Below, in pieces: positions 1 through 64,000 of a stretch of DNA of 64,000 nt. Position numbers and translations under genes: made by a program. This DNA is from Vulcanimicrobiota bacterium (GTDB taxonomy: Bacteria; Vulcanimicrobiota; Vulcanimicrobiia; Eremiobacterales; Eremiobacteraceae), in the NCBI GenBank assembly GCA_963805945.1, contig CAWDVP010000006.1, positions 448,001 to 512,000 of the forward strand, in the 5' to 3' direction. Within the stretch, counting starts at the first letter, position 1; every line of letters starts with the position of its first letter. The notes below the pieces were generated by a model, which was not told the DNA's origin, made no database searches, and worked only from the letters and a program-made list of their open reading frames with translations.

Positions 1-833
1 GAGTTGGGGATGACGGCGTCTCGGACCCCCGACACGATGTACACCGGCTTGCCGGTGAACGTGTCGAACACCGCGTCGCGGTCGCCGTTGTTCGGACCGC
101 CCGCGATCGCGAGGAAGCCGGCCCACTCCTGGACCCGCTTCGGTCCTACCTGGTAGACGCCATAACCGCCCATCGAGTAGCCGACGAGGAACGTTCGGTG
201 CGGGTCGATGGTGAACGCCTGCTTCGCCGCCTCGAGCGCCGCGTACACGTCGGCCGGCGCCGGGTCTTCATACTGGATGTCGCCGCGGCCATACGGCGCG
301 ATGATGATCGTGCCGGTAGCGTCCGAGAGCTGCCGGAAGTATTTTATGGCGAGGATCTCGCTTTCCGTCTGCGTGCGCCCGTGCAGCAGGACGACCAGTG
401 ACGCCTGGTGCCCGGCCTGATACGACGGCGGCACGTACAGCGCCGCCGGCTGCATCGATCCATCATATGGGGAGCGCACGAGGACCTCATCGAGGCCGCG
501 CACCTGGGCGAGATCGTGGAACTTCCCGGTGGCCAGCTGGTCGACCGCCGAGGCGGTCAGTCTCACGTCGAGCGCCTGCCAATCGGCGTACTCCTGCGCG
601 CTCATGACAGATGGGTCGGGAAAGTCGTCGAGGCCGCCGAGATCCTCATCGAGCCGCCCTTCGAGGATGACAGCGACGTGCGAGCGTCGCTCCACGTCGC
701 TGAAGTTGTCGACGAGCTGCTTGTGGGCGGCCTGAATCGCCGTCCGGGTCTGCGCGAGCGTGGTCTGCGGGCCCGGCTCGGCGATCTGCGCCTGCAAGAG
801 CAGCGCGGCGACCGTCACCGAGGCGAGGAACAT
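1..833 (-). CDS. Secreted alpha/beta-hydrolase (esterase/PHB-depolymerase-like), 3' end beyond window start
   Basis: Manual translation from ATG 833: MFLASVTVAALLLQAQ...LYVPPSY...LVVLLHG...APYGRG...FLVGYSMGG (GxSxG nucleophile elbow). Absent from the ORF track because it runs off the edge. Confidence 0.75.
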   Translation of the reverse strand, partial: MFLASVTVAALLLQAQIAEPGPQTTLAQTRTAIQAAHKQLVDNFSDVERRSHVAVILEGRLDEDLGGLDDFPDPSVMSAQEYADWQALDVRLTASAVDQLATGKFHDLAQVRGLDEVLVRSPYDGSMQPAALYVPPSYQAGHQASLVVLLHGRTQTESEILAIKYFRQLSDATGTIIIAPYGRGDIQYEDPAPADVYAALEAAKQAFTIDPHRTFLVGYSMGGYGVYQVGPKRVQEWAGFLAIAGGPNNGDRDAVFDTFTGKPVYIVSGVRDAVIPN

Positions 834-959
834 GCCGCCTTTCTTCTCCGATAATGAAACCTTACCCCTTGCCTGCTAGTATACTTCGGCGTCAGCAGTC
901 ACGGCGAAAGGAGACACTTTCAGATGTTTGCAGGCACCTCCACGAGCGTCCGTCGGATC

Positions 960-1436
960 ATGACGGCCGCGGCGGCGTTCGCATTGCTCGCGGCGCTCGC
1001 GAGCACATCCCCGGCCGGCGCAGCAGCCGCACCGACCCCGGACGCCGGCGGCGGCTGCGGCAGCGTCACCATCGGATCGTCCGGCAGCGCCGACGTCCTC
1101 AAAGCAGAGAACTGCTTCTCCCACGCATATGCATCGTGCGACGATGCTCGGTTCTCGGTGGCCTTCCAGGGCGCCGACGCGGGCGTCGCGCGCACATTCG
1201 TCACCCTGCGCAACGATAGCAACTCGACGTGTCAAGTGGCTGAGGTCGTCGATCATCTCAAGGGTGCCACGGTCGCGTCGAGCGACACGTATCTCTGCAG
1301 CGACGCCAGGCAGAGCAGCGACGGTCTCACGTTCAAGAACTGCGGCGCCGAGGGCGACGTCTGGGTGCCTGCCGACCTCACGTCGGCGAGCGCGAAGCGC
1401 CTTCTGACGATCGCGTTCGCACCTGGCCTCATGTAG
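960..1436 (+). CDS. Secreted Cys-containing hypothetical protein
   Basis: Ala-rich signal peptide and six Cys in the mature part; alternative start 924. Confidence 0.65.
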   Translation: MTAAAAFALLAALASTSPAGAAAAPTPDAGGGCGSVTIGSSGSADVLKAENCFSHAYASCDDARFSVAFQGADAGVARTFVTLRNDSNSTCQVAEVVDHLKGATVASSDTYLCSDARQSSDGLTFKNCGAEGDVWVPADLTSASAKRLLTIAFAPGLM

Positions 1437-1445
1437 GCGACGTAT

Positions 1446-1472
1446 GTAGGGGTCGATCTTCAGATCGACCCT
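1446..1472 (+). repeat. GTAG-type REP-like hairpin (copy A)
   Basis: GTAG-GGGTCGATC-TTCA-GATCGACCC-T; near-identical to copies at 9043, 18675 and 18710. Confidence 0.85.
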
Positions 1473-1489
1473 CCCTGGACCACGACGAA

Positions 1490-1515
1490 GGGACGACCGA
1501 AAGGTTGTCCCTTAC
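1490..1515 (-). repeat. REP-like hairpin variant (copy B), inverted partner of copy A
   Basis: Minus strand GTAA-GGGACAACC-TTTC-GGTCGTCCC; same 9+4+9 geometry with one mismatch. Confidence 0.65.
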
Positions 1516-2417
1516 ATTTTGGTCGCAAGCGCGCGGCGCAGGCTGCCGCTGTGTGAGGCGAGCAGCGCACGCGCCGTCGCGACGTCGCAGACGCGGCGCA
1601 GCATGACCACGGATTCTTTGACACGACCGCCGCTCGCGGCGAGCGCCCTGGCGGCTTCTTCTTCTGTTGCCCCAGCGAGCAGCATCGTGATGCGGAGCGC
1701 TCTGGCGCGCAGCTTCGCGTTCGCAGCCGCGACGTCCACCATGAGATTGCCGTGCACCCGGCCCAGCTTGACCATCACGGCCGTGCTGATCGTATGGAGC
1801 GCCATCTTCTGCGCGCTCGCCGCCTTCATACGCGTGGAACCGGCGATCACTTCCGCGCCGGTGCGCAAGACGATGGGTATCTGCACAGCGCTCGCGAGCG
1901 GCGTACGTTCGCTATTGGTCACGCCGATCGTCAGCGCGCCGGCGGCCTGGGCCGCGCGAAGCGCGCCGAGCACGAAGGGCGCCGCTCCGCTCGCCGAGAG
2001 CCCGATCACCGCGTCTGCGGCCCCAATCCGCGCGGCCGCGACCTCCGCCGCCCCGGCCGCCGCATCGTCCTCCGCGCCTTCGACCGCTCCGGCGACTGCC
2101 GCGCTGCCGCCCGCGATGTGCGCGACGACGAGTTCGCCGGCGGAGAACGTCGGACCGATCTCGGCCGCGTCGAGGACCCCGAGCCGCCCGCTCGTGCCGG
2201 CGCCGAAATAATGCAGCGTGCCGCCGGCGCCAAGGCGCTGCGCGATCGCATCGACCGCGGTTCCGATGACGTCGAGCTCGCGCTCGACCGCCCATGCGGC
2301 TCTCCGATCCTCGTCGTTGATGCGATGCAGCAGTTCGTGCGTGTCGAGCAGGTCGAGGTCGGCCGACGACGGGTTGGCGGCCTCGGTGAGCGGCAGCTCC
2401 TCCATCACCGGCGCCAC
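1512..2417 (-). CDS. murQ: N-acetylmuramic acid 6-phosphate etherase
   Basis: GAGTSGRLGVLDAAE, EGAED, GSTRMKA and GRVHGNLMVDV motifs; adjacent to anmK. Start may be ATG 2405. Confidence 0.95.
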   Translation of the reverse strand: MAPVMEELPLTEAANPSSADLDLLDTHELLHRINDEDRRAAWAVERELDVIGTAVDAIAQRLGAGGTLHYFGAGTSGRLGVLDAAEIGPTFSAGELVVAHIAGGSAAVAGAVEGAEDDAAAGAAEVAAARIGAADAVIGLSASGAAPFVLGALRAAQAAGALTIGVTNSERTPLASAVQIPIVLRTGAEVIAGSTRMKAASAQKMALHTISTAVMVKLGRVHGNLMVDVAAANAKLRARALRITMLLAGATEEEAARALAASGGRVKESVVMLRRVCDVATARALLASHSGSLRRALATKM

Positions 2418-2421
2418 CGCA

Positions 2422-3600
2422 TCAGGTTTGCCATATGCCGCGCATCAGCAACGCGAAGTTCTTGCCGGGCGCGATGGTGCCCATCACCACGGGATGGCGG
2501 GCTCCGGTCGCCGACGGCAGGTTGTTGGCGCGGCCGTGCAGCGCCTCGTACCCGAGCACGGCGAACGCCATCGCCTCCTTCGCGTCCACCGGCATGCCGA
2601 ACGCGTCCGAACGCTCGATGACCGCGCGCACCGAGCGCTTGCTCAGCTCTTCTTCGAGCGCGGTCATCAGCGCGCGATTATGCACGCCGCCGCCCGAGAC
2701 CACGAGCAGCGCGCAATCGCGCGGCACGGCGGCGGCGATGGTGCGCGCGGTAAGCGTGGTGACGGTGGCGATCAAATTCGGTCCCGTGACGCCGAGATTA
2801 GCGGCGCGCTGGAACACATCGCCGGCATAGGCCTCGCCGAACTCCTCGCGTCCGGTTGACTTGGGCGACGGGCGCCGGAACCACGCGTTCTCCATGAGCT
2901 CGTCGAGCAGCACCTCGGACACGCGGCCGCTCAGGCCGATGGCACCACCGCGATCGTAGCGCTGCACGCCATGCGTCTCGAAGCGCACGCATGCGTCGAT
3001 GAGCATGTTGCCCGGGCCGGTGTCGAACGCCCGCACATGCTCCGGGCCGCATCCCGCGGGCAGCCACGTCACGTTGGCGATCCCGCCGATATTAAGCGCC
3101 ATGCGGCTCTCGGTGGGGCTCGTGAGCAGGAGGTGATCGACGAACGGCACGAGCGGCGCGCCCTCACCGCCGGCCGCGACATCGGCGACGCGGAAGTCCC
3201 CGACGCTCGTGATGCCGGTGGCCTCGGCGATGATCGCGGGCGAACCGATCTGCAGGGTGGCGCGCGTCTCCGTGCTGCCCGTCGTCATATGGTACAGCGT
3301 CTGACCGTGCGAGGCGATCGCGTGAACGCCGCTGAGTTCGATGCTGTTGCGCTGCGCGAGCCGCAGCGCCGCTTCCGCGAACGCATCGCCGACCCGCACG
3401 TTGAGCGCGCAGACGTCGCGCGTGCTGCCCGTCCGCGGCGGCAACGCCGACTCGAGCGCGGCGCGCAATTCCGTCGCATAGGGGACCGTCGCGTGGCAGA
3501 GCAGCGCGACGTCGAGCGTATCGCCGTGGCGCTCGACGTCCACCGCCGCGGCGTCGATGCCGTCGAGCGACGTGCCCGACATCAGCCCGATGATGCGCAT
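2422..3600 (-). CDS. anmK: Anhydro-N-acetylmuramic acid kinase
   Basis: IGLMSGTSLDGID, SHGQT, DFRVADVAAGGEGAPLVP, NIGGIAN, FDTGPGNMLID, KSTGREEF, KEAMAFA. Confidence 0.97.
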   Translation of the reverse strand: MRIIGLMSGTSLDGIDAAAVDVERHGDTLDVALLCHATVPYATELRAALESALPPRTGSTRDVCALNVRVGDAFAEAALRLAQRNSIELSGVHAIASHGQTLYHMTTGSTETRATLQIGSPAIIAEATGITSVGDFRVADVAAGGEGAPLVPFVDHLLLTSPTESRMALNIGGIANVTWLPAGCGPEHVRAFDTGPGNMLIDACVRFETHGVQRYDRGGAIGLSGRVSEVLLDELMENAWFRRPSPKSTGREEFGEAYAGDVFQRAANLGVTGPNLIATVTTLTARTIAAAVPRDCALLVVSGGGVHNRALMTALEEELSKRSVRAVIERSDAFGMPVDAKEAMAFAVLGYEALHGRANNLPSATGARHPVVMGTIAPGKNFALLMRGIWQT

Positions 3601-4680
3601 CTACGCGGCCTCGCTCGTCGCGCAGGCGACGACCTCGTCGTGCAGCGCTACGCGCAGATCCGCGATCGGTCCGGGCTCGCGCGAGAGGTAGACCCGATTG
3701 GTGAGCAGGACGACGGTGAGCTCGCGCGCCGGGTCGACGAACACCGATGTGCCGGTGTAGCCGGTGTGCCCGAATGACTCCGCGGAGAGCTTGTGCCCCC
3801 ACGGTCTGGCATCGGCAGGCTTAAGCGCCCAACCGAGGCCGCGGCGTTCACCATTGCCCGCTGCTTGTTCGCGGATCGCCGCGAGCGCTGTCGGCCGCAG
3901 CAGCATTGGTCGGCCGGCGGCCTGGCCGACCTCGCGATACATCTCGGCGAGTCGAGCGACGTCGTGCACGGTGCCGAACAGCCCCGCATGGCCCGCGACG
4001 CCGCCCATGGACCAGCATGTCTCGTCGTGCACCTCGCCGCACAGCAGGCGGCCGCGCCACGCGTCGCGCTCGGTGCAGACGACGCGCGCGAGCAGTTCGC
4101 CCTGCGGCCGATAACCGCACGTCGAGATCGCCAGCGGGTCGAACACCATGCTCTGCAGCGCGAGCGGCAGCGCCAGCCCGGAGAGCCGCGCGACCGCTTC
4201 ACCGAGCAGGATGAAGCCGCAATCGCTGTAGACGACCACCTCGCCCGGCGCGTGCACGAGCGGTGTCGCACAGGCGCGCTCGATGACGTGCGCGGCGTCG
4301 ACCTCCGCCCGCGCGTTGACGCTCGGCGGCAATCCCGATGTGTGGCTCAGCAGATGGCGGTAGGTGACCGCCTTTCGTCGCGGGTCGCGGCCGGCGAAGC
4401 GCGGGAACGTCTCGAGGATGGAGTCGTCGAGCGCGAACGTACGGCGGTCGAGCAGCACGAGCATCGCGGTGGTGACGGCGATCTTGGTGAGCGAGGCGAG
4501 ATCGAAGAGCGCATCCAGCATCGCGATCGGGCCGCCAGGCGACGATTCGCCGAAGGCCCCCTCGCAGACGATCGCTCCGGCCTGTCGCACCTGCACGACG
4601 GCGCACGAGCACACGCTGCCGATGGCCTCTTCGACCATGCGCAGCACCGCGCTGAAACGCTCCGGACCGCGCTCGCTCAC
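3601..4680 (-). CDS. Serine hydrolase, beta-lactamase/AmiE family
   Basis: FDLASLTK (SxxK), LLSHTSGL, YSD, GEVHD, GHAGLF, FGHTGYTGT; lies within the recycling operon. Confidence 0.85.
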   Translation of the reverse strand: MSERGPERFSAVLRMVEEAIGSVCSCAVVQVRQAGAIVCEGAFGESSPGGPIAMLDALFDLASLTKIAVTTAMLVLLDRRTFALDDSILETFPRFAGRDPRRKAVTYRHLLSHTSGLPPSVNARAEVDAAHVIERACATPLVHAPGEVVVYSDCGFILLGEAVARLSGLALPLALQSMVFDPLAISTCGYRPQGELLARVVCTERDAWRGRLLCGEVHDETCWSMGGVAGHAGLFGTVHDVARLAEMYREVGQAAGRPMLLRPTALAAIREQAAGNGERRGLGWALKPADARPWGHKLSAESFGHTGYTGTSVFVDPARELTVVLLTNRVYLSREPGPIADLRVALHDEVVACATSEAA

Positions 4681-6242
4681 GGCGCGCTCGACGCCACATG
4701 CGGCGCGGCGATCGTGACCGGTGCACGGCCGGGCGCCTGTGTCCGACCGAGCAGCACGTCGGCGGCGGCAGCGAGCGCTGCATCGTCATCGCCGAACGAG
4801 GCGACGACCGCGACGGTTTCGGGGAGCACGGCCGCATCGTAGGGTCCCAACGCCGCGACCGCGATCGTCGGTTTGCCGTACAGCGCGAGGTCGGCCGCCA
4901 AACGCGCTTGCAGCGGGTGGCGCAGCGCGTCGCGCGTAACGATGACGAAGGCGTCCGCCGACGCTGCCGCTAGTAGCGCCTGTTTGTATTCCTGCCCGGC
5001 CGGATCGAGACTGCGCAGCTGCTCGCTGACGTGCGCGCCGCCGGCCGCCAGCGTCTTGCCGAACGCGCTGCTCACGCGCGCGCTCGAAGGCTGGCCGCCG
5101 CCGGCGATGCAGTTGATCACGAGGATGCGTGCGTCCGGCGACCCCGGCAGCGGCGGCACGCCGCCGGCGCCACGGAGCAGCGTGATGGCACGTCGCGCCG
5201 CCTCCTTGAAGATGTCTGTAGCGGGCGGATCTTTAGATCCGCCCTGGCGTTCAGCATATCGCATGCGCAGCGCGTCGACGCGCGCCAAGCTTGCGGTCAC
5301 CCGCTCCGGGTCGAGCCGACCTTCGCGCAGCGCGCGGCCAAGCGCGTCGCGCGCCGCGCGCGCCGCATCGAGCGAATGCGAGAACAGCACGAGGTCCGCG
5401 CCGGCTTGGACGGCGAGCACGGCTGCTTCGCCGAGCGGATAGCGCTGCGCCACGGCCTGCATCTCCATGTCGTCGGTGCAGATGACGCCGTCGAACGACA
5501 ACTCGTGCCGCAGGATGTCGGTGAGGATGACGTGCGACAGCGTCGCCGGCGCGCCGCTTCGGTCCACGGCGGGCAGCCCGACGTGTGCGGTCATCACCAC
5601 GTCGACGCCCGCGTCGATCGCGGCACGGAACGGCACGAATTCGCGCGCTCGAAGGCGTTCGAGATCGCTGACCACGCTGGGAAGACCGGTGTGTGAATCG
5701 TCCTCTGTGTCGCCGTGGCCGGGGAAGTGTTTGGCGCATGAACCGATGCCGGCGTCGTGCAGCCCGTGCACGGCTGCGGTGACGTGCCGAGCGACGGCGT
5801 GCGGATCGTCGCCGAAAGAACGCAGTCCGATCACCGGATTGAGCGGATTGGTGTTGACGTCGGCGACCGGAGCGAGATCGAGCATGATGCCGAGCGCGGC
5901 GGCTTCTGCTCCGATCCGCGCATGCACGGCGCGCGTGAGCTCGACGTCATCGGCGGCGCCCAGCGCCATGGCCGAGGGTGGATGCGAGCCGGCTGCGCCG
6001 AGCCGCTCGACCACGCCGCCTTCTTGATCCACGGCGATGAGCAGCGGCTTGCATCGAGCGGCGCGCGCTGCCGCCTGCAAGGCGCCGGTCAGCGCGACGG
6101 TCGTTTCGGAGCCATCGATATTCGGGCGAAAGAGGATGGCTCCGGCGGTTCCGGCAATGAAATCCAACGTCCCGGCCGATGGGGACGCTCCTTCGAAACC
6201 GACCAAGAGCAGACCGCCTATCCGGTCCGCGAGCGCCTCCAT
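4677..6242 (-). CDS. nagZ: Beta-N-acetylhexosaminidase (GH3, two-domain)
   Basis: AVDQEGG, APVADVN, RSFG, KHFPGHGDTEDDSH, VMTAH, TDDMEM. Start placed at MEALADRIG (ATG 6242). Confidence 0.93.
   Translation of the reverse strand: MEALADRIGGLLLVGFEGASPSAGTLDFIAGTAGAILFRPNIDGSETTVALTGALQAAARAARCKPLLIAVDQEGGVVERLGAAGSHPPSAMALGAADDVELTRAVHARIGAEAAALGIMLDLAPVADVNTNPLNPVIGLRSFGDDPHAVARHVTAAVHGLHDAGIGSCAKHFPGHGDTEDDSHTGLPSVVSDLERLRAREFVPFRAAIDAGVDVVMTAHVGLPAVDRSGAPATLSHVILTDILRHELSFDGVICTDDMEMQAVAQRYPLGEAAVLAVQAGADLVLFSHSLDAARAARDALGRALREGRLDPERVTASLARVDALRMRYAERQGGSKDPPATDIFKEAARRAITLLRGAGGVPPLPGSPDARILVINCIAGGGQPSSARVSSAFGKTLAAGGAHVSEQLRSLDPAGQEYKQALLAAASADAFVIVTRDALRHPLQARLAADLALYGKPTIAVAALGPYDAAVLPETVAVVASFGDDDAALAAAADVLLGRTQAPGRAPVTIAAPHVASSAP
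5218..5245 (+). repeat. REP-like hairpin inside the nagZ coding sequence (copy C)
   Basis: GTAG-C-GGGCGGATC-TTTA-GATCCGCCC-T; compensatory C/G swap relative to copy D. Confidence 0.8.
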
Positions 6243-6321
6243 GCCTGCCTCTCCCGGTAGCCACACGGGTCGCGGCCCGCCGTCACCGTCTCGTACAAGA
6301 ACGCGCGCCGCACCCCCTCTC

Positions 6322-9027
6322 ATGAAGGACGGACCCTTGAAGCGCCTCACTCAACTCGTGACCATCGTCTCGATCGCCATCCTCGCCGCCGCTTTCCCGC
6401 CTTCGCGCGGCTGCGCCGATGCGGCACCCGGCGGCGACGCAACGGTCACTCGCGCGACCCTGCCGAACGGCCTGCGCGTCGTCATCGTGCGCAACTCGCT
6501 TGCGCCGGTCGTCAACGTGCAGGTCGTCTATCTCGCCGGCGCGGATGAGACCCCGCCGGGCTTTCCGGGCATGGCGCACGCGCAGGAGCACATGGCGTTC
6601 GCGCGCGGCATGACCGGGCTCACCGCGAACCAGCTGGCCGACATCGGCACCCTTATGGGCTCGTACGACAATGCGCAGACCGAGCAGACGCTCACGCGCT
6701 ACTTCTATGTCGTGCCGACCGAGGATCTCGGTTACGCGCTCAAGGTCTTCTCGATACAGATGCGCGGCGTGCTGGACGCCAACGACGAATGGGCGCAGGA
6801 ACGAGGCGCGATCGAGCAAGAGGTCGCCGCCGATCTTTCCAATCCGTTCTATCGTTTCTTCGCCGCCGCCCAGAACGATCTCTACGCAGGCACGCCGTAT
6901 GCGCACGACGCGCTCGGCACGCGTCCGTCCTTCGACAAGACGACCGGCGCGATGCTCAAGCAGTTCTACGACGCGTGGTACCACCCGAACAACGCGATCC
7001 TCTTCATCGTCGGCGATGTCGATCCGCAGCCGACGCTTGATTCGGTGAAGCAGCTCTTCGGCGCGATTCCGAGCCACGCGCTGCCGGCGCGGCCCGCGGT
7101 CCATCTGCAGCCGCTCAAGGCCAAGACGCTTACGCTGGACGGCGACCAGGGATTCGCCGTCGCGTTCGTCGGCTATCGTCTGCCGGGCATCAATGATAAG
7201 GATTTCGCCGCATCGCAGATCCTCGGCGATGTCCTTGCGAGCCAGCGCGGCGATCTCTATGCGCTCGGGCCGCAAGGCAAGGCCTTGCAGGCCGGCTACT
7301 TCCCGGTCACGTCGCTGCCCAAGGCGAGCACGGGCATCGTCTATGCCGCGCTGCCTCCAGGAGCGGACACCAAGGGCATGGCCGACACGCTCAAGAGCGT
7401 CATCGCCGACTATCAGAAGAACGGCGTACCAACCGACCTCGTCGCGGCGGCGCAGCGTCGCGTCGTCGCACAAGCGCAGTTCCGCCGAAATTCCATCAGC
7501 GGTCTCGCCGAGGCCTGGGTCAATGCGATCGCCATCGAAGGGCATGACTCGCCTGATGACAGCGTCGCAGCGCTCCAGCGGGTGACGGTCGACGACGTGA
7601 ACCGCGTGCTGCGGCGCTATTTCGTCAACGCGACCGCGCTCGTCGGCATCGTCAACCCGAAACCGGCCGGCAAGCCCGTCGCGTCGAAAGGTTTCGGCGG
7701 GGAGGAGTCGTTCGCACCGAAGGATGCCAAGGAGACGACGCTGCCCGACTGGGCGAAGGGCCTCGTGGCATCGATTGCAGTGCCGAAGTCGACCACCAAT
7801 CCGACGTCGTTCACACTGCCAAACGGCCTGCACATCATCGTGCAGCCCGAGCGCATCAGCCCCACCGTCACGGTCATCGGCCAGGTGAAGAACAACTCCG
7901 ATCTCCAGACCGCGCCGGGCAAAGACGGCGTCGATCAAGTGCTGGGCGGGCTGTTCACATACGGCACGACGACGCTCGACCGGCTGGCGTACCGCAAGGC
8001 TCTGGACGACATCGCCGCGCGAGCACAACCAGGTGCGAACTTCTCGCTCTCAGTGCTCTCGTCGGACTTCGATCGCGGCGTCCAGCTGCTCGCCGACGGC
8101 GTGCTCCACCCCGCGCTGCCCGCGCCGGCTTTTGCGATCGTGCAGAAACAGACCGCGGGCGCTCTCGCGGGGCAGTTGGAGAGCCCGGATTATCTCGCCG
8201 TGATCGCGCTCGTCAAAGCGCTCTACCCACCGACCGATCCTCAACAACGCTGGCCTTCGGTCGCCAGCGTGAACGCGCTGACGCTTGACGACGCGAAGGC
8301 GTACTACACGACGGTGTTCCGGCCCGACGTCACGACGATCGTCGTCATCGGCGACGTGACGCCCGACGGCGCGAAAGCGACGATCGAGCGTTGGTTCGGC
8401 ACATGGACGGCCAGCGGTCCGGCGCCGCAGACCGAATATCCGCCGGCGCCGAACAACGGGCCGTCCGCTGCAAGCGTGCCAGCGACCGGGGTAGTGCAAG
8501 ATTCGGTGACGCTGCAAGAGACCATCGGTTTGCTGCGATCAGATCCGGACTACTACGCGATGAACGTCGCCAGCTCGATCCTAGGCGGCGGGTTCTACGC
8601 CTCGCGGTTGTCGATCGATCTGCGTCAAAAAGCAGGCTTGGTCTATTCCGTCGGCTCCGAAGCAGATATCGGCAAGACCCGCAGTTCGTTCGCGATCTAC
8701 TACGGCTGCGATCCGCCGAAGGTCTCGCAGGCGCGCGCGCTCATCGAGCGCGACCTGCGCGACATGCAGACCGCGGTGCCCACGGCCAACGAGCTGCAGC
8801 GCTCGAAGGTCCAACTGCTCGCGGATATCCCGCTAAGCGAGCAGAGCGAGAACAGCATCGCGGGTGGCCTGCTGGAGCGAGCCCTGCTCGGCTTGCCGCT
8901 CGATGAGCCCCAGATCGCCGGCAACCACTACGCCGCGATGACCGGCGAGCAGGTGCGCGATGTGATGGCGAAGTGGGTCCGGGTGCCGGACTTCGTGCAA
9001 ATCGTGACCGGACCGCCGCCCCAATAG
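6322..9027 (+). CDS. Secreted M16 (pitrilysin family) zinc peptidase
   Basis: Signal peptide, TLPNGL twice (two halves), inverted zinc motif HAQEH, WYHPNNA, SRL...LRQKAGLVY. Confidence 0.92.
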   Translation: MKDGPLKRLTQLVTIVSIAILAAAFPPSRGCADAAPGGDATVTRATLPNGLRVVIVRNSLAPVVNVQVVYLAGADETPPGFPGMAHAQEHMAFARGMTGLTANQLADIGTLMGSYDNAQTEQTLTRYFYVVPTEDLGYALKVFSIQMRGVLDANDEWAQERGAIEQEVAADLSNPFYRFFAAAQNDLYAGTPYAHDALGTRPSFDKTTGAMLKQFYDAWYHPNNAILFIVGDVDPQPTLDSVKQLFGAIPSHALPARPAVHLQPLKAKTLTLDGDQGFAVAFVGYRLPGINDKDFAASQILGDVLASQRGDLYALGPQGKALQAGYFPVTSLPKASTGIVYAALPPGADTKGMADTLKSVIADYQKNGVPTDLVAAAQRRVVAQAQFRRNSISGLAEAWVNAIAIEGHDSPDDSVAALQRVTVDDVNRVLRRYFVNATALVGIVNPKPAGKPVASKGFGGEESFAPKDAKETTLPDWAKGLVASIAVPKSTTNPTSFTLPNGLHIIVQPERISPTVTVIGQVKNNSDLQTAPGKDGVDQVLGGLFTYGTTTLDRLAYRKALDDIAARAQPGANFSLSVLSSDFDRGVQLLADGVLHPALPAPAFAIVQKQTAGALAGQLESPDYLAVIALVKALYPPTDPQQRWPSVASVNALTLDDAKAYYTTVFRPDVTTIVVIGDVTPDGAKATIERWFGTWTASGPAPQTEYPPAPNNGPSAASVPATGVVQDSVTLQETIGLLRSDPDYYAMNVASSILGGGFYASRLSIDLRQKAGLVYSVGSEADIGKTRSSFAIYYGCDPPKVSQARALIERDLRDMQTAVPTANELQRSKVQLLADIPLSEQSENSIAGGLLERALLGLPLDEPQIAGNHYAAMTGEQVRDVMAKWVRVPDFVQIVTGPPPQ

Positions 9028-9042
9028 CCCTGCGCCACATAT

Positions 9043-9069
9043 GTAGGGGCCGATCTTTAGATCGGCCCT
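9043..9069 (+). repeat. GTAG-type REP-like hairpin (copy D)
   Basis: GTAG-GGGCCGATC-TTTA-GATCGGCCC-T, 15 nt after the peptidase stop codon. Confidence 0.85.
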
Positions 9070-9173
9070 CAATGAAACAAAGCGCCCTCGTGTGGCGTAG
9101 TACGTCTTTAGAACCCCGGCCCAACGCAGGGCCGACCTTGCAGACGATCACGGCGAAGGATCAGCAGGCGGGC

Positions 9174-11396
9174 ATGTCTTTGCGTTCGGCGCTCGTCGCA
9201 GCCTCGTTCCTCATCGCCGTGACGGCTGCGACTGTGGGTACCGGCCTGGCGTCGGTGGACCGCACCGACACCCTGCACGCGATCCGCGCCCCGCACCCGA
9301 TGCCGCTCGACGCCACGCTCGCCGATCCTGCATGGCAGGCCGGCACGGTCGCGAGCGGCTTCGTCAATTTCACCTCGCGGACCGCGCCCAAAGTCCAGAC
9401 TACCGTCTATCTCCTCTACGACGACACGAATCTGTACGTAGGCTTCCATTGCGAGCAGGCCGGATACGCGATCGTCGCCAGCCAGACGACCAACAACATC
9501 GGCCAAGGCGTCGACGACTACGGCCTCATCGGCATCGACCCCAGCGGCAATGGTTCGCGGCTGTATCAGTTCAGCACGACGCCCAGGGGCGTCCAATACC
9601 AGACCTCGAGCGAGTCGACGCGCTACAATCCGGCCTGGCAGACCGCGGCGAAGATCAGCGGCACGTCCTGGAACGCGGTCATGATCATCCCGCTCAAGGA
9701 TTTGCGGGCCTCGCCGGGCTCGTGGCGCATCAACCTCGTGCGACACGTGTCAGCCGCCAACGAAGATCTCACGTGGGCGTACGACCCGCAGATGCTCGCC
9801 TGGAACGATTCGACGTATTGGCCGCGCTGGAGCGGTCTGGTCTTCAAGTCGCTCGCCGCGCGGCCGTCTCCGTACGCCAATATCTTCGGCTTGGCGAGCA
9901 TGGGCGCCGATCGCAATTCCTTTCCGCAGCTCAACGGCACCGCAGGACCGTCGCACGCGCCGCACCTCGGCGTCGACGGTTCGATACCGTTCACCGACAC
10001 GCTCGCGCTCGTCGGCACGCTAAACCCCGACTATTCGAACGTCGAGGCCGACCAGCAGACGATCACGCCGCAGCAATTCCAGCGCGCGCTCAACGAGTAC
10101 CGGCCGTTCTTCGCGCAGGGCGCGCTCTATCTGACCCCCAGCGCGCAATTCAGCATCAACGGACCCTCCAACGAGCCCTTCTACACGCCCGCCATCGGCC
10201 AGTTCAACGGCGGCCTGAAGGTCGAAGGCACAGCCGGGCTCAACGCGATCGGCGCGCTGGCCGCCGTCGGTCCGGGCTTCAACGACGAGGCGTTTGGATT
10301 CAATCACCGGACCGCGGACCAGGCATCACGCTATTGGTTCAACGGCGTCGAGGCGCATCACACCGACGACGGATCGAGCGTGACGCCGTGCCCATTCGTC
10401 GGCGCGGCCGAGCTGACGTCGTGCACCGACTCACTGTTCGAGTTCGGTTCCCGAGTTTCGAGCCTGAAGACCGGCGTGGAGGGTGCATTCGACTACGCCA
10501 CCGAGACGGGCGAATACGTCCCCGACGCCGCGAAAGGCCACAGCTTCATCGGTTTCGGAGTGGTAAACCGCTCGCACTACAGCGTGGGCGGCGCGTATCG
10601 CGACATCCAGCCCTACTACGCGCCGGTCGACGGCTTCACGCTCATCAACGATATCCGCGGGCTCGCGGGCTTCGGCAACGCGCAAGGCCAGAGCAAGCCT
10701 GGCGGGCCGTTCAAGAGCTACAGCGTCGGCTTCGGCGCGGAGCGCTATTTCGACGACTCGGGCGCGGTGAAGTACAGCGAGTACAGCTGGTTCCTGCAGG
10801 CCACGCTCAAGGATCTCCTGACGTTCAACACCGGCCCGCTCGACAGTCAGATCCGCCAATACGACGTCGGCTATCCGGTCTATTCGAACGGCAACACGTT
10901 CTCATCGCATACGAACTTCTTCGGACTCAACTATCGCGACGGCACGCCGACGTCGATAGACGGCGCCTGGACCTACGGCCCGAACGCCGGTTTCCTAGCG
11001 CCGGGCGGCGTGCAAGAGCCCTTCTACTCCTCGTTCTACTTCAACGAGTTCGGCCTCAACGGCTCGGCCCAGCTGACTCCGCGCTTCAACGTCACCGCCG
11101 GGTACACGGGGGATTCCGAGCGCTGCTTCTTCACCGGCTGCGTGGTGCAGCAATCGCTGCGTCGTGTCAACCTGGGCTACAGCGTCGGTCCCGACGCCAA
11201 CGTCTCGCTCGCGTATCGCACGATCTCTGGCACGGGCTACGCCCCGACCGCGGTCAACTTCGCGGCGGCGTTCCATCGCAGGTTCCGCGGCGGCAACGAG
11301 CTGTATCTCGAGTGGGGCACGCCGCAGACGACCGCACAGCTCGATCGCTTCGTGGTGAAGTACGTGCTGCATCTGGGCGGCGGCACCGGGACCTAG
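9174..11396 (+). CDS. Envelope protein with CBM9-like sugar-binding domain and DUF5916-like beta-barrel region
   Basis: Signal peptide; LDATLADPAW, YDDTNLYVGF, WRIN (CBM9-like); TLNPDYSNVEAD and EYRPFF (DUF5916-like); amphipathic beta-strands at the C-terminus. Confidence 0.75.
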   Translation: MSLRSALVAASFLIAVTAATVGTGLASVDRTDTLHAIRAPHPMPLDATLADPAWQAGTVASGFVNFTSRTAPKVQTTVYLLYDDTNLYVGFHCEQAGYAIVASQTTNNIGQGVDDYGLIGIDPSGNGSRLYQFSTTPRGVQYQTSSESTRYNPAWQTAAKISGTSWNAVMIIPLKDLRASPGSWRINLVRHVSAANEDLTWAYDPQMLAWNDSTYWPRWSGLVFKSLAARPSPYANIFGLASMGADRNSFPQLNGTAGPSHAPHLGVDGSIPFTDTLALVGTLNPDYSNVEADQQTITPQQFQRALNEYRPFFAQGALYLTPSAQFSINGPSNEPFYTPAIGQFNGGLKVEGTAGLNAIGALAAVGPGFNDEAFGFNHRTADQASRYWFNGVEAHHTDDGSSVTPCPFVGAAELTSCTDSLFEFGSRVSSLKTGVEGAFDYATETGEYVPDAAKGHSFIGFGVVNRSHYSVGGAYRDIQPYYAPVDGFTLINDIRGLAGFGNAQGQSKPGGPFKSYSVGFGAERYFDDSGAVKYSEYSWFLQATLKDLLTFNTGPLDSQIRQYDVGYPVYSNGNTFSSHTNFFGLNYRDGTPTSIDGAWTYGPNAGFLAPGGVQEPFYSSFYFNEFGLNGSAQLTPRFNVTAGYTGDSERCFFTGCVVQQSLRRVNLGYSVGPDANVSLAYRTISGTGYAPTAVNFAAAFHRRFRGGNELYLEWGTPQTTAQLDRFVVKYVLHLGGGTGT

Positions 11397-11397
11397 G

Positions 11398-12408
11398 TCA
11401 CAGGTCTGCCCGCGTGCCGACGCCGCGCGCTTGTGCGCGCTCGTAGACCAGCGCCGCGCACGCGATATCTTCGATAGCGATGCCGAGCGACTCGAACAGC
11501 GTGATGTCGTCGTCCGATGTGCGGCCCGGCGCGCGGCCGGCGACGACGTCTGCCAGCAGCGTGAGCATCGGCGGCGCTTGCAGCACGCCGTCGGCCACCG
11601 CCAAGACGATGTCACCGGCTTCGTGCAGCGCGCCGTCGAGCGAATCGACGAAGAGCGCGGCGCGGGCCATCAGTTCGGCCGGTATTTCGCGCGCGCGCGG
11701 CGTGCACGCGCCCACCGCGTTGAGGTGCGCGCCGCGCTTCACCACGCGGTCCGGCAGGACTGGTTCGCTCGAGGCGGTCACCGTGCAGATCACGTCTGCG
11801 TCTTCGCATGCCGCCTCGGCGCTTTCAGAGGCGCGCGCCGCGATGCCCGCCTCGCGCAGCTCGCGCACCAGTGCGTCGGCACGGCGGCGCTCCCGCCCCC
11901 AGACCCGCAGATCATCCATGCGCATCACGAGACGTAGCGCGTGCGCGTGCGCGCGAGCCTGGACGCCGGTGCCGAGGACGGCGGCTATGGACGCATCCGG
12001 TCGCGCGAGCGCCTTCGTCGCCACCGCCGAAACGGCCGCCGTCCGGATCTCGGTGATATAGCGGCCGTCCATCAGCGCGCGCGGCTCGCCGTTGTGCGCG
12101 TCGAACAGCGCGATGAGCGCGTGGTGCGTATGCAGATCGCGTTCTGCGTTCCCGGGGAAGACGCTCACCAGCTTTGCGCCGAGAACGGAGCTCGTAGAGG
12201 TAGCCGAGGACGGTCGGGCAAGCTCGACCGCCCCAGAGCTTATGTGGCCTGGCATCGCGCCGAGCAGGCCGTCTTTGGCGAACACGATGTTGCGCAGGGG
12301 GAACCGCGCCGCATCGGAGGCTTGCGCGCGCAATGCGCCGTCGACGGCGTCGATCGCGTCGTTGATGGTCAGCAGAGACGCGATGTCGGCCTCGTTAAGG
12401 ATCAGCAA
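11398..12408 (-). CDS. Ornithine cyclodeaminase / mu-crystallin family protein
   Basis: GAKLVSVFP, ITEIRTAAVSA, LGTGVQAR, HLNAVGA, FESLGIAIEDIA. Confidence 0.92.
   Translation of the reverse strand: MLILNEADIASLLTINDAIDAVDGALRAQASDAARFPLRNIVFAKDGLLGAMPGHISSGAVELARPSSATSTSSVLGAKLVSVFPGNAERDLHTHHALIALFDAHNGEPRALMDGRYITEIRTAAVSAVATKALARPDASIAAVLGTGVQARAHAHALRLVMRMDDLRVWGRERRRADALVRELREAGIAARASESAEAACEDADVICTVTASSEPVLPDRVVKRGAHLNAVGACTPRAREIPAELMARAALFVDSLDGALHEAGDIVLAVADGVLQAPPMLTLLADVVAGRAPGRTSDDDITLFESLGIAIEDIACAALVYERAQARGVGTRADL
12211..12235 (-). repeat. CGGTCG-N8-CGACCG hairpin inside the cyclodeaminase gene
   Basis: Minus strand TGGGG-CGGTCG-AGCTTGCC-CGACCG; resembles TGGAG-CGGTCG-N8-CGACCG at 50697 and 57524. 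Confidence 0.65.
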
Positions 12409-12809
12409 GCGTATCGAGCAAGATGAGCGCTTCGCCGTCGAGCACGACCTCTGCGCTCTGGTTCGCGCAGTGCGTCCGCAGCGTGACGAGCGCCTTCTCC
12501 GGATTGACGGCGAGCACCGTAGCCGTCGCGGTGATGGTGTCTCCCGGGAATACCGGCTTCAGGAATTCCAGCGATTGCGACACCCAGACCGATCCGGGGC
12601 CTGGGCAGCTTCGTGCCGATGACCGCCGAGATGAGGCTGGCCGTCAGCATGCCGTGCGCTATCTGCGTGCCGTAGCGCGTGCGCCGCGCGAACGCCGCCG
12701 AGAGATGCATCGGGTTGGTGTCGAGCGAGAGCGCGGCGAACGCCTCGATGTCCGCCATCTCGATCGTCCTCACGACGTGCGCGCTTGCGCCGATCGCAGG
12801 AGGTTCCAC
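12395..12809 (-). CDS. MaoC/PhaJ-like (R)-enoyl-CoA hydratase, one apparent frameshift near 12603
   Basis: DTNPMH...IAHGML...GTKLP, then PGSVWVSQSLEFLKPV in another frame; removing one C restores LPGPG. Confidence 0.85.
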
Positions 12810-14006
<1,197 letters not shown>

Positions 14007-14024
14007 CCCTCCCGGCTTTTGAGA

Positions 14025-14405
14025 CTACTTGATCTGGATCGTCACGGCGACGTGCTGGCCGTCGCGGATCACACCCGATATGTCCACGTGGACACCGACG
14101 CGCAGGTCGGCGATGCTGCCGGTCTCGCCATGCTTGTCGATGGACGTGGTAGGCGTGACATGGATGGACTGCTTCACCCCGGCGGCGGTGACTTCGACGA
14201 CGTTTTGGGCATACGCGACGCCCGAGACGACGCCGGTGATCTGGAAGTTGCCTTCGTTGACCGCCAGCCCGCTATAGATGCTCTCGTCCGCCCGCACGCC
14301 TGCCGGGCAAGCGGCGCAGGCTGCGGCGGGCTGCGACGGCGCGCACAGCCAGGCTGCGGCGACGATCGCGGCCATCGCCAAGAGCTTCGGGTTCTTCAGA
14401 CTCAT
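14025..14405 (-). CDS. Secreted DUF5666-like small beta protein
   Basis: Signal peptide; ITGVV...VTPTTSI...DLRVGVHVDISG pattern. Confidence 0.6.
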   Translation of the reverse strand: MSLKNPKLLAMAAIVAAAWLCAPSQPAAACAACPAGVRADESIYSGLAVNEGNFQITGVVSGVAYAQNVVEVTAAGVKQSIHVTPTTSIDKHGETGSIADLRVGVHVDISGVIRDGQHVAVTIQIK

Positions 14406-14426
14406 CTTCCGTATCATACGCCTGTG

Positions 14427-14454
14427 TAACGCATCCCGCAATGCGAGCGTTGCG
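14427..14454 (-). promoter_or_regulatory. Putative ECF sigma promoter CGCAAC-N16-GCGTTA
   Basis: Same hexamers and spacing as the motif upstream of the anti-sigma gene (59046-59073); lies just upstream of the DUF5666-like gene. Confidence 0.55.
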
Positions 14455-14527
14455 CGAAACGTCGTCCGGACGCCGGTCACCCCCGTGTGGTCGAGGCCGC
14501 CGGGGAAGCAGGCACGAACTCGCAGGC

Positions 14528-15385
14528 ATGGACACTACGCGCTTGCCCTCGCGACTCCTTGGCTCGACCGGCGTGCGCGTCTCCGCCCTCGGTCTGGGAG
14601 GCGAGGGCGTGTTGCGGACCTTCGGCCGCGACGCGCAGGCGCGCGCGGTGATCGATGCGGCGATCGAGGAAGGCGTGACCTACTTCGATTGCGCGAGCGC
14701 CTATGCGGGCAGCGAGCAATACTACGGCGCGTCGCTCGGCTCCCGGCGCGACTCCATCTTCCTGTGTTCGAAGGCGCATGACCGGTCGTATGCCGGGGCG
14801 CTGGACATGCTCGATCGAACGCTCGCGAACATGCGCACCGACCATCTGGATCTGTGGCAGTTCCACGACGTGCGCACCATCGAAGATCTCGATCTGCTCG
14901 ACGGCGAGCGCGGCACGTACGCCGCATTCGTGCGCGCCAAGGAACAGGGCAAGGCCCGCTTCATCGGGATCACCGGACATTACGATCCGCAGATCATGCT
15001 CGAGGCGATCCAACGCTTCACGTTCGATTGCGTGCTGCTGCCGGTCAACCCATGCGAGGCCGCAGTGGACTCCTTCGCCTCGACCGTTATCCCGGAGGCC
15101 GCCGCACGCGGCATGGGCGTCATCGCGATGAAGGTCCTCGGTCGCGGGCTGCTGTTGGGGATGAAGGAAGACCCGCCGCTGGAGGCGCTCGTCGATTACG
15201 CGCTCTCCGCACCGGTTTCCGTCGCGATCATCGGCTGCGACGACGTGGCGCAGGTGCAAGCCGCGGCGCGCGCCACGCGTACGTCAGCGCCGATGTCTGC
15301 GGAGCATCAGCGCGCGCTCGAGAAGCGCCTGGGTCCGGAAAGCAAACGCACGCTGTATTACAGGCGGCCCGCCGCACCCGCTTGA
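14528..15385 (+). CDS. Aldo/keto reductase
   Basis: LGSTGVRVSALGLGG, YFDCASAY, SE, DHLDLWQFH, GKARFIGITGH, GVIAMK. Confidence 0.92.
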   Translation: MDTTRLPSRLLGSTGVRVSALGLGGEGVLRTFGRDAQARAVIDAAIEEGVTYFDCASAYAGSEQYYGASLGSRRDSIFLCSKAHDRSYAGALDMLDRTLANMRTDHLDLWQFHDVRTIEDLDLLDGERGTYAAFVRAKEQGKARFIGITGHYDPQIMLEAIQRFTFDCVLLPVNPCEAAVDSFASTVIPEAAARGMGVIAMKVLGRGLLLGMKEDPPLEALVDYALSAPVSVAIIGCDDVAQVQAAARATRTSAPMSAEHQRALEKRLGPESKRTLYYRRPAAPA

Positions 15386-15873
15386 GGATCGCGCGTCCCG
15401 CGCCTGCTCAGCGTGAACGCAAGCGCGATGACATAGGTCCAGCAGACCAATGCAAGTATCGCGGAAAGTAGCACTGTGCCGAGCGGCCGTGGACCGATGA
15501 ACGTGATCAGGCAGATCACGAACGTATAGAACACAAGAGCGTAGTAGACGCCTCTCGACCAGATCGGCGCGTCCTTCAAAGATGCGCTCGTTATCGCCCT
15601 CATCTTATCGAAAGCGGAGAGATCGACGCGACGAGCGAGTGCCGGACGGAGCGCTCGGACGTCCTCGTCACTGAACGCCTCCACCAGCAGCGGGAATGCT
15701 TGGAGAATCACTGCGAGCATCCCGATACAAAAGAAGAAACCTGTGATTGCGAAAAACTCAGGCGTCCCGAGTTGCAACCATGCTGCGATATTCAGCACGG
15801 CGCTGAGCGCGAAAAGCGCAAGTGAGGCGACATAGACGGTTCTCAACGCGACCATAACGCGTGTCTTCGCCAC
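15358..15873 (-). CDS. Hypothetical membrane protein (about 4 TM)
   Basis: Four hydrophobic segments, AGGAGG upstream, visibly more AT-rich than neighbours. Confidence 0.6.
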   Translation of the reverse strand: MAKTRVMVALRTVYVASLALFALSAVLNIAAWLQLGTPEFFAITGFFFCIGMLAVILQAFPLLVEAFSDEDVRALRPALARRVDLSAFDKMRAITSASLKDAPIWSRGVYYALVFYTFVICLITFIGPRPLGTVLLSAILALVCWTYVIALAFTLSRRGTRDPQAGAAGRL

Positions 15874-15889
15874 GGCTCGAACCTGCCTC

Positions 15890-16729
15890 CTACGCCACGA
15901 AGTCGATGTCCGGGACGGTCGGGATAATGCCGGCCTGCGCGCCGCGCTCCAAGAACAACCGGATGCTTTTGCTGCCGTCGTCGCCGAGTTCGACGGTGCG
16001 CGCGTTGACGTACATGCCGACGAATGTGTCTGCGGTGCGCTTCTCCATGCCGCGCGCGAAGGTGAGCGCCCACTCGAGCGCCTCTTGCCGATGCGCGAGT
16101 CCGTATTCGATGCTCGCCTTGAGATCGCGCGACATCTGACGTTTCACATCCTCGGGCAGCGAACGCCTGATGGTGTTGACGCCAAGCGGCAGCGGGAGAC
16201 CTGTCTGCGCATGCCACCACGAGCCGAGGTTGACGATCGAATGCAAACCGCGCTCCGCGTGCGTCAGCTGCCCTTCGTGGATGAGCAAGCCATACTGTGC
16301 GCTGCCGTCTTCGACGGCCTCCATGATGCGGTCGAACGGCATGACCTGCGGCGTGAAATCGCCGACGCACAAACGCAGCGCCAAGTAGGCGCTCGTCATG
16401 AGGCCTGGCACCGCGATCGTCGCGCCGCGCAGGGATTCAACCAAGCCGGGCGCGCGCGCCACGACCATCGGACCGTACGACGCCTCGCCCATCGACGCGC
16501 CGTGATTCAAGATGGCGTACTTGTCTGCGACGTACGCGTACGCATGCACGGAGATCGCGGTCGTGTCGAGCCGGCCTTCGCGCGCCCATTCATTGAGCGT
16601 CTGGATATCTTTGAGGATATGCTCGTAGGACAGCGTGCCGTCGCCGACCTTGCCCTTGGCGAGCGCGTAGAACATGAACGCGTCATCGGAATCCGGCGAG
16701 TGGCCGAGCGTCAGCGTCTTGGTCATCAT
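15890..16729 (-). CDS. mqnD: 1,4-dihydroxy-6-naphthoate synthase (futalosine menaquinone pathway), MqnA/MqnD family
   Basis: LGHSPDSDDAFMFYAL, DIQTLN, IAVPGLMTSA, GLLIHEGQ, TGLPLPLG, MYVN. Confidence 0.8.
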   Translation of the reverse strand: MMTKTLTLGHSPDSDDAFMFYALAKGKVGDGTLSYEHILKDIQTLNEWAREGRLDTTAISVHAYAYVADKYAILNHGASMGEASYGPMVVARAPGLVESLRGATIAVPGLMTSAYLALRLCVGDFTPQVMPFDRIMEAVEDGSAQYGLLIHEGQLTHAERGLHSIVNLGSWWHAQTGLPLPLGVNTIRRSLPEDVKRQMSRDLKASIEYGLAHRQEALEWALTFARGMEKRTADTFVGMYVNARTVELGDDGSKSIRLFLERGAQAGIIPTVPDIDFVA

Positions 16730-16784
16730 CGCGCGGCCGCTTCGCGAAGGACTCGGCCTTCCCCGCCCCTAAACAATCAAGGCC

Positions 16785-17141
16785 ATGAATGAGCAAGATA
16801 CTTCTGCCGCAGTGACCGCGCCCGCCGAAGAGCATGCCGTCACTGAGGAGCAGGTCCGCGAAGCCCTCAAGAGCGTCATCGATCCAGAGATCGGACTCGA
16901 CATGGTGAGCCTCGGCTTGCTCTATGGCGTCGCCGTGGAAGGCTCGAAGGTCAAAGTGACCATGACGCTCACCACGCCGGCCTGTCCGGTGGGACCCGCG
17001 TTCGTGAACGCGGTGCATCAAGCGGTGAAGGCGATGCCAGGCGTCAGCGATTGCGATGTCGATCTCGTGTTCTCGCCGCCGTGGGATCCGCGCACCATGG
17101 CAAGCGACGAGGTCAAACTGCAGATGGGGTTCTACTACTGA
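16785..17141 (+). CDS. Metal-sulfur cluster assembly factor (DUF59/SufT-like)
   Basis: VIDPEIG...LGL.Y, MTLTTPACP, VFSPPW. Confidence 0.9.
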   Translation: MNEQDTSAAVTAPAEEHAVTEEQVREALKSVIDPEIGLDMVSLGLLYGVAVEGSKVKVTMTLTTPACPVGPAFVNAVHQAVKAMPGVSDCDVDLVFSPPWDPRTMASDEVKLQMGFYY

Positions 17142-17911
17142 GCGCCGCGGACGCAGCGAAGGTCGCCGACGGCGCCGAGACGGGCGCCGTTTCCGTTCGC
17201 GGTCTGGTGAAGCGCTACGGCGATGTCGTCGCGGTGGACGATCTGTCGTTCGACGTCGCGAGCGGCGAGTTCTTCGGCTTCCTCGGCCCCAACGGCGCCG
17301 GCAAGACGACGACTATCAACGCGATCGTCGGGCTTGCCAATTTCCAGGCCGGCTCCATCCATATCTTCGGCGCCGATAGCGTCACGGACTATCGCCGCGC
17401 GCGTTCGTATGTCGGCCTCTCGCCGCAGGACTTCAATTTCGACCGCTACCTCACGGTCGAAGAGATCCTCATCTATCAGGGCGGCTACTACGGCATGCCG
17501 CAAGCGACCGCGCGGCCACGCGTCGCGCAACTGCTCGAACAGTTCGAGCTCACCGACAAACGCCGCTCCACCTACCTGCAGCTCTCCGGCGGCATGAAAC
17601 GCCGCCTCTCGCTCGCGCGCGCGCTCGTGCATCAGCCACGCCTACTCATCCTCGACGAGCCGACCGCCGGCATGGACGTCGAGCTGCGGCTCGAGCTGTG
17701 GGAATTCCTCAAGCGCATCAACGCCGACGGCATGACCGTGTTCATGACCTCGCATTACCTCGAAGAGGTCGAGATGTTGTGCTCCCGCATCGGCATCATC
17801 GACGGCGGCAAGCTCGTCGCGCTTGAGAATAAGGACGCGCTCGTCGCCACGCACGGCCGCGGCGGGCTGCAGGACTTCTTCTTGGACCTCGTCGGGCGGC
17901 GGCCGCGATGA
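17138..17911 (+). CDS. ABC-2 transporter ATP-binding protein
   Basis: GPNGAGKTT, LSGGMKRR, ILDEPT, SH. Start uncertain: possible CTG at 17138. Confidence 0.9.
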   Translation: MSAADAAKVADGAETGAVSVRGLVKRYGDVVAVDDLSFDVASGEFFGFLGPNGAGKTTTINAIVGLANFQAGSIHIFGADSVTDYRRARSYVGLSPQDFNFDRYLTVEEILIYQGGYYGMPQATARPRVAQLLEQFELTDKRRSTYLQLSGGMKRRLSLARALVHQPRLLILDEPTAGMDVELRLELWEFLKRINADGMTVFMTSHYLEEVEMLCSRIGIIDGGKLVALENKDALVATHGRGGLQDFFLDLVGRRPR

Positions 17912-18675
17912 TCGCGAACTGGGTCGGCCTCGAGACGATCGTGCGGCGCGAGTTCAAACGCACGATGATGACCATCAATCAGGTCGTGTGGCCGCCGATC
18001 ATCTCGACGCTGCTGTTCCTCTTCATCTTCGGCGTCGGCTTGAGCAACTCGATGCGCACGATGAGCGGCGTGCCGTACGTGCAGTTCCTCTTGCCAGGCC
18101 TGGTGATGCTCAACGTCATCTCGTCGAGTTACGACGAATCGTCGTCATCGCTCTTCCAGCAGCGCTTCCAGATGTCCATTCAGGAGCTGCTCATCGCGCC
18201 GCTCTCGCACTTGGAGCTTCTGCTCGGCTACCTCGTCGGCAGCATCCTGCGCGGCGTGGTCATCGGCGGACTCGTCATGGGGATCGGGCTGCTCATCGTG
18301 CACGTCGCGCCGCAGGACGGGCTGGTGCTCTTCTACTTCATGCTGATCACGTCGCTGCTGTTCTCCGCCGTGGGCATGATCGCGGGGCTGCTGGCGAAGA
18401 CGTTCGACAATCTCGCCATTTTGACGACGTTCATCATCACGCCCCTGACCTATGTGGGCGGCGTCTTCTCGAGCATCCACCAACTGCCCCCGATCGTCCA
18501 ACGGATCGCGTACTTCAACCCGATGCAGTATATGGTGGACGGGCTGCGCTTCGGCTACCTTGGGGCGTCGGACATCAATCCGATGGTGGACGCCGCGGTC
18601 GTCACCGTGCTCGCCATCGCCGCGTTCTCCGTCGCGTATTGGATGACCAAGAAGGGCGTCAACCTCAAGGTCTAG
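17908..18675 (+). CDS. ABC-2 transporter permease (YadH-like)
   Basis: RREFKR, YVQFLLPGL, ITPLTYVGGVF, FNPMQYMVDGLRFG. Confidence 0.9.
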   Translation: MIANWVGLETIVRREFKRTMMTINQVVWPPIISTLLFLFIFGVGLSNSMRTMSGVPYVQFLLPGLVMLNVISSSYDESSSSLFQQRFQMSIQELLIAPLSHLELLLGYLVGSILRGVVIGGLVMGIGLLIVHVAPQDGLVLFYFMLITSLLFSAVGMIAGLLAKTFDNLAILTTFIITPLTYVGGVFSSIHQLPPIVQRIAYFNPMQYMVDGLRFGYLGASDINPMVDAAVVTVLAIAAFSVAYWMTKKGVNLKV

Positions 18676-18735
18676 GGCCGATCTGAAGATCGGCCCCTAC
18701 CTTGCTCGAGGGCCGATCTAAAGATCGGCCCCTAC
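18675..18735 (-). repeat. Two tandem GTAG-type REP-like hairpins (copies E and F), 35-bp period
   Basis: Plus strand GGGCCGATC-TGAA-GATCGGCCC-CTAC (18675-18700) and GGGCCGATC-TAAA-GATCGGCCC-CTAC (18710-18735), between convergent genes. Confidence 0.88.
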
Positions 18736-18736
18736 A

Positions 18737-19195
18737 TCACTTGCCCTTCTTGGAGGGGGCGGTCAGGCTCTTGCCTTCGTACTCTTCTACTTGCTTGCGC
18801 CGCTCGTCGGAGATGAGCGTCGAGCGCTCGTTCGCAAAATCGTACATGACCGACACCGAGTTCACCTCGGCGACCAATTGCCCGGTGGCCGCGTTGGTGA
18901 TCTCCACTTCCACGAGAAACGACGAGCGACGCAGTTCGACGACCCGGCAGCCGACGAGCAGCTCGTCGCCCAGCTTCGCAGACGCATGGTACCGCGCGGT
19001 CAGCTCGGCGAGCACGAAGTCGAGCTCCTCGACGTTCTTCATGCCGCACACCTGCATCCAATACTCGTTGCGCGCCGTCTCGCAGTAGGTCAGATAGACC
19101 GCATGATTGACGTGGCGCAAGCCGTCGATGTCGCGGAAGACGACCTTGATCGGCCGTACGAATTTGAAACGGTTGAGCCGTCCGTCCATCTCCAA
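18737..19195 (-). CDS. Acyl-CoA thioesterase (hot-dog fold, 4HBT family)
   Basis: VVFRDIDGLRHVNHAVYLTYCETAR. Confidence 0.9.
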   Translation of the reverse strand: MEMDGRLNRFKFVRPIKVVFRDIDGLRHVNHAVYLTYCETARNEYWMQVCGMKNVEELDFVLAELTARYHASAKLGDELLVGCRVVELRRSSFLVEVEITNAATGQLVAEVNSVSVMYDFANERSTLISDERRKQVEEYEGKSLTAPSKKGK

Positions 19196-19196
19196 C

Positions 19197-19541
19197 CTAT
19201 GCGGCCTGAGACGGCGGCGACAGCCGTTGTCGGACGTACGCTCCCGCGTACACCCCGAGCAACGGCGGCACGAGCGCGAGCAGCGGCGCGACGATGTCTT
19301 TGAAGTGCGGTTGGCCGAAGGGGTAGGTCAGCCGATAGACGATCTCCGCGATCGGCACCCAGACGCCGAGCACGAGCGCCCATCGCCATGGCGCGCGCGG
19401 CTCAAGGAAGCCGAGCAGACCGCCGAACAAGAGCAGCAGCACGTAGACCAGCACGTCGCCGGCGCCGTGCAGCCCGGCGTACGCCGTTATGAAACCAAGG
19501 ACTATACCCAAGGCCGTAAGCCAGAGCGTTGTGGTCCCCAC
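19197..19541 (-). CDS. Small hypothetical membrane protein
   Basis: Four hydrophobic segments with PWRWAL; GTG start after AAGGAG. Confidence 0.6.
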   Translation of the reverse strand: MGTTTLWLTALGIVLGFITAYAGLHGAGDVLVYVLLLLFGGLLGFLEPRAPWRWALVLGVWVPIAEIVYRLTYPFGQPHFKDIVAPLLALVPPLLGVYAGAYVRQRLSPPSQAA

Positions 19542-19572
19542 GAATCGCTCCTTCAAGACCCCCGCTGCACAA

Positions 19573-19964
19573 TCATTTCGGGCCCGCCAGCACGGCGTCC
19601 GCCTCGATCTCGACGACGATGTCGGGCGCGATGAGGCGCCGCACTTCGACCGCCGTGCACGCCGGCCGCACATCGCCGAACATCTCGGCATGCGCTGTGC
19701 CGACCGCGTGCCAGTCATTGATGTCGGTCACGAAGATGCGCGTGCGCACTACGTCTTCCGGCCGCGCTCCGGCTTCGCGCAGGGCGTCGGCGATGCGTTC
19801 GAGCGCACGCTGGCCTGCGTGTAGGCGTCCGGCCCCGCGACGACGCCGTGGCCATCCGTCCCGGTGGTGCCGGAGACATAGACGTGCGACCCGGCTCGCA
19901 CGGCTCTGGAAAAACCGACGAGCGGCTCCCATGGAGATGGGCTTGCGATGCGGAGGCGTTCCAT
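19573..19964 (-). CDS. RidA family protein, one apparent frameshift near 19811
   Basis: SPWEPLVGFSRAVR...VSGTT, then DVVRTRIFV...GDVRPA...VEIEADA in another frame. Confidence 0.88.
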
Positions 19965-20017
19965 CGGAGTTCTCCTAACCAGAGGTGGCCCTGACCGCGC
20001 TCACGTGAAGGATCATT

Positions 20018-22540
20018 ATGGCGGCCACCGAGTTCCATATCGAAGTCCGGCCGAGTATTCCGGCGCGGCTCGCGAAACTCCCCGACTTGGCCAACGATCT
20101 GCGCTATAGTTGGGACCGTGGCACGCGCTCGATGTTCGCCCGGCTCGACCAGCGGCTGTGGGAGGCCGTCGGGCACAATCCCAAAGTGTTCCTGCGCCGC
20201 GTCGAGGAAGGCCGCCTCGCCAAGGCCGCCGAGGATCCCGTCTATCTCGAAGCATACGATCAAGCGGTCTCGCGCTACGAGACCTATGTGCACGACGCAC
20301 CGCGGCGCAGCGCCGCCTCGCTCGCCGAGGACGATCTCGTCGCGTATTTCTCCGCCGAGTTCGGATTCCACGAGAGCGTCCAGATCTATTCCGGGGGCTT
20401 GGGCGTGCTCGCGGCGGATCATTGCAAGGCATCAAGCGATCTCGGATTGCCCTTCGTCGCGGTGGGATTGCTCTATCGCCAGGGCTACTTCACGCAGACG
20501 ATCGACGGCGACGGCAATCAGATCGCGACCTATCACCCTTCCGATTTCCAGGACTATCCGATCGCGCCGGCGGTCGACGCGGGCGGCAAAGAGATCCGCG
20601 TGCGCGTCAAGATCGGCGAAGCCGAGGTTTCGGTGCGCGTCTGGACCGCGCGCATCGGCCGCGTGAAGATACTGCTGCTCGACACCGATTCCGAGGAGAA
20701 CTCGGCGGCCGATCGCCAGATCACGTATCAGCTCTACGGCGGCGATCTCGACATGCGCATCAAGCAAGAGATCATCCTCGGCGTGGGCGGCGTGCGCGCC
20801 CTGCGCGCGGTCGGACTCGCGCCGACGATCTGGCACATCAACGAAGGGCATGCCGCCTTCTCGATCCTCGAGCGATGCCGCGAATACGTGGCCGGCGGTC
20901 TCGATTTTCCGGCGGCGCTGGAAGCCACCGCGGCGGCGACGATCTTCACCACGCACACGGCGGTCGAAGCCGGCCACGACGTCTTCGGATTGCCGATGGT
21001 CGGGCACTACCTCGGCGACATGGCGGGTGCCCTGAAGCTCGACCCGCATACCTTCGGCGAGATCGGACGCAAACCGGATCAGGGCAACGGCTTCAACCAG
21101 ACCGCGCTCGGCATCCATGGTTCGCGCTATCAGAACGGCGTGAGCCGGATACACGGTCGCATCTCAGCCGAGCTGTGCGCCTCGCTCTGGCCGGAGGTGC
21201 CGCCCGAAGAGAACCCGATGTCATACGTCACCAACGGCGTCCACGTCGCCACGTTCCTCGCGCGCGAATGGGTGAATCTGTTCAACACCGCGCTCGGCGC
21301 CGAGTGGCGCGGCGCTCAGGCGGATGCGGAGTTCTGGCTGCGCCTCAACACCATCCCCGACCAGCTCTACTGGAGCGTGCGCCAGTCGATCAAGTCGCAG
21401 CTGATCACGGACCTGAGCAAACGGCTCACCGCGCAGTATCGCCGCAACGGCGCCAGCGAGGCGCAGGTCGACCGGCTGCTGCACCTGTTGCAGCCCGACG
21501 ACCCCAACGTGCTGCTCGTCGGCTTCGCGCGCCGCTTCGCCACCTACAAACGGGCGACGCTGCTGCTGCGCGATCTCGAACGCCTCGAACGTCTCGTCAG
21601 CGATCCGGAGAAGCCGGTCGTCTTCGTCTTCGCCGGCAAGGCGCACCCGGCGGACGAGCCCGGCCAGGAGATGATGCGCCAGCTCTTCGAGATCTCGCGC
21701 TTGCCGTCGTTCCTCGGCAAGATCCTGCTCGTCGAGGGCTACGATCTGAGCTTGGCCCGTCACATGGTGTCCGGGATGGACGTGTGGCTCAACACGCCCA
21801 CCTATCCGCTCGAAGCGAGCGGCACGTCCGGACAGAAAGCCGGCATCAACGGAGTGCTCAATCTCAGCGTGCTCGACGGCTGGTGGGGCGAGGGCTACGA
21901 CGGCGCCAACGGCTGGGCGATACGGCCGTTCCCGATCGACGCGGATCTAGAACGCCGCAATCGCGAAGAGGCCGCCAATCTCTACGACATCCTCGAGCGA
22001 GAGGTGCTGCCGCTCTACTACGAACGCCACGCGCTCGGCTACTCGAAGGGCTGGGTGGAGAAATCGAAGCGCTCGATGCGCACGTTGCTGCCGCGCTTCT
22101 CCGCCCAGCGCATGGTCACCGAGTACTCGACGTCGTTCTACCAGCGCGCCTCGCAACACGGACGTCATCTCGCCGCTGACAACTTCGCCGCGGCATCCGC
22201 GCTCGCCGCCTGGAAGACCCACGTGCGGGGCGCATGGCAGGGAGCGAAGCTGCGTCTGGTCGGCAAACCGGTGACCGATCTCGCGTTCGGCAGCGAGGCG
22301 CGACTGGAAGTGGCGGCCACGCTCAACGGCCTCTCGCCGAGCGACGTCCGCATCGAGTGTCTGTTCGGCGGCAAAGCATATCAGTTCGTCGAGTCCGGAG
22401 CGCTCAGCGACGGCGAGCATCGCTTCACCCTCGACCTCCATCCGGAGATGTGCGGCCTGGTCGGCTACCGTATCCGGATGCTGCCGTACCATGAATTGCT
22501 GGCGCACCCGCACGAACTCGGCCTCATGATGTGGCTGTGA
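20018..22540 (+). CDS. glgP: Alpha-glucan (glycogen) phosphorylase
   Basis: YSGGLGVLA, HINEGH, NGVS, ARRFATYKRA, GKAHPAD, EASGTSGQK. Confidence 0.97.
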   Translation: MAATEFHIEVRPSIPARLAKLPDLANDLRYSWDRGTRSMFARLDQRLWEAVGHNPKVFLRRVEEGRLAKAAEDPVYLEAYDQAVSRYETYVHDAPRRSAASLAEDDLVAYFSAEFGFHESVQIYSGGLGVLAADHCKASSDLGLPFVAVGLLYRQGYFTQTIDGDGNQIATYHPSDFQDYPIAPAVDAGGKEIRVRVKIGEAEVSVRVWTARIGRVKILLLDTDSEENSAADRQITYQLYGGDLDMRIKQEIILGVGGVRALRAVGLAPTIWHINEGHAAFSILERCREYVAGGLDFPAALEATAAATIFTTHTAVEAGHDVFGLPMVGHYLGDMAGALKLDPHTFGEIGRKPDQGNGFNQTALGIHGSRYQNGVSRIHGRISAELCASLWPEVPPEENPMSYVTNGVHVATFLAREWVNLFNTALGAEWRGAQADAEFWLRLNTIPDQLYWSVRQSIKSQLITDLSKRLTAQYRRNGASEAQVDRLLHLLQPDDPNVLLVGFARRFATYKRATLLLRDLERLERLVSDPEKPVVFVFAGKAHPADEPGQEMMRQLFEISRLPSFLGKILLVEGYDLSLARHMVSGMDVWLNTPTYPLEASGTSGQKAGINGVLNLSVLDGWWGEGYDGANGWAIRPFPIDADLERRNREEAANLYDILEREVLPLYYERHALGYSKGWVEKSKRSMRTLLPRFSAQRMVTEYSTSFYQRASQHGRHLAADNFAAASALAAWKTHVRGAWQGAKLRLVGKPVTDLAFGSEARLEVAATLNGLSPSDVRIECLFGGKAYQFVESGALSDGEHRFTLDLHPEMCGLVGYRIRMLPYHELLAHPHELGLMMWL

Positions 22541-24578
22541 TGCAGCGCAGCCGGATCGTGCGTTCCGCGTGCTGCCCCGGTTCCAGCGACACCGGCCACG
22601 CGAGCGAGATGCCCGCGGCCTGCATGATCTTCTCGAAGCCCAGCTCTGAGCGCGACACAGTATAGAGCGGCCGCGCGGCGAGCTCGCCCGCCGGCTCGAA
22701 ATGCAGCGCGACACTGCCGCCGAGCACGGTATCCGCAAGCGTCAGTTCGCCGGCAGCCGGCACGTGCAGCGCCGTCGCGAAACCTCCCCGCACGTCGCCC
22801 TCGATCAGGTAACTGCCGCCTGGTCCCTCGGCACTCGGCATCGCTAGATCGATTCCCACGCGCAGCACGCCTGAGACGAGCTGCGACGCTCGCAACGCGT
22901 AGCCGATCGTGACGGCGTCGCCTTCAACCCGGTAGACCTTCTCGACGTCCAACCCATCGAGGCGTGCGACGCACAGCGCCGCCGCGTCCCCTGCGCGGGC
23001 CTCGCCGTCGTATTCTATCGGATGGGCCTCGCCGTCCGGGCCCTGGTGCCACGAGTCGACGAACAGCCCGCGCGGCATGCGGTCCAGCTCCAGATCGGCT
23101 GCTTCGATGCGATCGACGAAGGCGACCCGCTCGTGTATGGAGAGTATCGAGCGGTCGGGTTCATCCGACCGCTTCGGTCGCGGCCGCACGATCCCGCCGC
23201 CGAGGATGGTGCGTATGTCGTCGTGATACTCCTCGTCGCGCCGCGCGAGCACGTCTGCGAGATCGACGCCGAAGCCGTAGTCGGTCAGTTCGCACACGAC
23301 GCCTCCGTCGCGCGGCCGCAACACGGCATAGAACCGGCCTGCACGCAGGGCTATCTCGGGCCGGCCGTCGAGGTCGATATCCTCTGTCGCGCTTGCGGGG
23401 CGTGCGCGCTCGCGGTCGAGCTCCGCGTCGAGCTCGGCGAGGTTGGCGTAGACGGAGCGCCGCAAGAACGGCAGGTAGATGCCGCCGAACATGCCATGCC
23501 AGTACGCGTCGTTGGCCTGCGCCCGATGCAGCGCCGCGCGCATCGGATCGGTCTGCCGCTCGGTGGGCAGGCCGTGGAACCGCGCTGAGGCGCCGAGCAC
23601 GCGCTTGTGCATCCAGTTGGCCTCCGGGTATTTCGTGAGGAAGTTCTTCCACGTGCCGCCGCGCAGATACGATCGATCTTGCTCGTGCGTGCCGGCGACC
23701 TGCGAACGCTCTGTGAGCCCTCGCAGCCGCCTGGCGGCCCACGCGGACAGCGTCCATTCGCCCATCTCCGCATACGACGTGGTGGGCAGATACACGAGTC
23801 CCGAACTCGGCGTGCTCGCATGGAACTGGCCGAGCGTCTGGGTCTCGATGTGTTGCGATGCTTCGATCTGGGTGAAGAACGCCTCGAGCCAGCCTCGTCC
23901 GTAGACCCATTCGAACGTGTCCGGCCAGATGCCGAACTTCTCGAGGTCATCGAAGTAGATCGCCGCAGCCGGTGACGCCTCGATCGCGGCGACCACCTCG
24001 GCGGCCGGCGTGAACGGGATCATGTACCGCAGCGACTCGGAGATGGGGAACAGATCGAGACGCCGGCCATCCTCTTCAGTGGTGAAATATCCGGTCAGCT
24101 CGTCGAGCGTTCTTCCCGCGCTGAGGAAATGGTAGTCGTCCACAGCGACGTAGTCGATGCCGCAGTCCGCGAGCGCGGGCAGGACGGTCGTCTCCCATAC
24201 GCGTTCGGCCAGCCATGCGCCGCGCGGCTGTACGCCGAAAAGCGCGCTGACGCGCGCCGTCATGGCGCGCAGCTGTTCGCGCCGGTCGATGTCCGGGATC
24301 GCGGCGAGCACCGGCTCCGTGTCACCGCCGCCCAGCACCTCGATCTGTCCGCGCGCGAGCATACGCGTGATGCGCGCGACGCCGGCGGGATAGGTCTGCG
24401 CGAGGTAGCCGAGCAGCCAACCGCTGACGTGCAGGCTGAAACGGACGCGCGGATGCCGCTCGGCGATCTCGAGGAAACGTCCGTAGCAGCGCTGCCATGC
24501 GTCGTCGATCACGGAGGTGAAATTGCCCACCGGCTGGTGCGCGTGAAAGCCGAGCAGCAGCCGCACCGCCGCGCTCAT
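22524..24578 (-). CDS. GH57 alpha-amylase / 4-alpha-glucanotransferase (DUF1925/DUF1926 type)
   Basis: HAHQPVGNF, WLAERVWE, DDLEKFGIWP, SYAEMGEW, AQANDAYWHG. Confidence 0.9.
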   Translation of the reverse strand: MSAAVRLLLGFHAHQPVGNFTSVIDDAWQRCYGRFLEIAERHPRVRFSLHVSGWLLGYLAQTYPAGVARITRMLARGQIEVLGGGDTEPVLAAIPDIDRREQLRAMTARVSALFGVQPRGAWLAERVWETTVLPALADCGIDYVAVDDYHFLSAGRTLDELTGYFTTEEDGRRLDLFPISESLRYMIPFTPAAEVVAAIEASPAAAIYFDDLEKFGIWPDTFEWVYGRGWLEAFFTQIEASQHIETQTLGQFHASTPSSGLVYLPTTSYAEMGEWTLSAWAARRLRGLTERSQVAGTHEQDRSYLRGGTWKNFLTKYPEANWMHKRVLGASARFHGLPTERQTDPMRAALHRAQANDAYWHGMFGGIYLPFLRRSVYANLAELDAELDRERARPASATEDIDLDGRPEIALRAGRFYAVLRPRDGGVVCELTDYGFGVDLADVLARRDEEYHDDIRTILGGGIVRPRPKRSDEPDRSILSIHERVAFVDRIEAADLELDRMPRGLFVDSWHQGPDGEAHPIEYDGEARAGDAAALCVARLDGLDVEKVYRVEGDAVTIGYALRASQLVSGVLRVGIDLAMPSAEGPGGSYLIEGDVRGGFATALHVPAAGELTLADTVLGGSVALHFEPAGELAARPLYTVSRSELGFEKIMQAAGISLAWPVSLEPGQHAERTIRLRCITATS
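23150..23173. repeat. CGGTCG-N8-CGACCG hairpin inside the GH57 gene
   Basis: AGCGGTCGG-GTTCAT-CCGACCGCT; same core and spacing as the copies at 12211, 50702 and 57524. Confidence 0.5.
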
Positions 24579-26254
24579 GCTGTGTCGCCAGTAGTCGACG
24601 CACGCATGACGCCCAAGTGTTCCGGTGCGCCCCTGCCGACGCTCACCGCCTCGTCCAGGTCCCCGGGCGGCGCTTCGCCGAGCGCAGCGTAGAGATCGCG
24701 CAGATGCGCGCGGAACAAACGCTCGAAATCGCTCACGGGCTCCGCCGCGTTGTAGCCGCCCAACCACCAGAACCAGTCCGACGCTTCGCAGGCACGCAGC
24801 GCGGCCTCCGCGGAGCGCCGCGCCTGCTCGTCGAGACGCCCGCTCGCCGCGGCCCCGTCGTAGGCGCGCTTTGCCGCGGCCAAGAGATCCCAGCCGTGGT
24901 TCTTATCGCGATCGCCGATCCAGGTCGCGAACGTGCCACCGACCCAGCTGCCTGCGACGATCCTGTCGAGGCTGGGCAGCGACGGCGCCGCTTTGAGGTG
25001 CTCGGAGAACGTCGTCAGCCGCAGGTGCGGATGGCCGCTCAAGCGCTCGTACAGCGCGTCCAAGAAGGCGCGCCCGTTGTCTTCATAATACTCCCACGCG
25101 TTCTCGCCGTCGAGCGCGAGGGTCGCGACCGGCGCTGCTTCGCCGGCCGTCGCCGCGGCGATGCCGGCCAGCGCGCCGATGAGGTCTTCTGCGGCATCGT
25201 CGGCACGCCAACTCGAGTAGACGAAACCCACGCGATCGGACAGCTCGTCGTCGCGGAAGAAGCAGGTGATCGTGCCGGCTTCCGTGTGTACGTGATACGG
25301 TGTATAAAGATAGGCGCGACGCCTGCCTGGTTCGCCACGTCGCACGCCGAGGCTGTGCGCTAAGACGGCCTCGCCGCTCGCCGCCCATACGAAGCCGTTG
25401 GCCGCCAGCGCGGCGAGCGTCGCCATCGAGACGCCGCCCTCGGGGGGCCAGCAGCCGGTCGGCATCGCTCCGAAGGCGCGGGCGTGGTACTCTTTGCCTT
25501 CGTGCAGCTGGATCTCCGCGCGGGGGGTTCCACCCGCATACTCAGCTGCCCCGGGCATGTCCGCACCGGGCTGCGCCTCGAGCGCCGCCTTGAATTCGAT
25601 CAACAACGGCAGCATCGGATGCGCGTAGGGCGAGGTCGAGAGCTCGATGCGGCCGGCGTGCGAGAGCGCGCGATAGCGCGGGATGATCCCGGCGACGATC
25701 TCGCCGATGACCGCGAGCAGCCCCGCGCGGTCCGCCTCGTCGAAGCCGCGGCGTTTGGCGGCCAGGCGCGCGACGCGCTCATCGCCGCGACTGCCTTCGC
25801 CCAGCCACGCGAGGTGATACCACACGAGCGCATCGCTGCGGTCCGCCGCCGAAAGCGGCGCGCCGCCAGATGCTTCGTCGCCGGCGAGGCTGTACAGCCG
25901 CTCGAAGTCGGGGAAACGCGCGACCACGCGCGCCTCGTTGGCGCGGGTCAAGCGATGTGCGAGTCGCGCTCGCAGCGCCGGCTCATCCGCATCGCCTTGC
26001 CGTAGCGCGCGCAGCAGGGGATCCCGGAACGCTCCCGTCGCGAATTGGCGCTCGTAGTCGCGCAACTGCTCGAGCAGCACCGGCGTGAAATTGATCACCG
26101 CGCGCGCCCCCGGCGCTTGCTCGAGGTGCCACGCCATGTCGGCGTAGTCTTTCATCGCGTGCAGGTAGACCCAGGGCTGCTGATATTCGCCGTCCGCGGT
26201 CCGATAGCTCGGCTGGTGCATGTGCCAGCAGAGCACGACGTCGAGAGGCTTCAC
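24575..26254 (-). CDS. GH57 amylopullulanase-like protein
   Basis: WHMHQP, PWVYLHAMKDY, SPYAHP, CWPPEG, LDGENAWEYY, EASDWFWW. Confidence 0.9.
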   Translation of the reverse strand: MKPLDVVLCWHMHQPSYRTADGEYQQPWVYLHAMKDYADMAWHLEQAPGARAVINFTPVLLEQLRDYERQFATGAFRDPLLRALRQGDADEPALRARLAHRLTRANEARVVARFPDFERLYSLAGDEASGGAPLSAADRSDALVWYHLAWLGEGSRGDERVARLAAKRRGFDEADRAGLLAVIGEIVAGIIPRYRALSHAGRIELSTSPYAHPMLPLLIEFKAALEAQPGADMPGAAEYAGGTPRAEIQLHEGKEYHARAFGAMPTGCWPPEGGVSMATLAALAANGFVWAASGEAVLAHSLGVRRGEPGRRRAYLYTPYHVHTEAGTITCFFRDDELSDRVGFVYSSWRADDAAEDLIGALAGIAAATAGEAAPVATLALDGENAWEYYEDNGRAFLDALYERLSGHPHLRLTTFSEHLKAAPSLPSLDRIVAGSWVGGTFATWIGDRDKNHGWDLLAAAKRAYDGAAASGRLDEQARRSAEAALRACEASDWFWWLGGYNAAEPVSDFERLFRAHLRDLYAALGEAPPGDLDEAVSVGRGAPEHLGVMRASTTGDTA

Positions 26255-26261
26255 GTGCGCG

Positions 26262-27539
26262 CTAGCCGGCGTGATGCACTGGCTGCCCGAGCATCTCGGG
26301 CGTGACCACGGTGATGCCGCTTTCGGTCCGGTAGAAACGCCGCGCGTCGGCTTCCGGATCTTCGCCGACCACCAACTCGTCCGGGATCTCGCACAGCTTG
26401 TCGATCACCGTGCGGCGCAAGCGGCATCGCCGCCCGATCGTCACGTTCGGCAGCACCACAGAGTCTTCGACCAGGCTATACGAGTTCACGCGCACGCTGG
26501 AGAACAGCAGCGAGCGCTGCACGCGCGCACCCGACACGACCGAACCGCCGGACACGAGCGAATCGATCGCGGTGCCGCGACGCTCGCCCTCATCGTGCAC
26601 GAACTTCGCCGGCGGCACCTGCTCCTGGTACGTCCAGATCGGCCACGCGGCGTCGTAGAGATTCAGCGACGGCGTGAGCTTGGTGAGGTCGAGGTTGGCC
26701 TCCCAGTAGCCGTCCACCGTGCCGACATCGCGCCAGTACGGCGACGCGCCCTCGTCGCCGACCCAGCTCGAGCTGAAACGATGCGCGACCACTTTGCAAC
26801 GCGGCACGAGCGCGGGGATGAGATCGCGGCCGAAGTCGTGCATCGAGTCGGGCAGCGAGAGATCGGCGGCGAGCGCCTCGTAGAGGAACGCCGCGTTGAA
26901 GACGTAGATGCCCATGCTCGCCAGCGTCATGTCGGGCCGCCCGGGGATCGGCGCAGGCGTCGGGGTCTTCTCCTGGAACCCCGTGACCCGATCGTTCTCA
27001 TCCACGGTCATCGTGCCCAGCTCCACCGCGGCGGCCATGGGGATCTCGACCGCGCCGATCGTCACGTCGGCTTTCGTGGACACGTGATCGACCAGCATCT
27101 TGCCGTAGTCCATCTTATAGATGTGATCGCCGGCGAGCACGAGCACGTACTCAGGACGATGGGAGCGGATTATGTCGAGGTTCTGGTAGACGGCGTCGGC
27201 GGTGCCGCGATACCACGCCTCTTCGATGCGCTGCGAGGCGGGCAGGATCTCGACGCACTCGTTGAACTCGCCGCGCAGGAAGCTCCAGCCGCGCTGCAGG
27301 TGGCGGATGAGCGAATGCGCCTTGTACTGCGTGACCACGCCGATCTGGCGCACGCCGGAGTTGATGCAGTTCGACAGCGGAAAATCGATGATGCGGAATT
27401 TCCCGCCGAACGGAACCGCCGGCTTGGCGCGCCATTCGGTGAGATGCATGAGGCGCGAGCCCCGGCCGCCCGCCAGCACGAGTGCAAGCGTCTTCTTCGT
27501 GAGCAGGCTGACGAAGCGCGGCTGTTGGGATTGCGCCAT
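26262..27539 (-). CDS. glgC: Glucose-1-phosphate adenylyltransferase
   Basis: [48 protein letters not shown]. Confidence 0.98.
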
Positions 27540-27604
27540 ACTCGCTCAACTCCTTGGAGAGCGGAGGGTTCTCCTTGGCACGTCCGAAGGGTGGCCTGCA
27601 AGCA

Positions 27605-30331
27605 ATGATCGGTACGCCTGCATCGCTCACCGCCGAAGAACAACGCCTATTCGAGAGCGCGTCGCACGAAGCCCGCTGGCGGCGCTGGGGCGCATATCTG
27701 AGTGAGCGCCAGTGGGGTACGGTACGCGAAGACTACAGCGCCGACGGTGAACCCTGGAACTATCTGCCGTTCGACGACGCGCGCTCGCGTGCGTATCGCT
27801 GGGGCGAAGACGGCCTGCTCGGCATCTCCGATAACCACCAGCATCTGTGCTTCGCGCTGGCGCTGTGGAACGGCGAAGATCCTATCCTCAAAGACCGCCT
27901 CTTCGGGCTGAGCAACCCCGAGGGCAACCACGGCGAAGACGTCAAGGAATGCTACTATTTTCTCGACGGCCTGCCGACGCATTCGTTGATGAAGGCGCTC
28001 TACAAGTATCCGCAGACGGCGTTCCCCTACGATCGGCTCATCAAGGAGAATCGCGGGCGATCGCGCGCCGAACCGGAATTCGAGCTCATCGAGACCGGCA
28101 TCTTCGACGAGAGCCGCTACTTCGACGTCACCGTCGAATACGCGAAAGCGTCGCCCGACGATATCTGCATCGAGATCTCGGTCACCAATCGCGGACCGGA
28201 GGCGAAGCGGCTGCACGTGCTGCCGACGTTATGGTTCCGCAACACCTGGGCGTGGGGGTACACCGGCAGAGCGGATTCGAAGGCGAAACCTGATGACCGC
28301 GCTCCGGCCATCTCCGTGCAGCGCGAGAGTCCGGAACTCGCGGTGCTCGAGGCGACGCATCCGGAGATCGGCACCCATTTCCTTTATGCACCGGCGGCCT
28401 CGGAACTGCTCTTCACCGACAACGAGACGAACTGGCGGCGCATCGCCAACAGCGCCAATTCTTCGCCGTACGTCAAAGACGGCTTCCACGACTACGTGGT
28501 CGAGGGCCGGACCGACGCGATCAATCCCGCGCGCACGGGGACCAAGGCCGCGCCGCACTACGTGCTCGATATCGCAGCCGGCCAGACCGCCGTGCTGCGG
28601 CTGCGTCTCGACAATGCCGGCGATCTCGTCGATCCGCTCGGCACGTCCTTCGAGTCGACGCTCGCGGAGCGGCGCCGGGATGCTGACGAGTTCTACGCGC
28701 GCATCGCGCCGTATCCCCAATCCGACGAAGCGCGGCGCATCCAGCGCACGGCCTTCGCCGGCCTGCTGTGGTGCCAGCAGTACTACAACTACGTGGTCTA
28801 TCAATGGCTCGACGGCGATCCAACCGGTCCGCCTGCCCCGCCGGAGCGGAAGAGCGGGCGCAACCATAACTGGATCCACGTGTACAGCGACGACATCCTC
28901 TCCATGCCCGACAACTGGGAGTACCCGTGGTTCGCGTCGTGGGATCTCGCTTTCCACTGTATCACCATCGCGATGATCGATCCCGACTTCGCGAAGCGGC
29001 AGCTCGCGCTGCTGACACGCGAGTGGTACATGCACCCGAACGGTGAGCTGCCCGCATACGAATGGGGCTTCGGCGATGTGAACCCGCCGGTGCACGCGTG
29101 GGCCACGATGCGGGTCTACCAGATCGAGCAGAAGATGTTCGGCCGCGCGGATCGGCTTTTCCTTGAGCGCGTCTTCCAGAAACTGCTCATGAACTTCACT
29201 TGGTGGTGCAATCGCAAGGACGCCGAAGGGAACAACGTCTTCCAGGGCGGTTTCTTGGGATTGGACAACATCAGCGTGTTCGACCGCAGCACGCAGCTGC
29301 CCGACGGCGGGCACCTCGACCAGGCCGACGGCACCGCGTGGATGGGTTTCTACTGCTTAAGCATGCTGGCGATCGCGGCAGAACTCGCGCTCGAGAACAG
29401 CGCGTATGAAGACATCGCCTCGAAGTTCTTCGAGCACTTCATCTACATCGCCGACGCGATCAACCACATGGGCGACGATGAACAGGGCGTGGCGCTGTGG
29501 GATGAGGCGAGCGGCTTCTATTACGACGTGCTGCACGTGCCCGGACGCATGCCGATGCGGCTCGGTGTGCGTTCCATGGTCGGGCTCATCCCGCTCATGG
29601 CGGTCATCGTGTCCGACACCGAGACGATCTCGAAGTTCCCCGACCTTCTCAAACGCATGCGCTGGTTCGTGGAGCACCGACCCGACCTGCACGGCAACGT
29701 GGCGCCGCTCGATCAGCCCGGCATCCGCGACCGGCGCATCCTCGCGATGCTGGACGGGACGAAGCTGCGGAAGATCCTGGCCACGATGCTCGATGAGTCC
29801 GAGTTCTTGAGCCCGCACGGCATCCGGTCGCTCTCGCGGTACTACAAAGAGCACGGCTACGAGCTCGACATCGACGGCATGAAGATGACGGTCGACTACG
29901 AGCCAGCAGAATCGACCTCGAACTTGTTCGGCGGCAATTCCAACTGGCGCGGACCGGTGTGGTTCCCGGTCAACTATCTCATCATCGAGGCGCTGCAGCG
30001 CTTTCATTACTACTACGGCGACGATTTCAAGGTCGAGTGCCCGACCGGCTCGGGCATCCTGATGAACCTATGGGAGGTCGCGTCCGAGCTGTCGCACCGG
30101 CTCATCGAGCTCTTCATGCGTGACACGCACGGGCGCCGGCCGATGTACGGCAACGCCGAGCTCTATCAGAACGATCCGCACTTCCGCGACCTGCTGTACT
30201 TCTACGAGTACTTCAACGGCGACACCGGCGCCGGGCTCGGGGCGATCCACCAGACGGGCTGGACGGGCCTCGTCGCCAAGCTGCTGCAGCAGTGCGCCGA
30301 GTATTGCGGGCAAGAGAAAGACCCGCTGTGA
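27605..30331 (+). CDS. GH63 (MGH1-like) glucosidase
   Basis: ERQWGTVREDYS, SRAYRWGEDG, MPDNWEYPWFASWDL, GGFLGLDNI, NWRGPVW, HQTGWTG. Confidence 0.88.
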   Translation: MIGTPASLTAEEQRLFESASHEARWRRWGAYLSERQWGTVREDYSADGEPWNYLPFDDARSRAYRWGEDGLLGISDNHQHLCFALALWNGEDPILKDRLFGLSNPEGNHGEDVKECYYFLDGLPTHSLMKALYKYPQTAFPYDRLIKENRGRSRAEPEFELIETGIFDESRYFDVTVEYAKASPDDICIEISVTNRGPEAKRLHVLPTLWFRNTWAWGYTGRADSKAKPDDRAPAISVQRESPELAVLEATHPEIGTHFLYAPAASELLFTDNETNWRRIANSANSSPYVKDGFHDYVVEGRTDAINPARTGTKAAPHYVLDIAAGQTAVLRLRLDNAGDLVDPLGTSFESTLAERRRDADEFYARIAPYPQSDEARRIQRTAFAGLLWCQQYYNYVVYQWLDGDPTGPPAPPERKSGRNHNWIHVYSDDILSMPDNWEYPWFASWDLAFHCITIAMIDPDFAKRQLALLTREWYMHPNGELPAYEWGFGDVNPPVHAWATMRVYQIEQKMFGRADRLFLERVFQKLLMNFTWWCNRKDAEGNNVFQGGFLGLDNISVFDRSTQLPDGGHLDQADGTAWMGFYCLSMLAIAAELALENSAYEDIASKFFEHFIYIADAINHMGDDEQGVALWDEASGFYYDVLHVPGRMPMRLGVRSMVGLIPLMAVIVSDTETISKFPDLLKRMRWFVEHRPDLHGNVAPLDQPGIRDRRILAMLDGTKLRKILATMLDESEFLSPHGIRSLSRYYKEHGYELDIDGMKMTVDYEPAESTSNLFGGNSNWRGPVWFPVNYLIIEALQRFHYYYGDDFKVECPTGSGILMNLWEVASELSHRLIELFMRDTHGRRPMYGNAELYQNDPHFRDLLYFYEYFNGDTGAGLGAIHQTGWTGLVAKLLQQCAEYCGQEKDPL

Positions 30332-31680
30332 TGGCGGAGCAGGTCGACGCGATCGTCATCGGCAGCGGCCAGGGCGGTGTGCCCTTCGCCGCCGATCTCG
30401 CTAGGGCCGGCAAGAAGGTCGTGCTGTTCGAGCGTGGCAGACTCGGCGGCAGCTGCATCAATTACGGCTGCACGCCATCCAAAGCGTTCCTAGCCGCCGC
30501 GCACAACGCCGGCCGGGCCAGACGCGCCGCGGCATTGGGCGTCCATGCAGAAGTCAGCGTCGACTTCGCGGCCATCATGGACCGCGTGCGCTCGATCCGC
30601 GACCGGTTCATGGACGGCATCGCGAGAAAGCTCGCAGGGGCCGGCGTCCGCGTCGTGCCCGCGGAAGCCTCGTTCTCGGCCGAGCGCACGCTCAGCGGCG
30701 GCAGCGTCACTGCGATCGCGCCGCTGGTCGTCATCGACACAGGCACGTCGTCGTTTCTGCCGCCGATCGACGGTCTCGCCGGTACGCCGTACCTGACGAA
30801 CGTGAGTTTCTTCGAGCTGACGACCGCGCCGAAACGCATGCTCGTGATGGGCGGCGGCTACATCGGCCTCGAGCTTGGGCAAGGCCTGGCGCGTCTCGGC
30901 AGCGAGGTGCACGTGATCGATCATAACGATCGCGTGCTGGCGCGTGAAGAACGCGACGCGACCACGGTGCTCGAGCAATCGCTGCGCGAGGACGGCATCG
31001 TGTTGCACCTCGGTCGTGACGTGACGAAGGTCGAGCATGCCGCGGGGACGTTCGCGCTGACGCTCGACGACGGCGACCGCCTTGAAGGCGACGCGCTGCT
31101 CGTGGCGACCGGTCGCCAGCCGAACACCGCGGCGCTCAACGCGATGAAGGGCGGCGTGAAGCTCGACGCGCGCGGCACCGTCGTCGTCGACGAGCAGTTG
31201 CGCACCAGCGCTGCCGGCGTCTTCGCGATCGGCGATGTCGCAGGTCAGCCCGCCTTCACGCACGTCTCCTGGGAGGACTATCGCCGCCTGAAGGACATCA
31301 CGGCGGGCGGCTCGCGCACGCGCGCCGATCGCGTGCTCGCGTACTGCACGTTCACGGAGCCGCAGATCTCGCGGGTCGGCCTGACGTTGGAAGAAGCGCA
31401 GGCGAAGGGTCTCAAGGCTCGGGCCGTCACCTTGCCGATGGAGCACATCGCGCGCGCGGTCGAATGGGGACAGACGCTGGGCTTCTACCGGCTGGTCGTC
31501 GACACCACGAGCGACAAGATCCTCGGCGCGACCATGGTGGGCTACGAAGCCGGCGAGCTCGTGCACGTCATCCTCGCGCACATGGAGGCGGGCTCGACGT
31601 GGCATGTGCTCGACCGTTCGGTACACATCCATCCGACCTACGCCGAGGGGCTGCCCAGCTTGGCGCGGCTGCTCGAATAA
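30331..31680 (+). CDS. Class I pyridine nucleotide-disulfide oxidoreductase
   Basis: IGSGQGG, GGSCINYGCTPSK, GGGYIGLE, AIGD, HPTYAE. Confidence 0.9.
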   Translation: MAEQVDAIVIGSGQGGVPFAADLARAGKKVVLFERGRLGGSCINYGCTPSKAFLAAAHNAGRARRAAALGVHAEVSVDFAAIMDRVRSIRDRFMDGIARKLAGAGVRVVPAEASFSAERTLSGGSVTAIAPLVVIDTGTSSFLPPIDGLAGTPYLTNVSFFELTTAPKRMLVMGGGYIGLELGQGLARLGSEVHVIDHNDRVLAREERDATTVLEQSLREDGIVLHLGRDVTKVEHAAGTFALTLDDGDRLEGDALLVATGRQPNTAALNAMKGGVKLDARGTVVVDEQLRTSAAGVFAIGDVAGQPAFTHVSWEDYRRLKDITAGGSRTRADRVLAYCTFTEPQISRVGLTLEEAQAKGLKARAVTLPMEHIARAVEWGQTLGFYRLVVDTTSDKILGATMVGYEAGELVHVILAHMEAGSTWHVLDRSVHIHPTYAEGLPSLARLLE

Positions 31681-31712
31681 TGTGTAGTGACCGAGCGAAG
31701 CTCGGGAATATC

Positions 31713-33599
31713 ATGGTCGGCCCCTCCATCGCCGACTCGGAGCTCGCCGCCTTCAATAAAGGTGAGCTGCTTCACGCGCAGCGGGTGCTCGGCGCGCAGT
31801 GCGCACGCGACGGCGACGTGGCGGGCGTGCGCTTCGCGGTCTGGGCGCCGCATGCGGTGGATGCGAGCGTCGTCGGTGACTTCAATGCGTGGGATGGACG
31901 ACGTGACGCGATGCGCCTGCGCGGTGAGTCCGGCGTGTGGGAACTTTTTGTGCCGGAGGCGGCCGCCGGCACGCGCTATAAGTTCGAACTGCACACGCGC
32001 GAAGGCGCGCTGCTCGTCAAGGCGGATCCCTACGCGCGCGCATTCGAAGCCAGGCGCGGCAATGCGGCGTTCGTCGTGGCGCCTAGCTCGTATGCATGGA
32101 CCGACCACGCGTGGCTCGCCGGGCGCGCGCGTTGGGATTGGCTGCACGAGCCGTTCAACTGCTACGAAGTGCATCTCGGGTCGTGGCGGCGCGCTCCGGA
32201 CGGAGGGTTCCTCTCCTACGGCGAGCTCGCGCAGGAGCTTATCGAATATGTGCACGCCATGCACTTCACGCATGTCGAGCTCTTGCCGATCACCGAGCAC
32301 CCGCTCGACGAATCATGGGGCTACCAGACCACCGGGTATTTCGCCCCGACGAGCCGCTACGGCACGCCGGACGAGTTCCGCGCCTTCGTCGATCGCCTGC
32401 ACGCCGCAGACATCGGCGTGATCCTCGATTGGGTGCCGGGTCATTTTCCGCGCGATGAATGGGCGCTCGCCCGTTTCGACGGCACGGCGCTCTACGAGTA
32501 CGATGACCCGGTGATGGGTCTGCATCCGCAATGGGGCACAAGCATTTTCAATTATGCGCAGCCGCAGGTGCGCTCATTCCTCTTCTCGAGCGCGCTCTCA
32601 TGGCTCGAAGAGTTCCATCTCGACGGCCTGCGAGTCGACGCGGTCTCATCGCTGCTCTATCTCGACTTCGCGCGTGAGCCCGGGCAATGGCGGCCGAATC
32701 GCCATGGCGGCAGAGAGAACCTCGAGGCGGTCGATTTCATCAAGGATCTCAACGGCAACGCGCACGGGCGCGACATCGGCATCCTCACCATCGCGGAGGA
32801 AGCGTCGGCCTGGCCGAACGTCACCGCGCCGACCGACGCCGGCGGTCTGGGCTTCTCGCTCAAGTGGAACATGGGCTGGGTCAACGACACGCTGCGATAT
32901 GTGGAACTCGAACCGGCCGCCCGCGGCGCGCAGCACAACGACCTCACGTTCTCGCAGATGTACGCGTATACGGAGAACTTCGTGCTGCCGCTCTCGCACG
33001 ATGAGGTCGTCCACGAGAAGCGCTCGCTGTTCGCGAAGATGCCGGGCGATATGGCGCACAAGCTCGCCGGCGTGCGGCTGCTCGTGACCTACCAGATGAC
33101 GCATCCGGGCAAGAAACTGACCTTCATGGGCAACGAGTTCGCTCACGAGCGCGAGTGGGATGTGATGCGACCGCTTGCGTGGGAGCTGCTCGAGACCCCC
33201 GCGCACCGCGGCGTCGCCGCATGCTCGCGTGACCTCAATCGGCTGTACGAAGAATTGCCGGCGCTGCATCGCTACGACCACGACCGGCGCGGCTTCCAAT
33301 GGATCGACTTCCGCGACACCGATGCCTCGATCGTCTCGTTCGTGCGCCGCGCCGACGACGCGTTCGTCGTGGTCGTGCTGAACTTCTCGCCGCAACCTCG
33401 GCACGGCTATCGGATCGGCGCACCGCATGGCGGCGCGTACCGCGAGATCTTCAACAGCGACTCTGCGTTGTACGGCGGGTCCGACGTCGGCAACGCCGGT
33501 ATGGTGCATGCCGAAAATACGCCGTGGTTGAGCTGGCCGCACTCGCTGTCGCTGCACCTGCCGGCGCTCGGCGGCCTGATCCTGACGCCAGACGCGTAG
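31713..33599 (+). CDS. glgB: 1,4-alpha-glucan branching enzyme (short N-terminus)
   Basis: FAVWAP, YEVHLGSW, SWGYQ, DWVPGHF, DGLRVDAV, AEE, KWNMGW, LSHDEVVH. Confidence 0.97.
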   Translation: MVGPSIADSELAAFNKGELLHAQRVLGAQCARDGDVAGVRFAVWAPHAVDASVVGDFNAWDGRRDAMRLRGESGVWELFVPEAAAGTRYKFELHTREGALLVKADPYARAFEARRGNAAFVVAPSSYAWTDHAWLAGRARWDWLHEPFNCYEVHLGSWRRAPDGGFLSYGELAQELIEYVHAMHFTHVELLPITEHPLDESWGYQTTGYFAPTSRYGTPDEFRAFVDRLHAADIGVILDWVPGHFPRDEWALARFDGTALYEYDDPVMGLHPQWGTSIFNYAQPQVRSFLFSSALSWLEEFHLDGLRVDAVSSLLYLDFAREPGQWRPNRHGGRENLEAVDFIKDLNGNAHGRDIGILTIAEEASAWPNVTAPTDAGGLGFSLKWNMGWVNDTLRYVELEPAARGAQHNDLTFSQMYAYTENFVLPLSHDEVVHEKRSLFAKMPGDMAHKLAGVRLLVTYQMTHPGKKLTFMGNEFAHEREWDVMRPLAWELLETPAHRGVAACSRDLNRLYEELPALHRYDHDRRGFQWIDFRDTDASIVSFVRRADDAFVVVVLNFSPQPRHGYRIGAPHGGAYREIFNSDSALYGGSDVGNAGMVHAENTPWLSWPHSLSLHLPALGGLILTPDA

Positions 33600-33600
33600 C

Positions 33601-35040
33601 GTGCGCCTGCTCTTCGCCTCCTCCGAGATCTTCCCGATGGCCAAGACCGGGGGTCTCGGCGACGTGAGCGCGTCGTTGCCGGCCGCGCTTGCGGCGCTCG
33701 ACGTCGAGGTGCGGTTGGTCATGCCCGCGTATCCGTCCGCGCTGAGGGCGGTGGTCGACGCCAAGCCCGCGCGTTTCGTCGCCGACTTCGAGGGCCTCGG
33801 GCGGGCGGAGGTGGTCGAAGCTGTGACGCCGGATTCGCGCCTGCCGATCTGGCTCATCCGCTGTCCGGCGCTGTTCGAGCGCGACGGATACCCGTACACT
33901 GACGGACATGGAGAGCAATGGCCCGACAACTTCGAGCGCTTCGCGCTCTTCTCGCGGGCGGCGGCTGTGCTCGCGAGCGACGACTCGCCGTTCGCGTGGC
34001 GTCCGGACGTCGTGCATGCGAACGACTGGCATGCCGGGCTCGTGATCGCGCTCCTCATCGGGCGTCCGGACCGGCCGCGCCTCCTTTTCACCGTGCACAA
34101 TATCGCATTCCAGGGAACGTTCCCGCTCGAGTGGTTTCCGCTGTGCGGGCTGCCTGCGGACCTGCGCGAGGACGCCGGCATCGGGCACGGCGACGGCTTC
34201 TCGCTGCTCAAGGCCGGCGTGCGGTATGCAGATTGGATCACCACGGTGAGTCCGACGTATGCCCGCGAGATCCAGACGCCGCAATTCGGATTCGGCTTCG
34301 AAACGCTGGTCGCGGCGCGCGCCGAAAGCGTGAGCGGCATCCTCAACGGCATCGACATGCGCGCATGGGACCCGGCGACCGATGCGCACATCGCCGCACG
34401 CTATAGCGTCGCCGATCTCGCCGGCAAGCGTGCCTGCAAAGCGGCGCTGCTTTCGACCTTCGGCCTTCCCGCCGCGCCCGATGCCCCGCTTTTCGGCATC
34501 GTCAGCCGGCTCACCGCGCAAAAAGGCCTCGACCTGGTGCCGGATGCGCTCGGCTCTGCGTTAGCCGCGGGTGCGCGGCTTGCGGCGGTCGGGTTCGGCG
34601 AAGCGGAGATCGAGCAGCAGTTCAGCGGCTTGATGACGCGCTATCCGGATCGGGTGAGCGCCCGCTTCGAGTTCGACGAGAGGCTGGCGCACGCCGTCGA
34701 GGCGGGCGCGGACATCTTCCTCATGCCCTCGCGCTTCGAGCCGAGCGGGCTCAACCAGATGTACAGCCAGCGCTATGGCACGCCGCCGGTCGTGCACGCG
34801 GTGGGCGGACTCGCCGACAGCGTGGTGGATGCCGACGTCCGGTCGCTGCACGACGGCAGCGCGACCGGTTTCACCTTCCGCGAGCCGAGCACGCCGGCGT
34901 TCGCGGCGGCGATCGAGCGTGCGCTCGCGCTCTTCACGGAAAAAGAACGCTGGCGCGCCGTGCAACTCTGCGGCATGCGGCGAGATTTCAGCTGGTCGAA
35001 CGCGGCAGCACGCTATCTCGACCTGTATCGTATTATCTAA
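33601..35040 (+). CDS. glgA: Glycogen synthase
   Basis: KTGGLGDV, HANDWH, TVHN, SRLTAQKG, PSRFEP.GLNQMY. Confidence 0.97.
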   Translation: MRLLFASSEIFPMAKTGGLGDVSASLPAALAALDVEVRLVMPAYPSALRAVVDAKPARFVADFEGLGRAEVVEAVTPDSRLPIWLIRCPALFERDGYPYTDGHGEQWPDNFERFALFSRAAAVLASDDSPFAWRPDVVHANDWHAGLVIALLIGRPDRPRLLFTVHNIAFQGTFPLEWFPLCGLPADLREDAGIGHGDGFSLLKAGVRYADWITTVSPTYAREIQTPQFGFGFETLVAARAESVSGILNGIDMRAWDPATDAHIAARYSVADLAGKRACKAALLSTFGLPAAPDAPLFGIVSRLTAQKGLDLVPDALGSALAAGARLAAVGFGEAEIEQQFSGLMTRYPDRVSARFEFDERLAHAVEAGADIFLMPSRFEPSGLNQMYSQRYGTPPVVHAVGGLADSVVDADVRSLHDGSATGFTFREPSTPAFAAAIERALALFTEKERWRAVQLCGMRRDFSWSNAAARYLDLYRII

Positions 35041-35161
35041 TCCGCCTTCCATCCGGCTCTCATCGATATCTAAGACTGGACGCGAGCCTTCTCGGCAGGT
35101 GCGGCGAAGGTGCAGATGTGGCGCGCTCGCACGGCGCGCGCAATCCTCGAAAGGAGTCGCC

Positions 35162-35503
35162 ATGCATCGCACGCTTCTCGCTCTCGCCGCACTCGTGGCG
35201 CTGCTCGCCGGCTTCGGCTCCCGCGCAAGCGCGGATCTCGTCAACCGGCCGCAGGCCGTGGCCTTCTTCGACGCCGACGATCGTTTCTCGGCCGCCCATG
35301 ACATGCAGGGCGTCGTCACCTACTTCAATCGCTTCGCCATGACCGTGCGCGTCGACGGCCGCCAGTATCCGGTCGTCTTGCACCAGGGCACGCTCATCAA
35401 GCCGACCGGCACGACGCTTGCTCCCAGCATGCTCGTGAACGTCGAAGGCTATTGGTCTGCCGGCGCGTTTTACGCCAACAGGATCGTCGTGGTGCGCTAC
35501 TAG
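35162..35503 (+). CDS. Small secreted hypothetical protein (DUF5666-like)
   Basis: AAAGGAG RBS, signal peptide, all-beta mature domain (LHQGTLIKPTG). Confidence 0.65.
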   Translation: MHRTLLALAALVALLAGFGSRASADLVNRPQAVAFFDADDRFSAAHDMQGVVTYFNRFAMTVRVDGRQYPVVLHQGTLIKPTGTTLAPSMLVNVEGYWSAGAFYANRIVVVRY

Positions 35504-35512
35504 CGGAGGCAA

Positions 35513-35526
35513 CGCTCTTCGGAGCG
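35513..35526. terminator. Short C(UUCG)G hairpin between convergent genes
   Basis: CGCTC-TTCG-GAGCG; no U tract. Confidence 0.35.
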
Positions 35527-35527
35527 A

Positions 35528-36268
35528 CTACTCGCCCTCCGACGCGACGCGCTTGAAGCTCCAACCGAACCGGCCCTTCGATTTCGCCGGATTCTCGTTC
35601 GCGCTTTCCAGCAGGCCGTCGCGGAAGCGCAATTCGTACGACCGGGCGTAGTGCGTGTTCGCCCTACTCTCGTCTCTTGGGTACAGCGAGCTCGCCTCGT
35701 CGATCAAGAGCGTGATCGTGTGCGCGTCGAGCGCCGTCACCCTCGTCGTGATGACTCCGGCCCGGTCGACTTCCCACAGCGTAGAGCAGGCGTAGACCCT
35801 GCAATAGAGATCGCGTTTGAACCTGGCCCACGCGCTTGGGCGCGTATCGAAGCTGCGCGACCACACCGAGCCCACCGCGAGGTCCTTGGGAACCAGTCCC
35901 ATCAGGCTTGGGACGTAGACGAACCAGTCAAACGGCAGCATGCCGAATTGGCCGCACGCCGCCGTCAACGAGCAATGCCCGCTGTACGACTGGACCAAAG
36001 GCCGTGCTTTGTGGGCCGGCGTCGTCGTGCGGCCAGCTTCGTCCATGCGGTACCCGATGACGCCATTGGCGACGGACAGGATATGGATGGTCGACCGCCC
36101 GATGTTGGAATAAGCTGGCGCTTGCATCGCCCATGCATACACGAAGGTATCGCCCGGGTGGAGCGCCGGCTGCGTCAAGGGATTGGCCCTTGGCGTGGAT
36201 ATCTGCGTCGAAGTGCAACCGATCATCAGGATTGCGGCAACGGCTGGCGCGAAGGCTGAGCGACCCAT
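35528..36268 (-). CDS. Hypothetical lipoprotein
   Basis: Lipobox-like MIGC after a hydrophobic leader; ATGA-type coupling to the upstream DUF309 gene. Confidence 0.55.
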   Translation of the reverse strand: MGRSAFAPAVAAILMIGCTSTQISTPRANPLTQPALHPGDTFVYAWAMQAPAYSNIGRSTIHILSVANGVIGYRMDEAGRTTTPAHKARPLVQSYSGHCSLTAACGQFGMLPFDWFVYVPSLMGLVPKDLAVGSVWSRSFDTRPSAWARFKRDLYCRVYACSTLWEVDRAGVITTRVTALDAHTITLLIDEASSLYPRDESRANTHYARSYELRFRDGLLESANENPAKSKGRFGWSFKRVASEGE

Positions 36269-36633
36269 CAGCTGATCTCTCCCGGGGATGTTTCCGACAG
36301 GCGCGGCCGTTGTGCTACGATATCCACTGGCTTACCGCTTTCGAGCGCCGCGCCTACGCGCGCCGCATATGCATCCATTCGCTTGAGGTCGATCCCGAAC
36401 TCGGCGTTCGCGGGATTGGCAAGGCGCCCACGGGCGCGCTCGATCATCGTCTTGGCGCCTGCCAGATTACCACGCTCGATATGGTGCAGCGCGACGGCGA
36501 GCTGGATCAGGCCCTGCAGCCCGTCGTCGCGCCGCCGCGTCCACAGGCCCTCGAGCACTTCGTGCGCCATGAAGAAGTCGCCCTCATCCCAGCAGCGCGC
36601 GAATGCGGGGATCTCGGGTTCGTTCGGTTCCAT
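36268..36633 (-). CDS. DUF309 family protein
   Basis: FFMAHEVLEGLW...LQGLIQLAVALHH..RGN..GA. Confidence 0.88.
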   Translation of the reverse strand: MEPNEPEIPAFARCWDEGDFFMAHEVLEGLWTRRRDDGLQGLIQLAVALHHIERGNLAGAKTMIERARGRLANPANAEFGIDLKRMDAYAARVGAALESGKPVDIVAQRPRLSETSPGEIS

Positions 36634-36691
36634 CGCAAGACCCTCGTGCGGCGAAAGGTCGCCCTCAAGGAGGCGCGTAAGCCTGCTGGCC

Positions 36692-37687
36692 GTGAGCGAC
36701 ACGCTATTCGAAGACGTGCGGCTCGGGAGCGAGGCGGACCTTCCACCGGCGGATACGCACTGCCTCGACGTCGCATTGCTCGACATGAACCACGGCGCCG
36801 TGAATCTCGGCGTCGACGCCATGATCGCCTCTGTGGCCGCGAGCGCCGCACGGCTCGAGCCGCAGCTTCGCGCCGCGGGTCTGCGTGTGCGGGCGATCTC
36901 GTTCGACGTTCGCAAGCGGCGTCTGGTGCCCGAACACCATCGCCGCTACGTGCTCTACCTCGGCACTGCCGGCCCCGGCCATCTCGACCCGCGCCGCAAC
37001 GTGCGCGATGACCCTGCAAGCGAGCTGATCGAAGAGGACGCAGGTTGGGAAGCCCCGCTCTTCGCCCTGTTCGACGCCGTCCGCGCCGACGAGCATGCCG
37101 CGCTGCTCAGTATTTGCTACACGTTCGGCTTGCTGTGCCGCTGGACCAACGTCGCGCGGCCGCTGCTGCGCCCCACCGTCAAAAGCCCGATCATGGCGGT
37201 CAAGCAGAACGTGCTGAGCGAAGCGGCGCTCGCACATCCGTGGTTCTCGCAATTCGCGGCGCAGTTGCCGGACGGAAGCCAGTTCCCGGTGCTCGACTCT
37301 CGCCACTACGATCTCGTCCCTTCAGGCCGTTTCCCTGAGGGCATGACCTCGTTGGCGCGAGAGCTGCTCCTGGACGGCACCCCTGGACCGGCCATGACGA
37401 TGTTCGAGTTCGCCCGATCGAAGAACGGCCGTCTGCCGCGCGTCTTCGGCGTCAACTTCCATGCAGAGATCGGCGATGTCGAAGGCCTGGACGCGCTGCT
37501 GCGGGCGAAGATCGAGCGCGGCGAGTGCGATTCCGATTGGTATCGCAGCCGCGCCGCGCTCTTCCCGGAGCTTCGCAGCGACCCGCAGCGCGAGCGCTTG
37601 CGGCTCATCGCCGCGGGCTACTGCTTCGATGTGCTCGCACGCGCCCATCTCGAGGCCGCGATCGAGCGCGCAGGCAAGGAGATGTAG
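36692..37687 (+). CDS. Stand-alone class I glutamine amidotransferase-like protein
   Basis: VALLDM, GTAGPG, SICYTF (nucleophile elbow), GVNFHAE (His-x-Glu). Confidence 0.7.
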   Translation: MSDTLFEDVRLGSEADLPPADTHCLDVALLDMNHGAVNLGVDAMIASVAASAARLEPQLRAAGLRVRAISFDVRKRRLVPEHHRRYVLYLGTAGPGHLDPRRNVRDDPASELIEEDAGWEAPLFALFDAVRADEHAALLSICYTFGLLCRWTNVARPLLRPTVKSPIMAVKQNVLSEAALAHPWFSQFAAQLPDGSQFPVLDSRHYDLVPSGRFPEGMTSLARELLLDGTPGPAMTMFEFARSKNGRLPRVFGVNFHAEIGDVEGLDALLRAKIERGECDSDWYRSRAALFPELRSDPQRERLRLIAAGYCFDVLARAHLEAAIERAGKEM

Positions 37688-37689
37688 TC

Positions 37690-38199
37690 GTGCTCACCAA
37701 CGCAACGCTGCCCATGTCGCTGCATGTCGTCTCCGGCATGATCACGCCGGCGATCCTTATCCTCGCCGCCGGATCGCTCGTCTCGAGCACGCTCGTGCGC
37801 ATCGGACGCATCGTGGACCAGACGAGAGCGCTCATCGCGCGTGGCGAGGAGATGCGCCGCATCGGCAATCAGTCCGCGCTCACGCTCATCGACGAACAGC
37901 TCGACGTGCTGCTGCGGCGCGGTGATCTCGCGCGAGCCGCACTGCGCGAGTACTACGTCGCCATCTCGCTCTTCTTATTGTCGAGCCTCGTCATCGCGCT
38001 CACCATCCTGTTGCAAGACCGCTTGAGCTGGGTCGGCCCGGCCATCGTCATGATCGGCGGCGGCTTCCTGTTCGCCGGGTCTGCCAAGCTCGTGATCGAG
38101 GTCAATGCGTCGGCCGGTTCGACGCGCGCCGAAGTGGAGTGGTATCGGGCCGAGTCGTTCAGCTCGCCGGGCTCGGCGCAGGAGCCGACGCCGCCCTAA
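37690..38199 (+). CDS. DUF2721 membrane protein
   Basis: MITPAILILAAGSL..ST..RIGRIVD, followed by two TM helices. Confidence 0.8.
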   Translation: MLTNATLPMSLHVVSGMITPAILILAAGSLVSSTLVRIGRIVDQTRALIARGEEMRRIGNQSALTLIDEQLDVLLRRGDLARAALREYYVAISLFLLSSLVIALTILLQDRLSWVGPAIVMIGGGFLFAGSAKLVIEVNASAGSTRAEVEWYRAESFSSPGSAQEPTPP

Positions 38200-39085
38200 C
38201 CGCGGCCTCATCGGCGCGGTCGAGCAACGCGAGGATCGCCGGATAGATCATGTCGATCGGCAGCTGCGGATCGAAGTCGTCGATGATGTCGTGCGGCAGC
38301 GTGCCGAGATCGAGGTGCTCGCGCAGCACGCGCGCTCCGTTGCGCTCCCAGCGATCGTACAGGCGATCGGCGGTCTTCGTGTTGATCGCGGGATCGTGCA
38401 CGTTGAGGAACAAGCACGAGACGCGCGCGGCGGGCAGGTGTTTCTTCGCCTCGCGCTGCAACCGGCCGCTTTCGAGGAGCTGGCCTGCGAGCAGATGCGA
38501 GGGATAGCGCATGTACGCGTGCGGCGGCGCGAGCGGATTGTCGGCCTTGGTGCGCGGATCCCACCACAGGAAGAAGTTCGGCAGCAGCTTCAGGACCCAC
38601 GCGATGATCGTGTCGAGCCACATCGGCACGTGCGCGATGGCGAGGAAGGGCGAGATCCCAGTCGCGCTGGCGAGCGTCTCGCTCATGCCCACCGTTTCGG
38701 CGAGTATGCCGCCCATCGAGATGCCGGCGACATGCGTGCGCTCCCCGAGTCCGGCGGCGGCACGCGCGGCATCGGTCGCCGACGCCATGATCTCTTCGAT
38801 CGTCACGCGGGCGAGCGCATCGGTCATCTTGTCGAGATAGCCGTGCCCAGGCAGGCGCGGGATGTAGACGTTATAGCCTGCGGCGAAGAAACGCTCGCCG
38901 AGCGACTCGAACTGCTTGGGACAATTGGTGAAGCCGTGATAGAACACGATGGCGCGGTCGGTGGGCGCGCCGTGGGTCATCAGCCGCGTCAGACAGGTGG
39001 GGTCGAGGCGCGTGTCAGCGCGCTCGGCGGCGATGATGCTGTCGATCGCCCGGCACGCCTCTTCGAAGGTCACGCTCGCAGCCAC
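38159..39085 (-). CDS. Alpha/beta hydrolase (carboxylesterase-like)
   Basis: FYHGFTNCP, PRLPGHG, AGISMGG, D and H in the C-terminal part. Confidence 0.85.
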   Translation of the reverse strand: MAASVTFEEACRAIDSIIAAERADTRLDPTCLTRLMTHGAPTDRAIVFYHGFTNCPKQFESLGERFFAAGYNVYIPRLPGHGYLDKMTDALARVTIEEIMASATDAARAAAGLGERTHVAGISMGGILAETVGMSETLASATGISPFLAIAHVPMWLDTIIAWVLKLLPNFFLWWDPRTKADNPLAPPHAYMRYPSHLLAGQLLESGRLQREAKKHLPAARVSCLFLNVHDPAINTKTADRLYDRWERNGARVLREHLDLGTLPHDIIDDFDPQLPIDMIYPAILALLDRADEAAVRAASAPAPSPAS

Positions 39086-39795
39086 AACAGCACCGCCGCC
39101 ATCAGCAAGATGCCGCTGAACGCGAGCTTGAGCACGCGATCCGGCAGCTTGTGGGCGACCGCGACCCCGGATGATACGGATGACACGCTGCCGGCGGCGA
39201 GCGCGATGCCGATGGGCCAATGGATATCGCCGGCCGCACCGTAGACGATGATGCCGACCACCAAGCCGGGCACGACGAGCGCGAGTCCGAGGCCTTGCGC
39301 GACGGTCTGTGACACGCCGAATCCGAGCGTCATCATCGGCACCGAGACGACCGCCCCGCCGACCGTGAAGAAACCGGAGAGCGCGCCGCCGATGGCGCCC
39401 ACGACGGCCGTCCACGGCCACGGCAGCGCGAGCGCCTTGAAGCTGCCCGTCGCATCCATGAGCGCCCGCAGCGCGTAGTACACCGCCAATACGAGCAAGA
39501 AGATGGCGAAGGCGCGGCGCAGCGGCGTGCTCGGAAGGATGACGGCGAGGCGCGCGCAGAGGAGGGTCACCGACCCCGCGCTGAGCGCCAAGACGACGGC
39601 GATGCGGGCGTCCATGCCGCCGCGCCGCCAATACTGATACAGTCCGATGAGGACGGTCGGCACGACCATGACGAGCGCCGTGCCCTGCGCCTGCTGCTGG
39701 TTCAAACCGAACGCGATACCCAAGATGGGAATGGCGATCAATCCGCCCCCTATACCCATCAAACCGCCCAGCCAGCCGAGGACGAGGCCGAGCAA
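39070..39795 (-). CDS. Sulfite exporter TauE/SafE family protein
   Basis: GLMGIGGGLIAIP...AQGTAL, repeated as GFFTVGGAVVSVP...AQG; exact start uncertain. Confidence 0.88.
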   Translation of the reverse strand: MLGLVLGWLGGLMGIGGGLIAIPILGIAFGLNQQQAQGTALVMVVPTVLIGLYQYWRRGGMDARIAVVLALSAGSVTLLCARLAVILPSTPLRRAFAIFLLVLAVYYALRALMDATGSFKALALPWPWTAVVGAIGGALSGFFTVGGAVVSVPMMTLGFGVSQTVAQGLGLALVVPGLVVGIIVYGAAGDIHWPIGIALAAGSVSSVSSGVAVAHKLPDRVLKLAFSGILLMAAVLLWLRA

Positions 39796-39958
39796 GAGGA
39801 ACAGGACCAGCTCGAGCGAGGCGCTACCTCCGGACGATGCGACGCGGCATCAGCGGCATGGGCGGGGCTTCCCTTCTTTAGACGGGTAACGCCTGCTGCC
39901 TCGAGTTTCGTGGTGAGGCAGGTGGAATCGCCGCTGCGGACGGCGTAGTTGGCATGCT

Positions 39959-40405
39959 GTGCGCAGCATAACGCTCCGGCTTGTCCTCGGTTTGATGCTC
40001 GGCCTGGCTCTCGCCGGCTGTTCGAACGTCTCCGTCACCACCACGCAGAACGACCCCGAGACGCGCGCCTACATGGACCAGGTCATCCCAGCCGTCTTCG
40101 GCCATTGGAGCGTCCAGGCGCTGGCGAAATACGGCGACAAATCGATCTACGACTCGCAACGCCTCGCGCGCGCGACCAAGAATTTCCACGATCTGTCGAT
40201 CAAACTCGGAAAGATGGCCTCATACGATCAGCTCAACGGCACGACGCAAGTGGTGAAGGTCCCGGAGAACGGCGAGAACAAGGCGGCTGCCTACGACGCG
40301 GTGGTGCATTACCAGCGCGGCTCGGCAGCGGTCCACGTCGACGCGGTGAAACACAAAGGCGCCTGGAGCGTCGTCAACGCGAGCATCAACCCGCTGCCCC
40401 GCTGA
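39959..40405 (+). CDS. Hypothetical lipoprotein
   Basis: Lipobox LAGC. Confidence 0.7.
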   Translation: MRSITLRLVLGLMLGLALAGCSNVSVTTTQNDPETRAYMDQVIPAVFGHWSVQALAKYGDKSIYDSQRLARATKNFHDLSIKLGKMASYDQLNGTTQVVKVPENGENKAAAYDAVVHYQRGSAAVHVDAVKHKGAWSVVNASINPLPR

Positions 40406-40967
40406 CCGCCGGCCGGCCGAGCTGGCGCGCGAGCCGCGCGAGCATATGGCGGCGGATGAAGTGCGAGAAGGGCCCGATCAGCCGGAAGTAGCGCTTGAAG
40501 CGCCGCCAGGAATCCTCGTCCGTCGCGCTCACACGTAAGTCAATCTCCACACGCGTCACCGTCGCGCCGCGGGGCTCACATCGAAGCTCCCACGCGACTT
40601 TCACCCAACCCGCTTCGTCGAATGCTGCGAAACGGCCGGCGTCCTCGAAATCGGTGAACTCGATATCGGGCTGCCAGACCTTGCCGATGGCGCCGACCGT
40701 GATGCTCGAGCCGGGTCGCTCGTCGAGGATCCGAAAGCCGTGGGCGGCCGAGGTGACGTCGTCGATGCTCATACGCAGCGGCTCGACGCGGCCCCCGCTC
40801 AGCCGTCCGGGTATCGTGCGCAACGCGAACAACGCCCGCACGAGCGGCGCGCTGCTGAAATCGAGATGCCGAACCGCTTCCCATGCGCGCGCCTGCGGAA
40901 CGCCGACGTCGATGTGATCGAGCTGGTGTAATCGGGGTACGGCGATGGCTCGCGCGAGGGCAGTCAC
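40386..40967 (-). CDS. Hypothetical protein (DUF2867-like)
   Basis: LFALR, GAIGKVW, RVSATDEDSWRRFKRYFRLIGPFSHFIRR. Confidence 0.65.
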   Translation of the reverse strand: MTALARAIAVPRLHQLDHIDVGVPQARAWEAVRHLDFSSAPLVRALFALRTIPGRLSGGRVEPLRMSIDDVTSAAHGFRILDERPGSSITVGAIGKVWQPDIEFTDFEDAGRFAAFDEAGWVKVAWELRCEPRGATVTRVEIDLRVSATDEDSWRRFKRYFRLIGPFSHFIRRHMLARLARQLGRPAVSGAAG

Positions 40968-40973
40968 CGGCTT

Positions 40974-41397
40974 CTACTCCGAGTAGAACACGCGCTTCGG
41001 GTCGTCAAGCAGGACTACCGCGATCGGCACCTTCGGACCCGGCCATGCCCGGCGTGCCTGTCGGCATGCCGGGCAGCGCGATCCCTCGCGTCTTCGGTCT
41101 GGCGCGCAGCAGCTGCGCGACCGCCGGCATCGGCACATGGCCTTCGATGAGGTACGACCCGATGACGCCGGTATGGCAGCTCGACAGCGCCCCCGGGATA
41201 GAGAATTTCGCCAAGCGCTCCGCGCGATCGATATCGACGATCGTGACGTCGTAACCGGCCGATTGCATCGCCGCAGCCCAGCCCCCGCAGCAGCCGCAGC
41301 CACGGTCCCGGTAGACCATGCATTGTTGCTTCGCCGCGAGCGCCGGGATGGCGAAAGCGACGACCGCAATTCCTGTGAGAAAGCTGGTACGTTTCAT
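40974..41397 (-). CDS. DUF411 (CopG-like) metal-binding protein, apparent frameshift near 41044
   Basis: GCGCCGGW, SCHT, IEGHVP, LPGMPTGTPGM; the C-terminus continues in another frame to 40974. Confidence 0.85.
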
Positions 41398-41481
41398 GCT
41401 TGGAGTATAGGTCCTAGGACATGCGCCGGGTTGGAAGAACTATGGAAGGATGGTGGCCCCGCTCGGCCAGAGAGGAGCCCG

Positions 41482-41943
41482 ATGAGACTTTTCGCGGTCC
41501 CCAAAAACCCGGCCCTGGCTTTGTGGCTAGCCGCGGGCTGCTTCGCTGTCATCGGTGCGATCGACGTCGGCTACTCGCTGCGTGGGCACGTGCCGGGGTT
41601 CATACCGGGACCGCACTTCCCGTCACCGATCGACCGGCTCGCGGGCCGGTCCGTCGTCGATCTCGTCGGCGTGGCGCAGCTGATCGCGGCGCTCGGTCTG
41701 TTCTTCCGTCAAGTCTGGGTGCGCTGGTGGTCGCTGGCATTCCTCATCGGCTGGGGCGCCGTGACGCTTGTCGCGCTCCTGATCGTGCTGCCGTTCACGG
41801 CCTTCTGGAACCCGAACGACTTGCCACACCTGGTCTTGTGGACGTGGGTGATGCTAGTCGTCTATGGCTGGATCTTCGTCACGCTGTCGCGCGATGACGA
41901 GCTGACGATGCTCGCGGGCCGGCCCTGGCGCGGTCCTCTTTGA
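41482..41943 (+). CDS. Hypothetical membrane protein
   Basis: GAGGAG RBS and four hydrophobic segments. Confidence 0.6.
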   Translation: MRLFAVPKNPALALWLAAGCFAVIGAIDVGYSLRGHVPGFIPGPHFPSPIDRLAGRSVVDLVGVAQLIAALGLFFRQVWVRWWSLAFLIGWGAVTLVALLIVLPFTAFWNPNDLPHLVLWTWVMLVVYGWIFVTLSRDDELTMLAGRPWRGPL

Positions 41944-42517
41944 ACGCGGTCGTGCCACGCGCAGTCGAGCAGATGGTCGTTCACCATGCCCACCGCCTGC
42001 ATGAACGCATAGCAGATCGTGGGGCCGACGAAGCGAAAGCCGCGTGTGCGCAGATCCTTGCTCAACGCTTCAGCGCGCGCTGTCGCACGCCGGAACCTCG
42101 GCGAGCCGGCGCCGTTTTCCATCGATCGGCGCCCCGTCGACGAAACGCCAGACGTATGCGTCGAAACTGCCGAACTCGCGCTGCACCGCGAGAAACGCTC
42201 GGCGCGTTGGCGACCGTCGCCTCGATCTTCAGGCGGTTGCGCACGATGCCGGGATCGCCCATCAGCTTCTTCTTCCGCGCCGCCGTGAAGCGCGCGACGC
42301 GTGCGGGATCGAAGCCGGCGAACGCTTTGTGATAATTCGCGCGCTTGCGCAGGATCGTCTCCCAGCTCAGCCCTGCTTGCGCACCCTCCAAGATGAGGAA
42401 TTCGAAGAGCACGCGGTCGTCATGGACCGGCACGCCCCACTCTTCGTCATGGTATCGCGTCTCGGGCTCACGCGCGGCCCACGGGCAGCGTTTCGGGCTT
42501 GTGGCTTTAGGCTTCGT
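41862..42517 (-). CDS. tag: DNA-3-methyladenine glycosylase I, two apparent frameshifts and no canonical start (sequencing error or pseudogene)
   Basis: RCPWA, YHDEEWGVP, LEGAQAGLSW, GIVRNRLKI, GFRFVGPTICYAFMQAVGMVNDH. Confidence 0.88.
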
Positions 42518-42670
42518 AGGGCGCGCCCTTGCCGGTCGAGCAGAACTTGCTCAGGCTCTCCAAGTAATAGCCCCAGTTGAAATTATACGTGCCGTAATAG
42601 TCGTCTGCGAGTTCGACCGCGTAGTACTGCCAGAAACGCAGGCACGTCACGAAACTCCCTTGCGATGTCT
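42507..42670 (-). pseudogene. C-terminal remnant resembling an SRPBCC/AHSA1 domain protein
   Basis: NFNWGYYLESLSKFCSTGKGAPY resembles the terminal helix of SRPBCC proteins; there is no room for the N-terminal part. Confidence 0.45.
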
Positions 42671-43291
42671 TTATGGAGCGGTAACCACTGTGTAGTAGAG
42701 ACCGTTGGCTCCGTACGCCGGCTTGAACCATGTGGTGCCACATTGGGTGTAGGTCACACCTGACACCGTTTGACTCGTGCAGCCTGTGGTGGGCACTGCT
42801 GTCGTCTGTTCGCCGATCGAGTAGCCGACTGCCGCTCCCACCGCCGCGGCTCCGGCGATGCAGCCATAGCATGCGGCCGCGCAGTTATAGCAGCCCGTAT
42901 TGTAGACCGGCGGCGGCGGCGGATAGCCGTAGTAGCCATCCGTGTGGTACGCGCCACCGTAGTACGACCCAGAGGTCGTGCCGCCATAGACGTTCGTGTG
43001 CGTGGCGCCCTCTCCGTACGCTCCCGAGGTCGTGCCCCCGTACGTGTTCGTGTGGGTGGCACCGCTGCCGTACTTGCCCGACGTGCTGCCTCCGTACACG
43101 TTCGAATGCGTCGCGCCGCTGCCGTACGAACCCGAGGTCGAGCCGCCGTACATGTTCGTATGCGACGTCGAGCCATAGCTATGTGACGTACTGCCGCCAT
43201 ACGCGTTCGCGTGGCCGTACGCATATGCGGTGCCGGATTGCAGCGCGGCGAGTGCGAGGCCGGCGAGGGTGATGACGATCTTCTTCAACAT
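42671..43291 (-). CDS. Secreted Gly/Tyr/Thr/Ser-rich tandem-repeat protein
   Basis: GAGGA RBS, signal peptide, five 17-18 aa repeats HxNxYGGxTSGxYGxGAT, Pro run, Cys-containing C-terminal domain. Confidence 0.85.
   Translation of the reverse strand: MLKKIVITLAGLALAALQSGTAYAYGHANAYGGSTSHSYGSTSHTNMYGGSTSGSYGSGATHSNVYGGSTSGKYGSGATHTNTYGGTTSGAYGEGATHTNVYGGTTSGSYYGGAYHTDGYYGYPPPPPVYNTGCYNCAAACYGCIAGAAAVGAAVGYSIGEQTTAVPTTGCTSQTVSGVTYTQCGTTWFKPAYGANGLYYTVVTAP
42947..43213 (-). repeat. Coding tandem repeat, about 54-bp unit, five copies
   Basis: 267 bp encoding 17+18+18+18+18 aa. Confidence 0.85.
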
Positions 43292-43326
43292 GATAGGTTC
43301 CTCTTCACGATTCAAATTCTGCAAGG

Positions 43327-44175
43327 CTAGGTGTGCTTCGGTGACGGCGTCGGCGGAGCGTACGGATGCTTGAACGGGATGTGCTTGGCGTTCGCGGCTT
43401 CGGCCGAGCTGAACGCGTCCGCCGCCACCGTCGGGTCGAGCTGCCAGTCGGAGAACGCGAGTTCGTGCCGCAGCTTCGCTGGATCGTTCAGGTACACCGC
43501 TCGCACGAGCCGCGGCAATTTGTCGTCCACGCCGATCCAGACTTGCTCGAAGACGCCGTTCGCGACATATGCGACTTCGTCCGTCGTCGTGCCCATGACC
43601 ACGTGCGATTGCCCGACGTAATATGCGAGTTTGAGACCTTTCGCGAGGTCTCCATACGGGTCCGTGACGATCACGTCGGTGAACGGGAAATACTGCCCTG
43701 ACAACTTGTATGCCGCTTCGAGCATGGTATCGATCGTCGCCGGGGCCGGCGAGGTGGCGACCAGGTTCTCCGCGGGAGCGAACGCGGTGACCGTTTTGCC
43801 GTCGTAATAGTAATGGCGGACCGGACCATCTCCGAGCACAAAGACGCGCAGCTTGTCGGGACGCACGAGCGTCACTTGATACCCGGTCGCGAACGCTAGC
43901 GGATGCCCTTGCCGGCTCGACTGCTCGTACAGCTCGGTCGCGGTGAACGACACGCTTTTCGCGGCCGCCAGTTTGGCACTGCTCGCTTTGAGGATGTCGA
44001 GCGCTCTCGGCTCCAACGACGGCACGGGGGCCGCTGTCGGCCTTGCTGTCGGCTTTGATGTCGGCTTTGCCGTCGGCGACGTCGCCGCGGAGGCCTGACC
44101 GATCAGGGCTGCGAGCGCAGCCGCAAGGAGCGACAACGCGATGGCAACGTGCCAAGCGGGCTTTCTCATCATCAT
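43327..44175 (-). CDS. DUF2092 domain periplasmic protein (LolA-like fold)
   Basis: ALDILK, RPDKLRV, YYDGKTVT, QVWIG...LP, FSDW. Confidence 0.8.
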   Translation of the reverse strand: MMMRKPAWHVAIALSLLAAALAALIGQASAATSPTAKPTSKPTARPTAAPVPSLEPRALDILKASSAKLAAAKSVSFTATELYEQSSRQGHPLAFATGYQVTLVRPDKLRVFVLGDGPVRHYYYDGKTVTAFAPAENLVATSPAPATIDTMLEAAYKLSGQYFPFTDVIVTDPYGDLAKGLKLAYYVGQSHVVMGTTTDEVAYVANGVFEQVWIGVDDKLPRLVRAVYLNDPAKLRHELAFSDWQLDPTVAADAFSSAEAANAKHIPFKHPYAPPTPSPKHT

Positions 44176-44245
44176 AAGCCTTTCACGTACAGGGGAAGGT
44201 CCTGTTGGAAAATGGTGGCTCAAATCCTGCATTGCGGCGCACGAC

Positions 44246-44279
44246 AAGAGCGCTGATCCCGCAGGGGATCAGCGCTCTT
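44246..44279 (-). terminator. Perfect 15-bp stem-loop downstream of tRNA-Asn
   Basis: AAGAGCGCTGATCCC-GCAG-GGGATCAGCGCTCTT, 11 nt past the tRNA CCA end. Confidence 0.75.
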
Positions 44280-44290
44280 CCTTGCGTTTT

Positions 44291-44366
44291 TGGCTCCCCG
44301 AGTTGGACTCGAACCAACGACATTCTGATTAACAGTCAGACGCTCTACCAACTGAGCTATCGGGGA
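44291..44366 (-). tRNA. tRNA-Asn (GTT)
   Basis: 76 nt: TCCCCGA acceptor stem, AGCTCAGTTGGTAGAGC D arm, TCTGA-CTGTTAA-TCAGA anticodon arm, GGTTCGAGTCC T arm, encoded CCA. Confidence 0.97.
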
Positions 44367-44594
44367 ATGCTCTCGCTTCGGGCCGGCGCCTCGTTAATTG
44401 GCGCTGATTTTCCTTGGACGGCCTACTCGATATCGCCTGCCGCCGGGGGCGACGACGCTTGATGTAGGTCGCATTTCGGTAGGCGATGCGCCACCGCACC
44501 GGGAATGAAAAGCGCTTCGTGCCCAAAGGGTGCCGTTCGACGTTCTTCGTGAATGTCGGGTCGAGTCGTATTCGTAGAAATCAGGAGAACCATC

Positions 44595-45534
44595 ATGGCC
44601 AAGACAGCCGAAAAGCCTAAGAAGCCGGCGAGCAACGGCAAATCAAAAGCAGCGAAGCCGACGTACGTCGACGGCAAGCCGTTCGACCACGTGCAGTTCT
44701 TCGACGCGAAGCTCATCCTCAAGCCGGACTTCTTCGCCACCGTCAAGGGCTTCAAGGCCTTCAGCGAGCTGGTCGCAGAGGCCGCCGCCAAGGTGCAGAA
44801 GGTCAAGTACGAAGCTTTCGATCTGTCGAAGGCGCGGCCGCGCATCAGAGAGGTCATGTTCCTCGATACGGCTGACTTCCGGCTCTACAACAACGCGTTC
44901 ATCTTGCGACGACGCACCGAATACCAAGACGGCTTCCCCATCGCCGATCCTGAAGTCGTCTTCAAGTACCGCGAGCACCGACCTGCAAGAAGCCGCCCAT
45001 ACGGACGTCAGGCCGAAGATCGCCGGCCCGTACCGGATAAAGTTCAAAGCAGAGGCTCTCCCCCTCAAGAACGAGGTCGGCGGCTATCGCATGCTCTATG
45101 CGCATAACGCCAGATTCCCGGTGAGCTCGGTGCACGAGCCCGACCGTACCAGCCTCAAGACGATCGCACGCGTCATGCCCGCGGTGGCTGGCCTGATCGG
45201 CCCCGAAGAGCAGGGCAAAGTGGAGCTCGTCAACTCGACGCTCGTCGAAGAAGTGCTCATGGACATCGGCATGATCGACTTCGGCAAGGGCTTCATGGCC
45301 AAGGCGAACATCTCGTTGTGGCGCTCTCTTGGCGATCACAGCGTCATGTGCGGCGAGTTCGCGTATCAGACCAAATTCGACGCAGCTGCAAACGTGAACG
45401 CGCTGGTCAAGCAGCGCGTGGAAGAGCTCTTCATCAAACTGCAGATACTCGCGACGGGCTGGCTGTTCTTGGGCACCACCAAGACCGGACTTGTCTATCG
45501 CCTCAAGGGCAACCCGCCGCAAAGCCATGAGTGA
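44595..45534 (+). CDS. CYTH-like superfamily hypothetical protein, apparent frameshift near 44972
   Basis: AGGAG RBS; KLILKP, FLDTADFRL...FILRRR, VFKYR, C-terminal TTKT; two ORF pieces join into one protein. Confidence 0.6.
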
Positions 45535-46684
45535 CGCCGTGACGCCGGCCGCGCCGGCGCCGATAGCGGCGGAGGCGAAGAACGTCTCGATCGGCGACAT
45601 CTTCCTCGCCTTCCTGCTCATAGGAGCGACGAGTTTCGGCGGCGGCGCGGTCGCCTATCTGCGCGCGAGTCTCGTGACCAAGCACGAATGGTTCGACGAT
45701 AAGGGCTTCCTGGAGCTCTTCTCCATCAGCCAGTCGCTGCCGGGCCTCAACACGACGAACATGGCGATCCTCGCTGGCGACCGCCTGCGCGGCACGATGG
45801 GCGCCCTCGTCGCGATAGCCGGCATCATCCTGCCCGGCGCGATCATCATGACCATCGTCGGCGTCCTCTACGGCATGCACGGCGACCGGCCGCTCGTCAC
45901 CGCTGCGCTGCATGGCGTTGCAGCGGCCGCGCTCGGGCTCATCCTCGTCACCTTTTGGAACTTGGCGAGCAAGACCGTCCGCGGCGTGATCGATATCATC
46001 TTCATCGTGCTTGCGGTCATCGTCGTCAACTGGTTCCACGTCTCTGTGCTCTATGCGCTGCTCGGTCTCGCGGTATTGGGGACATTCATCCACCGGCCGC
46101 GACGCGAAGGCGCAGGAGAAGTCCGCATGAACCAGCTGGGACCGCTCTTCCTCGTCTTCGCGTATCTCTCGCTGCTCACCGTCGGCGGCGGCATGGCCGC
46201 ATATCCCGAGATGGAACAGCTCACTGTCAACGTGCACCATTGGCTGACGGACGGCCAGCTCACGCATCTCTATAGCGTCGGTCAGATGGCTCCAGGACCG
46301 AACATGAACATGGTCGCCTCGGTGGGCGAGCGGGTCGCCGGCGTTTTGGGAGCGTTGGTCGTCCTCATCGCGTTCTATGGTCCGACCGGCATCCTGACGT
46401 TGAGCATCGGGCGTCTCTGGACCAAACTCGCGAATTGGCCGTGGCGGACGTCGATCCAGGAAGGCCTCGCGCCGACCGCCCTCGGTCTCATGCTCGCGGG
46501 AGCGTTCACCTTCGGCAAGAGCGCGCTCCGGTTCGCCAAGTCGCCGACTGCGCCGGTGGAGATCAGCTGGATCGGCCTCGCGATCACGGTCGTGGTGTTC
46601 GTGATCTTGCTGCGCACCAAGGTGAACCCGGCCCTGCTCGTGCTCGCCGGCGGGCTCATCGGCCTCGTCGTGGATCATCCCTAA
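45527..46684 (+). CDS. chrA: Chromate transporter ChrA family, two short-chain units appearing fused
   Basis: SFGGG...SQSLPG and TVGGG...GQMAPGP; internal AGGAG plus ATG at 46127. Confidence 0.88.
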   Translation: MSDAVTPAAPAPIAAEAKNVSIGDIFLAFLLIGATSFGGGAVAYLRASLVTKHEWFDDKGFLELFSISQSLPGLNTTNMAILAGDRLRGTMGALVAIAGIILPGAIIMTIVGVLYGMHGDRPLVTAALHGVAAAALGLILVTFWNLASKTVRGVIDIIFIVLAVIVVNWFHVSVLYALLGLAVLGTFIHRPRREGAGEVRMNQLGPLFLVFAYLSLLTVGGGMAAYPEMEQLTVNVHHWLTDGQLTHLYSVGQMAPGPNMNMVASVGERVAGVLGALVVLIAFYGPTGILTLSIGRLWTKLANWPWRTSIQEGLAPTALGLMLAGAFTFGKSALRFAKSPTAPVEISWIGLAITVVVFVILLRTKVNPALLVLAGGLIGLVVDHP

Positions 46685-46714
46685 GCAAGAGATCAGAAGA
46701 AAAGAGAACGCGGG

Positions 46715-47824
46715 CTACATCGCGAGGCGAAAACCGATGTGGTTCGCGGAACTGCTCGGCTCCGTTTCACCGCGCCCGCCGACCTCATAGCGCGAGCAGA
46801 ACTGATCCGTGCATAGGAACGAACCGCCGCGGACGGAGTGCTTCATCACGCCCGGCTCCTGCGGATCGTAGCTGTCCGCGGGTCCCTTCGGGTCCACGGC
46901 GACGCCGCCAGCTTTCGCGAGCTGCTCGTAATAGTCGGCGCGATACCAATCGGACGTCCACTCCCACACGTTGCCCGACATGTCGTAGAGACCGTAGCCG
47001 TTGGCGTGGAACGACGCTACAGGCGTGGTCGTCGGACGGTTATGCGGCGCGGTGCTCTTGTCGGGGAAGTGCCCGTGGTACGTGTTGGCCATCGTCGTGC
47101 CGTTGGGTGTGAACTCACTGCCCCAAGCGAACTGCTTGCAATCGAGCCCACCGCGTTCTGCGAACTCGAACTCGGCCTCCGTCGGCAGGCGCGCTCCCGC
47201 CCATTTCGCATACGCCCGCGCGTCCTCAAACGCCATCTGCACCACCGGATAATTGCCGCGGCCCGCGATCGAGCTGCCCGGACCCTCTGGATGCCGCCAA
47301 TTGGCGCCTTTGACGTAGCGCCACCACTGGGAATCGTCGTTGAGCTCGACCGGATGATCGGGCGGCGTGAACACCAGCGAGCCGGCCACGAGATTCTCGG
47401 GCGGCGCGTCAGGGAAATCTTTTTGGAGCGGCTTGCGCTCCGCGACCGTGACGTAGTGCGTCGCGGCGACGAACTTGGCGAACTCGTCGTTCGTCACCAC
47501 GGTTCGGCCGATCCAAAAGCCGCTCACGCGCACGCGATGCCACGGCCGCGCATCCGGGAATTTCGGATTGTTCGAGCCCATCGAATACTCGCCCCCGGGG
47601 ATCCACACCATGCCCGGGTGGCTCGCGCCGGCCGGCGGCTGCCGGTCCGCAGCGAAGACGGTCGGCTTGCAGGTCGACGAGTCCGCAGCCGAGGTGGCGA
47701 ACATGCCTTGTGCCGGCGCTTCCGTAGCCGGCGTGCTCGCCGTCTGCGACTTGCCGCACGACATCAACGTACTCGCCATCAGGATCAGCGCTACGAGCGA
47801 CGCTCGGCGTCTTGTGATGAACAT
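46715..47824 (-). CDS. Formylglycine-generating enzyme family (SUMF1), predicted lipoprotein
   Basis: WRHPEGP, YPVVQ, RLPTEAEFE, NGYGLYDMSGNVWEW, RGGSFLCTDQFCSRY, HIGFR. Confidence 0.92.
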   Translation of the reverse strand: MFITRRRASLVALILMASTLMSCGKSQTASTPATEAPAQGMFATSAADSSTCKPTVFAADRQPPAGASHPGMVWIPGGEYSMGSNNPKFPDARPWHRVRVSGFWIGRTVVTNDEFAKFVAATHYVTVAERKPLQKDFPDAPPENLVAGSLVFTPPDHPVELNDDSQWWRYVKGANWRHPEGPGSSIAGRGNYPVVQMAFEDARAYAKWAGARLPTEAEFEFAERGGLDCKQFAWGSEFTPNGTTMANTYHGHFPDKSTAPHNRPTTTPVASFHANGYGLYDMSGNVWEWTSDWYRADYYEQLAKAGGVAVDPKGPADSYDPQEPGVMKHSVRGGSFLCTDQFCSRYEVGGRGETEPSSSANHIGFRLAM

Positions 47825-48051
47825 TGTATCGGGGACGATCCTCTGCGGTGACACGTGCCGTGGCTTCGACCACGGTGACGATAAACCCGGCCCTACCGGT
47901 TTGATGACTTTCGCCCAAACCCATGCCCGTCGAACCGCTCCGGAATTTCTCAGCAACGCGATGAACCGACGGGCGACCTTCCTCGTGCGCAGGAAGTTCC
48001 CGAGCCGCGGCCAAGCGCCACCCGGTCGTCAGGCCCTCTGAGGAGCGTTCA

Positions 48052-48885
48052 ATGTACGATCTGTTCGCGCATAGTCCGGTCTGGCTGGTATTCGCGAGCT
48101 TCACAATCGTGCCGGCCATCGCGGCGGTCGTGTTGCACGCCATCTTTCGACGCATCGTCCCGCCTGAGAAGCTGCTGCCGCACCACGAGGTGGCGGGGTT
48201 CCTCGTCGCGGTCGTCGGCGTGCTCTACGCGGTCGTCCTCGGCTTTCTCGTCATCAGCGTCTGGGCGAGTTTCGATGAGGCGCAGCGCAATGCGAATGCC
48301 GAGACGAATGACGTCGCGGATCTCATACACCTCGCGCACTTCTTGCCGGAACCGCAGCGCATGCGCGCGCGCGTGATGCTCAGCCAGTACACGTTCGAAG
48401 TCCGCGACAACGAGTGGGAGCAGCTGGGGAACGGCGAAGAGGACCATCGTGCTCGCGTGTTGATGCTCGCAGCGTTCCGGATCTTCGCAGACGCGCCGCT
48501 ACCAGCCAGCGGCAGCCAAGCAGAACTGCTGCGAGAGGCGTCGTTGCGAGACGCCGCGATGGTCAGCTTCCGTGAGTTGGCCTCACATCGCAGGCTGCGC
48601 CTGCTCGATGCGCAGAGCCACGTACCGGAGCCGATGTACCTCGCGCTGATCCTCGGCAGCTTGATCCTGCTCGCGTTCGTCTTCTTGTTCGGCGTCAGCA
48701 ACGCGCCGCTGCAGCTGGTGATGACCGGGCTCATCGCCGCGATGATCGGGCTGCAGCTCGGCCTGATCTTCGAGTTGGATCGGCCCTTCTGGGGCGCGCT
48801 GAAGGTCAGCTCGAATGCGTGGACGCTGCTGATAGACGACAACCATCTGCAGAACCTCTATCCCAACATCCAACTGCCCGAATGA
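48052..48885 (+). CDS. DUF4239-like membrane protein
   Basis: VGVLYAVVLGF...VW..F, R.LRL, LDRPFWG.L.VS. Confidence 0.75.
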   Translation: MYDLFAHSPVWLVFASFTIVPAIAAVVLHAIFRRIVPPEKLLPHHEVAGFLVAVVGVLYAVVLGFLVISVWASFDEAQRNANAETNDVADLIHLAHFLPEPQRMRARVMLSQYTFEVRDNEWEQLGNGEEDHRARVLMLAAFRIFADAPLPASGSQAELLREASLRDAAMVSFRELASHRRLRLLDAQSHVPEPMYLALILGSLILLAFVFLFGVSNAPLQLVMTGLIAAMIGLQLGLIFELDRPFWGALKVSSNAWTLLIDDNHLQNLYPNIQLPE

Positions 48886-48889
48886 CGTC

Positions 48890-49849
48890 CTACGGCGTGT
48901 AGTGTCGTTTGACCGGAAAGAGGAAGCTGAGCACGACCTTCAGCTGCGTGCTGGGCGCGAGATTCGGCTTCACGATATTGCTGTAGTACTGCACCCCGAA
49001 TTGCATCGGCGTGGTCGCGAGCCTGAAGGTCTTGGTCAGGCCGAGGCCGAGCGGCACCGTCCATGCTTGCCCAGGCGTCGCGCTGAAATTCGCGGTGATG
49101 TTCGGCGCTGTCGAAAGGGCCCAGCCCTTGCCGAAATTATAGTTGACGAAGGGCTGGACGAGCATCGAGTTGACCGCGGGATTCGTCGAGCTCGAACCGC
49201 CGATGCTCCACAGCTGTGTGACCAGCGCGCCCATGACGAAATTGCCGGGCATGATGAGGCCGACAGCATCCACCCCTGCGGCCGTCTGGTGTGACCCGAT
49301 CGGTCCGAGATTCGGTGAGGCGGTCGCGAACTGGAAGATCGGCCCTGCGCCCCACGTGACGGTGGCCGGCTTCGCCGGCGTGAAATACGTCTGTTGCTGG
49401 ATGTCGCCGAAGCCGGTCAACGTGGGACAGCCGATCGTGGAATTGCATTGCGATGGGGGCAGCAAAGAAGGTGCGTCGACGATCGGCACGATCGTGCGCG
49501 AGATGAGATTCCACTGCTTGCTGAGCACGATAGGGATGACCGGCTGGATGTTGACGACGGTCTGCGTGCGTTGATATTGACCTGCGCCGTAGTAGAAATT
49601 GCCTTGGAACGGAAGCACGCCCAAGTTGCCGACTGGATTTTGTGACTGCTTGATGAGCGCTTTTGCTGCAGCCGCTTGGGCGGCGGCATCGTCCGCCGGC
49701 GCCGAGCCGGCATCTCCGGCGGCGGCCGGACTCGCTACCGGGGCTGGGCTTGCAGGAGAGCCTGCGTCCGCGAGGGCGATCGATGGCACCAACGGTGCGA
49801 TGAGCAGAAAGGCCGCGACGAGCGCCGTGTTCTTCGAGAGATATTTCAA
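48890..49849 (-). CDS. Outer-membrane beta-barrel of the family often labelled neuromedin U
   Basis: QNPVGNL, NIQPVIP, WNLISRTIVP, GFGD, QPFVNYN, WTVPLG, C-terminal FLFP. Confidence 0.7.
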   Translation of the reverse strand: MKYLSKNTALVAAFLLIAPLVPSIALADAGSPASPAPVASPAAAGDAGSAPADDAAAQAAAAKALIKQSQNPVGNLGVLPFQGNFYYGAGQYQRTQTVVNIQPVIPIVLSKQWNLISRTIVPIVDAPSLLPPSQCNSTIGCPTLTGFGDIQQQTYFTPAKPATVTWGAGPIFQFATASPNLGPIGSHQTAAGVDAVGLIMPGNFVMGALVTQLWSIGGSSSTNPAVNSMLVQPFVNYNFGKGWALSTAPNITANFSATPGQAWTVPLGLGLTKTFRLATTPMQFGVQYYSNIVKPNLAPSTQLKVVLSFLFPVKRHYTP

Positions 49850-49948
49850 GATGGTACCTTTTCTAGAATGGTGAGGGCCGTGCCGGAATTGATTGGAAAT
49901 CATCGAGCCAATGCCCTCGGTTCGCGCTGTCCTCTGAGGACCTATGTC

Positions 49949-51332
49949 CTATGAGCGGAACGCAACGTCGATAAGAACCTTCGCCCGGCCGATGCAATCC
50001 GCGACGCTGGGGCCGTGGAGGTAGTTTCCAAGCAGAAAGAGTCCCGGGACCCGGGCAGTCGCCGCTTCTATACGCCTGACGCGCTCTTCGTGGCCGAGCG
50101 TGTATTGCGGAATCGCTCCCACCCAGCGGAAACCGGCTACGACTTTCGGCCGCGCGTCTATCTGCATGACCTTGGCGAGGTCAGCGTGAGCGATGTGTGC
50201 GAGCTCTTGATCCGTGCAGCTGCCCGATATCAGGATCGGTGGCGCCGCCGAGAAACGCGGTCAACAAGACCTCGTCGTCGGGGCAGCGGCCGCGGAAGAG
50301 CGTTGAGTTCCAGACCGCTCCTAAGATGCGGACACCTTCACCGCGGCACGCCAAGAAACCGAAACCGTCGAGCGGCACACCGGCGTTCGCGCGTGGAAAC
50401 GCGAGGACGACCTGTGCGATCGGCGGATGCTCGATCGCGCGCAGTTCGCGGACCGCTTCCGGCTCGAGCGGTGCGAGCAGATCCGCTGCCGCACCGGCAG
50501 GCGTCGCGACGATCACCCGCGTCGCCTCGATGACGCGTTCGGGAAGGCCGTCGCATTCCAGCGCGAAGCCTGCACCGCGCTGGCTCAGCCGCTTGACGCG
50601 GGCGCTCGGGTAGATGCTTCCCTGCAGGCTCTCCAAGAGCGCGTCGACCAAGGTCGCGTTGCCGCCGTCGAAGCCGGCCGGCGCGCTTCGCGCTGATGGA
50701 GCGGTCGAATTTATTCGACCGCGCGCAATGAATCGCTCGACGATGAACCCGCGTAGCACGCCTCGATGCTCTTGCTCCAGCCGGGTCAGGGCCGGCATCG
50801 TGCTGCGCGCCGATAACTTTGCCGGATCGCCCGCGTAGATCCCGGATATCACCGGTCCGACGACCGCGTCGACGAGCTCAGGCCCGCCTCGGCGCGTGAC
50901 GAAGGAAGCGATCGACTCATCGGCGTCGTCAGCCCGCCCAGGGATCCACGGTTCGGCGAGAAGGCGCCACTTGGCGCCCGACGACAGCAATGGAGTGGCC
51001 AGGAATCCTGCGGGCGACGTGGGCACCGGGATCAAGCGTCCGTGCCGGAAGATATAACGCTTTTTCGCGGTCCCGTCGGCGCGTTGGAAGCGGTCGTCGA
51101 GCCCGAGTTCGTGTACGAGCTCGACGACCGCAGGCGTCGCGACGATGCTCTGCGGACCCATGTCCGCAACGTACGGTCCGGTGCGGACCGACCCGGCGCA
51201 ACCGCCGAAAATGGGCGACGCCTCGAGCAGCACGACCCGACGGCCCGCCTGCTTGAGATGGTGCGCGGCGACAAGACCGGAAAAGCCGCCGCCGATCACC
51301 GCGACGTCGATGGATTCAAACGCGCCGCTCAT
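49949..51332 (-). CDS. hemG: Protoporphyrinogen oxidase (HemY-type), apparent frameshift near 50215
   Basis: GGGFSGL, GIYAGDP..LS, LDGFGFL, WNSTLF, AIPQYTLGH, GNYLHG..V.DC. Confidence 0.92.
50696..50722 (+). repeat. Hairpin repeat inside the hemG coding sequence
   Basis: ATGGA-GCGGTCGAA-TTTA-TTCGACCGC; 25/26 identical to the reverse complement of intergenic 57524-57549. Confidence 0.85.
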
Positions 51333-52312
51333 GCGAGCGCACGCTCGGCTTGGTCGGCCAGGCAGCGGACGAACGCGGGATGGCACTTCACGGTGCAGAC
51401 GCGCAAGAATTCGGTGACGCCCGCGCGCCGCGCGACTCCAGCATACAAGATATCGATCTCGTTGAGCGTTTCGACGTGCTCGCTGACGAACGCGACCGGT
51501 ACGACGCACATCGCGCGCGCGCCCTTGGCCGCTATGTCCGCGATGAGTCGCTCGGACGCCGGCTGGAGCCATTTCTCCGGGCCGAGGCGGCTTTGGAACG
51601 ACAGATGGACCGGCCCCGGATGGCCGAGCCGCGCGCTAGCGGCCGCCACGGTCTTCTTCACCTGTTCGAGGTACGGATCGCCGCGCTCGATGTAGCGCTG
51701 CGGCAGGCCATGCGCCGAGAAGATGAGATGCACCTGGTCTGCCGGCGCCTTGAAGTCGCGCAGGCAGCGCCGAGTCACATCGACGAGCGCTTCGATGTAA
51801 CGCGGGTCTTCGCAATACTCCTCGACGACCCGCAGGTCGGGCCGGTAGTCTAGTTCGCCCATGACCCGCTTCAGCTCGTTGAGGCTCGAGCGCGTGGTGG
51901 AATACGAGTATTGCGGATACAGCGGCACGACGGCGAGCTGGGTGACGCCGTCAGCACGCGCCGCGCGCAGCGCGTCGGCGGAGTACGGGCGCCAATTGCG
52001 CATCGCGATGTAGACGGGCATCGCGCGGCCGCGCCTGCGCAGTTCGTCTCGCAGCGCTTGTGCCTGCGCTTCGCTCTGCGCGCGCAGCGGCGAGCCGCCG
52101 CCGATCGACGCATACAGGCGCCGCGAGTATGGCGCCCTCAGCGTGGAGATGAGCCACGCGGTCGGCTTGACGAGCGGTGCGGGCACCGGGATGTTGTCGG
52201 GCGCGAGATCGATGAAGAAATTGTAGAGAAAGGGCCGCACGTCGTCGAGCGTCTCCGGTCCGCCGAGCTGCGTGAGCACCACGCCGGAGCGTGGCGGCTT
52301 AGGCGACCGCAT
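51329..52312 (-). CDS. hemH: Ferrochelatase
   Basis: LGGP, IGGGSPL, PLYPQYS, FSAHGLP, GDPY, FQSRLGP..WL.P, FVSEHVETL.EID. Confidence 0.96.
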   Translation of the reverse strand: MRSPKPPRSGVVLTQLGGPETLDDVRPFLYNFFIDLAPDNIPVPAPLVKPTAWLISTLRAPYSRRLYASIGGGSPLRAQSEAQAQALRDELRRRGRAMPVYIAMRNWRPYSADALRAARADGVTQLAVVPLYPQYSYSTTRSSLNELKRVMGELDYRPDLRVVEEYCEDPRYIEALVDVTRRCLRDFKAPADQVHLIFSAHGLPQRYIERGDPYLEQVKKTVAAASARLGHPGPVHLSFQSRLGPEKWLQPASERLIADIAAKGARAMCVVPVAFVSEHVETLNEIDILYAGVARRAGVTEFLRVCTVKCHPAFVRCLADQAERALA

Positions 52313-53331
52313 GGGCGGCGGCTCTCGGTGCATCGATGAAGGCGGCCGCGCACTGGATCGGGGTCGGCGGCAAGATGCCGTGACCGAGATTGAGGATGTG
52401 CCCGACCTTCCCGGCCGCCTCTAATGCGGCGAAGGCGGCTTCGGTCACGCGCGCCGGCGTGCTGAGCAGCACGGTCGGGTCGACGTTGCCTTGCAGCGCG
52501 ATGTTGCTGCCGATGCGGGCCCGCGCTGCGCTCAGGTCCATCCGCCAATCCACGCTGAGCACGTCTGCGCCCGAGCGCGCCATCAGCTCGATGACCCCGC
52601 GCAGCCGTTTACGTAGAGGATGGCGGGCACACCGGCGGCATGGATGCGCTCGATGACCTGCGTCTGATAGGGCAGGGCGAATTCCGCAAAAGCGCGCGGC
52701 TCGAGCTCGCCCGCCCAGGTGTCGAACACCTGGACGACCTGCGCGCCGGCCGCGGCCTGGGCGGCGGCGTACGCTCCTACCGTGTTGGCGAGTTTGGCCA
52801 ACAGAGCATGCAGCACGAGCGGCTGCGAATACATCAGGGCCTTGGTCGCGGCGAAGTTCTTCGAACCTCCGCCTTCTATTATATAGGAGGCCAGCGTGAA
52901 AGGCGCGCCGGTGAAGCCGACGAGCGCGGCGCTGCCGTTGAGCGCCCTGGCGGTGAGACGGATCGTCTCCATGACGAAGGGCATCGCGCTCTCGGGATCC
53001 GGCACCCGCAAAGCGTTGATATCTGACGTGCTGCTGACGGTGCGCTCGAGCTGCGGTCCGGCGTCCCCGAAGGACACCGGCACGCCCATCGCCTCGACCG
53101 GGATCATGATATCCGAGAAGATGATGCAGGCGTCGGGTCCGAAGCGCTCGATGGGCTGCAGCGACACCTGCGCGGCGAGCTCCGGCGTCTTGCAAAGGGT
53201 GAGGAAGTCGACCTTCTCGCGGATGGCGCGGTATTCGGGCAGATAGCGCCCCGCCTGGCGCATCATCCACACCGGGGCGCGGTCGACCGGCTGGCGCTTG
53301 CACGCCGCGAGGAAGCGCTGGCGCGAATCCA

Positions 53332-53332
<1 letters not shown>
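52299..53332 (-). CDS. hemE: Uroporphyrinogen decarboxylase, apparent frameshift near 52598
   Basis: PVWMMRQAGRYLPEY, IIFSDI, GAPFTLASY, QGNVDP, NLGHGI. Confidence 0.95.
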
Positions 53333-56630
<3,298 letters not shown>

Positions 56631-56638
56631 TCACACCG

Positions 56639-57499
56639 ATGCCGGGTCGATCGCTAGAGGGGCGGACGCTCGCCGCCCAGATCCGCGAGCATGTCAGCGA
56701 GCGCGCGCACGCGTTGCGCGCGCGGGGCGTCACGCCACGTTGCGAGATCTTCATCGGTGAAGGCGATCCCGAAGGCGCGTACTACGGCGATAGTCTGCGC
56801 AAGGTCGGCGACAAGGTCGGCGTGGCGATACACGTCAGCGTCGTCCCCATGAGCGAGGGCACCGGCGGTTTCGTCGGTGCGGTCGAGCGCGCGGCGCGCG
56901 ACGACGCCGTGCACGGCGTCCTGGTGCAGCGGCCCTTGCCGAAACCGTTCGATCTCGGCGCGGTGAGCCGCGTTATCCCGGTGGACAAAGACGTCGACGG
57001 CGCGAGTCCGCTCTCGTTAGGCCTGCTCGCGCAAGGCACGCCGCATTTCGTGCCCGCGACCGCGGCTGCTGTCGTCGAAGTGCTGCGCCAACCCGGACTG
57101 CCGGCGCTCGAGGGTGCGCATGTAGTCATGCTAGGCCGCTCGGCGGTGGTCGGAAAACCGGTGGCGGCGCTGCTCACGGCCGCTGACGCCACGGTGACGC
57201 TGTGCCATTCGCGCACGCGCGATCTCGCCGCGCTGTGCCGCGGCGCGGATATCGTCGTCGCGGCGATCGGCAAGCCGCGCTTCGTCGGCGCGGCGATGAT
57301 CAAGCCCGGCGCGACGGTGATCGACGTCGGCACGAATCTCGTCGACGACAAGGTCGTCGGCGACGTCGACATGGATGCGGTCATCCAGGTCGCCGGCGCG
57401 GTGTCGCCGGTACCCGGCGGGGTAGGCGTCGTCACGACGTCGCTGCTGCTGCGCCACGTCGTCACCGCGGCTGAGGACGCCAACCCAGCGCAACGCTAG
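56639..57499 (+). CDS. folD: Methylenetetrahydrofolate dehydrogenase (FolD family)
   Basis: HGVLVQRPLP, KDVDG, GRS.VVGKP, TLCHSRT, VIDVG, GDVD, PVPGGVG. Confidence 0.93.
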   Translation: MPGRSLEGRTLAAQIREHVSERAHALRARGVTPRCEIFIGEGDPEGAYYGDSLRKVGDKVGVAIHVSVVPMSEGTGGFVGAVERAARDDAVHGVLVQRPLPKPFDLGAVSRVIPVDKDVDGASPLSLGLLAQGTPHFVPATAAAVVEVLRQPGLPALEGAHVVMLGRSAVVGKPVAALLTAADATVTLCHSRTRDLAALCRGADIVVAAIGKPRFVGAAMIKPGATVIDVGTNLVDDKVVGDVDMDAVIQVAGAVSPVPGGVGVVTTSLLLRHVVTAAEDANPAQR

Positions 57500-57565
57500 T
57501 AGCCGAGCTGCGCTCGGGCACTACGGTCGAATAGATTCGACCGCTCCATTCGCTCGGGCGCTACG
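57499..57565. repeat. Composite palindromic element between convergent folD and PHP genes
   Basis: Hairpin CCGAGC-TGC-GCTCGG; direct repeats CGCTCGGGCRCTACG at 57511 and 57551; central hairpin CGGTCGAA-TAGA-TTCGACCG-CTCCAT. Confidence 0.75.
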
Positions 57566-58370
57566 ACACGAGCCTCAAGAAGCCGTCGATGTCTGCCGGC
57601 GCCACGTCCATGCCGGGCCGCGGCCGCGCTGCGGTCGGACCGTGGAAATCCGATCCGGCGGTCATGACCAGCCTGAGACGGCGAGCGACATCCTTATAAT
57701 GCGCGGTCTCATGCGGGTCATGCGCGCCGTAGAACACCTCGAGGCCTTGCAGACCGCTGCGCACCAGCTCCGGCAGCAGTTCGAAAGCGTTGTTACGCGA
57801 CGGATGCGCGAGCACCGCGATCGCGCCGCTGTCGCGGATCGCCTGGATCGCCTGCGCGGGCGACGGTGAGACCGGCGGCACGAAGGCGCACGCGCCTGGA
57901 GCGAGATAGCGATCGAACGCATCGTTGATATCGCGCGCATCCCCGCGCGCGACCATCGCTCGCGCGATATGCCGACGGCCGACGATGCTGCCGGCCGTCT
58001 GTCCGCGTATCTCATCAGCTGTGAGCGTGACACCGGCGCTGCGGAGCCCCTCCACTATGCGCTCGACGCGTTCGCGCCGCAAGCGTCCCCGGTCGCGCAG
58101 CAGTTCGGTCAGCGGCGATGGCCCGCGCGCCACTCCGTAGGCGAGCAGATGGACGTCGCGCTCGCCCGCACGCGTGCTCACCTCGACGCCGCGGAGCAAT
58201 CGCGCCGCGAGCGGCACGAACGCCGCCGCGTGGCGCTCGTATGCCGCAAGCGTGTCGTGATCGGTGATCGAGACGCGATCGAGCCCGGTGTGCCGCAGCA
58301 TCAGCGCGAGCGCTTCCGGCGCGAGATCGCCGTCCGACTCGTCCGTGTGGAGGTGGAAGTCCACGAGCAT
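57561..58370 (-). CDS. PHP domain protein (TrpH/YciV-like)
   Basis: DFHLHT..SDG, ITDHDT, GVEVS, HLLAY, LAHP, GSDFHG. Confidence 0.92.
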   Translation of the reverse strand: MLVDFHLHTDESDGDLAPEALALMLRHTGLDRVSITDHDTLAAYERHAAAFVPLAARLLRGVEVSTRAGERDVHLLAYGVARGPSPLTELLRDRGRLRRERVERIVEGLRSAGVTLTADEIRGQTAGSIVGRRHIARAMVARGDARDINDAFDRYLAPGACAFVPPVSPSPAQAIQAIRDSGAIAVLAHPSRNNAFELLPELVRSGLQGLEVFYGAHDPHETAHYKDVARRLRLVMTAGSDFHGPTAARPRPGMDVAPADIDGFLRLVS

Positions 58371-58429
58371 GCGCCACTCTTAGGGCGCGCCAAGGGTTTC
58401 CCCGCCTCCGCCGCATAAGGTCCGGGACG

Positions 58430-59002
58430 TTGAGCACCCGCAGTGCGCAGGCAGGTCCACCGTCGCCCGAGCAGATCGCCTTCGTTGAAGCAGCGATGGC
58501 TCAATACGGGCGGCAGACGTATAACTACGCCTATCGCTTGACAGGCAATGAGGCGGATGCGCGCGACCTCGTGCAAGACGCCTACATCCGCGTGTTCCGC
58601 GCGTGGCAATCCTTCCGGCCGGGCACATCGTTTCTCGCCTGGATCTACCGCATCGTCACCAACCTGCACCGCGACGAGCTGCGCCGGCGCAAGGGTATGT
58701 TCGCCGCGCCGCTGCCCGAGGACAACCAACCGCAAGAGCAGGCTCCGGGGCTGCATCACGACCCGATCGCCGCGATGCACGAGCAGCAGCTCAGTAGTGG
58801 CATGGACCGCGCGCTGCGGCGGCTGACGCCGGAACAGCGCTCGGTCATCCTGCTGGCAGACGTCGAGGACTACTCCTATCAGAACATCGCCGACATCATC
58901 GGCTGCTCGATCGGCACCGTCCGCTCGCGGCTCCACAGGGCGCGCGCGCAATTGCGAAGGCTGCTCGAACGCGAACCGGCTCAGCCGGGCGGCGACACAT
59001 GA
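58430..59002 (+). CDS. ECF sigma-70 factor
   Basis: AYRLTGNEADARDLVQDAY, SFLAWIYRI, SYQNIA..IG..IGTVRSRLHRAR. Confidence 0.93.
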   Translation: MSTRSAQAGPPSPEQIAFVEAAMAQYGRQTYNYAYRLTGNEADARDLVQDAYIRVFRAWQSFRPGTSFLAWIYRIVTNLHRDELRRRKGMFAAPLPEDNQPQEQAPGLHHDPIAAMHEQQLSSGMDRALRRLTPEQRSVILLADVEDYSYQNIADIIGCSIGTVRSRLHRARAQLRRLLEREPAQPGGDT

Positions 59003-59045
59003 ACGGCCCGCATCGCGGTACAAATGCAAGCCGCTTGCTCGCCCC

Positions 59046-59073
59046 CGCAACTCTTGCAGCGTCCCTTGCGTTA
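59046..59073 (+). promoter_or_regulatory. Putative ECF sigma promoter CGCAAC-N16-GCGTTA upstream of the anti-sigma gene
   Basis: Fits the general ECF AAC...CGT pattern; second exact copy at 14427-14454; followed by a GGAGGAGG RBS. Confidence 0.6.
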
Positions 59074-59099
59074 ACTAGGGAGGAGGAGACTGCCCTTTC

Positions 59100-59582
59100 A
59101 TGACCTGCCACGATTGCCGCCCATTGATCCAAGACTACGCGCATGGTGAACTCGATGCGGCGCAGGATGCGCTCGTCTTCGAGCACATCACCTCATGCGC
59201 CGACTGTCGGGCCGCCTGGCGGGCGGAAGTCGACCTCACCGAGTCGATCCGCTACGCATATTCAGACGAACTCGAGCTTCCGATGTCGGTGGTCGCAGGG
59301 GTGCGCCAAGCGATGCGCTCGGAGCGCGCGCCGACCTTCCTCGACTCCGTGCGCGCCGCGCTGCGGCCGGCGGTCGTCGCCCCCGCGGCAGCGGCAGTGC
59401 TGATCGTCGTGGGCGTATTGCGCTTCGCTCCGTTCCACCAGCCGTCGCCGGAACTGTCGTCGTCCTACTTCGTGCGCCAGCACGTGGCGCAGACGCTCGG
59501 CTCGCCGTCGAGCGAACGGACGTGGGCGGCGTATCTGCTCACATCGGAAAACGCGAAGAGCGCCGACACCAGTGCGCCGTAA
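59100..59582 (+). CDS. Zinc-binding (zf-HC2) membrane anti-sigma factor
   Basis: MTC...HITSCADC (HxxxCxxC), one TM helix, short external tail. Confidence 0.88.
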   Translation: MTCHDCRPLIQDYAHGELDAAQDALVFEHITSCADCRAAWRAEVDLTESIRYAYSDELELPMSVVAGVRQAMRSERAPTFLDSVRAALRPAVVAPAAAAVLIVVGVLRFAPFHQPSPELSSSYFVRQHVAQTLGSPSSERTWAAYLLTSENAKSADTSAP

Positions 59583-60618
59583 CGCGCCTCTTCTTCTCTT
59601 CTTCATCGCGTGCGTGGCCGTCGTCGCGCTGATCGCTCCTCCGCCTGCCGCGCGCGCCGCTCTCAATGGATATGCGCTGCTCAAGGCGGCCGTGTCCGCC
59701 GACGATCACGTGTCGTTCTACGGCACGATCACGTCGCTCGTGTACGGGCGCGACACCGCTGCTGCCGCTGCCACCGTCGTGCGGGTCGAGCACCGCGCGC
59801 CCAACGAATGGCGGTTGTGGTATGTCGCACCAGCCGATGCCTATGGCCGGCTTGTCCTGTCCAACGAGTCCGTCGCCTATCAATACGAGCCAAAGACGGG
59901 CAAGGTCTACAGCAACGACTGGATCTCGCTCTCGCCGCTCGTGACGCCGCTCGACATCGACCGTATCCGCCACAACTACTCGGTGCAGTCGTCGGACCAC
60001 GCGAGCGTCGCCGGCCGCCAGGCGCGGACGCTGTCGCTTATCTCCACGTTTTCACATACGCTCGTCCTGCGCATGTGGGTCGACGCGGCGACCAATCTCG
60101 TGCTGCGGCGTGAGACCTACCATGCGGACGGCACGCTCGCGACCCGAACGTCCTTCGACAACATCCGCTACGTCAAAGACCTGCCCAACGATCTGTTCAA
60201 GATGAGCGTTCCCGCCGGCATGACGCTCGTGCCGGGCGCCGAGTATGGCAAGTCGACCTCGGATTTCGCAGCGCTGGTGGGCGGCATCACCTTCAAAGCG
60301 CTCGAGCCGAAGGAACTGCCCGACGGTTTCGCTTTCGAGCACGGCTCGACGAGCATGCGCGGCGGCGTGCAGAGCGTCCAGTTCGTCTACTCGGATGGGC
60401 TGCGCAGCATCTCGCTGTTCCAGAACCCCAGCGGACATCTGCCCGTGTTCGACGGCCCGCCGCCCAAGAGCCTCATGGTCGGCAAGCAGAACGGCGAATA
60501 CACCCAGGCGTCAGGTGAGTCTTTGCTGTCGTGGAACTTAGGCGGCGTGAACCTCACCATGGTCGGCGACATCGCGCCGAAAGAGCTCGCGCGCATCGGC
60601 GCGTCGCTCTCCCCTTAG
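59572..60618 (+). CDS. MucB/RseB-like periplasmic sigma-E regulator
   Basis: Signal peptide, VAGR, WVDAATNLVLR, LPDGF, YSDGLRSISLF, TMVGD. Confidence 0.8.
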   Translation: MRRNAPLLLFFIACVAVVALIAPPPAARAALNGYALLKAAVSADDHVSFYGTITSLVYGRDTAAAAATVVRVEHRAPNEWRLWYVAPADAYGRLVLSNESVAYQYEPKTGKVYSNDWISLSPLVTPLDIDRIRHNYSVQSSDHASVAGRQARTLSLISTFSHTLVLRMWVDAATNLVLRRETYHADGTLATRTSFDNIRYVKDLPNDLFKMSVPAGMTLVPGAEYGKSTSDFAALVGGITFKALEPKELPDGFAFEHGSTSMRGGVQSVQFVYSDGLRSISLFQNPSGHLPVFDGPPPKSLMVGKQNGEYTQASGESLLSWNLGGVNLTMVGDIAPKELARIGASLSP

Positions 60619-61643
60619 AGCCAGCGCAGCACCTCGTCGGACATCTCCCGTAGCCGCTGGTCGTGCGGCGCGCTCGACGTCGGCACGTGCACGCGCGACT
60701 CGTCGACGCCGAACGATCTGGCGAGCACGGCGCCGCTCGCGCGCAGGTTGTCCAATGCGTAGCCGCCTTCCAACACGAACGCGAGGGACGCGTTGTGTTC
60801 GGCCGCCGTTTCGCCTAGCAGCCCGCACAAGGCGTCGACCGCCTCGATGGTGACAGGCAGGCCCGCGATCGGATCCCCTTCGAGGAAATCAAAACCTGCC
60901 GAGACGACGATGGTGGTGGGCCGCAGCGCCTTGGCGAGCGGCGGCAGCAGCCTGGACCAGATGGCGACGAAGTCGTCCGTCGCCGTGTCCAGCGGCAGCG
61001 GGATGTCGACGACGAAATTCTCTTTGGAGTAGCGCGACTCGCGGAACGCGCCGGTGCCGGGATAGGCCGGATACGCATGGCTCGAGATGAAGCCGAGCGG
61101 CGCGCCGTGCACCGCCGGCGCCTTTTCCACCCATGCCTGCGTGCCGTTGCCATGGTGGTAATCGAAATCCACGATGAGCGTCGCGCCGCGCTCATGCCGC
61201 GCGGTCTGCGCGGCGATCGCGACGTTGTTGAGCAGACAGAACCCCATGCCGCGCGCTGGCTCCGCATGATGTCCGGGCGGCCGGACGACCGCGAGGGTCG
61301 GGCGGTCGACGTCTGCGCGGCGCACCGCCTCGACCGCGGCGCCCGCGGCGAGCAACGCGATGCGATAGGATTCGTGGCCCGCCGTCGTGTCGCCGGTCGG
61401 GAGCTCCGCGACCGCCGTGTCAGGCACCGCTTCGCAGAAGCGCTCGATCAGCGCCATGTAGCTCAGATCGTGGACCTCGCCGAGGATCTTCGCGTCGACG
61501 ACCGAGGGCGCGAGGAATGTGTCGGCCGCGCTGCCGCCCTGCTTGAGCCCCTCGATGATCGCGCCGAGCCGCGCCGCGCGTTCGGGATGGCCCTCACCCG
61601 TGGGGTGGAGCATGAAGCGCGGATCGTAGATGACTTGTAGGAT
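60615..61643 (-). CDS. Histone deacetylase family (acetoin utilisation / polyamine deacetylase-like)
   Basis: HPER..RL, RPPGHHA, GFC, DFDYHHGNGTQ, YPGTG, SAGFD, LEGGY. First ATG is 61613, but similarity seems to extend to ILQVIYDPRF. Confidence 0.92.
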   Translation of the reverse strand: MLQVIYDPRFMLHPTGEGHPERAARLGAIIEGLKQGGSAADTFLAPSVVDAKILGEVHDLSYMALIERFCEAVPDTAVAELPTGDTTAGHESYRIALLAAGAAVEAVRRADVDRPTLAVVRPPGHHAEPARGMGFCLLNNVAIAAQTARHERGATLIVDFDYHHGNGTQAWVEKAPAVHGAPLGFISSHAYPAYPGTGAFRESRYSKENFVVDIPLPLDTATDDFVAIWSRLLPPLAKALRPTTIVVSAGFDFLEGDPIAGLPVTIEAVDALCGLLGETAAEHNASLAFVLEGGYALDNLRASGAVLARSFGVDESRVHVPTSSAPHDQRLREMSDEVLRWL

Positions 61644-61654
61644 TGTGTCTTCTT

Positions 61655-63124
61655 CTACTGGCTCATCTGCTTGATGTAGGCTCGCGCCTTGTCCGCCGCT
61701 TCGCCGTTGGGGACGATCGCGAGGAAATTCTTATACGCGGCTACGGCGTTCTTCTTCGCGCCGAGCTGGCGCTCGGTCTCGCCCAGGATGTACCACAGCG
61801 TCGGGTCGGGATGCTTGGGGTCCTGATGCGTCGCCAATGCCTCGAAGACGTCGCGCGCCGAAACGTAATCCTTGAGGTTGTAGTATGCCAGGCCAAGGTT
61901 GAAAAGCGGCACGTAGGCGTGCGTGATCTCAAACGCTTTGCGGTATTCGTCGCGCGCCATCAGCCATTTGCCCTGCATGGCGTAGCCCTGGCCGATCGAC
62001 AGCAGGGCGTCTGGGTTGCTCGGATCTTTGGCCAGGACCTTATTGAAGAGATCGATCGCCTTGGCCGGATCTTTTGCCTCGAGCTCCATCTTGCCGTATT
62101 CGAACGTCGTCCGCAGGTCGTCCGGGGCGAGCGCGATGGCGGCATCATACTCCTGCGCGGCCTGGGCGTAGCGCTTCTCTGAGCGGTCGTACTCGGCTTG
62201 CAGGATCCACGGCTCGGTCGCCTTCGGATGGTCCTTGATCGCCAGCGCGAACTGCGTGCGCGCGGCATCGATCATCTTCTTGCTGAGGTAGAGCTCGGCG
62301 ATGTCGTCTTCCGGCTCGACGTTCGTCGGCTGCAGCACCACGATCTGCTGCAGCAGCGCCACCGCGCCGCCGATATCGCCCTTGACCGAGAGCGCCTCGG
62401 CTTTGGCGCGCAGCGCGTCGGGATTCTTGGGGTCCGCCTTGAGCAATATGTCGAACTGCGCGATCGCCAGGTCCGGATTTGGATTCTTGTCGCCGAGATA
62501 CGAGCGGCCGAGCAGCATGCGCGTGCGCGGATCGTTCGGATCGATGGAAAGCGCCTTGTTGAGATTCGCGCGGCCCTGCTCGAACTGGCTTTTGTCGAGC
62601 TCGACCGTGGCGAGCCCCAGGTAGCCGAATGCGTCCTGCGGGTGCAGCGCGATTGAGCGATTGGCTATCTTCAGCGCGTCGTCGAGCCGGTTCACGCCGA
62701 GATATGCGTCGATCAGGGTGGTGAGCACGGCCGGGTTGCCGGGGTCGATGATCTCCGCCTTCTCGAGGGCGATCACGGCGTCTGCGTCATCGCCTAGTTC
62801 GCGGTCTGCGACCCCGATGAAGAACCAGACCTGCGCGTCGTTGACGCCGAGCCGCGCCGCGTTCTCCAGTTGATCGCGGCCTTCGCGCGGCTTGCCGTTT
62901 TGGATGAGCAGCACGCCCAGCTCTTCGATCGAGACGGTGTCGTTGGGGTTGTCTTTGACGGTCTGTTCGAGCGTCGCGATGCGCTCGAGCGGGTTCTCGG
63001 TCGGCGATGCAGACGGCGTAGGACTTGCCGGTGCGGGTTTTCCCTTCCCCAGCGCGGCCGGCGTCTGCGCGAACGCGACGACCAGGCAGGCGAGAATTCC
63101 GAGGGCGATCAGAAAACGAGGCAA
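61655..63124 (-). CDS. Secreted tetratricopeptide-repeat protein
   Basis: Signal peptide and many 34-aa A..A...DP-type repeats. Confidence 0.88.
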   Translation of the reverse strand: MPRFLIALGILACLVVAFAQTPAALGKGKPAPASPTPSASPTENPLERIATLEQTVKDNPNDTVSIEELGVLLIQNGKPREGRDQLENAARLGVNDAQVWFFIGVADRELGDDADAVIALEKAEIIDPGNPAVLTTLIDAYLGVNRLDDALKIANRSIALHPQDAFGYLGLATVELDKSQFEQGRANLNKALSIDPNDPRTRMLLGRSYLGDKNPNPDLAIAQFDILLKADPKNPDALRAKAEALSVKGDIGGAVALLQQIVVLQPTNVEPEDDIAELYLSKKMIDAARTQFALAIKDHPKATEPWILQAEYDRSEKRYAQAAQEYDAAIALAPDDLRTTFEYGKMELEAKDPAKAIDLFNKVLAKDPSNPDALLSIGQGYAMQGKWLMARDEYRKAFEITHAYVPLFNLGLAYYNLKDYVSARDVFEALATHQDPKHPDPTLWYILGETERQLGAKKNAVAAYKNFLAIVPNGEAADKARAYIKQMSQ

Positions 63125-63148
63125 TGAGTGCTCCTAACGGTGAGGCCG

Positions 63149-64000
63149 CTACGCGTTCGCGCGGCGTTCCTTGACGAGTCTGGTGAGTTCGGGGACGATC
63201 TGGAAGATATCGCCGACGACGCCGAGGTCTGAGAACTCGAAGATCGGCGCGTTGGGGTCCTTGTTGATCGCGACGATCGTGCCGGCGGACCGCATGCCGA
63301 CCTTGTGCTGGATCGCGCCGGAGATGCCGCACGCGATGTAGAGCTGCGGCGCGACGGTCTTGCCGGTCTGGCCGACTTGATGCGAGTGCGAGATCCAGCC
63401 TGCATCGACCGCGGCGCGCGAGGCGCCGACCGCGCCGCCGAGCGCATCGGCGAGCGCCTCGATGATGTCGAAGTGCTCCGGTCCGCCCAGACCCCGGCCG
63501 CCCGAGACGACGATATTGGCCTCCTCGACGGACAACTTGCCCGCCTCTTGCGCGATGTTCTCTTCTATTTTCGCGGCGTACGTCTTGCCGGCGGGGCTCG
63601 CGAGCTGCTCGATCGCCCCCTTGCCCGGCTCGTGCTTCGCTGCGAAACTGTTCGCGCGGCAGGTGATGATGCCATACGAGGGGTTCTTGAAGCCGATCGT
63701 GCTGATGACCGAACCGCCGAACTTGGGCGACTGCACGTGGATGACGCCGTCGTTGACCGCGATATCGGTCGCGTCGGTGATCACGCCGGCGCCGAGGCGC
63801 ACGCCGAGGCGTGCGGCCACGTCTCTGCCGAGGTTGGTGTTGGGGAACAGCGCGAGCGATGGGCCAAGCGTGGTGAGGAGCGCTTCGACGGCGTCGACGG
63901 CGGGGTCGCCGAGGAAGCCGTCAAGCGCGTTGTCCTCACCGACGTGGATCGCGTCGATCGGCGTCGTCTTGAGCTGCTCGGCGGCCTTGCCGGCGCCTTT
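63149..64000 (-). CDS. etfA: Electron transfer flavoprotein alpha subunit, 5' end beyond window
   Basis: VVSGGRG, GASRAAVDAG, QVGQTGK, LYIACGISGAIQH, AINKD..APIF. Confidence 0.95.
   Translation of the reverse strand, partial: KGAGKAAEQLKTTPIDAIHVGEDNALDGFLGDPAVDAVEALLTTLGPSLALFPNTNLGRDVAARLGVRLGAGVITDATDIAVNDGVIHVQSPKFGGSVISTIGFKNPSYGIITCRANSFAAKHEPGKGAIEQLASPAGKTYAAKIEENIAQEAGKLSVEEANIVVSGGRGLGGPEHFDIIEALADALGGAVGASRAAVDAGWISHSHQVGQTGKTVAPQLYIACGISGAIQHKVGMRSAGTIVAINKDPNAPIFEFSDLGVVGDIFQIVPELTRLVKERRANA

What the first reader, a model, noticed from the sequence alone, without database searches (positions are those of the whole stretch)
5218..5245. REP copy translated as the NagZ interdomain linker
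GTAG-C-GGGCGGATC-TTTA-GATCCGCCC-T differs from intergenic copy D only by one inserted base and a compensatory base-pair swap. It lies antisense to nagZ, so the TAG is not read as a stop. It encodes QGGSKDPPAT between the GH3 TIM barrel (RVDALRMRY) and the C-terminal domain (AARRAITLLR).
Basis: partly seen in the sequence, partly recalled or inferred. Interest (0 to 1): 0.78.

Follow-up and report, generated by a model that had tools for sequence, protein, structure and literature searches.

The report
REP hairpin translated in NagZ linker
A copy of this soil bacterium's small mobile DNA hairpin (a REP element) lies in frame inside a cell-wall-recycling enzyme gene and is translated as the floppy tether between the enzyme's two domains, which is a tolerated-passenger situation already known from other bacteria.

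Summary
Window 5218-5245 (+) is GTAG-C-GGGCGGATC-TTTA-GATCCGCCC-T. It is a true member of a REP family with about 150 copies in this Eremiobacterota genome. It scores 36.0 bits on the family matrix, against 6.1 bits for the best site in the reversed genome. The family was found in none of 40 relatives, and the genome has one RAYT gene flanked by REPs. The copy lies antisense in a two-domain GH3 NagZ gene (4677-6242, -) and encodes QGGSKDPPAT. An AlphaFold model (pLDDT 93.9) places those residues in the only coil between the two domains.

- The extra C after GTAG is shared with three other copies.
- The stem-pair swap is unique. It turns two Arg codons into Gly and Pro while keeping the hairpin paired.
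- The element did not lengthen the linker. The nearest homologue (86% identical) has an unrelated linker four residues longer, and the query's linker ties for shortest of 62. So the REP replaced ancestral linker codons.

Intragenic GTAG REPs, including some in glycoside hydrolases, and the idea that they sit in linkers are already published (Di Nocera 2013). This scan has noted the same on other DNA, including ribH of this genome. Verdict: real, a new member of a known kind, modest interest.

The parts
5218..5245 (+). REP copy inside nagZ: GTAG 5218-5221, spacer C 5222, 9-bp stem / TTTA loop / 9-bp stem 5223-5244, T 5245. It is bordered by C|T dinucleotides on both sides (C5216-T5217 and C5244-T5245).
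   Evidence: Matrix score 36.0 bits against a control maximum of 6.1 bits.
5217..5246 (-). The ten codons CAG GGC GGA TCT AAA GAT CCG CCC GCT ACA = QGGSKDPPAT. These are residues 369-378 of the 557-codon ORF and 333-342 of the annotated 521-aa protein.
   Evidence: They lie in the coil 331-343 of the model; the 331-340 block has mean pLDDT 69.
4677..6242 (-). Two-domain GH3 beta-N-acetylglucosaminidase (NagZ-type) gene, 521 aa counted from the ATG used in the public annotation. The open frame extends upstream to 6350.
   Evidence: Pfam GH3_N E=1e-75; GH3_C 28.2 bits, below its 31-bit cut-off. PDB 6k5j E=2.4e-89 over residues 4-511. P0122 is the 521-aa annotated form.
9043..9069 (+).
18675..18735 (-). 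Two further REP copies (hairpins 18675-18696 and 18710-18731, each followed by CTAC) directly after a stop codon.
1446..1471 (+). Further REP copy of the GGGTCGATC sub-type (genome C6:449446-449471).

Best explanation
A genuine copy of this genome's own GTAG-tagged REP family became lodged in the hypervariable tether between the two domains of the GH3 NagZ gene. These are small hairpin elements thought to be spread by the single RAYT (Y1/HUH) transposase.

The copy lies antisense and in one of the four stop-free frames of the element, so the ribosome reads it as QGGSKDPPAT. That peptide makes up 10 of the 13 residues of the interdomain coil. The enzyme tolerates it because this tether is unconstrained in both sequence and length.

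The element did not add length. It took the place of roughly 13-14 ancestral linker codons. It is best read as a neutral passenger, not a designed part.

Shown: family membership, the reading frame, the structural position, absence of the peptide from all homologues examined, and the linker not being longer.
Inferred: the direction of events (REP gain in this lineage), RAYT as the agent, neutrality, and actual translation.
For: Family membership:
- There are 47 exact matches to the stem pattern in the genome, 103 exact matches to GTAGGGGYCGANCTTYAGNTCGRCCC and 154 copies in an inclusive census.
- The strict census finds 112 sites in the genome and 0 in the reversed genome.
- The matrix score is 36.0 bits against a control maximum of 6.1.
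- The loop orientation (TTTA on the GTAG strand) matches the family, where 68 and 36 of 110 copies have TTTA or TTCA.
- The GTAG-C spacer also occurs at C3:79034, C6:263647 and C4:97451.

Cognate transposase:
- A PF01797 ORF at C3:119708-120025 carries PDHIHVV and GYYDR motifs. It is flanked by two REPs on each side in opposite orientation.

Coding and structure:
- The ORF is continuous, with GH3_N at 69-359 and GH3_C at 389-549.
- The model has pLDDT 93.9 and pTM 0.93. Coil 331-343 lies between helices 312-330 and 344-352, and the REP-encoded residues are 333-342.
- Residues that are invariant across the 62 aligned sequences are, by definition, also present in this protein.

A recent, lineage-specific event:
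- The family was found in 0 of 40 relatives.
- The peptide occurs in 0 of 28 orthologues and 0 of 61 homologues.
- The nearest homologue, P0002, is 86% identical. The only gaps in that alignment fall in this linker, where it reads SRGAHGAVEFIRPSADA against the query's AERQGGSKDPPAT.
- The EFIRP motif recurs in the more distant P0011, P0015 and L032. This makes the P0002-type linker the older state.

Replacement and not addition:
- The query linker has 22 residues between two conserved anchors. The range over 62 sequences is 22-36, with median 27.
- The query is 9 residues shorter than PDB 6k5j at this point.

Precedent:
- Intragenic GTAG REPs are published, including single units of 7-10 residues in glycoside hydrolases of Opitutus terrae (PMC3733652: passages read, supplement 3).
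Against: - No DNA of a close relative could be obtained, so an empty site is inferred only from a protein (P0002).
- The linker is not longer than in relatives, which a plain insertion would predict. Extra steps (a deletion or a replacement) must be assumed.
- The stem variant GGGCGGATC is unique among the copies found in this genome, so no donor copy is known.
- The A at position -6, conserved in about 80-90% of copies, is C here.
- The swapped pair stays complementary. That could mean the hairpin is under selection, which would argue against pure neutrality.
- Translation and enzyme activity were not observed.
- One Logan contig carries the gene with a frameshift next to the element (P0003), so the intact reading is not universal in the public data.
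Confidence: 0.85

Rival explanations
1. The hairpin is kept by selection for a job of its own inside nagZ. Possible jobs are an mRNA stem that pauses ribosomes between the two domains, an mRNA stem that protects the upstream message from 3' exonucleases, or a DNA site still used by the RAYT enzyme.
For: - The two changes from the consensus fall on the two partners of one base pair and keep it Watson-Crick. By my estimate, two random stem substitutions would do that about 2% of the time (1/17 x 1/3).
- The 66-nt mRNA context folds at -22.9 kcal/mol, z = -2.64, and 1 of 200 shuffles folds as well.
I confirmed that those hairpins lie in the ribH ORF.
Against: - Perfect pairing is the family norm: 130 of 154 copies have 9 of 9 pairs. 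The variant could have arisen before arrival or by hairpin-templated repair, with no selection at this site.
- No homologue has any hairpin here, so NagZ needs none.
- No expression data are available.
Confidence: 0.08
2. The hairpin was partly built in place. Ancestral linker codons (for I-R-P) supplied or anchored one arm. The rest was copied in from a REP by microhomology or template switching, or pasted between two C|T sites by RAYT cleavage and strand transfer.
For: - The +1 frame of the element's arm reads KIRPLQ. The older linker type has EFIRPS (P0002) and EFIRPR (P0011, P0015, L032).
- This would explain both the unique stem variant and the net loss of four codons.
- The element is bordered by C|T on both sides. 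C|T is the cleavage dinucleotide of the studied TnpAREP enzymes (PMC8266576, passages read).
Against: - A three-residue match across frames is weak. My rough estimate of chance is 0.02-0.09.
- In L032 the I-R-P codons are ATT CGT CCG, which do not resemble the arm.
- The DNA of P0002 could not be obtained.
Confidence: 0.05
3. The resemblance is chance, or the element was placed in nagZ by an assembly error.
For: The genome is GC-rich, and other GC-rich palindromes occur in it. REPs are repeats, and repeats can mislead assemblers.
Against: - The score is 36.0 bits against a control maximum of 6.1, and the strict census finds 0 sites in the reversed genome.
- Both flanks are nagZ in a single frame.
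- A separate Logan contig encodes the identical protein through QGGSKDPPAT.
- This copy's stem variant is unique, so it cannot be a collapsed repeat.
Confidence: 0.02

Closest known systems
Intragenic GTAG-tagged REPs ('REP-decorated' proteins), Di Nocera, De Gregorio & Rocco 2013, BMC Genomics 14:522 (PMC3733652; passages and supplement 3 read)
   Same: - A GTAG foot with a short GC-rich hairpin.
- A high-copy, mostly intergenic family with a RAYT gene flanked by REPs.
- Single units read in frame as 7-10 residues rich in G, P and A inside known enzymes, including glycoside hydrolases of Opitutus terrae (families 20, 2, 31, 28, 43 and 8).
- The authors already suggest that such inserts are neutral because they sit in flexible linkers or loops.
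   Different: - The host phylum here is Eremiobacterota.
- The host gene is a GH3 NagZ; no term among hexosaminidase, glucosaminidase, nagZ or glycosyl hydrolase matched their supplements.
- Here the element replaces linker residues and does not lengthen the protein.
- The copy carries a unique compensated stem change.
Rickettsia palindromic elements (RPEs) inserted in frame in protein genes (as summarised in the Background of PMC3733652; the original papers are recalled, not read)
   Same: A selfish palindromic repeat that is translated in frame within functional proteins, typically at surface-exposed positions.
   Different: RPE-1 elements are much longer (recalled: about 100-150 bp) and add whole peptide segments. 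No RAYT link is claimed for them. Here the unit is 28 nt and adds no net length.
REPIN/RAYT systems (Bertels & Rainey 2011, PMC3116915; search listing and abstract only) and TnpAREP biochemistry (PMC8266576; passages read)
   Same: - One RAYT gene per genome, flanked by REPs.
- Singlets and inverted doublets are both present, for example C1:422883/422917 and C2:208481/208524.
- A GTAG guide, with C|T dinucleotides next to the element.
   Different: Those systems are described as extragenic. Activity of this genome's RAYT on its REPs has not been tested.

Membership tests
GTAG-tagged REP (RAYT-associated repetitive palindrome) | GTAG tetranucleotide at the 5' foot of the hairpin | tested here: met
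   GTAG lies at 5218-5221, separated from the stem by one C. The same GTAG-C form occurs in three other copies.
GTAG-tagged REP (RAYT-associated repetitive palindrome) | Short (20-40 bp) GC-rich palindrome able to form a stem-loop | tested here: met
   A perfect 9-bp stem with a 4-nt loop. It forms in the RNA fold of the 66-nt context.
GTAG-tagged REP (RAYT-associated repetitive palindrome) | Member of a high-copy dispersed family in the same genome | tested here: met
   154 copies in the inclusive census. This copy scores 36.0 bits, inside the family range of 24.3-53.3, with a control maximum of 6.1.
GTAG-tagged REP (RAYT-associated repetitive palindrome) | Cognate RAYT (Y1/HUH) gene flanked by family REPs (a REPtron) | tested here: met
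   PF01797 scores 33.3 bits at C3:119708-120025 in the genome search and 26.1 bits on the 127-aa ORF against a 23-bit cut-off. HIH and YY motifs are present. REPs lie at C3:119554, 119593, 120110 and 120155.
GTAG-tagged REP (RAYT-associated repetitive palindrome) | Extragenic location | tested here: not met
   This copy lies inside a coding frame. Of the 154 copies, 152 show no coding signal on both sides. The literature already accepts intragenic members (PMC3733652), so this does not exclude membership.
GTAG-tagged REP (RAYT-associated repetitive palindrome) | Cleavage or mobilisation by the RAYT enzyme | not testable with these tools
   This needs an in-vitro cleavage and strand-transfer assay.
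Two-domain GH3 beta-N-acetylglucosaminidase (NagZ type) | GH3 N-terminal (TIM-barrel) domain | tested here: met
   PF00933 E=1e-75, residues 69-359.
Two-domain GH3 beta-N-acetylglucosaminidase (NagZ type) | GH3 C-terminal domain following a linker | tested here: inconclusive
   PF01915 scores 28.2 bits, below the 31-bit cut-off. However, the protein aligns end to end with the solved two-domain enzyme 6k5j (E=2.4e-89), and the model has a confident alpha/beta second domain.
Two-domain GH3 beta-N-acetylglucosaminidase (NagZ type) | Conserved active-site motifs (KHFPGHG..D.H and the aspartate after C-T-D; their catalytic roles are recalled, not tested) | tested here: met
   K171, H172, F173, P174, G175, G177, D182, H184 and D257 are invariant in all 62 aligned sequences, the query included.
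Two-domain GH3 beta-N-acetylglucosaminidase (NagZ type) | Enzyme activity on GlcNAc-(anhydro)MurNAc peptides | not testable with these tools
   Context only: the two downstream genes are a beta-lactamase-fold gene and anmK.

The most novel reading that the evidence does not exclude
The REP was not simply inserted. The RAYT enzyme pasted it in place of about 13 ancestral linker codons by cleavage and strand transfer at the two C|T dinucleotides that now border it, possibly anchored on ancestral I-R-P codons that resemble one arm. It would still be a live RAYT substrate inside the gene. A public contig that lacks exactly the C of the 5' C|T site, and so encodes a one-domain NagZ, would then be a footprint of that activity. 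The element would thus be a built-in breakpoint between the catalytic domain and the accessory domain.
Probability: 0.07. Interest if true: 0.6.

Novelty: new member of a known kind. Interest (0 to 1): 0.3.

Why it matters
It adds a clean, structurally placed example from an uncultivated phylum (Eremiobacterota) to the known class of REP-decorated proteins. It shows that a REP can stand in for a linker instead of only lengthening one.

It is also a caution for annotation. A repeat called 'extragenic' can be coding, and repeat masking would break this gene.

The compensated stem change and the frameshifted public variant next to the predicted RAYT cut site are small but testable hints. They bear on whether intragenic REPs stay paired, and stay active, after they enter a gene.

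Tried and rejected
- DNA of the nearest homologue. The empty-site sequence therefore could not be read.
- More relatives. A genus-wide genome search found only the six species already seen, all at most 59% identical.
- Short protein fragments covering the linker (region 335-425, 'shorter' lengths): none found.
- Sequencing runs. Only three runs were listed, each holding 0.05-0.06 of the sampled words. When laid at 80% likeness they gave short contigs of relatives. One of them, X2 record 6, is 288 nt and has 20 differences over 263 laid bases. It runs ungapped over 4984-5246, across the element, and stops at its outer edge with 25 letters unlaid. This hints that a closer relative also carries the element, but the letters were not shown, so I do not use it as evidence. 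Parts of the stretch without cover say nothing.
- The unique stem variant in relatives. Only single, unrelated 1-mismatch sites turned up, in G014 and G023. No donor family exists there.
- Fuzzy-regex and Markov simulation. I replaced it with the reversed-genome control and a hand estimate of about 4e-5 chance sites per genome.
- Pfam on the second in-ORF REP candidate (C2): no family matched.
- I considered and rejected the ideas that nagZ is two genes or a pseudogene split at the REP. The frame is continuous, the fusion is present in all 28 orthologues that cover the site, and the model is confident across both domains.
- Complex prediction, the RNA-model tools and fold search were not used. 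The question did not need them.

Full report
**What is there.** Window 5218-5245 (+) reads GTAG-C-GGGCGGATC-TTTA-GATCCGCCC-T. The hairpin at 5223-5244 is a perfect 9-bp stem with a 4-nt loop. A search with up to three mismatches finds three more copies in the window, at 9047, 18675 and 18710, all with the stem GGGCCGATC. Shuffles of the window give a mean of 0.21 matches. The copy at 9043-9069 lies 16 nt after a stop codon.

**The family.**
- The window is C6:448001-512000 of an 8-contig, 2.31-Mb genome, 66% G+C and 82% complete. Names attached to homologues place it in Candidatus Eremiobacterota.
- The genome holds 47 exact matches to GGGCSGATCNNNNGATCSGCCC. Only the nagZ copy has the G:C variant.
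- It holds 103 exact matches to GTAGGGGYCGANCTTYAGNTCGRCCC and 154 copies in an inclusive census, of which 139 carry GTAG and 130 have 9 of 9 stem pairs.
- The conserved unit is ATGTAG, the 22-nt hairpin, and a weak T.
- A strict census finds 112 sites in the genome and 0 in the reversed genome.
- A weight matrix from 135 other copies gives the nagZ copy 36.0 bits with a 1-nt spacer. Family members score 24.3-53.3 bits. The best reversed-genome site scores 6.1 bits. Chance is excluded.
- The 'inserted' C is not private to this copy. GTAG-C-stem also occurs at C3:79034, C6:263647 and C4:97451.
- The stem swap is private. No other copy in this genome has it. In 40 relatives only two unrelated 1-mismatch sites turned up.
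- One ORF matches the IS200-like Y1 transposase family PF01797, with 33.3 bits in the genome search and 26.1 bits on the ORF against a 23-bit cut-off. It has PDHIHVV and GYYDR motifs and lies at C3:119708-120025. Two REPs flank it on each side in opposite orientation. This is the classic RAYT arrangement.
- The family pattern was found in none of the 40 relatives searched, spanning genus, family and class. Three of those genomes (G010, G013, G016) are unpublished. No conclusion rests on them alone.

**The gene.**
- The element lies antisense in a 557-codon open frame at 4677-6350 (-). The public annotation starts at the ATG at 6242 and gives 521 aa (P0122).
- Pfam gives GH3_N at residues 69-359 (E=1e-75) and GH3_C at 389-549 (28.2 bits, under the 31-bit cut-off).
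- The protein aligns end to end with the solved two-domain GH3 N-acetylglucosaminidase 6k5j (E=2.4e-89).
- The two genes downstream on the same strand are a beta-lactamase-fold gene and anmK. The locus therefore looks like a cell-wall recycling operon.
- The ten codons at 5217-5246 read QGGSKDPPAT.
- The TAG of GTAG is on the other strand. The TAA in the loop is out of frame.

**Structure.** An AlphaFold2 model built on a 62-sequence alignment has mean pLDDT 93.9 and pTM 0.93. In 521-aa numbering, helix 312-330 ends domain 1, helix 344-352 begins domain 2, and residues 331-343 form a coil. The REP-encoded residues are 333-342. The 331-340 block has mean pLDDT 69, while its neighbours have 97 and 90. 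The element therefore encodes 10 of the 13 residues of the interdomain tether.

**Comparison with homologues.**
- In 28 orthologues taken from relatives' genomes (three from unpublished genomes), the tether varies freely in sequence and length. None has GGSKDPP.
- The same holds for 61 database homologues.
- Between two conserved anchors the query has 22 residues. This ties for the shortest of 62 sequences (range 22-36, median 27). It is also 9 residues shorter than 6k5j at this point.
- The nearest homologue, P0002 (JGI, 86% identical), is gapped against the query only here. It reads SRGAHGAVEFIRPSADA where the query reads AERQGGSKDPPAT, four residues more.
- Its EFIRP motif recurs in the more distant P0011, P0015 and L032. 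The P0002 type is therefore the older state and the REP-bearing linker is derived.
- The event was thus a replacement of about 13-14 codons by a 28-nt element, or an insertion plus a deletion. It was not a simple addition.

**The stem swap.** In this frame the consensus REP would encode G-R-S-K-D-R-P. The swapped pair changes CGA to GGA and CGG to CCG, giving G-G-S-K-D-P-P. Both changes are non-synonymous, yet the pair stays Watson-Crick. This could come from selection for pairing, from hairpin-templated repair, or from a variant that arose before arrival. I cannot tell which. The mRNA context folds at -22.9 kcal/mol (z = -2.64).

**How unusual it is in this genome.** Of the 154 copies, only two lie in an open frame with a coding-type GC3 signal on both sides: the nagZ copy and C2:67050-67071. 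I confirmed two hairpins (CGGTCGAA-TTTA and CGGTCGAC-TGAA) inside the ribH ORF at C8:47634-47679. My census was too strict to catch them.

**Loose ends.**
- P0003 comes from a 1,726-nt Logan contig. It is identical to NagZ through QGGSKDPPAT and then follows the window's +1 frame (TSSRRRRD...). This means one base is missing at C5216.
- That base is the C of the C|T dinucleotide just 5' of T-GTAG. The TnpAREP enzymes studied so far cut at C|T next to REPs (PMC8266576, passages read). Whether P0003 is a real variant or a contig error is open.
- The element is also bordered by C|T on its 3' side (C5244-T5245).
- The +1 frame of one arm reads KIRPLQ, reminiscent of the ancestral FIRP. By my rough estimate this is weak evidence.

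**What is known.** Di Nocera et al. 2013 (PMC3733652) describe GTAG REPs inside genes in several species. They list single units of 7-10 residues in glycoside hydrolases of Opitutus terrae, and they propose that such inserts are neutral because they lie in flexible linkers or loops. None of my enzyme terms for NagZ or GH3 matched their supplements. My two full-text searches surfaced no paper on REPs in NagZ, apart from that paper's general treatment of intragenic REPs. This scan has 88 earlier notes on in-frame hairpin repeats in linkers in other genomes.

**Verdict.** The observation and the reading are correct. It is a new member of a known kind, with a modest twist: replacement without added length, a compensated unique stem, and a frameshift variant at the predicted cut site.

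Noticed in passing
genome C2:67050-67071 (locus L058 about 2051-2072), outside the window: A second REP lies inside a long open frame (C2:65979-67952, minus strand) and lacks an intact GTAG (it has CCAC in place of CTAC). Its peptide NVAGRSLDRPIL sits between a beta-barrel-like C-terminus (...HFNFLGV) and a signal-peptide-like stretch (ILSVVILALALLIPARASA). The element may bridge two genes, or it may supply the GTG start and charged N-region of the downstream signal peptide. Pfam matched no family.
   Followed up: partly
They are degenerate and escaped my strict census.
   Followed up: partly
window C5216 (protein P0003): A public 1,726-nt Logan contig encodes NagZ with one base missing directly beside the REP, at the C of the C|T just 5' of T-GTAG. 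The result is a 374-aa protein with the catalytic domain, the REP peptide and a 32-residue out-of-frame tail. I cannot tell whether this is a real variant or a contig error.
   Followed up: partly
genome C3:119554-120180 (locus L031): This is the genome's only PF01797 match: a 127-aa RAYT-like ORF with HIH and YY motifs. Two REPs flank it on each side in inverted orientation. One upstream copy has GTAA in place of GTAG.
   Followed up: partly
window 2422-6242 (-): nagZ, a beta-lactamase-fold (PF00144) gene and anmK are packed end to end. The first two overlap by 4 nt and the last two abut. This suggests a translationally coupled peptidoglycan-recycling operon in an Eremiobacterota genome.
   Followed up: no
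genome-wide (one search list): Stem positions 4 and 8 of the REP vary in a fully compensated way (GGGCCGATC, GGGCCGACC, GGGTCGATC, GGGTCGACC, GGGCCGAAC, GGGTCGAGC). Distinct sub-families therefore coexist alongside a single RAYT gene. Both inverted doublets (REPIN-like) and same-orientation pairs occur.
   Followed up: no
G002 (same genus): One relative carries three near-identical copies of the nagZ orthologue on three contigs (C1, C3, C4), each 58-59% identical to the query. This points to a multi-copy region or an unresolved assembly.
   Followed up: no
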